Source: Mustelus asterias (taxonomy: Eukaryota). Taken from it: a stretch of 64,000 nt of DNA. Below are positions 1-64,000 of the stretch, one piece after another. The DNA lies in NCBI RefSeq assembly GCF_964213995.1, contig NW_027590122.1, positions 1,054,001 to 1,118,000 of the forward strand, given 5' to 3'. The position numbers were made by a program, and so were the translations under genes. The notes below the pieces were generated by a model that did no database searches, was not told where the DNA came from, and was given only the letters and a program-made list of their open reading frames with translations. Every line of letters begins with the position of its first letter. Position 1 is the first letter of the stretch.

Positions 1-781
1 TTTAAAGAAAGACTTTCGGGCATGTGGGCATCGCGGGCTCGGCCGCTATTTATTGTCCATCCCTAGTTGTCCTTCAGGAACTTTCTGACGCTCTTCTCAA
101 TTAGGTTTCTGCATTCAGTCGATTTTCTTACCAAATGTTCCAGTGTCTAGAGTACACCAAACCTGTCCTCCGAGATTATTAATAGAGATATTAATCATTG
201 TTCATTGGATTCTAAGCATGTATTGAAATAAACTTTTGTACCTTTACTGTTAAGGATTCTTAGTTTTAATATGTGTCAAGTGTTCATTGTGTTAATATGA
301 GTCACATTCTTCCGAACTCTTTCCAATGAAGTTTCTCTTCGATTCTCAGTTGATATTTTATTTCATTACTGTAACATTGAGAGATGTTTAATCAGGCTGT
401 TGTGATTATGAGGATTTGCCTCAGCAGGCGGGCATCAGTTTACACTATTGACTGACATATCAAACCAAACTGTATTCGTTTCTTTGCCCCGAGTTTCTTT
501 GAAACATCAGAACAAGGGTACAACTAGTTCAAGGCTACCTGCAGCATTTTGAATTCTCAATATTAGTGCCGATTTCCCGGTGATTCCAAATAAACAACAG
601 CTAATTCTTCCCTCGCACAGTGAATGTAATAATCAGACGGATTCTGTGAACGATTTTAGATGGTGTTTGTGTGAATTGTGGGCTGGTTTGCGTTCACAGG
701 AATGTATTGACGTGTTAGTGTATAACCCGCTGTTAGAAACAACACTCGACAGACAGCAGCTGTGACTCAGAAACTTGCGGC

Positions 782-820
782 AGTTTTTGTACGAGGATTT
801 CACTCGTTCTCATCACTGTG
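782..820 (-). other. 23-bp-spacer recombination signal sequence (RSS) of the V gene at 821-1124
   Basis: Minus strand reads CACAGTG, a 23-nt spacer (atgagaacgagtgaaatcctcgt), then ACAAAAACT, directly after the YYCAQS codons. Confidence 0.95.
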
Positions 821-1124
821 AGACTCTGTGCACAGTAATAGACCGCGGTGTCAGACAGCCGCAGCTCCGAAATAGTCACTCGGTACAAATTGTCTGACTG
901 CTGGACTGAATCAGAAAACCGAGTCCGAGCGAAATCCGCCTTTAATTCAAAACCGCCCTTCTTGTCTCTCCGGACTGCAAACTCAGGCTGTTTTCCTGGG
1001 TATTGACGATACCAAAATAAATAATAAGCATCGTCGGTAAAGGTGCAGTTTAAAGTGACATCTTCTCCCTCTGTCCGTGTGAGTGAGGATTCCCGCTGAG
1101 GAACAGAATCTCCATCGCTCAGAT
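821..1124 (-). CDS. TRAV: TCR alpha/delta variable (V) exon, open frame
   Basis: Follows a tttcag acceptor (phase 1). Translates LSDGDSVPQRESSLTRTEGEDVTLNCTFTDDAYYLFWYRQYPGKQPEFAVRRDKKGGFELKADFARTRFSDSVQQSDNLYRVTISELRLSDTAVYYCAQS, with canonical Cys, WYRQ, DTAVYYC and a 23-RSS. Confidence 0.93.
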
Positions 1125-1815
1125 CTGAAACACACGGTTAAAGAAAGGAAAAACATTGATTAAAAGTTCAATTGAACTAAGGGAGAAAATTCACTGACAG
1201 TGCAACATAAAAATATGTATTGAATGTATTGAATCATACCACATTCTCTCCAACTGATCTATGTTCCCGTTTACAGTCCCCTGGAGATTCCTCCCTCTCG
1301 CCTCTTCTCAATGCAGTTGTCCCTTTCTTCCTCAGCTGTTTAGTTTAGTTTACCTTTAAATAAGTATTTGCTCCTCTCCTCAAGTGTTCATTGTGTTAAT
1401 ATGAGTCACATTCTACCCAACTCTTTCTAAAGATGTTTCTCTCCGATTCCCAGTTGATCTATTTGTTTCATTAGAATTTTGGGACATATATTTGGATTCC
1501 TCCTACAAGTGGAATCATCCTCTCCCCGTCCACCACACCAATCCTCGTTATCATTATAAATAGATCAGTCAGGTTTGCGTTAGTTTCTTTGGTCAGTCGA
1601 GAAAGTAATCATAATCTTGCATTCTGATAGCTCTCATCTCCCAATCCGAGTACCATTTCTCGAAATCGCCTTTTCAGTGTGCTTTTCGAATCTATTTTCA
1701 AAAGACTAAAACCACTCGCAAGAATTCATTTGTCCAATACCTGTATAACATGAATGTCCTGCTTTTCAACTTTATTCCTCCAGAAAATAACTCATTTTTA
1801 AAGTATTAAACTCAT

Positions 1816-1861
1816 CAACAATGAATGTCACCCAGATCAGAGTGAAAACGGGGAGCCGCAT
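1816..1861 (-). CDS. Leader exon of the V gene at 821-1124 (splice donor appears mutated)
   Basis: Encodes MRLPVFTLIWVTFIV plus 1 nt (46 nt, phase 1 matches the V exon). It is followed by ATGAGT instead of GTGAGT. Confidence 0.75.
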
Positions 1862-1934
1862 TGCTGCTGCTCCTGGATTCCAGGGACTTGTTTCTCCAAA
1901 AGCTGCAGAAGCTTGAACAAGATAAAGCTGAGAG

Positions 1935-1960
1935 CATTGGCTGTGGCTGATCTGACGTCA
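1935..1960 (-). promoter_or_regulatory. V-gene promoter elements (CCAAT box and CRE)
   Basis: ATTGG (CCAAT on the minus strand) at 1936-1940 and a perfect TGACGTCA at 1953-1960, 75-100 bp upstream of the leader ATG. CRE motifs are typical of TCR V promoters. Confidence 0.65.
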
Positions 1961-2148
1961 CACCCTACAGAACCTATGGTCGGAAGAGTGGAGAGCACTG
2001 ATTAGAGAATAAAGAGCTGATTGGATACCACAATCTACAAATTGGTTTATTCCTGGCAGCGTCATCAGCTGATATCCAATAAACTCCTGGGCTCTTTGCT
2101 CTGGATTCATCCAATTAGCTGAGAGCTCCTTTCTGCGCTAATTCATGA

Positions 2149-2224
2149 CAGTAAGAACTCTCACAACACCAGGTTAAAGTCCAACAGGTTTATTTGGTAG
2201 CACAAGCTTCCGGAGCGCTGCTCC
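2149..2224 (-). mobile_element. Penelope-like terminal repeat fragment (degenerate hammerhead)
   Basis: Shares cagtaagaa..caacaccaggttaaagtccaacaggtttatttgg..cggagcgctgctcc with the copies at 5869, 9892 and 63682. Confidence 0.6.
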
Positions 2225-2439
2225 GAGAATCAGACAAACTGGGAGCACCAGCTCAGTACAATAAATTTTCAGCATTCTTAATATCGCAATCCGTCAACAG
2301 TATAAAATTTTAGAAAATGCTCATTAGAATGCATGCCTCTATTTCAGGTTTTATTTCTCTCATTGTTTTTCTGAATGAAATAACTGAATATTGTTTCAAA
2401 AGATGTATAGGAGGAATTGTCTTGGGTTTGGATAAACTT

Positions 2440-2860
2440 GATTTGATTTGATTTAGCATTTTCACAAACACTGGTCTACAGTGGAAAGTATTGTTTCTTG
2501 CATGCTATACAGACAAAGTTTACCATACATAGAGAACATAGGGGAGAAGGACAGGAGAGGGTGCAGGATGCAGTGTTACAATTAAAACCAGGGTGTAGAG
2601 AAATAACAGCTTAATGTATGGTAGATCCATTTAAAAGTCCGATGGCAGCAGGGGAGAAGCCGTCCTTCAGTCGGTTGGTACGTGACCTCAGACATCCGTT
2701 TCTTTTTCCCAACGGAATAAGGTGGAGAAGCGTATGCCCGGTGTGCATGGGGTCCTTGATTATGCCGGGCGCTTTTCTGAGGCAGCGGGAAGTGTAGACA
2801 GAGTCAGTGGATGGGAGGCTGGTTTGCGTGATGGACCAAGTTTCCTTCAGGACTCTTTGT
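2440..2860 (-). mobile_element. Rex1/Babar-type LINE 3' fragment
   Basis: The end of ORF 2611-3171 (SITQTSLPSTDSVYTSRCLRKAPGIIKDP...RTNRLKDGFSPAAIGLLN) resembles a Rex1 RT C-terminus. A related copy lies at 52.6-53.4 kb. Confidence 0.65.
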
Positions 2861-3169
2861 AAAGAGCAGGGATGTGGACTTATTTGGATAGCCCATGCGA
2901 AGTCCTGGCACAGGCACAATAGGTCAACAGACTCCTCCTTGTCTGTACGGTGCACAGATCTCCGTCTGCAACTGAAGTGACTGAACAAATAACTGCTGTC
3001 GGTGCAGACCTGGCTCAATATCGCGGTGATGATATTAATTTGGATTAACCTTTCCCGCACAACAGTCAAGAGCTCAACGTTAACAAAATACATAGAAATA
3101 AAGAGCAGTAAAATGCTAACATGCTTCAGCCGGCCCGAGTAACCATTTTCCTGAGGAATGGATAGCACC

Positions 3170-5000
3170 ATAGAGTCATAGAGTCATATAAGTTTACAAC
3201 ATGGAAACAGGCCCTTTGACCCAACTTGTCCATGCTGCCCTTTTTTTCAAACCCTGAAGCTAGTCCCAATTGCCCGCATTTGGCTCATATCCCTCTATAC
3301 CCATCAGACCCATGTAACTTTCTAAATGCTTTTCAAAAGACAAAATTGTACCCGCGTCTACTAATACCTCTGGCAGCTTGTTCCAGACACTCACCACCCT
3401 CTGTGTGAAAAAATTGCCCCTCTGGACACTTTTGTACGGTCTCCCTCTCACCTTAAACCTATGCCTCTAGCTTTAGACTCCCCCACCATTGGGAAAAGAT
3501 ATTGACTATCTAGCTGATCTACCCCTCATTATTTTATAGACCTATGTAAGATCACCCCTCAGCCTTCGACGCTCCAGAGAAAAAAAGTCCCAGTCTATCC
3601 AGCCTCTCCTTACAACTCAAACCATCAAGTCCCGGTAGCATCCTAGTAAATATTGTCTCCACTCTTTCTAGTTTAATAATATCCTTTCTATAATAGGGTG
3701 ACCAGAAATGTACACAATATTCTAAGTGTGGCCTTACCAATGTCTTGTACAACTTCAAAAAGACGTCCTAACTACTGTATTCAATGCTCTAACCAATGAA
3801 AACAACCATTCTGAATGCCGTCTTCACCACTCTGTCCACCCGTGACTGTACTTTCAAGGAGCGATGAACATGTACCCCTAGATGTCTTTGTTCTGTAACT
3901 CTCCCCAACGCCCTACCATTAACTGAGTAAGTCCTGCCTTGGTTCAATCTACCAAAATGCATCACCTCGCATTTATCTAAACTAAATTCCATCTGCATTC
4001 GTCAGCCCACTGGTCAATTGATCAAGATCCCGTTGCAGTCCGAGAAAACCTTCTTCAATGTGTACTATGCCACCAATCTTGGTGTCATCTGGAAACTTAC
4101 TAACCATGCCTCCTATATTCTCATCCAAATCATTAATATAAATGACAAATAACAGCGGACCCAGTACTGATCCCTCAGGCAAACCTCTGGTCACAGGCCT
4201 CCAGTTTGAAAAACAACCCTCGGCAATTACCCTCTGGCTTGTGTCATCAACCCAATTTTGTATCCATTTAGCTACGTCGCCCTGGATCCCATGATATTTA
4301 ACCTTATGCAACAACCTGCCATGCGGTACCTTGTGAAAAGCCTTGCTAAAGTCCATGTAGACAACATCACCTGCACTGCCCTCATCTACCTTCTTGGTTA
4401 CCCCTTCAAAAAGCATAATCAAGTTTGTGAGACATGATTTTTCCACTCACAAAGCCATGCTGAATGTCCCTAATCAGTTCCTGCGTCTCTAAATTCCTGC
4501 AGATCTTGCCTCTCAAAATACCTTACAACTTACCCACCACAGGTATGAGGCTCACTGGCCTGTAGTTCCCAGGCTTTTCCCTGCAGCCCTTTTAAAACAA
4601 AGGCACAACATTTGCCTCCCTCAAATCTTCAGGCACATCACCTGTGACTGTCGATGATTCAAATATCTCTGCTGGGGGACTCGCAATTTCCTCCCTCGCC
4701 TCCTACAATGTCCTGGGATACATTTAATCAGATCCCGGGGATTTATCCACCTTGATGCGCTTTAAGACTTCCAACACCTCCTTCTCAGTAATATGTACAC
4801 TCCTCAAGACATCACTATTTATTTCCCCAAGGCCCCGAACATCTATGCTTTTCTCAACAATAAATACTTATAAGAAATATTCATTTCGGATCTGACCCAG
4901 CTGTTGTGGATCCGCACATCGATGACCTAGTTGATCCTTAACAGACCCTACTCTCTTCCTTGTTACTCTTTTGCCTTTTATGTATTTGTAGAAGCTCTTT
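3170..5000 (-). mobile_element. CR1 LINE, 5'-truncated and degenerate
   Basis: ORFs carry CR1 RT motifs (YMDFSKAF, GSVLGPLLF, RPHLEYCV, FFTQRVV), and there is an (agagtcat)-type 3' tail near 3172. Confidence 0.9.
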
Positions 5001-5868
5001 GTATTCACCAGTAGTTCACAATGTAGTCAACTTACTGAAGGGCGCAGTGACAGCTGTGAGGATTGTGAACTCGCAAACTGGGACGTTGTGCTTTTTTCCA
5101 AAAGAAAACTTATTCATAAAGTATCTGAAAGAACATTACAAAATACTTCAAAATGGCCATAACAGCAAGTGCAATAACATTCAAGGTTTCGACAATGAAG
5201 CTGTTGCACTCAGTGTATAATTAAAGGAACATTACAGAATTTTTCAGAACGGTTTTTACAGAAAGTGCAATAACGTTTCGGTTTCGGACACAGATAATTT
5301 TGCACGCTGACGCGCTTCAACGCATTCAATGAAACATTACAGAACGTTGCAAAATGGTTATTTCAGAAAGTGCAGTGATACTGAAGTTTTCTGCAAAGAT
5401 AATGTTGCACATTGAAGAGCTTCAGTGCAATCAATGAAACATAATACATATTTCAAGATCGTCAATACAGGAAGGGCGATGTTATTTAGGTTGTCTACAT
5501 TGAACAAGTTACACTCTCAGGTGCTTCAGTAGAATTGCGAGAGGTGTAATATTCACTGCATTCATTCAATGTGAGTCCAACAGCACGGGGCGTTCATGTG
5601 TGTTCTGCTCCCCTCAGATCACAATGGCCGAAAGGTCGCAGTTTTCCCCATTGCGCCTTTGCAGCAACTGCCTCACGGTTTAGTGCGTCCCTCAATCGGT
5701 AGTCCTGCGCCCTGGAATGTGTTGTCTGCAACACTCGATCGAGGACAATTCTTTGCACATGAAGATCAACTGGTTTCGGGAAGGCAAATAGTGTATTTTA
5801 CCGAGTTGAAAATTCTCCAACAGCAATTGGTGCTTGTCTCGGTTTGTCCCTGGGAACAGCCCGTAGAC

Positions 5869-6008
5869 ATGATGAGGAGATGCCGGCGTTGGACTGGGGT
5901 GAACACAGTAAGAAGTCTCACAACACCAGGTTAAAGTCCAACAGGTTTATTTGGCAGCAAATACCATGAGCTTTCGGAGCGCTGCTCCTTCGTCAGATGG
6001 AGTGGAAA
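5869..6008 (-). mobile_element. Penelope-like terminal repeat insertion
   Basis: Same family as the copies at 2149, 9892 and 63682. It splits the host LINE and contains a hammerhead core. Confidence 0.65.
5964..6000 (-). ncRNA. Minimal type I hammerhead ribozyme (Penelope-like element type)
   Basis: Minus strand reads CCAT-CTGACGA-A-GGAGC-AGC-GCTCC-GAAA-GCTC-ATGG. Stem I is CCAT/ATGG, the core is CUGANGA, stem II is GGAGC/GCTCC, followed by GAAA, a palindromic AGCT mini stem III and a CUC cleavage triplet. Confidence 0.8.
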
Positions 6009-7489
6009 GCACAGAGTCCTTCGTCACGGAGTTGCTTAGGATGAACCTCGACCAATAAAAAAAGCTTCTCATCACCTCGGGATATAACTGGATAGTTTAT
6101 CTGCTACGTTCGGGTTTTGTGTCTCAGTGACTCACTGACACAGTAACACACCCCAGCGCCTGATACCGATGTGCTGTCTCCATTAGGACTGGTCAAAGGT
6201 CTTGTTGAGTGAATGAAGAGTTTGAAGAGTCTGTGGTGTTTCTGCTAACAGATGAAATGACAAATTTCAGGCCACGGTTCTGTTGCAGGCTGAACGAGCG
6301 GATGCTCTCAGGGCATCAGGTGATTGTATTTCATTGGATTTCAATCGATTGTCACTCTTGTGTTAATATCTGCTGTGATTGAGAGGTCGCAGACACTCCA
6401 CCGATAATTGTCCATGCAAAAGTAAGTTGTTTTTTATGGTCAACACTCTCCTTCCAAAATTGCTCACTTAAAATCAAAACGGGAAGCTGCAATTCCACTA
6501 ATTGCCGTTTCCTGGTTTCTGCATTCTCTCGATCCAGAATATTAAAGGAGTATGACGTCAATGGAGGTTTAATGGAATACGTAATCATATATATTACTTC
6601 CATGGTAAATATCTTTCATATCGTCACCGAGGACAAAGTAGAAATGCAACACTGATGTGTGGTTTTCGATAAGTTGCCTTGGGACAGAATTTTCATATAT
6701 CCTTTTCAGTAAAAGGCAGAATTATCTCCTTTGCTCAGCCAACTCGGAGTTTCAAAGTCGCAAATGTTTAGCTCAGTTTCTCTCTCCACAGAGTCTTTCC
6801 AGCAATTTTCTGTTTTTATTTCAGATCTCCCTATCATATGTACACATAGACATGCATTATTTCATATTGGCACCGAGAACATTCCTGTCGGTTGCAATTC
6901 CTCCTGTGTTTCATTATATCCAAGGAAATGACTAATAACGGCATTTGGTGTGGAAATTAATATTTGATATTAATGCGGGAGTGTTTGATATGTCTGTCGA
7001 TATGTTGGGCGTTGGATATACATGATTTGTACTATGTGCATTGGCTGCAAGTTGTTGATTAATCTCACTCCGAACAACAGCAACATGCATCACATTCTGG
7101 AGTACTTCCATGGAGTGGAATGTAAAATGACTACTGGAATTTTTTCAAAGTATCAAAATATTACGATGGACCTGAGCACCAGCTGATGGTCCATTATGCG
7201 GGATATCTGTTATTGAAACCTGTAAGGGAGAGACAAGGGAGAAATGTAGGTGGAGATATGGGAAGAAAACAAGAGGGATTGAATAATTGGAATTGGAGGC
7301 GAGACCTGGAGTTAAGCAGAGCAAGAACCGGTGATATAAATGAATGAATCAGGAATAGATTTAGAGGAAGATACAATCAGAGAAACAGCTGCAGCAAAAT
7401 AGACAAATACGAACTAAAAAATGGGGAATATTTGTTCCAAGTGTTATTTTCACTCCCAGATATTTGATACATTCTGTGTTTTGTTGCAG

Positions 7490-7780
7490 AAATAGTGATG
7501 ATTCTGTGTCCAATGATCAATCTGAATTAAGGGTTCTCCAAGCACAGAGCATAATGCTGTATTGTAAATACTCGACAGCTACTCTCCCTACTCTGTTCCT
7601 GTATCCCAGCCAAACTCCGAGATATTTAATGAGGATTTATAGCTCGGAGGATGTGGAAAAATATTGCCTACTTTGTACAAAGGAACACTGTTCCTCAAAT
7701 GTCACCAGGACGCTTCTCTCCGATACCCCCTTGTGTTTCTGCTGCAGAGATAGAACGGATCCCGGAGAAAAGCACCGCAC
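7490..7780 (+). pseudogene. Inverted, degenerate TCR alpha/delta V pseudogene
   Basis: After a ttgcag acceptor it reads DDSVSNDQSELRVLQAQSIMLYCKYSTATLPTLFLYPSQTPRYLMRIYSS...LLSDTPLCFC. FR1, FR2 and FR3 are recognisable, but WYRQ is deleted, FR3 is shortened and there is no clean RSS. Confidence 0.6.
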
Positions 7781-8439
7781 TTAGTGATCAGCAGAGGGCG
7801 CGCTCACCCGAAAAACAGGAATAATAAGTGAGAGTAACAGAAATGTATTATAATTCCGAGCGAAGGCACTCACCAAAGTGAGTTAGTGGTGCGTCAGCTG
7901 ACATTTTGTCTTTGGTGTTATTTCCTAGTCTGTATCAATTATTGGCCAGCCCTTTCCCATCTCCCCTTTCCGTTTCTCGGTCCATTTGATCACAGTCGGT
8001 ACACAGCGTGTGTGTGAATGCTTTTTTGCGAATATTACTGAATTTCCCCACAATGCCACTGTCATTTCGAGCGTAATTTTCGAGCGTAAATTTGTTGTTT
8101 CCTGACACCTTTTACGGACCAGAATCTCTGCCTTACCATAACTAGATCAGGATTTTCTTCTGATGTGAATATCACCAAAGGACACCTTGCCCCGATAAGG
8201 ACATTAATTATATCCCAGTTCAGTGTTCTTCCATTTACTCGCAGTCACCTCACCAGACTGGGAATTGTGGACAAAACATGTCGCACATTTTCTCTCTGTT
8301 CGCAAGCATGGTTTGAATCACAAATTTAAACTCACTACCGTCTTATTTCTTTTTTTCGGGTTTGAACCTTGGAGATTTTGTCATTCAGCCACTGTCCTTT
8401 GATGTTATCAGTGATCGGTGGATATGTACGTCGAGATCT

Positions 8440-8822
8440 CTCTGCTTATCAATACTCCGAAGGGTTCTATCTTTCCTATATAATCCCGACATGCATTGGA
8501 CCTTCCAAAATGCATTATCTCACACTTGTCCAGAATAAACTCCATCTGCCATTTTTCCGCCCCAGTCTCCAACCGGTTTATCTTTTGCAGTAGCTGTATC
8601 CTCTGACAATCCTCTTCACTCTCCGCAACTCCACAAATTTTTGTGTCGTCTGTGAACTTACAATTATACCAGTTACATTTTCCTCCAAATCATTTACATA
8701 TACTACGAACAGCAAAGGTTCCGGAACTGATCCCTGTGGATCATGGCTAGTCACAGCCTTCCAGTCAGAAAATCACCCCTCTACCGCTACCCTCTGTCTT
8801 CTATGGCTAAACCTGTTCTGTA
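8440..8822 (-). mobile_element. CR1 LINE RT fragment
   Basis: Degenerate reverse complement of the CR1 RT region, as in the other copies (aaaatgcattatctcacacttgtc...actgatccctgtgga). Confidence 0.7.
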
Positions 8823-9008
8823 AACCCCGCAGAGAACATACAGCGCATGTGCAGTTTCGCCTTCGGCATCTTTCATGTTAAATTAATAATTGTATTTTTA
8901 TTTACATATAAATCACCTCCTGGTGGCCTGTCTGGTTCAGAATTTCAGTCACTTTCTCCATTTCTGAACAGTCGTTTTTTTTTTCTTTTTTCTTTAAAAT
9001 AAACGGTG

Positions 9009-9018
9009 GTGACGTCAC
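9009..9018. promoter_or_regulatory. Perfect palindromic CRE (GTGACGTCAC) in a GC-rich non-repetitive island
   Basis: 10-bp palindrome with a nearby GC box (ccccgcct) and CAGCTG E-boxes. Function is inferred only. Confidence 0.4.
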
Positions 9019-9891
9019 TGGAATAGGACGGCCAGTCCTTCCCCGCCTCTGGCTCCTGATGTTCCGCCAAAGAGCTGCAGCTGGTCCAGGGTACGGCCAA
9101 GATGTGACACTGTGAGGAGCAGCAACAGCAGCTGCAGGGAGTGTCCCAGTGACCCCTGGAGCCAGGAGGTGAAAGAACAGCAAGCATAGTCTCTGCCCAA
9201 TGGCTACCCCCAGGTCAGTTGTTCAGTGACAGTGGGAACCTCTTACATTTAATCTTCAGCTTCTCAGATTCACCTCCATCCATCCCTCCATCCATTGCTC
9301 CCTTGCTCGATCGGTCCCTCGATCCATCCATCCGTCCATCCCTTCCTCCCTCCATCCATCCCTACATGTGTCCCTCCATTCACACAACAAGAACTATTCA
9401 GTCTGCACAGCAGCTTCAGTCTCATTCCCCAAGTTTGTTTTCCACCCTTTATCACTCCAATTCTTCTCCCACATGTTTCACATCATTACATTATAACACA
9501 AACTTGATAACCTCTCCAATTTGACATTTGTTCAGGGGTACAGACAGCAGATAAATGATCAACTACAACCCCACTCTGGGCTATGGCGATACATTTATAC
9601 ATTATCTCATCACACAATAAAACCCACACACCGGTTTTAAGTTTGTTTCCGTTACCCAGCAGGTTGAGTAAACTGAAATTGACATCAAGACTTTATGGTC
9701 TCTGTCTCTGTGTTTGTGAGACTGTCCGTAATAGTGTGTATGTCTGTGTGTGTGTGTCTCTGTGTGTTCTTCTGAGAGTATATGTTTTTAATTTTGTTGT
9801 ATTTGATTTATTATTGTCATGTGTATTAGTATGCAGTGAAAAGTATTGTTTCTTGCGCGCTATACAAACAAAGCATACCGCACATAGAGAA

Positions 9892-10000
9892 CAGTAAGAA
9901 GGCTCAAAACGCCAGGTTAAGGTTTATTTGGAATCACGAGCTTTCGGAGCGCTGCTCCTTCATTACGTGAGTGGAAAGGTAGGTTTCACAAACACGGCAT
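9892..10000 (-). mobile_element. Penelope-like terminal repeat with a mutated hammerhead, inside a Rex1 3' UTR fragment
   Basis: Minus strand 9934-9970 reads TCAC-GTAATGA-AGGAGCAGCGCTCC-GAAA-GCTC-GTGA. Confidence 0.6.
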
Positions 10001-10219
10001 TACACGCACATAGAAAAGGAAAGGAGAGATTGCAGAATGTAATGTTACAGTCATAGCTAGGGTGTAGAGAAAGATCAATTTAATTAAAACATTGTTATAG
10101 ATTTCAAAAGAATTAGAATAGAGTTTTAGAAGCAAAGACCGAGAGTAAAAGATAACATCAGAGAGATGCGGGGCACAGCATGCAATAAGTCGCTATGGTC
10201 CGACGCCATCCTGATTTTT

Positions 10220-10352
10220 TTTGGTTTGTCTCTGTGTTTCTCTGAGAGTGTGTGTGTGTTTGCTTTTGTCTGAGTATGTATTCGTATGTGTCCGTATGTG
10301 CGACTTTGCTTGTGTCTATTTCTCTGAGATCGTGTGACTGTTTTTGCCTGAG

Positions 10353-10388
<36 letters not shown>

Positions 10389-11265
10389 TGTGCTTGTGTC
10401 TGTTTGATTGCCTGTTCATGTGTGTGTATTATGCTGAAAGTGCGTGTCTGTGAGTTTACAACCTTGCCTATGTTGCTTGACTGAGATCATATGTGTGCCT
10501 ATGTTGGACTGTGTGCGTGTGTTTCTGTGTGCGTGACTGTGTTTGCCTGGGTGTTTGTGTGTGTGTGTGTTGGTGCCTACGTGTTTTTCTGTGATTGTAT
10601 GTATGCCTGAGTGTTTGACTGAGTGCTTATGTGTTTGTCTCTAAGTGTGTGTGTTTTGTCTGAGAGATTGTGTGTATCTGTGTGTTTGCATCAGAGTGAA
10701 TTTGTATGTGTGTGCCTGTGTGTTCGTTTGATAGTACAGCTGTGTGTGGGTCTGTGTGTGTATATTTGCCAGCGAGTGTGTCTGTGTGTGCATGCATGTC
10801 TGAGAGTGTATGTTTTCTTTGTCTGAATTTTTCTCTGTATATGGCTGTGTGCAAGAGTTTGCTTGTGTGTGTTTGTCTGAGTGTGTTCTTGTGATTGTAT
10901 CTTTGTCTGTGAGTGTGTGTGTGTGCCTGTGTTTTTCTGAGCGTTTCTCTGTGTTTGCGAGTTTTCCTGCGTCTGTTCGTCTCAGAAATAAGTGTGCCTG
11001 CATTTGCCTGTGTGTTTGCGTGTATGTTTTCTGTACTTTTCTAAATGCGTGTGTGTTTGTGTCTGTGTGTGTGTGCATGTATTTGTCTGACAGCGTGTCT
11101 GTGTGTCTGAAAGAGAGAGAAAGTATGTGTGTGCCTGTGGGTGCGTGCGTGTGTTTGTCTGAGCGAGTATATCTGTGTATGGGCCTGTGTGTGCGAGTTT
11201 GCCTGTATCGATTTTTGTGAGATCCTGTGTGTGTGTTTCTGTGTGTGTGTGCTCGTGACTGTTTC
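10220..11265. repeat. Degenerate (TG)n microsatellite region
   Basis: Long TG/CA-rich low-complexity tract. The ORFs predicted here are compositional artefacts. Confidence 0.9.
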
Positions 11266-11266
11266 C

Positions 11267-11612
11267 TAGAAATCATAGAAACCCTTCAGTACAGAAAGAG
11301 GCCATTCGGCCCATCGAGTCTGCACCGAACACAATCCCACCCAGGCCCTACCCCCACATCCCTACATATTTTACCCGCTAATCCCTCTAATCTACGCATC
11401 TCAGGACACTAAGGGTCAATTTTTAGCATGGCCAATTAACCTAACCCGCATATCTTTGGACTGTGGGAGGAAACCGGAGCACTCGGAGGAAACCCACGCA
11501 GATACAAGGAGAATGTGCAAACTCCACACAGACAGTGACCCAAGCTGGGAATCGAACCCAGGTCTCTGGAGCGGTGAAGCAGCAGTGCTAACCACTACGC
11601 TACGGTGCCGCC
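11267..11612 (-). mobile_element. HE1-like tRNA-derived V-SINE
   Basis: tRNA-like head (ggcggcaccgtagcgtagtggttagcactgctgc...ggttcgattccc), V-SINE core and CR1-like tail. Multiple copies occur in the window. Confidence 0.8.
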
Positions 11613-11897
11613 CATTTGTCTGTTTGTGTGTGTACGTTTGCGAGTTTGCTTGTGTCTGCTTGTCTCAGTGTGTTTTTCTGAATGTGTGTGTGTGTGTGTG
11701 TGTGTGTGTTGGTCTCGGATTGTGTGTGTGTGTGAACATTTGAAAAAAAGAAATATATCAAAATGTATGATATACTTGGCATTATGGTGACATGGCTCCA
11801 AGGTTAGCAAGGATGGGAACTAAACATTGAGGGCCATTCGATGTTTAGGAAGGACAGACAGAAAGCAAAAAAATGGAGTACATTGTTTCTTAAAGCG

Positions 11898-12210
11898 GGG
11901 CGGCACGGTGGCAGAGTGGTTAGCACTGCTGCCTCAATGACAGGGTCCCGGGTACAATTCCGAACTCGGATCACTGCCTGTGTGGAGTTGGCACATTCTC
12001 CCCGTGTCTGCTTGGGTTTCCTCCGGGTGCCTCGGTTTCCTCCCACAGTCCAAAGATGTGTGGGTCAGCTTGATTGGCCATCCGAAATTGACCCTCGTGT
12101 CAGGGGATTGACAGGATAAATAATTTGGGTTACGGAAATAGGGCCCGGGATTGTGGTCGGTGCAGACTCAATAATCCGAATGGCCTCCTTCTGCACTGTA
12201 GGGATCCTAT
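11898..12210 (+). mobile_element. HE1-like V-SINE
   Basis: gggcggcacggtggcagagtggttagcactgctgcctca... with the same structure as the 11267 copy. Confidence 0.8.
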
Positions 12211-12214
12211 GTGA

Positions 12215-14335
12215 TATTGAAGAAAGATATTAGCACAGAGGATGTGGAAGACTGGTAAGGGAACTGTGGCCAAGCCATCGCGTACAAGGGAAGAAGAAAC
12301 ATACAAATTGGTAAATAAATCCATCGACCTGAGAATTTGGAGCAGTTTCAATTCAGCACAAAAGGACCCAGGAATTGATTCAGAAGGGAAAAAATAGAGT
12401 GTGAAAGTAAGAAGGCGGGAAACATAACAAATAGTTGATCCATTTGTGGGCATTTTCGAAAAAATATTTAGACTCTAAACTGGTCGCTACAGATTGGAGG
12501 GTAGCTAATATACGCCCGCCAGTCAAAAAGGGAGGTAGAGAGAAATAGGGTGAACCATAAGGCAAAGAGCCGAACATTAGAACTAGGAAATTGCTCGAAT
12601 CAATTATTAAGGATTTCGTAACTCAGCATTTGGAAGGCAGTGGTAAAATCAGACGAAGTCAACATGGATTTGCAAAGGGGAAATCATGCTTGGCAAATCT
12701 ATTGGAATTGTGTGAGAATGTAACTAGTAGAGGTGACCAAGGAAAACTGGTGAGTATGGGTTATTTAGACTTTAAAATGCTTTCGGCAAGGTCTCATATA
12801 GCGTACGACCATAAACGTGGCATGGATACTGTATTGAGCTGGATAGAAAGCTGCTTAGCAGATAGGAAGCAAAGAGTTGGCAGAAATGAGTGTTTTTCCA
12901 ATTGGCTGGTAGTGACCAGTGGGGTACCGCAGGGATCCACGCTAGGAGCCCAACTGTTCTTATTATGTACAATTGATTTCAAAGAGGGAACTAAATGTGT
13001 TTTCTCCAATTTGCAGGTGACGCAAAGTTAGGTGAGAGGGTGAGCTCTGAGAAAGATGCAGCGATGCTTCAGCCTGATTTAAACAGGCAGAGTGAATGGA
13101 CATATGCATCGAAGATGCAGTATAATGTGGGCAAATGCGAGATCATCCACTTCGGAGGCAACAATAGGACGGCAGATTATTATTTGAATAAATTGAGAGG
13201 TGAATATTCAGCGACAGCTTGGCATCCATGTGTATGGAAACAAATTGAAACATGCTACCGTGCAAAGGGACCTGGGGGTCCTTGTGCATGAGACGCAAAA
13301 GCCCAGTCTGCAGGTACAACAGGTGATCAAGAAGGCAAATGGGATGTTGGCCTATATTGCGAGGGGGATAGAATATAAAAGCAGGGATGTCTTGATGCAC
13401 CTGTACAGGGCATTGGTGAGGCCGCAGCTGGAATACTGTGTGCAGTATTGGTCCCCTTATATGAGGAAGGATATATTGGCATTGGAGGGAGTGCAGAGAA
13501 GGTTCACCAGGTTGATACCGGAGATGAGGGGTTTGGATTATGAGGAGAGGCTGAGGAGATTGGGTTTGTACTCGTTGGAGTTTAGAAGGATGAGGGAGGA
13601 TCTTATGGAGACTTATAAGATAATGCGGGGGCTGGATAGGGTGGAGGCGGAGAGATTCTTTCCACTTAGTAAGGAAGTTAAAACTAGAGGACACAGCCTC
13701 AAAATAAAGGGGGGTCGGTTTAAGACAGAGTTGAGGAGGAACTTCTTCTCTCAGAGGGTGGTGAATCTCTGGAATTCTCTGCCCACTGAGGTGGTGGAGG
13801 CTACCTCGCTGAATATGTTTAAAGCGCGGATGGATGGATTCCTGATCGGTAAGGGAATTAAGGGTTATGGGGATCAGGCGGGTAAGTGGTACTGATCCAC
13901 GTCAGATCAGCCATGATCTTATTGAATGGCGGGGCAGGCTCGAGGGGTAGATGGCCTACTCCTGCTCCTATTTCTTATGTTCTTATTAGACAGGGTAAAT
14001 TCAGAAAGATTATCCCAGAAGGCTGGGGAGTCCAGAACTAGGGGGTCATAGTCTGAGGATAAGGGGTAAAACCTTTAGAACTGAGGTGAAGGAGAAACTT
14101 CATCACCCAGACAGTGGTGAATCTGTGGAATTCACTACCACAGGAAGTGATTATGACCAACACGTTGCAGGATTTCAAGAAGAAATTAGATACAGCTCTT
14201 GGGGCTAAAGGGAGCAAGGGATTTGGAGGGAAGGCACGATCAGGATATTCAATTTGACGATCATCCATGATCATAATGAGTGGCGAAGAAGGCTCGAAAG
14301 GCCGACAGGCCTTTTCCGGTTTCTATTTTTTCTGT
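12215..14335 (+). mobile_element. Old CR1 LINE with a younger CR1 3' end (~13235-13985) nested inside
   Basis: CR1 RT ORFs at 12591-13031 and 13200-13895 (RPQLEYCVQYWSP, FFSQRVVNLWNSLP), and two 3' tails. Confidence 0.9.
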
Positions 14336-15108
14336 TTCTGTGTGTGTGGGTCTGTGTATGTTTTTTTGTTTTCCCTGAGCAACAGTGTATATCTTTCTCT
14401 GCATGTTCTTTTGATACTGCATGTGTGTGTCTGTCTGGGGCTCTGTGTGGGTGTATCCGTGCGTATGATTTCTGAGATTCTGTTTGTGTGTGTCTGTGTT
14501 TGTCTGAGTGTGTGTATTTAGCTGAGAGGCAGCGTGTGTGTATGTGTGTCTGAGTTTGTCTGAGCATTTGTGTCTGCTCTATGAGAGTGTGTGTGTTTCT
14601 ATGTGCTTGTTTGAGTGTGTGTATATTTGTGTTGTCTGAGAGTGTGTGTTTGTGTTTGCTTGTCAATGTGTGTGTGTGTGCCTGTGTGTGTGTTTATCTG
14701 ACAGTGTGAGTATCTATGCGTGTGCTTGTGTGCATGTATGTATCTGTGTGTGTGCGTGTATATATGTGTGTGTGTCATTTTGCCTGAGGTAATCTGTGTG
14801 TCTTTGTCTACGTCTGTGATTGTGTGTGTGTGTCAGCTTTTGTCTAAGAGAGTTTGCATTTTTGTCTGAGTGTGTGTGTATGCCTATGGGTGTGTGTTTG
14901 TGTGCGTGTATTTGTCTGAGCGTTTGGTTGCGTGTTTGTATGTGTGTTTGTTTCTGATTGTCTGAGTGTGTGTGCGCGTTTACCTGAGTGTGTGTGCATG
15001 TCTGAGTGTGCGTTTTTCTGTGTGCGTGTTTGTTTGAGTGTGTGTGTATGTGCGTGTGTGAGAGTATGTGTGCGTGAGAGAGAGTGAGAGAGAGAGAGAG
15101 AGAGAGAT
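14335..15108. repeat. Degenerate (TG)n/(GA)n microsatellite region
   Basis: Low-complexity dinucleotide tract. Confidence 0.9.
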
Positions 15109-15714
15109 TCCTCACTATACTCCATGACTGCAAGGTTCTGGTCTTACTGATGGGGCTCCCTTGCACTGAAGCACTTAGAGTAGCTCCTGCTCATCGCATG
15201 CTCACTTTTCGATTAACTCTTTCAGCGCTGAGCCGTTAGGTTCAAATCTGCAGCATACATAAGAACAGATTAATTTCCATGTCCTGAAACCGTCGAAACA
15301 GCCCAGAATGTGCCTTTCTTTCTGCTTTTGGACTCTGCAGTTGTACTTTTGATTCTTGCCGTTTGCAGCCTAATGTTTGAGTTGTATTGTTTTCTGCACC
15401 TCTGGTCATCCAGAGGAAAGACAGAGAGAATCGTGGCATCCGCCTGTTCCCGCTGTGCAATGGGCAGTCAGCAGGGGGCGGACGTAGGGCGCATCTGGAC
15501 ACTGAAACAGAAATGTTCATGCATTCATATAGGTTGCTCAATAATTAATTCAAATCTGAATAACATATTTGGAAGGTGGGGATCGTAGGACAATGACCAT
15601 GTCACTGAAGAGTCCCAGACTAATATTATGGGCACACGGGTTCAATCCAATTCCCCACCCAGCACCCTCAGTGCACCGAATGCAATTTGAATTTTTGCAT
15701 TCAGCAATAACTTT

Positions 15715-15995
15715 TAAGTTTATTTATTTGTGTCACAGGTAGGCTTACATTAATACTGCAATAATGTCACTGTGAAAATCCTCTAGTCGTCACAGTCCGG
15801 CGCCTGTTCCAGTACATTGATGTAGAATTTAGCTTGGTCAATGCACCTAACCAGTACATCTTTCAGACTGCAGGAGGAAACCGGAGCAGACACGGGGGCA
15901 ACATGCACACTTCGCACAGATAGTGACCCAAGTCAGGAATCGAACCCGGGTCCCTGGTGCTATGATGCAGCAGTGCTAACCACTATGTTAATGTC
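15715..15995 (-). mobile_element. HE1-like V-SINE variant
   Basis: gcagcagtgctaaccac head and ggaggaaaccggagca core in reverse orientation. Confidence 0.7.
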
Positions 15996-16029
15996 CCGCC
16001 AATCTGGGTTTAGATAGGAAGGCGAGAAA

Positions 16030-16920
16030 GAACATACTTGTTATAGATGGGGTGCACCAAAAGTTCACCAGACTGATACTTGGGATTTAAGCATTGTCCT
16101 TTGAGGAGAGATTGAGGTGTGCATTCAATTAAATTCTGAAGAATGGGAGATCTCATTGAAAGATATAAAATTCTGACAATTGCAGGATTATGACCCAGCA
16201 GTACTGAAGGAACTGCCGATATATTTCCAAGTCGGGATGGTGAGTGACTTGGAGGCTGAATCTCCTTTTGATGGTGTCCTCAGGTATCTATTGCCCTTGT
16301 GTTTTTATCGTGGTAATGGCTGTGGCTGGGGGAAGTATTGTCTGGTGCTCTGGAAACACGAGTTCAAATCCCACCAACGGTAACAGGTGGAATTTAAATT
16401 TAATTAATAAAAATGTAGAATTGAAAATTCGGCTGAATAATAGAGAACTTAAGAAAACTGTCATCCGTTGTTGCAAAAGCACATTCTGCGCACCAATGTT
16501 GTACCAATGCCCACTGGAGTTTGGAAGAAAATGGGGGTTCTTATAGAAACGCATACAATTATGAAAGGAATAGATAAGATAGAAGCAAGGAGGTTGTTTC
16601 CATGGCAGATGAAATTAGAACTAAGGGACAAGATCTCAAAATAAAGATGAGGAGATTTTGGGCTGTGTTGAGGAGGAACCTCTTCACTTAAATGGCTGTG
16701 AATCTATAAATCCCTGCCCAGTGAAGCAGTTGAGGCTACATCGTTAAACGTTTTTAAGGCAAAGATAGATTTTTGAGCAGTAAAGGAATTCAGGGTTATG
16801 GTGAGCGGGCGGGTAAGCGGAGCTGAGCCCATGAAAAAATCAGCCATGATCTTATTGAATGGCGGAGCAGGCTCGGAGGGCCAGATGGCCTATTCCTGCT
16901 TCTAGTTTTTATGTTCTTTC
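16030..16920 (+). mobile_element. CR1 3' fragments mixed with SINE remnants
   Basis: CR1 3' end (aggaggaacctcttcact...cagccatgatcttattgaatggcggagcaggctc) with a tail near 16915. Confidence 0.7.
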
Positions 16921-18144
16921 AGAAAGGAAATCTGCCGACAACCTGGACTATGTGTGAGACAAGACCCAGAGAAATGTGGCCGACATTTAGCTATCTTCTG
17001 AAATGTTTAGTGAGACAAGAGGCGAGAGGCTGCAGCAACCACATGGGGTGGAAGAATATAAATAACTCGTCATCTCTTACATCTTCCAGCCCTCATGCAA
17101 AGACATCAATCTGAAACCTTAACTCGGTTTCTCACTTGCACAGTTACTGGCTGGCATGATGCAAGCAGCGTTTCCTGTTTTTGTCTGAAATGCTGCACTT
17201 TGGCCTCTTACGTTCACGCTGGTTTCTTCCCTGAAAAGAAATGTGTGGCTCATTTCGAGAATTCCAACGCAAAGCCTGTTTTCATCCTCACTCGCCCTGC
17301 CTACGAGTCCCTCCTTAGCCTGCTGCAATGCTCCACTGAAGCCCCAAGGGTACTCTTTAAAAATAAGGGGTCGCACGTTTAGGAGAGGAAGAGTGGGGAG
17401 GTTTTCCTCTCAGAGGGTCATGTGTCCCTGGAAGTCCCTCCCTCAGAAGGCAGTGGAAGCAGTCTTTCAATATTTTTAAAGGCAGAAGGAGCTAGATTCT
17501 TAGTAAACAAGGAGGGTGAAAGGTGATCAGTGTTGGCAGAAGCTTATAATGAGATCGGCCATAATCTTATTTACTGGCAGAGCAGGCCGGAAGTGACCAA
17601 CTCCTACTTCTCAGTAGCCTGTATGTTACTGTATACATATTAAAATTTCACGGCGGCTTGGTAAGGCGCACGTGTAAGAGACGGAGCAAGAACTGTTCCT
17701 GGAATCGAAGATGAGCAAGTCGGGTTTACATTGCCAATTGTTAGGGTTTGGGATTCATTGTCTCAAAGACCAGAGTAAACATTTCCGTGGTGACTTTCAA
17801 AAGAGAATGATTACAAAATCGAAAGTATAACATGCAGAGGGACATGTGCCAACGGCAAATGCAGTGGGTTTTTTTGAGCTCATTGAGATAGCAAGCATGC
17901 GCTCGTTAGGCCGAATTGCCTCGTTCCTTAATGTATGAACCGGATGAGTGACAGGATTGACTGGAGTGCAACACTTTCATTTGATTCACTAATAGTTGCT
18001 TCCTGAAGAATCGGTTAAACAGATACTTGTTAATTCTTGGATTCTTTCTCAATAATTTTCATTCATTGGGCTATCAGTATTATTCGCAAGGCCAAAAATT
18101 GTTGCTTGTCCGAAACGCAAATTACTGCGGATTCTATAATCCAA

Positions 18145-18330
18145 AACAAAAACAAAACATTCTGGAATATCTCAGTGGGTCTGACAGCATCTGTGGAGAG
18201 AGAATAGAGCCAAAGTTTCGAGTCTCGATGACGATTCGTCAGGGCCATCCGGACTCGAAACGCTAACACTATTCTCTCTTCACAGATGATGTCAGAGCTG
18301 CAGAGCTTTTCCAGTATTTTCTGGTTTTGT
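18145..18330. mobile_element. Inverted-repeat element of a second Penelope-like family
   Basis: The left arm (ctggaatatctcag...ctgacagcatctgtggagagagaatag...tttcgagtc) is the approximate reverse complement of the right arm. A CTGACGA...GAAA core is present on the minus strand. Confidence 0.55.
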
Positions 18331-18394
18331 GTTGCTCTTGCTAATTTCCCTTGAACAGTATAGTTTGCTAATGGCCATCTCCCCAGGGGAGGGA

Positions 18395-18700
18395 ATGGCG
18401 TAGTGATATTATCGCTCGAGTATCAATCCAAAAACTCAGCTAATGTTCTGGGGTCCCGTGTTTGAAACACAATTCAATAAAAATATCTGAAATTTCGAAT
18501 CTACTGATGACAGTAAAATCATTGCCAATTGTCAGAAAAAAAACAGTTGGGTCACGATGTCCTTTGGGGAAGGAAATCTGCCGTGCTTACCTGGTTTGGC
18601 CAACACGTGAGTCTAGAGCCACATCAATGTGGTTGACTGTCAACTGCCCTCCAAGGGCAACTGGAGATGGGCAATAAACGCCCATGTTCCATGAATGAAT
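18395..18700 (+). mobile_element. tRNA-headed SINE, probably SacSINE1/DeuSINE-like
   Basis: Contains ggaaggaaatctgccgt...ctggtttggcc...gggcaataaa. Related copies lie at about 20.0, 29.95, 39.45 and 55.2 kb. Confidence 0.55.
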
Positions 18701-19617
18701 AAACAATACTGCGTGTCAGGAGTCATGAAAGCCAGACGGCGTAAAGACCGCAGATTTTCTTTCTTAAGGCGGGGAAGCTCGACTGAATTGGGGAGTTGGA
18801 ATGGGGTTATACAGGAAAGATCGGACAGAGTCCATTGGAGTGCAGAAGATTGAGTGATGATTTTTTGAAACATATATGATCTTTTTTGGGCGGGGGGGGG
18901 GGGGGCGGTTGTTGTGGGGAGGTGGGGGTTCGGAGGGGTAATGGGGCCAGCGGTGTGAGGGTGGAAGCTGACGGAATGTTTAACCTTTGCGGGACAGATA
19001 GGAAAGAGGGCGAAGAAAATAATTGTTTATTCTCTCAGATGCCTGTGTGCCTTTGGAACTGTCGTCTGCAGAAATCTACTGCAGCTTCAGTCGCTGGGAA
19101 AGTCTCTGAAAAGATTCATGCTTGTCGACAGTTGGCAACATCTGGCCTCTCACCCCTCCCCCCGCACTGCCTAACTGCCACCTCGCTGCTGGAGTTTCCA
19201 GTCCCGGGTGATTAAACCACACGTTCTGGTCTTTGAGTAAACTGAGAGGCTCAGCGACCTCTTGACTGAAACCGCACACTCGGCCCACATCCTGCTGCCG
19301 TTGGTCGCCTTGTCAACCAGACCCTGGTTCCCCCAATCAGCAGTGAACGCATGTATCATTTTATCTCAACAGTTTCTATCAAAATAAGCAAGCCAAAGTC
19401 GATTAACCCCCCTACTGCGGAGAAGCAAAAGAAAATCAACACCTGATAGGAAATTCAGAGCATGGACTTCGAGACTGAGAAGTGTAATTTGTGCCATTCC
19501 TGTTAGAGAGCTGGATCATTCCTCTTAAAATATCAAGTACAGGTTGAGAAGTCACACGAAAGTTTTATGGGTTTGTTGCTCGGGGGAGCGGTCTCTGGGC
19601 AAGTCATCCAGAGTCCT

Positions 19618-19935
19618 CGGCACAGTGGTTAGCTCTGCAGTGCCAGAGGTACGGGTTCGATTCCAGCCTTGGGTGGCTGCCTGTGTTGAGTTTGCACGTT
19701 CTCGCCGTGTCTGCGTGGGTTTCATCCGGGTGCTCTGGTCTCCCTCAGTCCAAGGATGTGCAGATTGGGTAGATTGGCCATGGCAAAATGCACCTTTGTG
19801 CCCACAGATGAGCAGGTTAGGTGGATTGACCGTGGGCAGAGGGGAGGGTCTGGGTTGATTTCTCTTTCGGAGAATCAGTGCAGACTCGATGGGCCGAACG
19901 GCCACTTTCTGCAGTGTATGGTTTTTACGATTCTA
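19618..19935 (+). mobile_element. HE1-like V-SINE
   Basis: ggcacagtggttagc...ggttcgattccagccttggg...gagtttgcacgttctc. Confidence 0.7.
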
Positions 19936-20624
19936 TTATTATATTCTATGGTGAACACGGGCACAAAACCCACCATGATCAATTGTTCCTCCCTCCCCCT
20001 TCAGGGGTGCTGTAACGGCATGACGATTAATCCAGAAAGCCAGGGCTAAAGCTTTGGACACACATGAGGATTGAATTCCTGCCATGGCAACTGGAGAAAT
20101 CTGAATTCAATAAAAGCAACCTGGAATTCAACAATCGAACCATGAGTCAATTGTTGTTAAAACCCATCTGGTTCACTACATGAGACTTCAAGTACAACAC
20201 CATGGTCAATGCAAGCCACGCGGTTCAATGGTGATTCGGGATGGGAAATACATTCTGGCACTGCCGGAAATGCACGTACCGCTGGGTGAAGCAACAAATA
20301 CATTGTGTGTGGGAGTCGCTGGCCTGGCTAACGTTTATAGCCCATTCCAAATGGCCCTAATCACTGCTGCAGCCAATGTAGTCAAACCAGGCACAGGAGC
20401 AGCGTTTCGCTTTGGGTATTGGGAACGTTTTTGGGTTCTTCTCGCTTCCAGGTGACCAGTTAGCTCTTCAATTCGTTATTCCTATCAGGAATTACCTTAA
20501 CTTCCATTGTTTTTCGTTGTCATATTTTTCGGCGGGTTGGGGAGGGGGGTGGGGCGGGGGTGGGGTGGGGGTGGGGGAGGATGTGAGTGGGGGGACGGCA
20601 TTATAATGGTTAGACCACTAAAAT

Positions 20625-21360
20625 AAAAGTGTTTCTGAATGGAGGGCTGTGACAAGTGGCGTTCCTCAGGGATCAGTGCTGGGACTTTGCTGTTTGTAAT
20701 ATATATAAATGATTTGGAAGAAAATGTAACCGGATTGATTAGTAAGTTTGCAGACGAAACAAAGGTTGGTAGATTTGCGGATTGGTAGACCTGCAGATAG
20801 CGATGAGGACCATCTGAGGATGCAGCAGGATATAGTTCGGTTACAGGCTTGAGCGGAGAGATGGCAGATGGAGCTCAATCCGGACAAATGTGAGGTAATG
20901 CATTTTGGAAGGTATAATGCAGATAGGAAATATACAGTAAAGGGCAGAACCCTGAAGAGTATTGATAGCAGAGGGATCAGGTGTAAAGGTCATTGAAAGT
21001 GGCAACCCAGGTGGAAAAGGTAGTCAAGAAGGCATACGGCATGCTTGCCTTCATCAGCCGGGGCATTGAATTTAAAAATTGGCAAGTCATGTTGCAGCTT
21101 ATAGAACCTTAGTTAGGCCGCACTTGGAATATAGTGTTCAATTCTGGTCGCTACACTACCAGAAAGATGTGGAGGCTTTGGAGAGGGTACATAAAAGATT
21201 TACCGGGATGGTGCCTGGTATGGAGGGCATTAGTTATGAGGGGAGGTTGGAGAAACTTGCGTTGTTCTCACTGGAACGACGGAGGTTGAGGGGTGACCTG
21301 ATAAAAATGTGCAAGATTATGAGGGGCATAGACAGAGTGGGTAGTCAGAAGCTTTTTTCA
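20625..21360 (+). mobile_element. CR1 LINE fragment
   Basis: RT motifs in ORF 21079-21624 (RPHLEYSVQFWS). Confidence 0.85.
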
Positions 21361-24300
21361 ACAAAGAACAAAGAACAATACGGTACAGGAAGAGGCCCTT
21401 CGGCCCTCCAAGCCCCCGCCGCTCCCTGGTCCAAACTAGACCATTCTTTTGTATCCCTCCATACCCACTCCGTTCATGTGGCTATCGAGATAAGTCTTAA
21501 ACGTTCCCAGTGTGCCCACCTCCACCACCTTGCCTGGCAGCGCATTCCAGGCCCCCACCACCCTCTGTGTAAAATATGTCCTTCTGATATCCATGTTAAA
21601 CCTCCCCCCCGCCTCTCACCTTGAACCTATGACCCCTCGTGAACGTCACCACCGGCCTGGGAAAAAGCTTCCCACCGTTCACCCTATCTATGTCTTTCAT
21701 AATTTTATACACCTCTATTAGGTCTCCCCTCATCCTCCGTCTTTCCAGTGAAAACAACCCCAGTTTACTCAATCTCTCCTCATAACTAAGCCCCTCCAAA
21801 CCAGGCAACATCCTGGTAAACCTCCTCTGCACTCTCTCTAAAGCCTCCAAGTCCTTCTGGTAGTGTGGCGACCAGAACTGGATGCAGTATTCCAAATGCG
21901 GCCGAACCAACGTTCTATGCATCTGCAACATCAGATCCCAACCTTTATACTCTATACCCCGTCCTATAAAGGCTAGCATGCCATATGCCTTTTTCACCAC
22001 CTTCTCCACCTGTGACGCCACCTTCAAGGATCTGTGGAATTGCACACCCAGGTCCCTCTGCGTATCTACACCCTTTATGATTCTGCCATTTATCGCATTG
22101 CTCCCCCCTACATTAGCTCTACCAAAATGCATCACTTCGCATTGATCTGGTTTGAACTCCATCTGCCATTTCTTTGCCCAAATTTCCAGCCGATCTATAT
22201 CCATCTGTAGTCTCTGACAATGTTCCTCACTATCGCCAATTCCAGCCAATTTCGTGTCGTCCGCAAACTTACTGATCACCCCAGTTACATCTTCTTCCAG
22301 ATCGTTTATGTAAATCACAAACAGCAGAGGTCCCAATACAGAGCCCTGCGGAACACCACTCGTCACAGGCCTCCAGCCGGTAAAAGACCCTTCCACTCCC
22401 ACCCTCTGTCTTCTGTGACAAGCCAGTTCTCCACCCATCTAGCCACCTCCCCCTTTATCCCATGAGATCCAACCTTTTGCACCAGCCTACCGTGAGGGAC
22501 TTTGTCAAACGCTTTACTAAAGTCCATAGAGACGACATCCACGGCCCTTCCCTCGTCAACCATTCTAGTCACTTCTTCAAAAAACTCCACCAGGTTAGTG
22601 AGGCATGACCTCCTTCTCACAAAACCATGCTGACTATCGTTAATGAGTTTATTCCTTTCTAAATGTGCATACATCCTATCTCTAAGAATTCTCTCCAACA
22701 ACTTCCCTACCATGGACGTCAAGCTCACCGGCCTATAATTACCCGGGTTATCCTTCCTACCCTTCTTAAATAACGGGACCACATTAGCTATCCTCCAATC
22801 CTCTGGGACCTCACCTGTGTCCAGTGATGAGATAAAGATTTGCGTCAGAGGCCCAGCGATTTTATCTCTCGTCTCCCTGAGCAGCCTTGGATAGATTCCA
22901 TCAGGCCCTGGGGACTTGTCAGTCTTTATATTCTCTAAAAAACCTAACACTTCCTCCCTTGTAATGGAGATTTTCTCTAATGGTTCAACACTCCCCTCCG
23001 AGACACTCCCAGTCAACACATCCCTCTCCTTTGTGAATACCAACGCAAAGTATTCATTTAGGATCTCCCCTACTTCTTTGGGCTCTGAGCATAATTCCCC
23101 ACTTTTGTCCCTGAGAGGTCTGATTTTTTCCCTGACACCCCTTTTGTTCCTAACGTATGAATAAAATGCCTTGGGATTCTCCTTAATCCTGTCTGCCAAG
23201 AACATTTCGTGACCCCTTTTTGCCCTTCTAATTCCTCTTTTGAGTTCTTTCCGACTTTCTTTGTATTCCTCCAGAGCTCCCTCCGTTTTTAACTGCCTGG
23301 ACCTAACGTACGCCTCCCTTTTCTTTTTGACCAGTCCCTCAATTTCCCTGTTTATCCACGGTTCTCGAATCCTACCCTTCCTATCCTTCTTTTTTACAGG
23401 CACATGCCTGTCCTGCAGCCCTAACAACTGTTCCTTAAAAGACTCCCACATGCCAGTTGTGGATTTACCCTCAAACAGCCTCTCCCAATCAACAACTGCC
23501 AATTTCTGCCTAATCCCACTAAAGTTAGCCTTCCCCCAATTCAACACCTTACCCTTGGGACACCACTCATCCTTTTCCATCGCTATCCTAAAGCTAACAG
23601 AATTGTGGTCACTATTTGCCACATGTTCCCCTACTGAAACTTTGAAGACCTGACCGGGCTCATTCCCCAGTACTAGGTCCAGTATAGCCCCCTCTCTAGT
23701 CGGGCTATCTACATATTGTTCCAAAGAACCTTCCTGTATGCATTTTACAAATTCCTCCCCATTCAGAGTCCCAGCTCTAAGCGATTTCCATTCTATACCA
23801 GGGAAATTGAAGTCTCCCACTGCAACAACCCTATTTTTTCCTGCACCTATCCAGTATCTCCTGACATATCCGTTCTTCCACTTCCCTTGGGCTGTTGGAG
23901 GGCCTGTAGTATATCCCCAACATAGTGACTGCGCCCTTCCTGTTTCTGAGCTCCACCCACAGTGACTCGTTACACGACCCCTCTGAATTGTCCTCCCTCT
24001 GCACCGCTGTAATATGTTCTCTAACGAATACTGCTACTCCCCCACCTCTTTTGGCCCCTCCTCTGTCTCGCCTAAAACACTTGTACCCCGGAATATTCAG
24101 CTGCCAGTCCTGTCTCTCTTTCAACCAAGTCTCTGTCACCGCAACTACATCCAAATTCTTCGTAAGCATGAAGGCCCTAAGTTCGTCTGTCTTACCTGCT
24201 ACGCTCCTTGCTTTGAAGTAGAGGCACTCCAGACCTCCAGGCCCAGTGAGTTCATCCTCCCCCAGAGTGCTCTTCTTCTTTGCCAGCCTTGTCCTGGCCC

Positions 24301-25060
24301 CAAGCTCGTCCCCAGCCTCTACACTTGTAGACCTAATTTTTTGATCCCCACCCCCCTGCCATATTAGTTTAAACCCACCCGAACTGCACGAGCAAAACTC
24401 CCAGCCAGGATATTCGTGCCCTTCCAATTTAGTTGTGACCCATCCTTCTTGTACAGGTGCCATCCTCTCTTGAAAACTTCCCAATGATCCAGGAAAATGA
24501 AGCCCTCCCTCCTGGACCAGTCCTTTAGCCAAGCGTTCAATTGTATTAACTCCCTATTCCTAGCCTCACTGGCACGAGACATTGGGAGCAGCCCAGCTAT
24601 TGCTACCCTGGAGGCCCTACCTTTTCGCCTATTTCCCAACTCCCTGAATTGCTCTCGTACGATCCCCCTGCTCTTCCTATCTACGTCATTTGCACCAATG
24701 TGTACAACGACATCCGTTTCTTTATCTTCCCCTTTTAATATGCCTCCTATCCGCTCGGAGACATCCAGTACCCCAACACCAGGTAGGCAGACTACCATCC
24801 TGGAGTCCCGTTCGCACCCACAGAATCGCCTGTCCATGCCTCGAACCGACGCATCCCCCACCACTATTGCTCTCCGAATTCCTCTCTTTCCTTTCCGGGC
24901 CACAGAACCTGATTCTGTGCCAGTGACCTGGTCACTGTGGCTTACCCCTGGAGAGTCATCCTCCTCCACACTATCCAAAGCAATATACTTGTTTTGGAGG
25001 GGGACAACCACAGGTGACCCCTCCATTAATTGCTCACTAAGAGCCAAGCCCTTCCTGCTA
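21361..25060 (-). mobile_element. Near full-length CR1 LINE with an ORF1 esterase domain and an ORF2 (APE endonuclease plus RT) broken by a stop and a frameshift
   Basis: ORF 24364-25047 is SGNH-esterase-like (AIVVGDAS, VVHIGANDV). ORF 23831-24532 is APE-like (VAVTETWL). ORFs 22363-23820 and 21596-22438 carry MGDFN, SDHN, DFSKAFD and FADD. The 3' tail is (acaaaga)n. Confidence 0.95.
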
Positions 25061-25252
25061 TGAGGAACTTTAAAAAATAAATTGGCTCCAATTGGCGGGA
25101 TCTGCCATGGGGAGCTGGTATCCTCATGATGGGCTCAGTGGCCTCCATTTGTGCTGCGCGACTACAAGAGCTCTCTGTCAACCAAACCAAATGCATGTCT
25201 TGCCATCACGTTAACAAAGAAGCAGAAGACACCCTTCATTAAAGACTGCAAA

Positions 25253-26450
25253 TTTATTCAATATTATAAGCGATGCATATGAAAAAATAACAAGGTGACA
25301 GATATGCACAAAGGTGTGATTAACGAACCAGAAGAGCATAAGACGGAGGAGTAGAAGTAGACCATTCGGCCCACAGGAGCTGCTTCGCCTTTCAATAAAA
25401 TCATGGTTGGTTTGATATTATCCTCAACTCCACTTTACCACCTTAGCCCCATAACTCTCGCTTCCCCTGACTAACCGGATGATCTTAAATGTGTACGAAT
25501 GTCCCATCTGTAAAATAACCTGAGAGCAATAACCTGATTTTAGGCTAAGCTCATGGCGAGATGTTCAAAAACTCTTGTTCATCTTACTTGTGAAATGCCG
25601 TGTCATGATAAAGCTCTGCACGGTGGCAAGTGGTGGCTCGATTATCTCTAAGGGCCCAGATGTACAGGCTGGGGATTGGTGCCTCCGTGGCACTGGGAGG
25701 AAAATCTGGAGTCCAAGATTAAGTACAGGAGAAAGAATATCACCTTGGCAACAGTCTAAAAGTTTGATGAAAATCCAATCAGATCCTTGCTGATTTAATG
25801 TATCTTACGCTCTTAAATTGCATGCATTAAAGTACAATGTTTAAAATAACTACCAGAGTAAAACAACCAAAAGGAACATGTGAGGTGCCATTACCTAGAT
25901 TGCCCTGTAAAGGGCTGCCATTGTCACTATGGGCTGAGTGGCTGCTTTCTCCGGAATAGGATTCTACTATTCTAAGCAAAGAATATAAAAATCGAAGTTC
26001 TATACGTCCTAAAATTGAAAATGCTGTTTTCAAAAATGTCTCCGACACTAATGCAGGCAGACACCATGTCAATGCTAGCTCCACGCTGTTGCTGAAATGC
26101 ATAATTGAAATGTTTATGTAGCATAAGCAGTAGAATTCACGCAGAACCACGAATTTCAAATCAAAATAACAGTGGAAAAAAGTTACCGAAATGAGGATCT
26201 TTTAAAATTAAGTCGCCATTTAAAACAAGCGAGATTGAAGTGCTTGAAGCGGAACTTCTGATCAGGAAGCCTCTGGATTTTGATACCCCAGTCAATGAGT
26301 TCACACCTGAATCCATTTCATCGTCCAATGCAGTTCTGTTTGGAATGGAAGGAGCAACAGTAGTAGCACATCAAAGAGTCAGCAAGCAAAGAACACCTTG
26401 TATCTTTAGGGTCTCCATTAACATTCTCCAATAATATTCTCAGAAGCCAC
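25253..26450 (-). other. Probable untranslated last exon of C-delta
   Basis: The TM exon ends in a splice donor 1 nt after the stop, so a UTR exon must follow. A candidate ttgcag acceptor lies near 26450 and AATAAA at 25253-25258. Boundaries are uncertain. Confidence 0.3.
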
Positions 26451-26932
26451 TGCAATTGCACAAGAACCCCGACAGTGCAGAAGGATGCGATTTGGCCCAT
26501 AGAGTCTGCACCGACTCTCCGAAAGAGCCACACAGCTCAAGACCAAGGGATGGGCGGAAAAAGTTAGGCTAGTCAGTGACACCCATAATTAAACAAAAAT
26601 CTGGAGAGGTTTAAGAAGTCAAGGCTGCGATTGGGAGCGGGGGTTGGCGGGCGGGGGCGGGGGGGGGGGGCGGGGGGGGGGCGGCGGGGGCGGGGGGGGG
26701 GGGGCGGCGGGGGCGGGGGAGGGGCGGTGGTGCGGTGGCAAGGGAGGGATGAAAAGCGATGAGGATGGGGCACTGGAGTAAGAGTTCGTTTCTCTAAATG
26801 CATCCAAGTTAATGCTCACTCCACGGGTTAGTTTCAGCGTCTGCCTTAACAGTGGCCTCGCGAGATCCCGTCAATGGACATTGTTCATCACAGTTTGTCT
26901 TTCTTGGCACGCATTCAGGTGACCGACCTTAC

Positions 26933-27043
26933 CTCAAAATAGCCACACCCTGGCCGTCATCATGACATTGAAGACAATGCTCTTGAAAAACAAAATTCTT
27001 AGCCCCATCACCGTCAAAGACAAAAAGTTCACCCTCAGTCGAT
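26933..27043 (-). CDS. TRDC: TCR delta constant exon 3 (transmembrane/cytoplasmic)
   Basis: ggcag acceptor, then DRLRVNFLSLTVMGLRILFFKSIVFNVMMTARVWLF*, carrying the conserved TM Arg and Lys of alpha/delta chains, then G|gtaag. Confidence 0.96.
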
Positions 27044-27485
27044 CTGCCAAAATAAGAGAAACAAATGATAGATCTGGTTTAATGGATATATGATTTGGTA
27101 TTGAAAAACAACTGTATACCTCTAATGTGATATTTTTTCCATTATCTAACAGCTTGACTTTCGTCCGTCTGTCCATCCCTGTCCGTCCGTCCGTCTGTCC
27201 ATCTCTGTCAGTCCGTCCGTCCGACCGTCTGCTTGCCTGTCTATCTATCTTCACCTCTCTTTCACTCTGAGTTTCTCTCTCTCTCCCCGCCTCTCCTCCT
27301 CTCTCGCTATCCCGCTCGATTGATATATCTCTCTCCCTCACTCTGTGTGACAATCTATCTTTTTCCCCATCTCACTATATGTTTATCATTCAATCTCCGG
27401 GTCTGTATCCGTGCCTATTTGTCCACTTATCAATCCGTCTATTTGCAAGTATTTTACTTTGATAAATGTTGAATAAAGCACATAC

Positions 27486-27548
27486 CGTTTTCCGTGTCAC
27501 TTGATTCTGTCAAGGAATCACTTCGACCTGTAGGGCATTTAGGTTTAT
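27486..27548 (-). CDS. TRDC: TCR delta constant exon 2 (connecting peptide with interchain Cys)
   Basis: 63-nt phase-1 exon between a ttccag acceptor and a gtatgt donor, encoding DKPKCPTGRSDSLTESSDTEN. Confidence 0.92.
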
Positions 27549-28464
27549 CTGGAAGGGCAAAAATGACATTTGACTTATTAAGTGAGCAAGTGACATTACT
27601 GTAACCATGTTTGTTCTCAATATCACTTTGAATAATGTTGTTGTCATAACCAAAAGCCACGAAGAAAGTAAGAATCAAACAGCACGATTGGACTTGTTCA
27701 CTTGATTATTCACAACGGAGAAACATTGGTAGCTCTGCCATTTAGTTCGTCCCAATTCTGAGTTCAAAGAGTGCAGGGTAGATTCCCCATCAGGGATTAA
27801 AACCCAGGATCCAGAGCCGTTCCATCAGTGCAGTATTTCACTGTCTTCCGAAAACGTCGTCAAACCGAGGCCTGATTTCAGCTCTGCAGTGGATTAAATG
27901 ATATCAGGGCATTTCTCCAGAGGAACGGGATTCTCCAGTACCCTGGTTAGTATTTAATACGTTCCTAAATTCGGTGATGTACCAGCAGTTACGGGTCCTG
28001 CACACTGCCCTGAATTATAATAGTTAGCTCTTATTATTTTTATTCATTTACGGAATGTGGACATCACTGGCAGGTCAGCATTTATTGCCAATCCCTAATT
28101 GCCCCCTTCAGAAGATGGTTGTGAGTCTCCTGCTTGAACCTCTGCAGTCTGTCAGGGGTACGTACACACACAGTGCTGTTAGGGAAGAAGTTCCACCATT
28201 TTGACTCTGCGACAGTGAAGGAACTGCCGAAACATTTCCAAGTCAGGATGCTGAGTGACATGGAGGGTAACGTCCAGATGATGGTGTTCCCAGGTATCTG
28301 CTGCCCTTGTCCTCCGAGATGATAACGGTCGTGAGTTTGGAAGATTCAGCGGAAGGAGACTTGGAGAGTTACTGCTGTGTATCTTGTGGATGGCACACAC
28401 TGCTGCCATTGTGCTTCGGTGGTGGAAGAAGTGGATGTTTGTGAATAGAGTACTTAATGCTTGA

Positions 28465-28840
28465 GCCGCACAGTGGCACAGTGGTTAGTACTGCTGCACC
28501 GCCACCCCCCCCCCCCCCCAACGCCCCGCCACTCCCCTCCGCCCCCCCCCCCCCCCCGCCACTCCCCCCCGCCCACAGTGTCAGGGACCTGTGTTCGATT
28601 CCCAGCTTGGGTGACTGTCTGTGCAGAGTCTGCACGTTTTCCTCGTGTCAGCGTGGGTTTGATCCGGGCGCTCCGGTTTCCTCCCACAGTCCGAAAGACG
28701 TGCTGATTAGATGCATTGGCCATGCTAAATTCTCCCTCAGTGTACCCGAACAGGCACAGAGTGTGGCGACTATGGGATTGTCACAATAAATTCATTGCAG
28801 TTTTAATGTAAGCCGACTTGTGACACTCATAAACACACTG
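28465..28840 (+). mobile_element. HE1-like V-SINE with an internal poly-C expansion
   Basis: The SINE head gtggcacagtggttagtactgctgc is interrupted by a C-rich tract at about 28500-28575. Confidence 0.7.
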
Positions 28841-29104
28841 TTAATCAAGCGGAGCTGCTTTGTCCTGGGTCGTGTCAAATGTCTGAGTGTTATTGGAGCT
28901 GCATTCATCGAGGCAAGTGGCGAATACACTACCACAGTCATGATTATGTCTTGTGGATGGGGCAGAGAATTTGGGGGATGAGGAGATACGTTACTCACCA
29001 CAGGATTCCCAATCTCCGACATTCTCTTGCAGCTACAGCACTTATATGGATAGTCCAGTTCAGTTTCTGAGCAACGTTAACCCTCAGGATGTTGATAGTG
29101 GGGG

Positions 29105-29485
29105 TTGACCTGATAGAAGTCTACAGGATTATGAGAGGCATGGACAGAGTGGATAGTTAGAAGCTTTTTCCCAGGGTGGAAGAGTCAATTACTCGGGGGC
29201 ATAGATTTAAGGTGCGAGGGGCAAGGTTTAAAGGAGACGTACGAGGCAGAGTTTTTACACAGAAGGTGGTGCGTGCCTGGAACTCGCTGCCGGGGGAGGT
29301 AGTGGAAGGAGATATGATAGTGAGTTTTAAGGGACATCTGGACAAATACATGAATAAGATGGGAATAGAGCGATATGGTCCCCGGAAGGGAAAGGGGTTT
29401 TAGTTAAGTCGGGCAGCATCGTCGGTGCAGGCTTGGAGGGCCGAAGGGCCTGTTCCTGTGCTGTAATTTTCTTTGTTCTTTGTTT
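29105..29485 (+). mobile_element. CR1 3' end
   Basis: TRGHRFKV...VFTQKVVRAWNSLP followed by a ttctttg tail. Confidence 0.85.
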
Positions 29486-30273
29486 CAGTCATGGTAATGC
29501 CATTAAATGTCAAGAGCCGGTTGTTAGCTTCTTTCCTGTTGGAGTTGGTCATTGCCTGGAACATGTGTGGCGCAAATGTTACTTGCAGCTTGTCAGTCAA
29601 AGCCTCGGTATTGTCCAGCTATTGGTGCATTTGTAATGCACTACTTCAAGATCTGAGGTGTCATGAATGGTGCTGAAAATTGTTCAGTCATCAGCGAACA
29701 TCCCAACTTCTGACCTTACAATGGATTGAAGGTGATTGATGAAGCAACTGAAGCTGGTTAGGCCTGAGACACTGAGGAACTCCTGCAGTGAAGTCCCCAG
29801 ACTAGGATAATTGACCGTCAATCATTAGTCAGCTAATCTTTCAAAAAGACTACACTTTGAGTGACGATGACACCGAGAGTCCTTAGGTCGTTAAGAGGAT
29901 GGATAATATTTAGTGCAAGTTCTTCCTGTCATAAAACATTCTGAGAGGAGGCAGTGGCGCAGTGGCATTGTCACTGGACTGGTAATCCAACGACCCAGAA
30001 TGCTGACCTGGGGATGGCAGCTGCGAAATTTGAACATTTTTTTAAAAATTGGAATTAAAAGTTTCATGATGACCCTGAAACCATTGTCGATTATCATTAA
30101 AACTCATCTGGTTCACTAACTTCCTTCAGCGAACGAAATCTGCCGTCCTTACATGGTCTGGCCGGCAAGTGACTCTTAAATGTCTTCTGCTGAAGGGCAA
30201 TTTAGGATGGGCAATAAATGTTGGCCAAGCCAACGACACCCACATCACGTGAACGAAAATAAAATAAACTTAC

Positions 30274-30585
30274 CAATTTCAACTGTGGGCGGGATGTTTA
30301 CTGAGTAATTTCGATTATCGTGAAATGCCTTGCACGTGATGTTTGGCGATTTCTCGGATTGGCGGAAAGAGAGAAAACCCGAGCTCCTGTAATTCCCGCT
30401 CTCCAATAGGACACTGGATCTTGTCACATTGACCTCCTGGCCGGATCCCGTGTACAGGGAGAGCTGGATTGCGTTGGGCGAGAAGTCCGAGGCCAAGCAT
30501 ACTGCAGCTGTGTCGATGCCGGTGGCTCCCCGTGGCACTGGCGGGTAAAAGACGCTCAATTTAGGCTCCACCGGGCCTTTCGCCT
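30274..30585 (-). CDS. TRDC: TCR delta constant exon 1 (Ig C1 domain)
   Basis: 312-nt phase-1 exon (ttcag acceptor, gtaagt donor) encoding AKGPVEPKLSVFYPPVPRGATGIDTAAVCLASDFSPNAIQLSLYTGSGQEVNVTRSSVLLESGNYRSSGFLSFRQSEKSPNITCKAFHDNRNYSVNIPPTVEI. PKLSVFY, AAVCL and SSGFL resemble shark C-delta, and an upstream D segment fits delta rather than alpha. Confidence 0.93.
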
Positions 30586-30796
30586 CTGAAAATTTAATAA
30601 ATAAAAGGAAATGATCAGAATCCAACAGAGGGAACTCCTCCAACCTGCTGAGCCATTCGATTAGACCCGCATTTTTTCTATCTCTTAACCCTATGTGAGT
30701 TTCTCCATGAATTTACCGAATGCTGAGACTGGATAATTAGGGCGTTTTCGCTTGGCACAGAGAAGGCTGAGGAGTGACGCCTCTCTTTCTCTCTCC

Positions 30797-30832
<36 letters not shown>

Positions 30833-30964
30833 TTCACACGCACACATGCCCAGGCATATAAGCAGATAGACGGACATGCATAGACACATATGCACACAAA
30901 CGCACACACACATACACACACACGCGCGCGCACACATATACATACACACACACACAAACGGATG

Positions 30965-31730
30965 AACATAGAAACATAGATGAGTACAGCACAGAACAGG
31001 CCCTTCGGCCCGCGATGTTGTGCCGAGCTTTATCTGAAACCAAGATCAAGCTATCCCACTCCCTATCATCCTGGTGTGCTCCATGTGCCTATCCAATAAC
31101 CGCTTAAATGTTCCTAAAGTGTCTGACTCCACGATCACTGCAGGCAGACCATTCCACACCCCAACCACTCTCTGCGTAAAGAACCTACCTCTGATATCCT
31201 TCCTATATCTCCCACCACGAACCCTATAGTTATGCCCCCTTGTAATAGCTCCATCCACCCGAGGAAATAGTCTTTGAACGTTCACTCTATCAATCCCCTT
31301 CATCATTTTATAAACCTCTATTAAGTCTCCCCTCAGCCTCCTCCGCTCCAGAGAGAACAGCCCTAGCTCCCTCAACCTTTCCTCATAAGACCTACCCTCC
31401 AAACCAGGTAGCATCCTGGTAAATCTCCTCTGCACTCTTTCCAGCGCTTCCACATCCTTCTTATAGCGAGGTGACCAGAACTGCACACAATATTCCAAAT
31501 GTGGTCTCACCAAGGTCCTGTACAGTTGCAGCATAACCCCACGGCTCTTAAACTCCACACACTATAGGCCTTCTTCACAGCTCTATCCACTTGAGTGGCA
31601 ACCTTTAGAGATCTGTGGATATGGACCCCAAGATCTCTCTGTTCCTCCACAGTCTTCAGAACCGTACCTTTGACCCCGTAATCCACATTTAAATTAGTCC
31701 TACCAAAATGAATCACCTCACATTTATCAG
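30965..31730 (-). mobile_element. CR1 3' fragment in the J-C intron
   Basis: ORF 31046-31558 (RPHLEYCVQFWSP, FFTQRVV) and an (aacatag)n tail. Confidence 0.9.
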
Positions 31731-33392
31731 GTGAGATCCTAAATGAATATTTCTCATCAGTCTTTACTGTTGAGAAAAGCATGGTTGTTAGGGAACTTGG
31801 GGAAATAAATAGTGATGTCTTAAGGAGTGTACATATAACAGAGAAAGAGGTGCTGGAAGTCTTAAAGCGCATTGAGGTAGATAAATCCCCGGGAACTGAT
31901 GAAGTGTATCCCAGGATATTGTGGGAGGCTAGGGAGGAATTTGCGGGTTCCCGAGCAGAGATATTTAAATCATTGTTAGTCATAGGTGAGGTGCCTGAAG
32001 ATTGGAGGGTGGCAAATGTTGTGCCTTTGTTTAAAAAGGGCTGCAGGGAAAAGCCTGGGAACTACAGGCCAGTGAGTCTCACATCTGTGGTGGGTAAGTT
32101 GTTGGAACGTATTTTGAGAGACAGGATCTACAGGCATTTAGAAATGCAAGGACTGATTAGGGACAGCCAGCATGGCTTTGTGAGTTTGAGTTTTTGAAGG
32201 GATAGCCAAGAAGGTAGTTGATGTTGTCGACATGGAATTTAGCAAGGTCTTTGTCAAGTTTCCACATGGTAGGTTGTTTGTAAGGTTAAATCTCACGGGA
32301 TCCAGGGTGAGGAAGCCAAATGGATACAAAATTGGCTTAATCACAGAAGCCAGAGGTTGGTTGTAGACGTTGTTTTTCAAACTGGAGGCCTGTGACCAGC
32401 GGAGTGCCTCAGGGATCAGTGTTGGGTCCAATGTTATTTGTCATCTATATTAATGATTTGGATGAAAATATAGGAGGCATGGTTGGTAAGTTTGCAGGTG
32501 ACACCAAGATTTGTGGCATAGTGGACAGTGCGGAAGGTTATTTCGGATTGCAATGGGATCTCGATCAATTGGGCCAGTGGGCTGACGAGTGGCAGACAGA
32601 GTTTAATTTAGACAAATGCGAGATGAGGCATTTTGGTAGATTGAACCAGGGCAGGACTTACTCAGTTAATGGTTGGGCGTTGGGGAGACTTACAGAACAA
32701 AGAGATCTAGGGGTACACGTTCATAGCTCCTTGAAAGTGGAGTCACAGGTGGACAGAATGGTGAAGACGGCATTCAGCAGGCTTGGTTTCACTGGTCAGA
32801 ACATTGAATATCGGAGTTGGGACGTCTTGTTGAAGTTGTACAAGACATTGTTAAGGCCACACTTTGAATACTGTGTACAGTTCTGATCACCCTATTATAG
32901 AAATGATATGATTAAACTAGAAAGAGTGCAGAAAAGATTTTCTGGGATGCTACTGGGACTTGATGGTTTGAGTTAGAAGGAGAGGCTGGATAGACTGGAC
33001 TTTTTTCTCTGGAGCGTAGAAGGCTGAGGGGTGATCTCATAGAGGTCTATAAAATAATGAGGGGCATAGATCAGTTAGATAGTCAAAGGTAGGGGAATCT
33101 GAAACTAGAGGGCATAGGTTTAAGGTGAGAGGGAGAGATACAAAAGTGTCCACAGGGGCATTTTTTTTCGCACAGAGGGTGGTGAGTGTCTGGAAGAAGC
33201 TGCCAGAGGTAGTAGTAGAGGCAGGTACAATTTTGTCTTTTAAAAAGCATTTAGACAGTTACATGGTACGATAGGTTTAGAGGGATTTGGGCCAAATGCA
33301 GGCATTTGGGGCTAGCTTCGGGCTTAAGAAAATGGCGCCATGAAAAAGTTGGGCCAAAGGGCCTGTTTCCAAGTTGTAAACCTCTATGATTC
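31731..33392 (+). mobile_element. CR1 LINE fragment, same family as 3170-5000
   Basis: ORFs 31781-32197 and 32392-32886 carry CR1 RT motifs. Confidence 0.9.
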
Positions 33393-35549
33393 TACGACAC
33401 TATGACACACACATGCATCTGGAAGCATGCATACCCCCCCCCCCGCCCCTCCACCCCCTCCCCTCCACACACACACACACACACTGAGACATTGAGAGAC
33501 ACACACACCCAGCACCACACACAAACACGAGAGTCTGGATTTGGGGACCAAATAAAATATTTCCAATCTTGCTGATGAGCACAGCTAATGGTGAGGAGGA
33601 TGCAAGGGGGACTTGAAGGGAATTGGGACAGGCTGAGTCAATGGGCAAGAACATGGCAGATGGAATAAAACTGAATATGTGTGAAGTTATCCACTCTGGC
33701 GGAAAAAAAACATCAGAAAGGCAGAGTATTTCCTAAACAGTGCGAGATTGGACAGAGTTGTTGCCAGAGAGAGCTGGATGTCCTTGTTCATGGGTCAGTA
33801 AAAATTAGCATGTAGGCACAGCAAGACATGTGGAAGGCAAATGCTCCATATTTGTGCAATCAAATAGGAGCGCGAGAGCGCGAGTGAGCGTGTGTGTGTG
33901 TGTGTGTGTGTGTACCATGATCTGTTTGAAAGTTGGAGCATTATTTTTGGCCAAATGGCCTACTCCTGCTCTTATGTCCCTTTGAGACTGAAATACTTTT
34001 GCACGTCGCAGACACTCACACAGGCAAGCATGGACGTACGGGCACACAGGCGTACACACACAAACATACACACACACGCACAGATCGAGAGACAATCAGA
34101 CTGAGAGACAGACATGCCCAGAAACAAACACAGAGACTGGAACACACCCAGAAACTTGATGTGGAGACCAAATAAAATAGTTCAAACCTTGCTGATGGCA
34201 CAGACATAATGGAGAGGAGGATGCAATGGGGGCTTCAAGGAGATTTGGACAGGCTGAGTGAATGCGCAAAGACATGGCAGATGGGATAAAAAGTAACTAA
34301 GTATGAAGTTATCCACTATGGTTGGGGGAAATAAAACAGAAATACAGAATATTACCTGCATGATGCGAGGTTGAAAAGAGTTGACTTCTCGAGAGACCTG
34401 TTCATGAAAAGCTAGCATTCAGGTACAGCAAACAATGAGGAAGGCAAATGCTACGCTTGTGTGTCACAAAATATTAATGTGAGTGTGCGTGTGTTTGTGT
34501 GTTTCTGTGTGTGCTTTTGTATGGGTGGGTGCGTGTGTGAATGTGTGTGAATGTGCCATGATCAGTTTGAATGTTCGATCAGTATTGATGGGCCAAATAC
34601 CTGCTCCTATGTTGATTCGAGACTTGAATACATACACACGCCGCAGACAGTCACACAGGCAGGTATGGACATACAGGCGTACAAACAAACTCACGCACAA
34701 ACACACACGCGCACACGCACGCACGCACAAATACACACACACAGATATATCTATACAGAATGATATGCAGTATAGTTGTATTTATTAAGACAATATGATA
34801 GAATGTGATAGAATGCTTAATATGCTAGTTTGCAAATGACACAATATGCAGCATTGTAAGCAGCATAGCTGGAAGCATCAAATTGCAAAGAAATATTAAT
34901 ATTTTGTGAATGGATAAAACTAATGGATGTTTTCATTGCAGGGAAATGTAAGTTAACGCACCTTAGAATTAAAAATCAATGAACCATGTTGGTTATAAAT
35001 GTCCATATGCTAAGACTAAGGATTGATCAACAAATGTCTTTATTCAAAGTCTTTAGACAGGTGAAGAACACAGAATGCATAAACACTGAGAGACCGAAAA
35101 TATATTCGGAGCTTAATATTCATGTTTGAATGTGAAGATCTGAGATCAGGATTGAAATAAAGAAGAGTCCGCAATCAGAACCGGCAACATTTTTGTTCTG
35201 GTTTTCACAAAATTAAAATTCAGCATTTAAAAATTCCTTGAACAGAGCAGGAGGAGAAGAAATTTTACTCTGTAAGCTGTATGTATGTTCAGAGTACCCG
35301 ATTAACAGTGTAGATGATGTTTAACTCTAAAACGCTGGAATTTAGTTAAGGAGTGACTTAATCATTCCCAAACGGAGAGGGTTGATAAACAGGAACATTT
35401 GCTGCTGGTTGGGGAGTCCAAGATTTAAGCAAATTAGATTTTAGACGATGTTTAATGTTTAAGACTTTCAGGAGCGAAATCAGGAAATATTTTTCAACTT
35501 AATACCTCACTTTCCTCCATTAAGACATTTTCTAAATCCAATCCTTCTT

Positions 35550-36100
35550 TGACGAAATCTAATATTGTGTGCAGTTTTGGTCTCCTTTCGAAGAAAAAAA
35601 TAAACTTGCAATAGAAAGAATGCAGAAAAAGTACACCAGACTGATTTTTAGGATGGCAGGATTGTCGTTTTCGGAGAGGCGACTGCATCTGTATTCACTT
35701 GGAGTTTAGAACATGAGAGGCGATGTCATTGAAATATACAGAATTTTAGCAGGGATGAGCAGACTGGATGCAGGGATGTTGTTTCCTTTGACGGGGTGGG
35801 GTCTAGAAAAAGGGATCAAAGTTTCAGTGTTCAGGGTTGGACATTTAAGTCTGAGATGAGGAAACATTTCTTCACTCAGAGGCTGGTGAAACTAATTCTC
35901 GACCACAGAAGTTTGTGGATGCGAAATCAGTGAATATATTTTAAAAGGAAATATATTACTGTACTCTAAAGGTGTCAAGAATTATGAGGTGAGGGATAGT
36001 ATGGTGTTGAGTTACAGTTTCAGCCACGGTCGTGTCGAATGGCAGAGCAGGGTCTAAGTGTCGAATGGCCTACCCGTGCTCCTATTTTCTATCTTTCTCT
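35550..36100 (+). mobile_element. Old CR1 3' fragment
   Basis: Degenerate CR1 3' end (ttcttcactcagaggctggtgaa...gaatggcctacccgtgctcctattttct). Confidence 0.65.
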
Positions 36101-37927
36101 ATATTATATATGTCCATGAAGGAAAGTGCTGGATGATGGCACTGAATGTTAATTCTTTGATAAAGATCACAAGACGAAATTAATCACAGTGATATCTGAC
36201 TCTGTAACAAACTTTTGATTGAAACTATCACTAAACATTCTTCATGCAACATTGTGGGATGGTTGCAGCGAAATGGCAATGTCATTAGATTAGCAGCACG
36301 GAGACCCAGACTAATTCCCCTGAAGAAATGGGTTCAATTCCCGCCCCAGCACTTGGAGTAATTTCAAATAAATTGATCGAAGTGTAGCATCCAGTAAAAA
36401 CTCCGGCAACTATCGACGATTGCCGTTAAAAAAGCATTGTCGTTCATTGGTTGGTATCTTATCTTTGCAGCAAAAAGCTTTGAATATGATCTCGGACAAA
36501 GGGCTAATTCAGAATTCATGCTTTTTGGGGTAATATATTCGCATGGATAGAGGGTTGGCTAATCGATAGGATACAGAGAGTTGGGATTAGAAGAGCATTT
36601 TGAGGATGACAATCTGTTACAAGTGGAGTGCCTCAGCGATTAATGCTCGGGTCACAATTATTTACAATATACATAATGACTTGGATGTGGAAAGTGAATT
36701 TACTATTGCCAAGTTTGCGAATGAAAAAGGACTTCTGCCATGGGTTGTAAATGCCCATTTCGATCAACAATGTCCTTTGGAGAAGGAAATATGTTTTGGA
36801 TCCAAGAAGCAATGTCGTGGAACCTGAAATTGCCCAGTGGGCAATTAGGATTTGATTTGATTTGATTTGATTTAATGCCCACATCAAAGAAATAAAAATA
36901 AAATTATGATTTTTTGAGTCCAATGTGACACTACTGGAGCTACAAAGACTGGACACTGCAATTTTAGGACGAGCTGAGCTGGATATTCAGCTGCGCAAAT
37001 TCATTATATCAGTGTAATGTTCTCAATTGCCTTCCCACATGATGCTGCCTCCCTGTCCATCATAGAGCTGGTAATGACATTAAATAAGCTTATCCTTACT
37101 GGTCACATGCTGAACCCAGTAAGTGAACAGACTGCTGAGTGTGGGTGTCTCACTGCAGTGATTAGTAAATGTGCAGGAACAATTTTCAAGACAGAAACTT
37201 CGCATTGCAGCAGCTGAGCCATATTTACCTCATGGAGGACAGAATAAAGACATTTAATTTGCACTTTTTCGGGAGCGCGTATACAAATTTCACACAAAGT
37301 CAAGCCAAGGATGCTCACATGTTTTTCGTGTGAGATTAAATGTCACTGATTTGCAAAGATTACAGGACGATATGGGCGAGCTGGTCAGACAGGTAGAACA
37401 GTAGCAAACGGAATTTAAACCTGAAAAGTGTGAGGTGGTGCATTTTGCGAGGGGTCACAAGGCAAGGGAATACACAATGAACTGTAGGACGCGAGAAAGT
37501 GCAGAGGACCAGAGGGACCTGGTCCTCTGGTCCTCTGCAAGTCCAAAGATTATTGATGCCATAGCATATAAGGCTGCAACCAAGTCTTGAGAAATGCGAT
37601 GGAATAGATAGGGGTTTAATGGCTGGAGCAGGCACAATGGGTCGCAGGGCCTCCTCCTGTTCTGTAAAACACAATGACGATGACTCCACTGTTCCCGAAG
37701 CAAAAGCGATGCGCCTAATGGTCTCCTCCATCGTTGTAGGAGTCTAATAATTTGCTGTTGTGAGAGGACATTTTAATTTTTCACTCCACCCCTCTCGCCC
37801 CCTGCTCTTCCCAATCAACTCAACAGCAGCTATTACAGGACAAAGATTCTTTACAGGTGTATTTGAATCGGACATTACTTTTTAAAACTATAACCAGACA
37901 CAAAATGCAGAAAATAGTTTCACTTAC

Positions 37928-37984
37928 TGGGTTCTACAGTGAGTTTGGTTCCACTGCCAAAGATAAGCATAGTTGCATAGTTTG
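37928..37984 (-). CDS. TRDJ: TCR delta J segment (C-proximal), functional
   Basis: Encodes NYATMLIFGSGTKLTVEP with a gtaagt donor. The 12-RSS CGATTTTGT-12-CACTGTG lies at 37985-38012. Confidence 0.93.
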
Positions 37985-38765
37985 CACAGTGATACCAGAT
38001 GGTACAAAATCGACATAACCCACATGAAGAGCAATGTAAGGATTATTTTTCATGCTAAGGTTTTTAAGATTCGACTTGCTTCCACAGCCAGTTCATTATT
38101 ACCAAGAAACAAATGCAAAATAATATCCGAGGAAGGATGTTCTTGCTATAGGGGGAGTGCAGCGAAGGTTCACTGGACAGCTTCTGGAGTGGCAATACTG
38201 ACGTATGAGGGGAGATTGAGTCGGTTAGGATTTTATTGTCTGGGGTTCAGAAGAAGGGAGGCAGGAGGAGAAGATCTCATTAAAACCCATAGTGCAGGAT
38301 TAGACAGGGTAGATTCAGGATGGCGGCAGGTTCCAGAACCAGGCTTCATAGTCTAAGGGTATGGGACTAACATGAGGAGAATTTCTTTTTCACCAAGAGA
38401 ATGAAAAGCCTGTGTAATTCACAATTACAAAGGTTTAAACAGAACAATGATGCTTACCCATCTCCCCTCTTTCTTTTGGGTCAACTCTCTGGATGGAATC
38501 TTCCTATCCCGTTGACAGGACACAAATCAGCTTCTCAGTTCAACATCATATTACTGAGGCAGTTCCAGCTCCTATCCCATGTATCTCTAATGCCTGGCTA
38601 AGCTGAGCTGGATCAAAACTGACGCAAAACCGTGCAGTCTCTTCGCCTGCATGCCACATATTATATTGGCACTCTGCCCAGCTTGACTCGACTACTTACA
38701 ACAGACAACTAGATAACAGAGGAGATGTGGAACGAAAGAAAAAAACACACTGACTTCACACTCAC

Positions 38766-38815
38766 TTGGTATAACGGTCACCTGGGTGCCGCTGCCGAAC
38801 GTTAATTTACTGTAG
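38766..38815 (-). CDS. TRDJ: TCR delta J segment
   Basis: Encodes YSKLTFGSGTQVTVIP with a gtgagt donor. The RSS has heptamer TACTGTG, a 12-nt spacer and a weak nonamer CTTAACTGT (38816-38843). Confidence 0.88.
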
Positions 38816-39809
38816 CACAGTAACAATTGCTCAGACAGTTAAGAAACCTTCTCTTGAGATAGGTGTTTCAGATTTCAGATAATTTGCGGCAAAGACAAAT
38901 CTGGAACAGCCACTAATTCGCTGCAGGTATCAGACATTGCATATCTTCCCCCTCCCCACCATCAGAGACTAAATGGGCCGAATAGCCTCCTTGGATGCTC
39001 TAAGATTCTATTAACGTGAAGAATTTCTGAGCCAAGATAGTCACTGGTCAAATGTAGCCCTCCACGCCCTTCCCCAGCAACAAATATATTTTGCCTCTGA
39101 ACCTAGGTTAGGAAACATATGAACAAGGGGAGGCTCTTCAGCCCTCAGTGCCTGCTCTGCCAATCTCCGAAATGGCTTAACTGGTCGGCCAATGAGAGAG
39201 TTGCAGCATGGCCTTGCCAGCGACGCCTCAACCTCTGGCAGAAAATAAATACAGTTCAACGGATAGTATTTCATTTATTAGCTAAGCTTTCTCTTCTTGC
39301 AAATGCAGCCTGACCTGCTGGGGTTTTTCCCAGCATTATCTGTTCCTATTGTCATAGTCCTGTTAGATTTCAAAGAGGTAAACAGACATGTTGAGTATGA
39401 AAGTTGCGTTTACGTTTAGTTGAATCAGCTGTTACTCAGGCTCATTTTCCAAAAGGGAGATATTTTTCATTAATTTGTGGGACATGGGTATCGTTGGCTG
39501 GCCAGCATTTATTGCCCATCCCCAATTGCCCTTGGAAGGCAATTGAGAGTTAACCAAATTGCACATGTAGGCCAGATCAGATAAGGACGGAAGATTTTCT
39601 TCTCTAAAGGACATTACTGAACTAGATAGGTGTTTCCGACAATCGACAATGGTTTTCATCGTCAACAGTAGATTCTTAATTCCAGATTTTTGAATTTAAA
39701 TTCCACCATCTGCCGTGGCAGAATTCGAACGTGGGTCCCCAGAACATCAGTTAAATTGCTGGATTAATAATCTAGCGATATTGCCACTAGGCCATCACCT
39801 CCCCCCAGT

Positions 39810-42800
39810 TTCACTTCCCCCCCAGGAATTTAACACAATGGTGGGAAACGATATTAGCTCTGATAATGTGTATGGGTAGAGTTGGGAGATACCAAGGGGC
39901 AGAAAACATCAGATGGGTGTCATATATAGACGCCGAAACTGCAGTGGTGATGTTGGAAATGGCATTAAACACGAAATTAAAGATGCATGTGATGAGTGAA
40001 TATCGGTGATCATGGGTGATTTTAATCTGCACATTGATTGAGCAAATCAAATTAGCCACAATGCCATAGAGGAGGAATTCCTGAGTGGATACGGGATGGC
40101 TTCCTTCGCCAATATGTGAAGGAACCAACGAGGGAGCAGGCCATCTTAGACTGGGTATTGTGGAGTGAGAAGGGAATAATTGCCAATCTAGTTGTGCGAG
40201 GCACCTTGGGGATGAGCGACCATAACATGAGAGAATGTTTTATCAAGATGGAGAGTGAAGTAGTTGATTCGGAGACGACAGTGCTGAATCTTAATAAACG
40301 AGACAATGAATATATGAGGCGTGATTTGGCCTTCATAGATTGGGGAGACTTACTTAAAGGGATGACAATGGATAGGCAACGGCAAACATTCAAAAAACGC
40401 ATGGGGGAACTGCAGCAATTATTTATCACTATCTGGCACAAAAGCAAAATGGGTAAGAGGGCCAATCCAGGCTTACAAAGGAAATTAGAGATAGTATTCG
40501 ATCCAAGGAAGAAGCATACAGATTGGCCAAAACCAATAATAGGTCTGAGGATTGGGAGCAGTTTAGAATTCAGCAAAGAAGTACGAATGGATTGATTAAC
40601 AAGAGGAAAATACAGCCTGAAATTAAGCTTGCAGGGAACATAAAGGCTGATACTAAGAGTTTCAAAATGTAGAACCCTACAGACAGAGACAGGGGAATGT
40701 ATATTAGAGGACGAAGAAATGGCTGACTAGCTGAAATACATACTTTAGTTCTGTCTTCACAAATGAGGACACAAATCAAATACCAGAAATGTTGGAGAAT
40801 GCAAGATTGAGTGAGAGGGAAGAACTGAGGGAGATCAACATCAGTAGAGAAATGTTGCTGGGAACATTGATGGAATTGAAGGCGGATAAATCCGCAGGGC
40901 CTGATAATCTACATCCCAGAGTACTAAAGGAAGTGGCTCTAGAAATAATGGATGCATTGGTGGTCAGCTTACAGGATTCTATAGACTCTGGAATAGTCCC
41001 TGCAGATTGGAGGGTAGCTAATGTCACTCCAATATTCAAAAAGAGTGGCAGAGTGAAAACAGGGAATCATAGACCAATAAGCCTAATAAGAACATAAGAA
41101 CATAAGAACTAGGAGCAGGAGTAGGCCATCTGGCCCCTCGAGCTCGTTCCTCCATTCAATAAGATCATGGCTGATCTTTTCATGGACTGAGCTCCACTTA
41201 CCCGCCCACTCACCCTTCATTCTTTACTGTTGAAAAATGTATCAATCCTTGCCTTAAAAACATTCATTGAGGTAGCCTCAACTGCTTCACTGGGCAGGGA
41301 ATTCCACACATTCCCAACCCTTTGTGTGAAGAAGTTCCTCCTCAATTCAGTCTTAAATTTGCTTCACCTTATTTTGAGGCTATGCCCCCTAGTTCTAGTT
41401 TCACCCACCAATGGAAACAACTTCCCTGCTTCTATCTTATCTCTTCCCTTCATAATCTTATATGCTTCTATAATATCCTCCCTCATTCTTCTGAATTCCA
41501 GTGAGTATAGCCCCAGTCTACTCAATCTCTCGTCATAAGCCAACCCTCTCAACTCCGAAACCAACCTAGTGAATTTCCTCTGCACCCCCTCCAGTGCCAG
41601 TATATTCTTTCTCAGGTAAGGAGACCAAAACTGTAGACAGTACTCTAGCTGTGGCCTCGCCAGCACCTTATACGCTGCAACATAATTTCGCCATTTTTAA
41701 ACTCCATCCCTCTAGCACTGAAGGACAAATTTCCATTTGCCTTCTCAATTACCTGCTGCACCTGTAACCCAACTCCTTGAGATTCCTGCACAAGGACACC
41801 CAGGTCCCTCTGCACAACAACATGCTGCAATGTTTTACCATTTAAATAATAGTCCATTTTGCTGTTATTCCTACCAAAATGGATGACTTTACACTTACCA
41901 ACATTGTACTCCATCTGCCAGACACTCGCCCACTCACTCAGATTATCTATATCCCTTTGCAGACTTTCAGCATCCTCTGCACACTTTGCTCTTCCACCCA
42001 TCTTAGTGTCATCTTCGAATTTTGACACACTACACTTGGTCCTCAACTCCAAATCATTGATGTAAATCGTAAACAATTGCGGTCCCAACACTGATCCCTG
42101 AGGCACACCACTAGTCACTGATCGCCAACCAGAAAAACACCCATTTACGCCCACTCTTTGCCTTCTGTTAGTTAACCAATCCTCTATCCATCCTAATACA
42201 TTACCCGTAACACTGTGCACCTTTATCTTTTGTAGCAGTCTTTCGTGCGGCACCTTGTCAAATGCCTTTTGGAAATCCAGATACACCACATCCACAGGTT
42301 TCCCGTTGTCCACTGCACATGCAATGTTCTCAAAGAATTCCACCAAATTAGTCAAACATGACCTGCTCTTCATGAACCCATGGTGCGTCTTACCAATGGG
42401 ACAATCCATATCCAGAGGTCTCGCTATTTCTTCCTTGATGATAGATTCAAGCATTTTCCCTACTACAGAAGTTAAGCTAACCGGCCTATAGTTACCTGCC
42501 TTTTGTCTACCTCCTTTTTAAAACAGTGGCGACACATTTGCTGTTTTTCAATCTGCGGGAACCACCCCAGAGTCCAGCGAATTTTGGTAAATTATCACTA
42601 GTGCATTTGCTATTTCTCCTGCCACCTCTTTTAGTACCCTGGGATGCATTCTACCAGGATCCGGAGACTTGTCTACTTTTAGCCCCATTAACTTGCCCAT
42701 CACTACCTCTTTCGTGATAATGATAGTTTCTCGGTTCTCACCGGCCATAGCCTTCCTGTCATCAATTTTTGGCATGTTGTTTGTGTCTTCTAATATCGGT

Positions 42801-44360
42801 ACTGGGGAAAATTCTCGAATCCGTTATCAAGTACTTATAGCGGAGTATTTTGAAAGCTGTGGCAGGATCATACAGATTCAGCACGGATTTATGAAGGGGA
42901 AATCATGCTTGACAAATCTGTTGGAATTCTTTGAAGATGTAACGAGTAGGGTTGACAAGGGGGAGCCAGTCGATGTGGTATATTTGGACTTTAAGAAATC
43001 GTTTGACAAAGTCCCGCATAAGAGATTATCGGGCATATTTAAAGTGCATGGAATTGGGGAACTGTATTTAGATGGACAGAAAATTGGTTGGCAGAGAGGA
43101 AATAAAGAGTAGGAATTAATTTGCCATTTTCAACGAGTGTGTAACGAGTGTGAGCCAGTTGATGTGGTATATTTGGACGTTCAGCAATCGTTTGACAAAG
43201 TCCCGCACAAGAGATTGTTCTTCAAGATTAAAGTGCATGGGATTGAGGGAAGTGTATTGAGAAGGACAGAAAACTGGTTGGCAGAAAGGAAACAAGGAGT
43301 AGGAATTATTAGTTCATTTTCAAATTGGCAGGCTGTAACTCGTGGAGTGCCACAGGGATCGGTGCTGGGGCCCCAGCTATTCATAATATGTATTAATGAT
43401 TTGGACGAGGGAGCAAAATGTAACATCTCAAAATTTACAGATGATACCAAGTTGGGTGGGAGGGTGAACTGTGACGAGGCTGCAGAGACCCTTCAGCCTG
43501 ATCTGGACAGGTTGTGCAAGTGGGCAAAACAATGGCAGATGCAGTATAATTTAGATAAATGTTAGTCATTTTGGAAGCAAAAACAAGAAGGCAGATTGCT
43601 ACCTAAATGGCTGTGAATTGGGAGAGGAGAATACATCGGGACCGAGGTGTCCTTGTTCAACAGACGCTGAAGGTAAGCATGCAGGTGCAGCAGGCAGTAA
43701 CGATGGCAAATGGTATGTTGGCCTTCATTGCGAGAGGTTTTGAGTACAGGAGCAGGGATGTGTTGTTGCAATTATACAAGGACTTGGTAAGGCCGCACCT
43801 GGAATATTGTGTGCAGTTTTGATCTCCTTTTCTGAGGAAGGATGTTCTTGCTCCCGAGGAATTGCAGCGAAGCTTTACCAGGCTGATCCCGGGGATAGCG
43901 CGGCTGATGTATGGGGAGAGATTGACTAGGTTAGGATTGTTTTCGCTGGAGTTCAGACGAATGAGGGGGGATCTCATAGAGACTTCCAAAGCTCTAACAG
44001 GACTTGACAGGTAGATGCAGGGAGGATGTTCCCGATGGTGGGAGTCCAGAACCAGGGGTCATAGTCTGAGGATTTGGGATAGACCATTTCGGACGGTAGT
44101 GAGGAGACATTTCTTCATCCAAAGAGTGGTGAGCCTGTGGAATTCATTACCACAAGAAGTAGTAGATGCCTAAACATTGAATGTATTCGAAAGGTGGCAA
44201 GATATTGCACTTGGGGCGAATGGGATCAAAGATTTTGGGGAGGAAGCAGGATTAAGCTACTGAGTTGGACGATCAGCCATGATCGTAATGAATGGCGGAG
44301 CAGGCTCGAAGGGCCGAATGGCCTCCTCCTGCTACGATCTTCCATGTTTCTATGTTTCTA
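39810..44360 (+). mobile_element. Long degenerate CR1 (+) with a nested antisense CR1 (~41090-42790)
   Basis: APE and RT fragments on the plus strand. Minus-strand RT ORFs 41645-42454 and 41364-41666 are flanked by a possible ctaata target-site duplication. An internal tandem duplication lies at about 42940-43320. Confidence 0.9.
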
Positions 44361-44615
44361 TGAGGCACCCATCAATGCATGTCATATTGTTGAGGCCCAA
44401 AGATTGGTCTGTCACCTACAGCATGTCTAAATAAGCATTGAGACCTGAGTTAGCTGTCTCCCTATCTTTTTGAAGCTCATCTTACAGACAAAATGCCTTC
44501 ACTTATGTTCCATGTGATACTTTGGATCGTTGCTGACTTGCTATTTGTCAGACACCATAAAGCGAAAAAATAATCTGCATGAAACAAAATGAATGTAACT
44601 TCCAATCGTACTCAC

Positions 44616-44676
44616 TTGGCACAACAGTCAACTGGGTGCCGCTGCCAAATGTGAGCTTCACGGTATCGTCATAATG
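44616..44676 (-). CDS. TRDJ: TCR delta J segment, functional
   Basis: Encodes HYDDTVKLTFGSGTQLTVVP with a gtgagt donor. The 12-RSS GGTTTATGT-12-CACTGTG lies at 44677-44704. Confidence 0.94.
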
Positions 44677-45262
44677 CACAGTGCAAAGGGCACAGACATA
44701 AACCTTCCATTGGAGTGAAGATGCAGATGTCATTTAATACATGATAAAGCATACTCACTAATTCGGGGGCAGGGCAATATACAAAGTTCACATTGGGAAG
44801 AGCCCTTGAGATCCTTGAATGAAACTTCAACCATTAAAAATTCTAACCGGATCCAAACTTAAGATTTTAAATGTCTTATTGGGTCGGATAGTGAATGTGT
44901 TGCTCTCCCAAATATAAGTTTTAAAGTTCTGGTGCTAGCACATCTGCACACAATGCGACAAAAAATTAAACCGAACCAGATGAGCCGAAATATAAGACTT
45001 ATTCATATTTTATTTCTCCTGACTTTGAGTTTTGAGTTCAATTTCAGATTCTGCTGACATCAATAGCCAGGGCAGGTGAGATCTTGACAGAAAAATATTT
45101 CCCCATCCACCAATTTAAATGCAATTCCTTCTTCTAGCCTGTTAGCTCCATATGACATATACTTCTATCCACTTTACAAATGTGAATTTTATTCGCAGTA
45201 AATAATGTTCAAATTTTCTGCGTCCGCAGTGCTTCATCGTTACATTTTGCGAGGGTGCTTAT

Positions 45263-45322
45263 TGGGTTCCACAGTGACTTTTGTTCCAGTGCCAAGGATC
45301 AGCCTGTCATCAGTGGGGGTGA
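45263..45322 (-). pseudogene. J pseudogene
   Basis: Encodes TPTDDRLILGTGTKVTVEP (F>L in FGxG). The donor is mutated to ATAAGC. The RSS GATATGTTT-12-GACAGTG lies at 45323-45350. Confidence 0.82.
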
Positions 45323-45944
45323 CACTGTCGTTGCAGATGCTAAACATATCTGTTACTCTCGTGGGAACAGTAATGCCAGAAGTCTTTATTGTCTTGCTTG
45401 GTGTTTTGACTATAGATTCGGATTCAAGTTGCAGGAGGAAAATGCAACTGCACCTCTCCCCGAAACCATCTCCCAACTAACTCCAATTATATTTGATTTT
45501 CTCTATTTCACAAAAGTACAACACATAGTTAGAAGTTTAACGTTCCTTCCATGCAGGATTTCATTAACTTCGCTGTATTCTCCTGTCATGTTAGTCCTCC
45601 CAAAATGTGTTATCTCACACTTTTCAGAGTTAAATTTCAATTTTCCACTGCTCTGCCCATTTGACCATTGCTCTGCCCATTTTCCCTCCGTATCATACTA
45701 TAATGTAAGGCTTTCCTCCTCTCCATTTACCACACCACCACTTTTTCTGTCGTCTGCGAATTTACTGATTATATCCCCTGGATTTCTGTCTCTCTACTTA
45801 GCTACCTAATGATATGTTGATCAATTTCACAATTTATTATTACATGAAATTAATTAATTATTTTCGCTCTTTGTTACCATTTGCCAGACACGGGTTTAGC
45901 AGAAAAGTCCATCGATGGATAAAGACAAATCAGCTGGCACTTAG

Positions 45945-46010
45945 TTGGCACAACAGTCAATTGGATTCCGCTGCCAAAAGTGAGTTTCTAACTACCGTCA
46001 TGGTAATAAG
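45945..46010 (-). pseudogene. J pseudogene
   Basis: Encodes YYHDGS*KLTFGSGIQLTVVP with an in-frame TAG. The donor is mutated to CTAAGT. Heptamer CACGGTG lies at 46011-46017. Confidence 0.85.
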
Positions 46011-46206
46011 CACCGTGACACATTGCCAGCAGAAAGCGACCAATGCATAAGGTCATTCAGTTTCTGGCTAATACACACAGCAAGGAAACTGGAAGATTAA
46101 CTAGTTGCCTTGAAAGCTGCTATGGTGTGCGAAGAGTTCATCTTAAAATTTATTTACGCCAAAAGAGGAACAATGGATCTTATACGATTCTATAACACAA
46201 AGGACA

Positions 46207-48070
46207 TACAAAGAACAAAGAACAGTACAGCACAGGAAACAGGCCCTTCGGCCCTCCAAGCCTGTGCCGCTCCTTGGTCCAACTAGACCAATCGTTTGTA
46301 TCCCTCCATTCCCAGGCTGCTCATGTGACTATCCAGGTAAGTCTTAAACGATGTCAGCGTGCTTGCCTCCACCACCCTACTTGGCAGCGCATTCCAGGCC
46401 CCCACCACCGTCTGTGTAAAAAGCATCCCTCTAATATCTGAGTTATACTTCGCCCCTCTCACCTTGAGCCCGTGACCCCTCGTGAACGTCACTTCTGATC
46501 TGGGAAAAAGCTTCCCACCGTTCACCCTATCTATCCCCTTCATAATCTTGTACACCTCTATTAGATCTCCCCTCATTCTCCGTCTTTCCAGGGAGAACAA
46601 CCCCAGTTTACCCAATCTCTCCTCATAGCTAAGACCCTCCATACCAGGCAACATCCTGGTAAACCTTCTCTGCACTCTCTCTAACGCCTCCACGTCCTTC
46701 TGGTAGTGTGGCGACCAGAACTGGACGCAGTACTCCAAATGTGGCCTAACCAGCGTTCTATACAGCTGCATCATCAGACTCCAGCTTTTATACTCTATAC
46801 CTCGTCCAATAAAGGCAAGCATACCATATGCCTTCTTCACCACCTTCTCCACCTGTGTTGCCACCTTCAAGGATTTGTGGACTTGCACATCTAGGTCCCT
46901 CTGTGTTTCTATACTCCTGATGACTCTGCCATTTATTGTCTATCTCCACCCTACATTATTCCTTCCAAAATGCATCACTTCGCATTTATCCGGATTAAAC
47001 TCCATCTGCCACCTCTCCGCCCAATTTTCCAGCCTATCTATATCCTGCTGTATTGCACGACAATGCTCTTCGCTATCCGCAAGTCCAGCCATCTTTGTGT
47101 CATCCGCAAACTTGCTGATTACACCAGTTACACCTTCTTCCAAATCCTTTATATATATCACAAATAGCAGAGGTCCCAGTACAGAGCCCTGCGGAACACC
47201 ACTGGTCACAGACCTCCAGCCGGAAAAAGACCCTTCGACCACTACCCTCTGTCTCCTATGGCCAAGCCAGTTCTCCACCCATCTAGCCACTTCTCCTTGT
47301 ATCCCATGAGCCTTAACCTTCTTAACCAACCTGCCATGTGGGACTTTGTCAAATGCCTTACTGAAATCCATATGGACGACATCCACGGCCCTTCCTTCAT
47401 CAACCGTTTTTGTCACTTCCTCAAAAAACTCCACCAAATTTGTAAGGCACGACCTCCCTCTTACAAAACCATGCTGTCTGTCACTAATGAGATTGTTCCG
47501 TTCTAAATGTACATACATCCTGTCTCTAAGAATCCTCTCTAACAACTTCCCTACCACGGACGTCAAGCTCACCAACCTATAATTTCCTGGGTTATCCCTG
47601 CTACCCTTCTTAAACAACGGGACCACATTCGCTATCCTCCAATCCTCAGGGACCTCACCCGTGTCCAAAGAAGCGACAAAGATTTCCGTCAGAGGCCCAG
47701 CAATTTCATCTCTTGTCTCCCTGAGCAGTCGCGGATAGATGCCATCAGGCCCTGGGGCTTTGTTAGTTTTAATGTTCCGTAAAAAATCTAACACTTCCTC
47801 TCTTGTAATGGAGATTTTCTCTTGCGGGTCAACACCTCCCTCCGAGACACTCCCAGTTAACACGCCCCTCTTCTTCGTGAATACCGATGCAAAGTATTCA
47901 TTTAGGATCTCCCCTATTCCCATGTGTTCTAAGCACAATTCCCCTCCTTTGTCCCTGAGATGACCGATTTTCTCCCTGACAACTCTTTTGTTCCTAACGT
48001 ATGAATAGAATGCCTTAGGATTCTCCTTAATCCTGCCTGCCAAGAACATCTCGTGACTTCTAATTCCCTT
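46207..48070 (-). mobile_element. 5'-truncated CR1, closely related to 21361-25060
   Basis: RT ORFs 46940-48091 and 46283-46888, and an (acaaaga)n tail. Confidence 0.93.
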
Positions 48071-48483
48071 ACTGCACCCAATGGTGCACAAAGGCAGAAT
48101 TGATCTGTTTTCAGAGCGAGTTATTTCTGGAGCAGGTCACTATACTGTTGCCAGGGGCTTAGAGATCGAGGAAGCCACGCTCCATATCAAACGTGGCTGA
48201 GCAGGTATCTCTCCCACTCTTACCACCAGTGCCTCACCTTCCTTGGCCATCAAGTACATTGATTCGGACTCGAACCCGGCTTTTCTGGCTCAGGGGCAGG
48301 GACTTTCACACATACGGCACAGGACCTCTCCACGTTATTAATGGCCATTATATTACCTCTCATCCCCAAAAGTAGATACCGATTGAAACAAAAAACATGA
48401 TTTGGTGATATATATTCGAAGTGTAATTTTCAATTGTCCCCCTACTGTAAATAGGTCATGGTGGAAAATAGTTGAGGACTTAC

Positions 48484-48542
48484 TGGGCTCCACAGTGAGT
48501 TTTGTCCCTTCGCCAAAGACAAGCTTCACAATTCCACCATAG
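48484..48542 (-). CDS. TRDJ: TCR delta J segment, functional
   Basis: Encodes YGGIVKLVFGEGTKLTVEP with a gtaagt donor. The 12-RSS ATATTTTGT-12-CACTGTG lies at 48543-48570. Confidence 0.93.
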
Positions 48543-48804
48543 CACAGTGGTAACAACTACTACAAAATATCGACCCAGCCACATGAACCCAGGTCTAGCT
48601 TACATTCACTTTGAGTTATTATTACTCTTTTTAATTAGCTTCCCTCCCGAACCAAATATAACCATTTCCTCCCTGTCCACCCCCCTCCCCGCCCCCTCCC
48701 CCTCCACCCCCCCCCTCCCCCCCCCGCACACACACAGACTTCGTTCCCACTGTTTTTTTAAACATATTTTAAAGAGCACAATATTTGGACAAGAAATTGA
48801 CGGA

Positions 48805-49120
48805 GGGCGGCAAAGTGGCACAATGGTTAGCACTGCTGCCTCACAGCCAGGGACCCGGATTCAATTCCGGCCTCGGGTCACTCTCTGTGTGGAGTCTGCA
48901 TGTTCTCCCCGTGTCTACGTGGGTTTCCTCCGGGTGCTCCGGTTTCCTCCTACAGTCCAAAGATATGCGGGTTAGGTTGATTGACCAAGCTAAATTGACC
49001 GTAGTGTCAGGGGATTAGCAAGGTAAATATGTGGAGTTATGGGGATAGCGCATGTGTGGGATTGTGGTCGGTGCAGACTCGATGGGCTGAATGGCCTCCT
49101 TCTGCACTGTCGGATTCTCT
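48805..49120 (+). mobile_element. HE1-like V-SINE
   Basis: gggcggcaaagtggcacaatggttagcactgctgcctcacag... through the tail gcctccttctgcactgt. Confidence 0.8.
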
Positions 49121-50218
49121 GATTCGCTTTTTCCATCTCCCCGATACTTCTCCCTGAGCAGAAGGAGGCCATTCGGCTCACCCATCATTCAATGAGATCA
49201 CGACTGATCTGATGTGATAATCCTCAACTCCAGTGTCCTCATAACCCTCGATTTCCTTGCGGATTAAAAATCTGTCTATCCCAGCATTGAAAATGCTTAA
49301 CGACAGCCTATACATCCCTCTGTGGTAACGAAGTCCACAGATTCGGTACCGTCTGAAGGACGAAATTCTTCATCATCTCTCTCTTTAAATCGGCAACCCC
49401 TTATTCTGGGATTTAGCCTCTGGTCCTAGACTCTCCCACAAGGGAATAGAATAGAAGTCTACAGTATATCAAAGGCCCTTCGGCCCATCGTGTCTGCCCC
49501 GGCCAAAGATAAACCAGCTGACTTTTCTAATCCCATTTCCAGCACTTGGTCCATTGCCGTGTATGATATGGCATCAAAAGCGCATAACCAAACACTCCTT
49601 AAATGTTGTGAGGGTCTCTGTCACCACCACCCTTTCAGACAGTGAGTTCCAGATTTCTGTCACCCTGAGGACGAAAAGGTTCTCGTCACATTCCCTCTAA
49701 ATCGCCTATCCCTGCCTTAAATCAATGCATCCCCCCCCCCACCCCCACCAAAAGAACACTGCTCATTGATCCCTCTAAAATGGGGATACGTGTCTTCCTG
49801 TCTACGCTATCTCTGCCCCTCGTTAGGCTGAAGCGACTTTTACAGTGCTGTCTATCTCTATGACTCTATGACTCTATCGGGGCGTGCCTCTTCTAACTAT
49901 CTATCAATGTGTCATTTAATTGCATTACGCACAAACATTTCATTAACACATCTCCTTGCTCGCTACCCAAGTGGGTTTTTATGATTAAAGGCCAATTAAA
50001 TGTTTTAAGGAAACAGTCGTGAATTGTGGAATCAAAAAAGATTTCATCTGCTCCATCTCAATGTCCATTGAAGCTGCTCTTTGGATTCCCAATGAGAGCT
50101 CCTCACCCGGTCTATACAACAAGTGATAATTGAAATAACACAGCGACTGTATGTCTCAATGAAGTGACAGGGAGAAAATAATATGTTGAGTGATCATTAT
50201 CCAGGATTAGTTACTTAC

Positions 50219-50281
50219 TGGGTTCCACAATCAGCCTGGTTCCATTGCCGAAGATGAGCTTTGCAGTCTCTCCATACGTTA
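50219..50281 (-). CDS. TRDJ: TCR delta J segment (D-proximal)
   Basis: Encodes TYGETAKLIFGNGTRLIVEP with a gtaagt donor. The 12-RSS GGATCTTGT-12-GGGTGTG lies at 50282-50309. Confidence 0.9.
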
Positions 50282-50405
50282 CACACCCGTTGATTCCATA
50301 ACAAGATCCATTGTGGTGCTGGGAGGGTGCTATTGAGAGAGCTTGGTGTTCTCCTGTGGGCTGTGAGGTTATTGCACGGGCGTTAAGGGAGATTCAACTA
50401 CTGTG

Positions 50406-50420
50406 GTCCCACGATATCCC
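50406..50420 (-). CDS. TRDD: TCR delta D segment (GGGATATCGTGGGAC)
   Basis: The 5' RSS is AGTTTTTGT-12-CACTGTG (50421-50448) and the 3' RSS is CACAGTA-23-GCAATAACC (50367-50405). It is open in all three frames (GISWD, GYRG, DIVG). Confidence 0.95.
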
Positions 50421-51304
50421 CACAGTGATACATGCCAGCACAAAAACTCTTCAGCAGCTGTTGCTGCTACTGTTGTCGCATGTATCATTTCAGCTGCGAC
50501 AGCAGAATGTCGCTGATTGATGCAACTATCAATTCTACTCCCATGAAGCAACGCACCCGATTAAAACCGTCCATGTGATTTCACATGAGCACTGGCTAAA
50601 CATATTTGGCACAACGCACCTGTAGGGGTTAGATAACCAGCAGGATGTTCTGCGGTTGGGGTAATTTTTCAGGAAAATTTTTAAAGGAACGGAGGTAAGG
50701 AAGCTGAGGTGGAAAAGTGGGCGGGGATGAGGGAGGGGGGGATTGGGGGAGGGGTGGGGGGGGGGGCCGGCAGGCGGGGCGGTGAGGAATTAACCTAGAG
50801 AATTCCCCAGCTCAGGAACAAGGCAATTGAAGGCATAGTTGCGGATTGAGGGGCGAAAAGAATTAGGGGCACTTTCAAAAGGCAAAAACTATAGAAACAA
50901 CAGATTGAAAAAGAACACAGGTTGGAGACGATTCCAGAGACGGTGAGAAGGGCATCCATCGAAGGATTTGATGAGAAGTAGGTGAATCGGTTTTGGTTTT
51001 ATTTATTATCTCAAGGGGTGAGGACTTCGCTCACATCCCTAATTGCCCTGAATTGAATGGATTGTTTAAAGTTTATTAATTAGTGCAACAGCTGGGCTTA
51101 CATTGACACTGCAGTGAAGTTACTGTGACAATCCCCTCGTCGCCACACCCTGGCACCTGTTCGGGTACACTGAGGGACAATTTAGCATGGTCAATGCACC
51201 TAACCAGCACATGTTTCGGACTGTAGGAGGAAACCGGAGAGTTGTTAGATCATTCCAGATGGCAAGCCTTGCTGTGCATCTGGAGTCAGACCAAGTAAGC
51301 TTGG

Positions 51305-51522
51305 TTCTATGTTATCCAGCCTCAAAACCTTGACTCCATTTTCTCTTCACAGATGCTGTCAGTCCTGCTGGGATTTTCCAGAATTTTCTGTTTTTGCTTC
51401 GAGTCTAGAGAACCCTTCGTCAGAGCTAGCGAAAGGTCATCTAGACTCGAAACGTGTGCACTATTCGCTCCCCACAGATGCTGTCAGAGCTGTGAGATTT
51501 TCTAGCATTTTCTGTTTGTGTT
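51305..51522. mobile_element. Second Penelope-like family fragments with degenerate hammerhead cores
   Basis: gagtctagagaacccttcgtcagagct...ggtcatctagactcgaaacgt...cacagatgctgtcag, the same family as 18145-18330. Confidence 0.5.
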
Positions 51523-52629
51523 GAGGAAGTTCTGCAATGTCACTCATCAATGTTTAGACGAGGTATCAAACAGCCTGCCTTGTCTGTTGGGCGTTTAATG
51601 TCCCATGGCTGATTTGAAAGGGGAGCTGTCGAGTTAGTCAAAGAGTCATAAACTTCTCCAGACCTTCGGCCCGTCTTGTCTGTGCTAGCCATCAAACATG
51701 TATCCATTCCAATCACATCTTCCAGCTCTTGGTCCATAACCTTGTAAATAAGGCGTGTCAGGTGGTCATCTAAATGCTTCTTTCATAGCTGAAAAATCCT
51801 GGGGGAATCCATTGACCAGAAACCTTTAAGAGCCAACCATATTGCTGTGTTTCTGGAGTCACATTTAGGCTCATTTCCTTCCCTAAAAGGGCATTAGTAA
51901 ACAAGATGGGTTTTGACAACAATCGACAATGGTCTCAATGGTTTTTTTATTTACTTCAAATTTCATCATCTGCCTTGTTCGGATTTGAACTTGGGTACCC
52001 GCCCGACTTAGTAACCTGGGTCCCTGAGTCGCTAATCTAGTGTCAATACCAGTGGGCTATCAACTGCCCATATCCCAGTATTGAAAACCCACAACCATCA
52101 ATGAGCGGACACATGTTGTTAGGTCAGGATGAGATCAGACATGGAGAAGAAGTCCAAAGTGATGTTCTTCCTATAAACCTTCTGTTCTACCAGGATGGAA
52201 GATTCCATCACTCAACCCCTTTTCGACATGTTTCCACCTCCCTGCAATTGACACATAATATTTACAATGTTGACATTGTAAATACTGAACGTACTCCCCT
52301 TTGAAAATCACTAACGAACCGGCTCCCCCACTCTAACTAAATGGCTCCTGAACAACCAGAAACGAGTGCAAATCATTTAAATCTGCGTGATTTTGACACC
52401 TGCCTTCCTGCCAATGCAATTATCTCTCCTTGGGTATTCCATATAAATACGAATTTGGATGGCGAATATTCTGTGTCAGCTCAGTTTCTCCAGACTCCAC
52501 ACATAATTGCAGGATGTTATCCTTACAGAGCTTTGCTCTGAAGGGTGAGACATGGATGGGTGTTGGCTGCTTCCTGAGTGATGACTTTCGTTGAGAATGG
52601 AATATATTCAAGGTGTTCATTATTCTCGA

Positions 52630-53410
52630 CACGAGTCTGTGTCCTCAGCCCCTTACTTTACTCCTCATACACCTAAGATTCTGTGGCCAAATTCCCCTCA
52701 AGCTCGATTTGCAACTTTGCTGAGACGCCACTGTAGTAGGGCGGATCTCAGACAATGATTAGACAGAGCACAGGAAAGATAGAGAGAATTTGGTGAATTG
52801 ATGCGATGCTAATAATCTCTCCCTCAGTGTCAACAAAACAAATGACCTAGTCATCGACTTCAGGAAGCGTGGTGGAAGACACGCCCTTGTCTACATCAAC
52901 GGGATGAAGTGGAAATACTCAAGAGCTTCAGGTTTCTCGGTGTCCGGATCACCAACAACCCGTCTTATCTCTCCACGCCGAGGCTGTAGTTAAAAAAAGC
53001 CCACCAACGCCTTCACTTTCTCAAGAGGCTAAGGAAATTCGGCATGTCCGCTGCGACTCTTACCAACCTTTAGAGGTGCACCATAGAAAGTATCCTTTCT
53101 GGCTCTATCACGGCTTGCTCCTGCTCTGTCCAAGATCACAAGAAACTACAAACGACCGTAAACGAAGCCCAGTTCATCACGCGAACCAGCCTCCCATCCT
53201 TTGACTCTGTCTACACTTCCCACTGCCTCGGCAAAGCAGCCAGCATGATCAAGGACCACACGCACCCAGGGCATATTCCCTTCCACCTTCTTCCGTCGAG
53301 AAGAGATGCAAAGGTCTGAGGTTACGTATCAACCGTCTCAAAAGCAGCTTCTTCCTTGCTGCTGTCAGACCTTTGAATGGACCTAACTCATATTAAGTTG
53401 ACCTTTCGCT
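52630..53410 (+). mobile_element. Rex1/Babar-type LINE fragment
   Basis: Degenerate RT C-terminal region ending cagcttcttccttgctgctgtcagacctttgaatgg, homologous to 2440-2860. Confidence 0.7.
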
Positions 53411-55500
53411 ACAACCTGCGTTGGAAATGCGTTGGGTTGCGTGGGATGGCAAGGGATATTCTGTGAGAGAGTCGATACAGATTTCATGGGCCTCATAACT
53501 GCTTCTGCACTTTAGTGATTCTATGAATCTGGTGTGCACGACCAAATCTGAAATCGAAGCAGAAAATATTGGGAATATTTAGCAGGTCAGACAACAGTTT
53601 GGAGATAGAAAGAGAGTTCCCAGTTTTTGACTGTGACCTTGCATCAGGAGAGTTAGAAATCTAATAGGCTTTGAGCAACTGAATGGGCAAAGCGGGAAGA
53701 AAATAAAGTACAAAATCTGAGATAAGGTGGAGGGTATGAGAGATTCATTTGCAAAGAATTTCATGTTCCAACTTTTTATTGTTTACTTATAGGTTTGTGC
53801 GTGTTACTGGGTCGCGAAGCATTTATTGTCCAAGGTGGCGGTGAAGTACCAACTTGAACCATTGCAGTCCATGTGGTGTAATTACACCCACCGTGATGCG
53901 AGGGAGGGAGTCCCATGATTTTGACTCAGCCACAATGAAGGAATGGTGATACATTTCCAAGCCAGGATGGTGAGAAGCTTGGAGGGGAATGTTGAATGAG
54001 ATTCAGTAATGGTAATGTGGTTGAATTTTTAAGGGCGACTGTTCGACTCTTTCTTGTTGGAGATGGTCATTGCTTGGCACTTGTGCAGCTTAAATGTTTT
54101 GTTGTGACCTGTAAGCTCAAGCCTGGATATTGTCCAGGTCTTGTTGCATTTGGACATAGAGTGCGTCGGCATCTGAGGAGTTGCGAATGATGCTAAGCAT
54201 TGTGCAGTCATAAGCAGAGATCCCCACTTCTAACCATTTGATGGTATGAAGGAAGCAATGTTTGCAAGTTTTGTTGTATTGTTCCATCCTGGGCAAATCA
54301 AAACAGCTTTGTGAGCAGGTATTTGCGCAGTTTTTATGTTTGAAACAACCGTGCATGAAATATGCGCCATGTGAAATTAACATTAAGCATGTGGCTAAAA
54401 GGATGCGCATGGACCCACTATTGTGAGCGAACGTAAGTTCACACTGCGACAATGATTATCTCAATAGCCATCGAAATAATCTGCTGCTTTCAGTTACTTA
54501 GTATTAGTGAAGAGCACACATTGTCACATTGCGTCTGACAATCAGAAACGTTTCAATACATAATCCGCATGTTTAGCAGTAAGGAATAACCTTTCGAATT
54601 CCTCAGTTTCAGAAGAAACTTGCTTTTCTTTCGTCTATTCTGGTCCTGGTCAAGATTCACAGGGTGCATCCACATTCAATGATCAGCTATCTGGCCTGAA
54701 CTCCGCGTGAGTGTCCTTCACCAACAGCTCTGTGTAATTCTGTCAGACTGGATCAGGAAGAGTCAGTCGCGCTTCTCGGTTGTTTCATTCGTCTCGCGTG
54801 TATACCTTTGCTCAATAGTGGAAGAAAAAACGGTAGCTAATCTATTTGCTTGTCAATGCTCTCAATGCCATTGCTCTCCCAATGCTCTCTGGTGGCACAA
54901 TGAACAGAACGCACTCATCAATGCAACAGAAACATCGACTCATAGAGTCGACACACAGATGCCGGTCATTCGGTCGTTCCAACGTACTGATATTATTGCC
55001 GCGGATGACCTTTCCTCCAATGTTCTTCATCCAATCCGATCAATATATTTTTAGGTTTCCTTCTCCCTCGTATGCTTAACTAGATTCCCCTTAAATGCAT
55101 CTGTGCGATTTGCCTTAGTTACTCCCTGTGGTAGCAAGTTCCACATAAGAACCTTAGAGCAATGGAATAATTACTGTGCAAATGGGGCTTGAATCCCACA
55201 AAGGCAGATGCTGAAATTTGAATTCAATAAAAATCTGAAAGCAAAGATCTAATGATGACCATGAAACCATTGTCGATTGTCGTGAAGAATAATCTGATTC
55301 ACGAATGTCGTTTTATGGAAGGAAATCTGCCTTCCTTACTTGATCTTGCTTACATGTGACGGCATATCCACGCAACAATGCGGTTGACTCTCAAGCACCA
55401 TTTGAAATGACCTAAGAAACCATTCAATTCATGGAAAATTAAGCGTGGGCATCCCATGAATGGAAAGAAAAGCAGGGAAATGGCTGCAATTCCTCTTGTG

Positions 55501-55539
55501 GGTTTTTGTACAAGTCTGGATGTGATCTATATCAGTGTG
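55501..55539 (-). other. 23-RSS of the IgH-like V
   Basis: CACACTG, a 23-nt spacer, then a perfect ACAAAAACC. Confidence 0.93.
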
Positions 55540-55844
55540 CTGCTGTGCACAGTAATACGTCGCGCTGTCTGCTATTGTTAACGTGCTGACAGAGAGATCG
55601 AATACGTTGTTGGAAAGGTCCTTGGATGCAATGAATCGTCCACCAAGCTCCTGATTGTAATCCTTGCTATTTTCATTATTGTACCAAAGCAGCCATCCCA
55701 GTCCCGTCTCAGGACTGTGCCGGTACCAGAGCATGATGAAGCTCCCAATATCAAATCCGCTGGTTTTACAGGTTAGGGTCAGGGATTGCCCTACTACCCC
55801 CGTTTCTGCCTCTGGCTGGGTCAACACCACATCCGACTGGACGC
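55540..55844 (-). CDS. Immunoglobulin heavy-chain-like V exon within the TCR delta locus (TAILV/VH-delta type)
   Basis: Encodes VQSDVVLTQPEAETGVVGQSLTLTCKTSGFDIGSFIMLWYRHSPETGLGWLLWYNNENSKDYNQELGGRFIASKDLSNNVFDLSVSTLTIADSATYYCAQQ. VLTQPEAET, CKTSGF and RFxASKDxSNN are shark VH hallmarks. Frame, acceptor and 23-RSS are intact. Confidence 0.92.
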
Positions 55845-55963
55845 CTGCTAAAGGGAAGAAACAATAATTATGGTGAGGTGAATCCAGTTTGTGTCACTGC
55901 ACAGGGAATGATTGATGTCAAACAGAAACTGTGCAAATTTTCTGATAATATCCAACTACTCAC

Positions 55964-56015
55964 AAGATAAGATGACAAGGAACACACAGAGAAATATCGC
56001 TAGCATCATGCTCAT
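55964..56015 (-). CDS. Leader exon of the IgH-like V
   Basis: Encodes MSMMLAIFLCVFLVILS plus 1 nt (52 nt), with a gtgagt donor and a 119-bp intron. It splices in frame to CVQS. Confidence 0.9.
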
Positions 56016-56686
56016 GGAGCCTGTGTTAAATTAGACACCCCGACAGAACCTCCAGTCACTCACTGAACAACGTACTAAGCTGATCGTTAGATTCTGATCG
56101 TCAGTCACAAGGATTTGTGCAATGGGCGGGGGAAGGCCTTGACAAGACAACGACTATTGGCTGCCTGGAATGGAAGACGCTGTCATCACATGATGACACC
56201 CACCTTAATACAGAATGGGCGTCAACAAATCTTCATTGTTAATTAAGTCTGCACAGACTCACTGTTACTCACGATGAATTGAACCCTATTCCTGATGTTC
56301 CCGTTAACATTACCATTTGGAATATTGTTTCACTAGGTGACCGATTTCATGTTGCTTTAGCCTCACTGTGTTAGCTGTGCACTGACATAAGCAGGGTGTC
56401 CTCCATTGTCACCCTCCTGACATCGAAAGCAAATATATTGTGTGTAAGGTCATTGGAAGCAGTGACTCTTTCTTCAGACTCCTCACTGTTGGATATTTAG
56501 CTGGTCCTGCCTCTTCCCGGTACTCTTCTGGTTCTAATATGGCCACTGGCCACTGAAGTCGAAGCAACTGGTTTTGGAGGCTAGGGGCAGGAACTACCCT
56601 GGGAGCCCCATCTCTGCCTCTGACTGCGTCAGCGATACTTCCAACTTGACATCTGTTAAAGTTAGAGAGACATCAGTCATGGTGAA

Positions 56687-56985
56687 GGGCGACACGGTAG
56701 CACATTGGTTGACACTGCTGCCGCATTACACGACAGAACAGGTTTCGATTCCAGCCTTGGCTGACTATATGGAGTTTGCACGGTCTCCCCGTGTGTGTGT
56801 AAGTTTCCTCTCGGTGCTCCGGTTCCCTCCCATAGTCCAAACATGTCTGAAGTTTTGGTGGATTGGCCATGCTCAATTACTCCTTAGTGTCCCAAGACGT
56901 TTAGATTGTTTGATTGGCGAAGTTAGGGGAAAGGGCGGGTTGTGGATCTGGGTGCAGACTTCTGCACTGTAGGGATTCTATGATG
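56687..56985 (+). mobile_element. HE1-like V-SINE
   Basis: gggcgacacggtagcacattggttgacactgctgcc...ggagtttgcacggtctccccgtgt. Confidence 0.7.
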
Positions 56986-57359
56986 ACTCCTGCCGGTTTA
57001 ACACCACTGAGTTGAGGCACAGTGGAAAACACAAACACACACACACACACGAGGCATTGGGAGAATTGTCAAGCCACTCTGCATATGGAATCCTCCAATA
57101 GACTGATTAACATTGTTGGCCATGGCCAAGAAAAGGAGGAGAAATGGAATGGATTTCATGCATGTTGTAAAGTTTGCATAAAAGGGCAGGAATCACCATC
57201 GAATATCGCAGACTGAAAAGATCCTTTACTCACCAATCTGTGTCACAGATGTGTGTGTGTGTTGAAGACACGATCATTGGTTCTATGCACTTGTGGGTTA
57301 TTAATAATCGTTTCAGAGGGAATACAACATCCCTGCATCAGGCTGTCCAGCTCTTTTAG

Positions 57360-57720
57360 ACTTTTATACGTTTCCGTGAGATGCCCTTTCATTCATCTAA
57401 ATTTCAGTGAACATAGGCCCAGTAGACTCAATCACTTCCTCATATGACAATCGTTCTCTCCCAGGAACCAGTCTGGTCAACCATTGCTGCAATCCCTCTA
57501 TGGTATGTATATCCTTTATTAGATAAGGAGACCAAACTGCATGCAATACTCCAGGTATGGTTTCTCCAAGGCCCGATACAGCTGTATGAATACATCCTTG
57601 CAATGAAGGCCAACATAGCATATGCCTTTCTAACTACTTGCTGACGCTGCATTCTTGCTTTCAGTAACTGGTGTGGGAGGACACCAATGACCCTTTGCAA
57701 CAACAATAGTATTCTTGCAA
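57360..57720 (-). mobile_element. Old CR1 fragment
   Basis: Remnants read KAYAMLAFIAR and WSPYL. Confidence 0.65.
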
Positions 57721-59482
57721 GAACAATACCAGAACTTGCAATAAATAACAATCTTTAGAACCATTAATAATGGTGCCTTCTCTATTAGCAGCAAGTGCCA
57801 AGACTTGAATCATTTCAATGTTACAAATGTTCATTTATGCAGCAAATTTGATTCCTGTCTCTAGCACCTCGAGATTCGCCGCTTCCCCTCAGCAATAGTG
57901 GCACTCAGTCGGATCACGCCAGCAATATGCTAAGGGACTAAGTGCAACAGTCTTCGTGAAAACAAAATGACTCTTGTCCTTGTGCTGAGGACCTCACACA
58001 CATTGGTTCCAGTTGTACTGTGTGCAGAGGCCGAGATGGCCGATGGACTGACACAACGTTCATTAATCCAATCCTACCCAAGCCTGGTAAATAACCTGTT
58101 TGTGTTACAATCCACATTGAAAAAAGGGTCACTGAGGTGCCTCATATCCACCTGTGCGGAACGATCAGCAGCTGTGCTTAGCTTGGATTTAAATTTATCC
58201 ACAGCAGCAGCGGGGAGCGGCATCAATTACAATGTCAATGGTCATGATGATTGTGACAAATAATTGACAGAACTCACTGCGCCGCGCACACAGACACATA
58301 CTAACACACACAGGCACACACACACACACACACACACAGAATCCTGTTTTCAATCCATGGGCATTGTACTGGGGAAAGTCAAGGCGACGCAAATCCTTGG
58401 CCGACATTGCCACTGGCCGCTGTCCACTGGATACGAAAGGCGACATTCCAATCTGCAGGCAAGAACTGTGGTTGAGGATCACCAAACACCCAGCTATTCT
58501 AGTCGAATTTCCCAGCACTTGGTCCGTAGACTTGCATGCTACGGCGTGTCGAGTGTTCACCTGAATGCTTCTTAAATGTTGTGAGGGGTCGCCGTCTCAT
58601 CAGGCAGTCAGTACCAGATTCCCACCACCCATTGGATGAAAGTGCTTTGACCCCAAATCCCCACTAAATCTGCTGCCCCCTACCTTAAATTTATGTCACC
58701 TCGTTATTGACTTCCGAACTAAGGGGAAATGTCCCTTTCTAGTCACAATATCGATATCCCTCGTAATTCTGTACACCTCAATCAGGTCCCTCCCACATCT
58801 CTGCTTTAAGGAAAACAACCCCAGCCTAACCAGCCTCCCTTCATAGCTGAAACGATCTCGCCCAGGAAACATCCTGGTGAGTCTCCTCTGCACCCTCTCT
58901 AGTGTAATCACATCCTTCGTAGCCTCTCTTCATGTCTAAAAGTCTGCGTGTATCCATCTGTTGTTCAGAGCTGATCACACTGTGCCTTCCTGCTTATTTG
59001 TATGTTCATCACCTGTAAGTTAGTTTCAAGTAAGCTAGTCACCATGTATCCATTTTGCCTGCTCGTCCAGCAGTTGATGTGGCTCCAAACTATCTAACGT
59101 CTTCGTGTCCATGTATATGTTTTGTATGTTAGTCTAGCTCTGTCTATGAATCTATCCATTTAACTATCGAGTGACCATTTATTTGTTTTCTGTTAATTCA
59201 TCCGTTCGTGTGTCTATACATCTATCTAACTGTCCGGTGACCATATTTCTGCCTTGTGTGTTAATGCATCAGTTCCTGTGTCTATCAATCTATCTTGCTA
59301 GCTGTCCAGTGACCATATATCTGTTTTATGTGTTACTGAATCAGCTGATGTGTCTAAGAATCTAATTCACATCTGTTTGCCTGTCCATCTCTGTGTTGAT
59401 GCTGCAATTCTACAACACCGACATTGGACAATGGGACTACACATCATGCCGAGACCTTCCATTGCCTGGGAGAGGAACCTGC

Positions 59483-59521
59483 AGTTTATGCAGAGACTGC
59501 TGCCCGGAATATGCCAGTGTG
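59483..59521 (-). other. 23-RSS of the four-Cys V
   Basis: CACACTG, a 23-nt spacer, then GCATAAACT. Confidence 0.85.
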
Positions 59522-59841
59522 TGTGTTTAAGACGCAGAAGTATTTCCTGGAGTCCTCAGCTGTCACGGGTGCAACTGTCAGACTGATGCTTCTGTAAGTT
59601 TTGCTCAGGGAGGAGGAAAAGCGACGCCTGGAAAATGTGGCGCTGTCGCTGAAACCGTCGGTGCAGCGGACGAGAATATACTCGGGACTCCCTCCCATGG
59701 CTGGGTGGAGAGGTTCCCGGTACCAGACCAAGCAAGCCCTCTCCACCTCTGTGTAGGAGCAGGTGATTGTCGTGGTGGCTCCCTGCTGGACCATCACTTC
59801 TGCCTCTGGCTGGTGTATGACTGCGGATGCAGCCAGGCTAC
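59522..59841 (-). CDS. TRDV: TCR delta/alpha V exon with two extra cysteines
   Basis: Encodes GSLAASAVIHQPEAEVMVQQGATTTITCSYTEVERACLVWYREPLHPAMGGSPEYILVRCTDGFSDSATFSRRRFSSSLSKTYRSISLTVAPVTAEDSRKYFCVLNT. It has a cttcag acceptor, an open frame and a 23-RSS. Confidence 0.88.
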
Positions 59842-60984
59842 CTGAAGGGTAGAGAAAATGAGAATTAAGTGGAGGTTCCAGGCACGATGTCGATTTGAAA
59901 CTGGGGAGGCGCGGGGGAGGGGGAGGATCGTGGGCCCAATGGAGGGCGGCCCCAGTTCCGCCTGTAGGCATCGTGCTGCCCTTGGAGGTAGCCAGCAGTC
60001 GCGATTTTGCCCTGTGAGTGCATCAGTACCATTGCACGAAGCTGAGCTGGAGGGCGGTGATGCGTCTCCAGCCTCTTGGTGTGCCGCCTGGCCAGAGACT
60101 TGGAGATTTAAGATCTGGCTAGGTCAATATCTGCAACATGTATCCAAAACCTAATGAGGCGTGGGATGCAATTTGAGTTGATAACAGGCCATTTTTTAAT
60201 TAGATTTCAAATTTGTTAACGCAGTAGCAGGCCATTCGGCCCATGGGCTTTTGCTGGTGTTCATTCACCCCAACCCCACTTCTTCTCACACTATGAGATG
60301 AGCCGCCTATTACTCTTTCTCTCCACCCGATAGCCCCCTGAAATACATAAACACCGTTCACGTCACATTTTCCATGTTCAAGAGTTCCACGTTCTCACCA
60401 TTCACTTAAGGAAATAAAAAGGCTTCGCCTAAATCCCACACTAACGACTCTGTGATTTATTCTGTCTTGGGATATGAGAGTCGCGAGACTGAGCCAGGAT
60501 TTCTGCCCATGCTAATTTGCCGCCCTTGAGAAGAGAGTGTGGAACTGTTTTCCTGGAGTGCTGCGTGTGCAGATGCACAAGGTACACTCAACAGTACTTT
60601 CAGAGGGAAGGTGATGTCCCCAATGGTTTTGACACAGCGACAGTCATAGAAAGGTGATTCTAGCTTCATGGATGTGTGTGGATTGGAGGGAATACTGCGG
60701 GCGATGCTCTTCGTGTCCATCAGCAGCAAATTTCCTTCCAAGTGCTGGATGTTTTGGGTCTGGAAGGTATGTCGAAGAAGTGTTTGGTGAACTGTTCATA
60801 TCTATGATAGGTTTGCCTTTTCTCACTCCTGAAGCTTTTAAACAACTATTTGTAAAATTCCAATAATTAAAAAAAATCAGTCGCCAGTAATATTGTTGTG
60901 TACTTGTCTCGTAAGATCAACATTAAATATAAGAATGTAAAATAATTTCCTGAAAGGAAATCAATGAGAATAATTCAGTTAAGT

Positions 60985-61275
60985 TGATTTATCAGTGTCA
61001 CAAGGCTTATATTAACACTGCAATTAAGTTACTGTAAAAATCCCCGAGTCGCCACACTCCAGCGCCTGTTCGGTTACATTGAGGGAGAGATCAGCACGGC
61101 CAGTGCACCTAATCAGCACATCTTTCGGACTGCAGGAGGAAACCAGAGCACCCCGAAGAAACTCATGTCGACATTGGAGAAACATGCAGACTCTGCACAG
61201 TGACCCAAGCCGGTAATCGAATCCGGGTCCCTGGCGCTGTGAGGCAGCAGTGCTAAACATTGTGTCAAAATGCCG
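60985..61275 (-). mobile_element. HE1-like V-SINE in the leader intron
   Basis: Reverse-orientation SINE head (ggcgctgtgaggcagcagtgctaa) and core. Confidence 0.7.
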
Positions 61276-61390
61276 CCAATTCAACAACTGCGAATATTGC
61301 TCTAGTTTTTCTCCAAAAAGCAACATTAAATGTGGAAGAATAAAAGTCTTTATTGCGAGGTAATCAATGAGAATCTGAAGTGTTACTCAC

Positions 61391-61442
61391 CTGAGATGAT
61401 TGCTGCTAGAATGAAAGCACTTAACTCTCGTGGGTGATCCAT
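61391..61442 (-). CDS. Leader exon of the V at 59522-59841
   Basis: Encodes MDHPRELSAFILAAIIS plus G (52 nt) with a gtgagt donor. Phase 1 joins to GT AGC CTG GCT (G-S-L-A). Confidence 0.75.
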
Positions 61443-62959
61443 CTGCAAATTGTATTTGCAATGGTTACAATAGTGTAATATATCTTGACTCGCTTCTTTA
61501 TGGTGAGGGGCAGACCCGAAGAGGAAGTGCAGTTATTAGGCTTCCACCGAAATAGGAACAATAAATCCAGCTTGTTTGTACACGAGGTGTTACCAAAACA
61601 TAGCTAACAAGAGTGGAGTCAATGGAGAAGGCAACGATCATTGAAAAAGCTACTGAATGAATCAATTAAGAAGCTGGAATTAGGAGCATCGTCTGAGACT
61701 GGGTTGTCACGGTGTCGACTGTAATGAAAGTGAGACGGAGCACATTGATACAGGCATTGACATTGAGAGATAAGAGTGTGATAGAGGACAGTGAAACAGT
61801 GACACCAAGAGAGGGAGGTGAACATTTAGTAGACTTTCCTGCCACCTGATGGAAGAAATAAGAAATTCTCCATTAGCAATTTCCTGCTTTGCTTTGGAGG
61901 ATAGTAGTTACTTCTGAAATCTTTTCAGAAGGATACTGCAGAAACACGGCTTTGATCATTAAATAGCCACAGGGTGCAGAAGGTAACTTGTAGAGAAAAG
62001 GCGAGATTCGCAAGAAGAGAGTCATACTCAAACACAAGCATACATGCACAGACACAGACAGAGTCTCCCACTTCCAGCCATCTCCCTCTGTTGGACCCTC
62101 TCTTTATTTCAAGCAAACACACACACACGCACACAGACACACTCTTTCATTTCAAGGCGCGGTACCTCAACAAACGTCCCTCTGAAAGTAAAGTTATCCC
62201 ACATCTACAGTGTTGTAGGTAAAATAATCCCTCTGAGACTAGTCGTAGAGTCAACGTACAGTGGGTTTTTTGCACAATTGTGGAAGAGGTCCTCCCGAAC
62301 ACGGTCTCAGACTTCTTACTGAATTCAGGTCAAGAGCAAACATTTGTACATATATTTCCGCCCCTGGTCACGTCCTCATCTTCCCACGATTATTGCTGTC
62401 TCAGCAAGTTCCGTCTTTCCCGTGTAACCGTGCCCATCCTCAAAGCTGCGAATGTCTGTTTTGTCGCCACCTGTGCGTTGTTTATCCATCACACAAGACT
62501 ATAAGTTTGCATAAACAGGGTAACTAAGATACAGGAGCGTATATAGCAATTTATATCAGTATAAATAGGATAGATGAATAGCATATAATCAATACATATG
62601 AATCTATTGTGATACAATGACAGAAGGCATACATGTCAGCTCCACCGTGTTAAACAAAGGTACATAATAGAAAGGAACATAAAATGGAGTCTGCTTCGCT
62701 AATTCTGCTCAGCCACATTCCTGATACGCAATTAGCTGGGAACAGGAAGGACAGCTGTCTCTCTTATCTGGTTTGGATACATGAAAACAAGTTCCACAGA
62801 CATGAAAACACCGAGCCCTAACGTAAACATTAGCTCCACAGTATTTCTCACAAAATTGCAGAGTTCATGTCTCAATGCTTCAGTGTTACAAAGTTCATTA
62901 ACCCATTCCCGTATTCACTCTCCCCTGTTGGTCGGGCCCCATGGTCCAAACATGGCCCC

Positions 62960-64000
62960 ATGACCAATTCAGAACCATATGTTACCAGCGAATGGGCCTA
63001 CCTCCTTTGTCAGGTGGTCTGCCCCCTCTGCCTGTACACTTGTGCCCGGCATAATCCGCGCTGTTCCTATTTTGCAACAGGTGTTCAACAATGCCATACA
63101 AACATAGCAGGTAATTACAATTACAATTAATACAATCAATCCATGCATCAGCTATGCACACCACGACCCAAACCATTGCCCCAGCCATCCCGGAGGGTTA
63201 TAATTGTGATATTGGTTCCCCTCATCCTGCATTGTTTTCGCCACGCGTTTAATGTGATCTGCCAAGCGAGTTATATTCTCCGAAGCATCTGGAGCATACG
63301 TACAGCATTTGGAGCCAACTATAGCACATGTTCCTCCTCGGGAGGCGAGCACATAATCGAGTGCCAATCGGTTCTGTAACGCCACAGTCCGAATAGCTAC
63401 GACCTCTGCTGATATTTCAGAGACAACCGTGCTCACCTCCTCGAACCCATCTTTAGTCTTATTTGCAATTCTCTCTAGGGTCGAGGCCATCCGTATCAGT
63501 TCCTGTGCAGCCTTTGCCGTCCCATAAAGTAGGTAGGCTATCATGAAGAACCGTTCTGTCTCACTAATGGCTCGCTTAGCCCTAAGCAGGTGTATCTCGG
63601 GGTGGTCCCGTAAGTCAGTGTAATGGTGAATATAAGGCATCACATATGCCAAATAGCACGATCCTGCCCAATTCCAGGGAATGATGTGGAGATGCCGGCG
63701 TTGGACTGGGGTAAACACAGTAAGAAGTTTAACAACACCAGGTTAAAGTCCAACAGGTTTATTTGGTACCAAATAAACCTGTTGGACTTTAACCTGGTGT
63801 TGTTAAACTTCTTACGGCAATTCCAGGGAAGCCATGGATAGGCATTGCTTCCACAGACAAAATAGGTACCATTATATGCAGTCATCCTGCTCACATAAGC
63901 GGAGGAGAGGCTAACCGGGACGGTGGCTGTGGGGCACTGGATTGTGACCTGTACCATGGCCCAAGCGTCATTCATGATACCAATCTCTTGTATATAGTAG
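62960..64000 (-). mobile_element. env: Endogenous retrovirus env (gamma-type) remnant, running off the window edge
   Basis: Contains furin site RAKR, a fusion peptide, immunosuppressive domain LQNRLALDYVLASRGG and CX6CC (CAIVGSKCC). A TAG stop precedes the hydrophobic TM, and an insertion at 63682-63817 interrupts the gene. Confidence 0.9.
63682..63817. mobile_element. Penelope-like terminal repeat insertion forming a perfect 96-bp palindrome, with a 13-bp target-site duplication
   Basis: The palindrome spans 63720-63815 (48-bp arms centred on ggtacc). CAATTCCAGGGAA is duplicated at 63669-63681 and 63818-63830. Confidence 0.85.

Follow-up and report, generated by a model that had tools for sequence, protein, structure and literature searches.

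The window, i.e., the whole stretch of 64,000 nucleotides of Mustelus asterias DNA that was analysed (C90:1054001-1118000 of the assembly), contains an antibody-VH-like V gene followed by a D, six J and the three exons of a C-delta gene, all on the same strand. The features are listed below from upstream to downstream.

59522..59818, minus strand: divergent TCR-type V with a weak 23-RSS, duplicated along with the cassette
56389..56641, minus strand: decayed VH remnant, 0.8 kb upstream of the VH-like V
55964..56015, minus strand: leader exon of the VH-like delta V (ATG at 56015, GT donor, in-frame splice, 52 nt)
55845..55963, minus strand: leader intron (119 nt, GT..AG)
55540..55844, minus strand: V exon, antibody-VH-derived, with an open frame, both Cys and the FR2 Trp
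55501..55539, minus strand: 23-RSS of the VH-like V (heptamer CACACTG with 1 mismatch, 23-nt spacer, perfect nonamer)
50421..50448, minus strand: 5' 12-RSS of D-delta, where all joints found in other copies lie
50406..50420, minus strand: D-delta, 15 nt
50367..50405, minus strand: D-delta 3' 23-RSS
50219..50281, minus strand: J-delta 1, with a weak 12-RSS (5 mismatches)
48484..48542, minus strand: J-delta 2
45941..46010, minus strand: J-delta 3, a pseudogene with an in-frame stop and a dead donor
44616..44676, minus strand: J-delta 4
38766..38815, minus strand: J-delta 5, with a poor nonamer in the window cassette
37928..37984, minus strand: J-delta 6
30274..30585, minus strand: C-delta Ig exon, which aligns by eye to the C region of the basking-shark model P0001
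27486..27548, minus strand: C-delta connecting-peptide exon, with a Cys
26934..27043, minus strand: C-delta transmembrane exon, with Arg and Lys in the helix
821..1113, minus strand: conventional TCR alpha/delta V, downstream of C-delta, opening a V field without J

The initial annotation had described a complete gene with leader, V exon and 23-RSS at 56015-55501, which was borne out by the reading of exons, splice sites, frame and RSS. The spliced leader and V frame is open through YYCAQQ and runs into the heptamer, which is non-consensus in the window copy. With at most one mismatch allowed, the 23-RSS pattern was found twice in the window (at the VH-like V and at the V at 820), compared with a mean of 0.0 in 50 shuffles. 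Another RSS-like site at 54896 on the plus strand was dropped, since no V stands in front of it. FR2 reads WYRH..GLGW and CDR2 is rich in Asn and acidic residues, as had been claimed.

The D is single in 164 kb of contig, carries a 12-RSS on its 5' side and a 23-RSS on its 3' side, and lies 5119 nt from the V RSS, with no other V-like match between the VH-like V and the D. The six J and three C exons are the counts for the same 164 kb, and all of these segments lie on the minus strand. This agrees with the claim that the V is the nearest to the only D, about 5 kb away and on the same strand, and its 23-RSS is indeed compatible with the D and J 12-RSSs under the 12/23 rule. The Arg and Lys in the transmembrane helix of the window C are what we take to be the signature of alpha/delta chains. 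Neither a WGxG-type J nor an IgH C exon was found in the window, again as annotated, and four IgH C queries matched the C-delta exon alone, weakly. The IgM VH layout (D1, D2 and a WGxG J within about 2 kb, then C-mu) is absent behind the window V, and no match to the IgM proximal promoter was visible by eye at this gene. In the 76 kb read behind the window C-delta, no J was found.

Some details of the surroundings were also recorded. The stop of J3 is present in every copy seen, and its donor, dead in the window, is intact in C115 and C119. The V at 59522-59818 is long-branched, has an extra Cys pair and is 95-100% identical among the cassettes carrying the VH-like V. Upstream of the window, the supporting V of a NAR-TCR cassette (C90:1131561-1134823) has lost its first Cys, which is intact in sister cassettes. 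In addition, an open frame of 196 aa at 63152-63742 presumably resembles a retroviral envelope transmembrane fragment.

The ancestry of the V was studied with a tree of 82 rows, made of V domains of this genome and three database proteins. The labels IgM, IgW, light-chain, NAR and supporting V are our own and come from gene layout and characteristic motifs. The window V family formed one side of a branch in 100% of the bootstrap trees, grouped with the upstream pseudo-VH (100/99) and fell inside the IgM-type VH group (86/89), apart from IgW-type VH, light-chain V, NAR V, supporting V and TCR V. NAR V and supporting V were recovered as separate clades with 100% support, and the window V was in neither. 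The phylogeny is thus in line with the annotation, which had considered the gene antibody-VH-like. In a second tree of 54 rows with more species, the V clade held (96/87), with the branch order among VH groups unresolved, and two ray V-only genes (P0020 and P0023) grouped with IgW-type V, away from the V clade. Better-kept homologues of the upstream VH remnant in other cassettes are the sister group of the V. The window V is about 53-58% identical to IgM-type VH, 38-43% to IgW-type and 32-33% to TCR-type V.

The best database match of the V was the basking-shark gene model P0001, in which the V is 66% identical and the domain order (NAR V, supporting V, another V, pseudo-VH, VH-like V, J, C-delta) is the same as in the cassettes here. 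The window V is antibody-VH-derived and forms its own clade with this orthologue, which also precedes J-C-delta. The FR2 and CDR2 features had been called unusual, and this has to be divided: WYRH is a trait of the family, shared by all eight distinct members that the tree contains and by the basking-shark V (12 IgM-type VH have W(I/V)RQ), GLGW is confined to the window's subfamily, and neither GLGW nor the Asn/acid-rich CDR2 is present in the orthologue. No record named TAILV was found in the homologue searches with the V. The PDB search returned engineered antibody VH domains for the V and generic C1 matches for the C exon, with no TCR-delta entry among the best 60 of the latter, and the ESM Atlas gave V-set clusters only.

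The search for the C-delta Ig exon across the assembly gave 19 matches with 82-100% amino-acid identity among 38 candidates, and the transmembrane exon was found in the same 19 delta copies and in two alpha-like ones among 21. All 19 copies are intact, with open C frames and AG/GT at the Ig and connecting-peptide exons, and in the 18 where the flank is long enough, a separate D and J set accompanies each C-delta. A member of the VH-like V family precedes an unjoined D in eleven, seven are joined at the D, and one (C3311) ends before the D. The window, which had been taken as the delta locus, is one of many cassettes.

Comparison of an 8.5-kb block around C in all 19 copies gave 10 classes at 99% and 16 at 99.8%, with a range of 90.6-99.9%. 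Three cassettes stand on the scaffold C71, at 7.1, 11.0 and 12.3 Mb, and are 96-98% alike. C173 and C973 do not differ at all over 11 kb (100% identity), which makes the assembly redundant in part and 19 an upper limit, while the 10 classes, even if each were a single allele, amount to five loci. Two copies are mosaics, C115 with family-A V and D and a C block 99.9% like that of C106/C123, and C3311 with family-B J and family-A C, which suggests gene conversion or unequal crossover.

A census of the D 5' RSS pattern found 15 places, corresponding to 12 unjoined D, two signal joints and one relic, and 14 of these matches lie 5.1-16.3 kb behind a V of the window V's family. The D 3' RSS pattern was found at 14 places and missed five known ones by design. 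The public contig runs X1 and X3 contained three or more distinct D with the same RSS surroundings, and D variants were also found in X5, a run of a related organism.

The TCR-alpha side was found as two diverged J-alpha/C-alpha arrays, each found once, on C546 (about 147 J) and at C71:18370000-18432000 (34 J in our scan). They represent two TCR-alpha loci, each with a J array and C exons of its own, and outside repeats no long block of one could be aligned with the other. The assembly has no C-delta in the 130 kb preceding the J-alpha array of C71 or on C546, which has a 200-N gap at 129549. On C546, two D-delta-like relics with shortened 3' spacers (113600-113700 and 120790-120870) lie directly upstream of the J-alpha array, the gap being placed just before the first J, so a canonical C-delta beside J-alpha could possibly be contained in it. 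As assembled, this layout does not correspond to a single-translocon TCR alpha/delta with one C-delta just upstream of the J-alpha array.

Seven of the cassettes are joined at the D, and the joints were read individually. C436, C119 and C96 share a supporting-V-to-D joint that is identical letter for letter and lies at 213728 in C436. Since C436 and C119 are 97.4% alike around C (2.6% difference), the joint predates their divergence and is likely germline. In C850, a C154-type supporting V (99.5%) is joined to a D-J-C of the type at C71:12.27 (99.8%), which is an inter-cassette join with the joint at 36291. Further joins, in which the V is broken, lie at C401:873 and C71:11023780 (11.02 Mb). 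At C138:217702-218463, with the joint at 217701, an IgM-type VH and D1 run straight into a trimmed D-delta with no bases added at the fusion; J-delta and C-delta come next, and the VH keeps an intact 23-RSS.

Signal joints are present as well. Behind two V copies with an exon identical to that of the window, the D 12-RSS stands head to head with a foreign RSS, forming exact signal joints. The partner at C71:14376803 is a 23-RSS, likely of TCR V origin, and at C110:113696 it is a NAR V RSS, in a copy 99.75% identical to the window around the V; no D-delta, J-delta or C-delta was found behind either of them in the stretches read. A third signal joint occurs in run X3, and its partner matches a TCR V family present on the window's contig (2 mismatches in 27). 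The D-delta 5' RSSs of the cassette family have been cut and joined by a RAG-type reaction, and the eight independent joins to them used supporting V (three), TCR V (three), NAR V (one) and IgM D (one). Over the V-to-D interval, four contig runs gave no V-D joint among the 15 of 195 joints listed, where repeats dominate.

The six recent joints of the assembly (four coding and two signal) are absent from runs X1, X3 and X4, whose pieces are mostly unbroken where these joints would branch, with one X4 break at the branch place of C850; this absence is a hint only, as run contigs drop rare variants. Since the joints are missing there and X3 has a private signal joint of its own, it seems somewhat more likely that the six are somatic than that they are fixed in the germline, and part of the assembled cassettes may have arisen from others by rearrangement in T cells. 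Of the recent joints, C138 would be the strongest candidate for a germline one, as no unjoined copy matches its C block at 99%.

Other rearranged sequences were observed in the same regions. Past the signal joint on C110 (113697-114760), a NAR D is followed by a NAR J signal that is joined to a NAR V in inverted orientation at the latter's coding end, which looks like a hybrid joint. Several fully joined IgM-type VDJ exons, some of them broken, are also present; the one at C71:10998805 lies 24 kb upstream of the joined cassette at C71:11.02 Mb.

Changes within the V family were also compared. Between the window V and its sister at C110:954865 there are six replacement and no silent changes, five of them in CDR1/2 (binomial p about 0.001 with our own CDR limits), a concentration that suggests selection on the antigen-binding surface. 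Framework dN/dS between subfamilies A and B is about 0.45-0.5. Among the 11 unjoined C-bearing cassettes, the V is open in eight, has a stop in one and is frameshifted in two, and family-B members have YHC in place of YYC. Calls of an 8-nt 'D' where family-B V end, and of a few WGxG 'J' with no RSS or donor, were dismissed as chance matches. With its open frame, RSS, CDR-focused replacement changes and basking-shark orthologue, the window V looks functional.

Taken together, the VH-derived V in front of D-J-C-delta is quite probably a dedicated TCR-delta V, and the cassette was probably multiplied in the germline into antibody-style miniclusters. RAG would first join V to D at the 23-RSS and 12-RSS, deleting 5 kb, and then D to J, and splicing to C-delta would give a delta chain with an antibody-like V, pairing with TCR gamma; the Tyr in WYRH would fit a V-V interface of the TCR type. 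The VH-like V would be one option of many per D, since the partners that each D takes include TCR V, NAR-supporting V and IgM V-D, located close by or far away. The unit (NAR cassette, odd V, pseudo-VH, VH-like V, D, J, C) would have spread by segmental duplication among IgH/TCR V fields, and one copy lineage would carry a V-D joint made in the germline, judging from the joint shared by its members.

It had been proposed that proximity to the D makes the window V an early or dominant delta V. The position itself is consistent with this proposal, since the V family is the nearest to D in all 14 cassette copies keeping the D 5' RSS and is D-proximal in the basking shark too, and the CDR-focused change between sister copies also fits. 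However, none of the eight independent joins uses this family, in a sample that is biased against proximal joins because the assembler tends to collapse short proximal deletions such as the 5-kb one, so that low use is not implied, and the heptamer of the window copy is weaker. Early or dominant use is thus considered unlikely. Another possibility, a passenger V that stems from an old VH insertion, travels with the duplications, sees little use and is in decay, would account for the three broken V copies of 11, the drift of family B from the YYC motif, the dead sister VH just upstream and a framework dN/dS between A and B that is only about 0.45-0.5. Against it, frame, leader, splice sites and RSS are kept in the window, the V is open in the basking-shark model, and replacement changes are concentrated in the CDRs, which makes a passenger role quite unlikely.

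The multiplication could also be apparent, with one or two delta loci and the many cassettes being haplotype copies, mis-assemblies or somatic T-cell alleles. Most copies are indeed on separate contigs, pairs at 99.7-100% exist, three other runs of the same organism do not show the recent joints, and a different signal joint is found in X3. This reading is, however, very improbable, because ten classes under 99% exceed two alleles and up to 9% intron divergence is not somatic; in addition, three cassettes are on one scaffold, each C-alpha was found once, and three D types occur inside one run.

A dedicated delta V in a germline-multiplied cassette remains the preferred reading. A wider proposal, held tentatively and at somewhat less than an even chance, is that TCR-delta has turned Ig-style in this genome: at least five germline V(H)-D-J-C-delta miniclusters would lie off J-alpha/C-alpha and among IgH clusters, RAG would fix pre-joined genes in germ cells, an IgM-VH/TCR-delta hybrid would be inherited, and the whole would parallel the birth of TCR-mu.

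A D-proximal antibody-like delta V is already a known kind of gene (TAILV or Ig-TCRd V, and VH-delta). The TAILV or 'Ig-TCRd V' of elasmobranch TCR-delta was reportedly described by Deiss et al. in 2019, and IgM/IgW-to-TCR-delta trans-rearrangement is said to have been described by Criscitiello in 2010. In a study of shark TCR alpha/delta, the locus is given in translocon form, with V domains intermediate between TCR and Ig, and in Table S1 catshark has a TAILV as well as an 'IgWVTCRD' model, and stingray has seven 'Ig-TCRd V' rows that continue into a delta constant (PMC12227049). The likeness lies in an IgH-like V adjoining delta D-J-C, but the catshark and stingray sheets have one delta constant where any, compared with 19 in the assembly here, 11 of them with their own VH-like V (PMC12227049). 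By its grouping with IgH V, its place in a delta locus, its 23-RSS and the lack of IgH D-J-C, the window V would count as an Ig-like TCR-delta V. Since ray P0020 and P0023 group with IgW-type V and not with the V clade, this clade may be a lineage separate from the TAILV kind.

In tetrapods, VH-delta is defined as indistinguishable from the VH of the same species, and in platypus it is the most D-proximal V (PMC3457774). The position is shared with the VH-delta of platypus, among those of platypus, zebra finch and Xenopus (PMC3457774), but as a distinct long-branched clade with at most 58% identity to IgM-type VH and WYRH in FR2, the window V is not VH-delta in the strict sense. Duck delta-2 is a single VH-D-J-C cluster with the same RSS layout as here, 23-RSS at V, 12/23 at D and 12 at J (PMC5278385). 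As far as these sources go, the avian and tetrapod cases differ in being a single cluster in duck, with tetrapod VH and an independent origin, whereas here there are many cassettes, with up to six J each, mixed among TCR V and NAR-TCR cassettes. A VH-D-J-C-delta cluster translocated from its locus has been proposed as the origin of avian delta-2 and TCR-mu (PMC3457774). The TCR-mu of marsupials and monotremes is similar in its delta-derived, multiplied clusters, VH-like V and germline-joined V, but it is described as a three-domain chain with a diverged C, while the C-delta copies here are 82-100% identical and ordinary delta constants (PMC7615758).

Shark IgH and IgL miniclusters also consist of a repeated V-D-J-C cassette, some partly joined by RAG in germ cells, where RAG-like joining is reported (PMC6795676; PMC2193156). 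Germline joining is seen in Ig clusters and miniclusters are described for Ig, shark TCR genes being stated as translocons (PMC6795676; PMC12227049). Ig-TCR chimeras are reported in nurse shark (PMC5931798), and IgM/IgW-to-TCR-delta trans-rearrangement is known as a somatic event (cited in PMC12227049 and PMC5931798). [quoted passage not shown] The literature search, with most subscription papers outside its coverage, found no paper on multiple C-delta cassettes in a shark.

What was not expected is found beyond the window, in the setting of the V, a multiplied and partly pre-joined TCR-delta minicluster system. In the shark papers, TCR is translocon and Ig alone is minicluster, and a multiplied, partly pre-joined delta cassette with an antibody-like V breaks this division. 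For the model behind avian delta-2 and TCR-mu, where a VH-D-J-C-delta cluster moves out of the alpha/delta locus, it would represent an intermediate stage that still exists. It also makes testable how allelic exclusion works in a T cell with many C-delta genes, and whether RAG is still reshaping TCR loci in the germline. Should the recent joints prove somatic, long-read assemblies of the region would carry T-cell rearrangements, which is a warning for their use.
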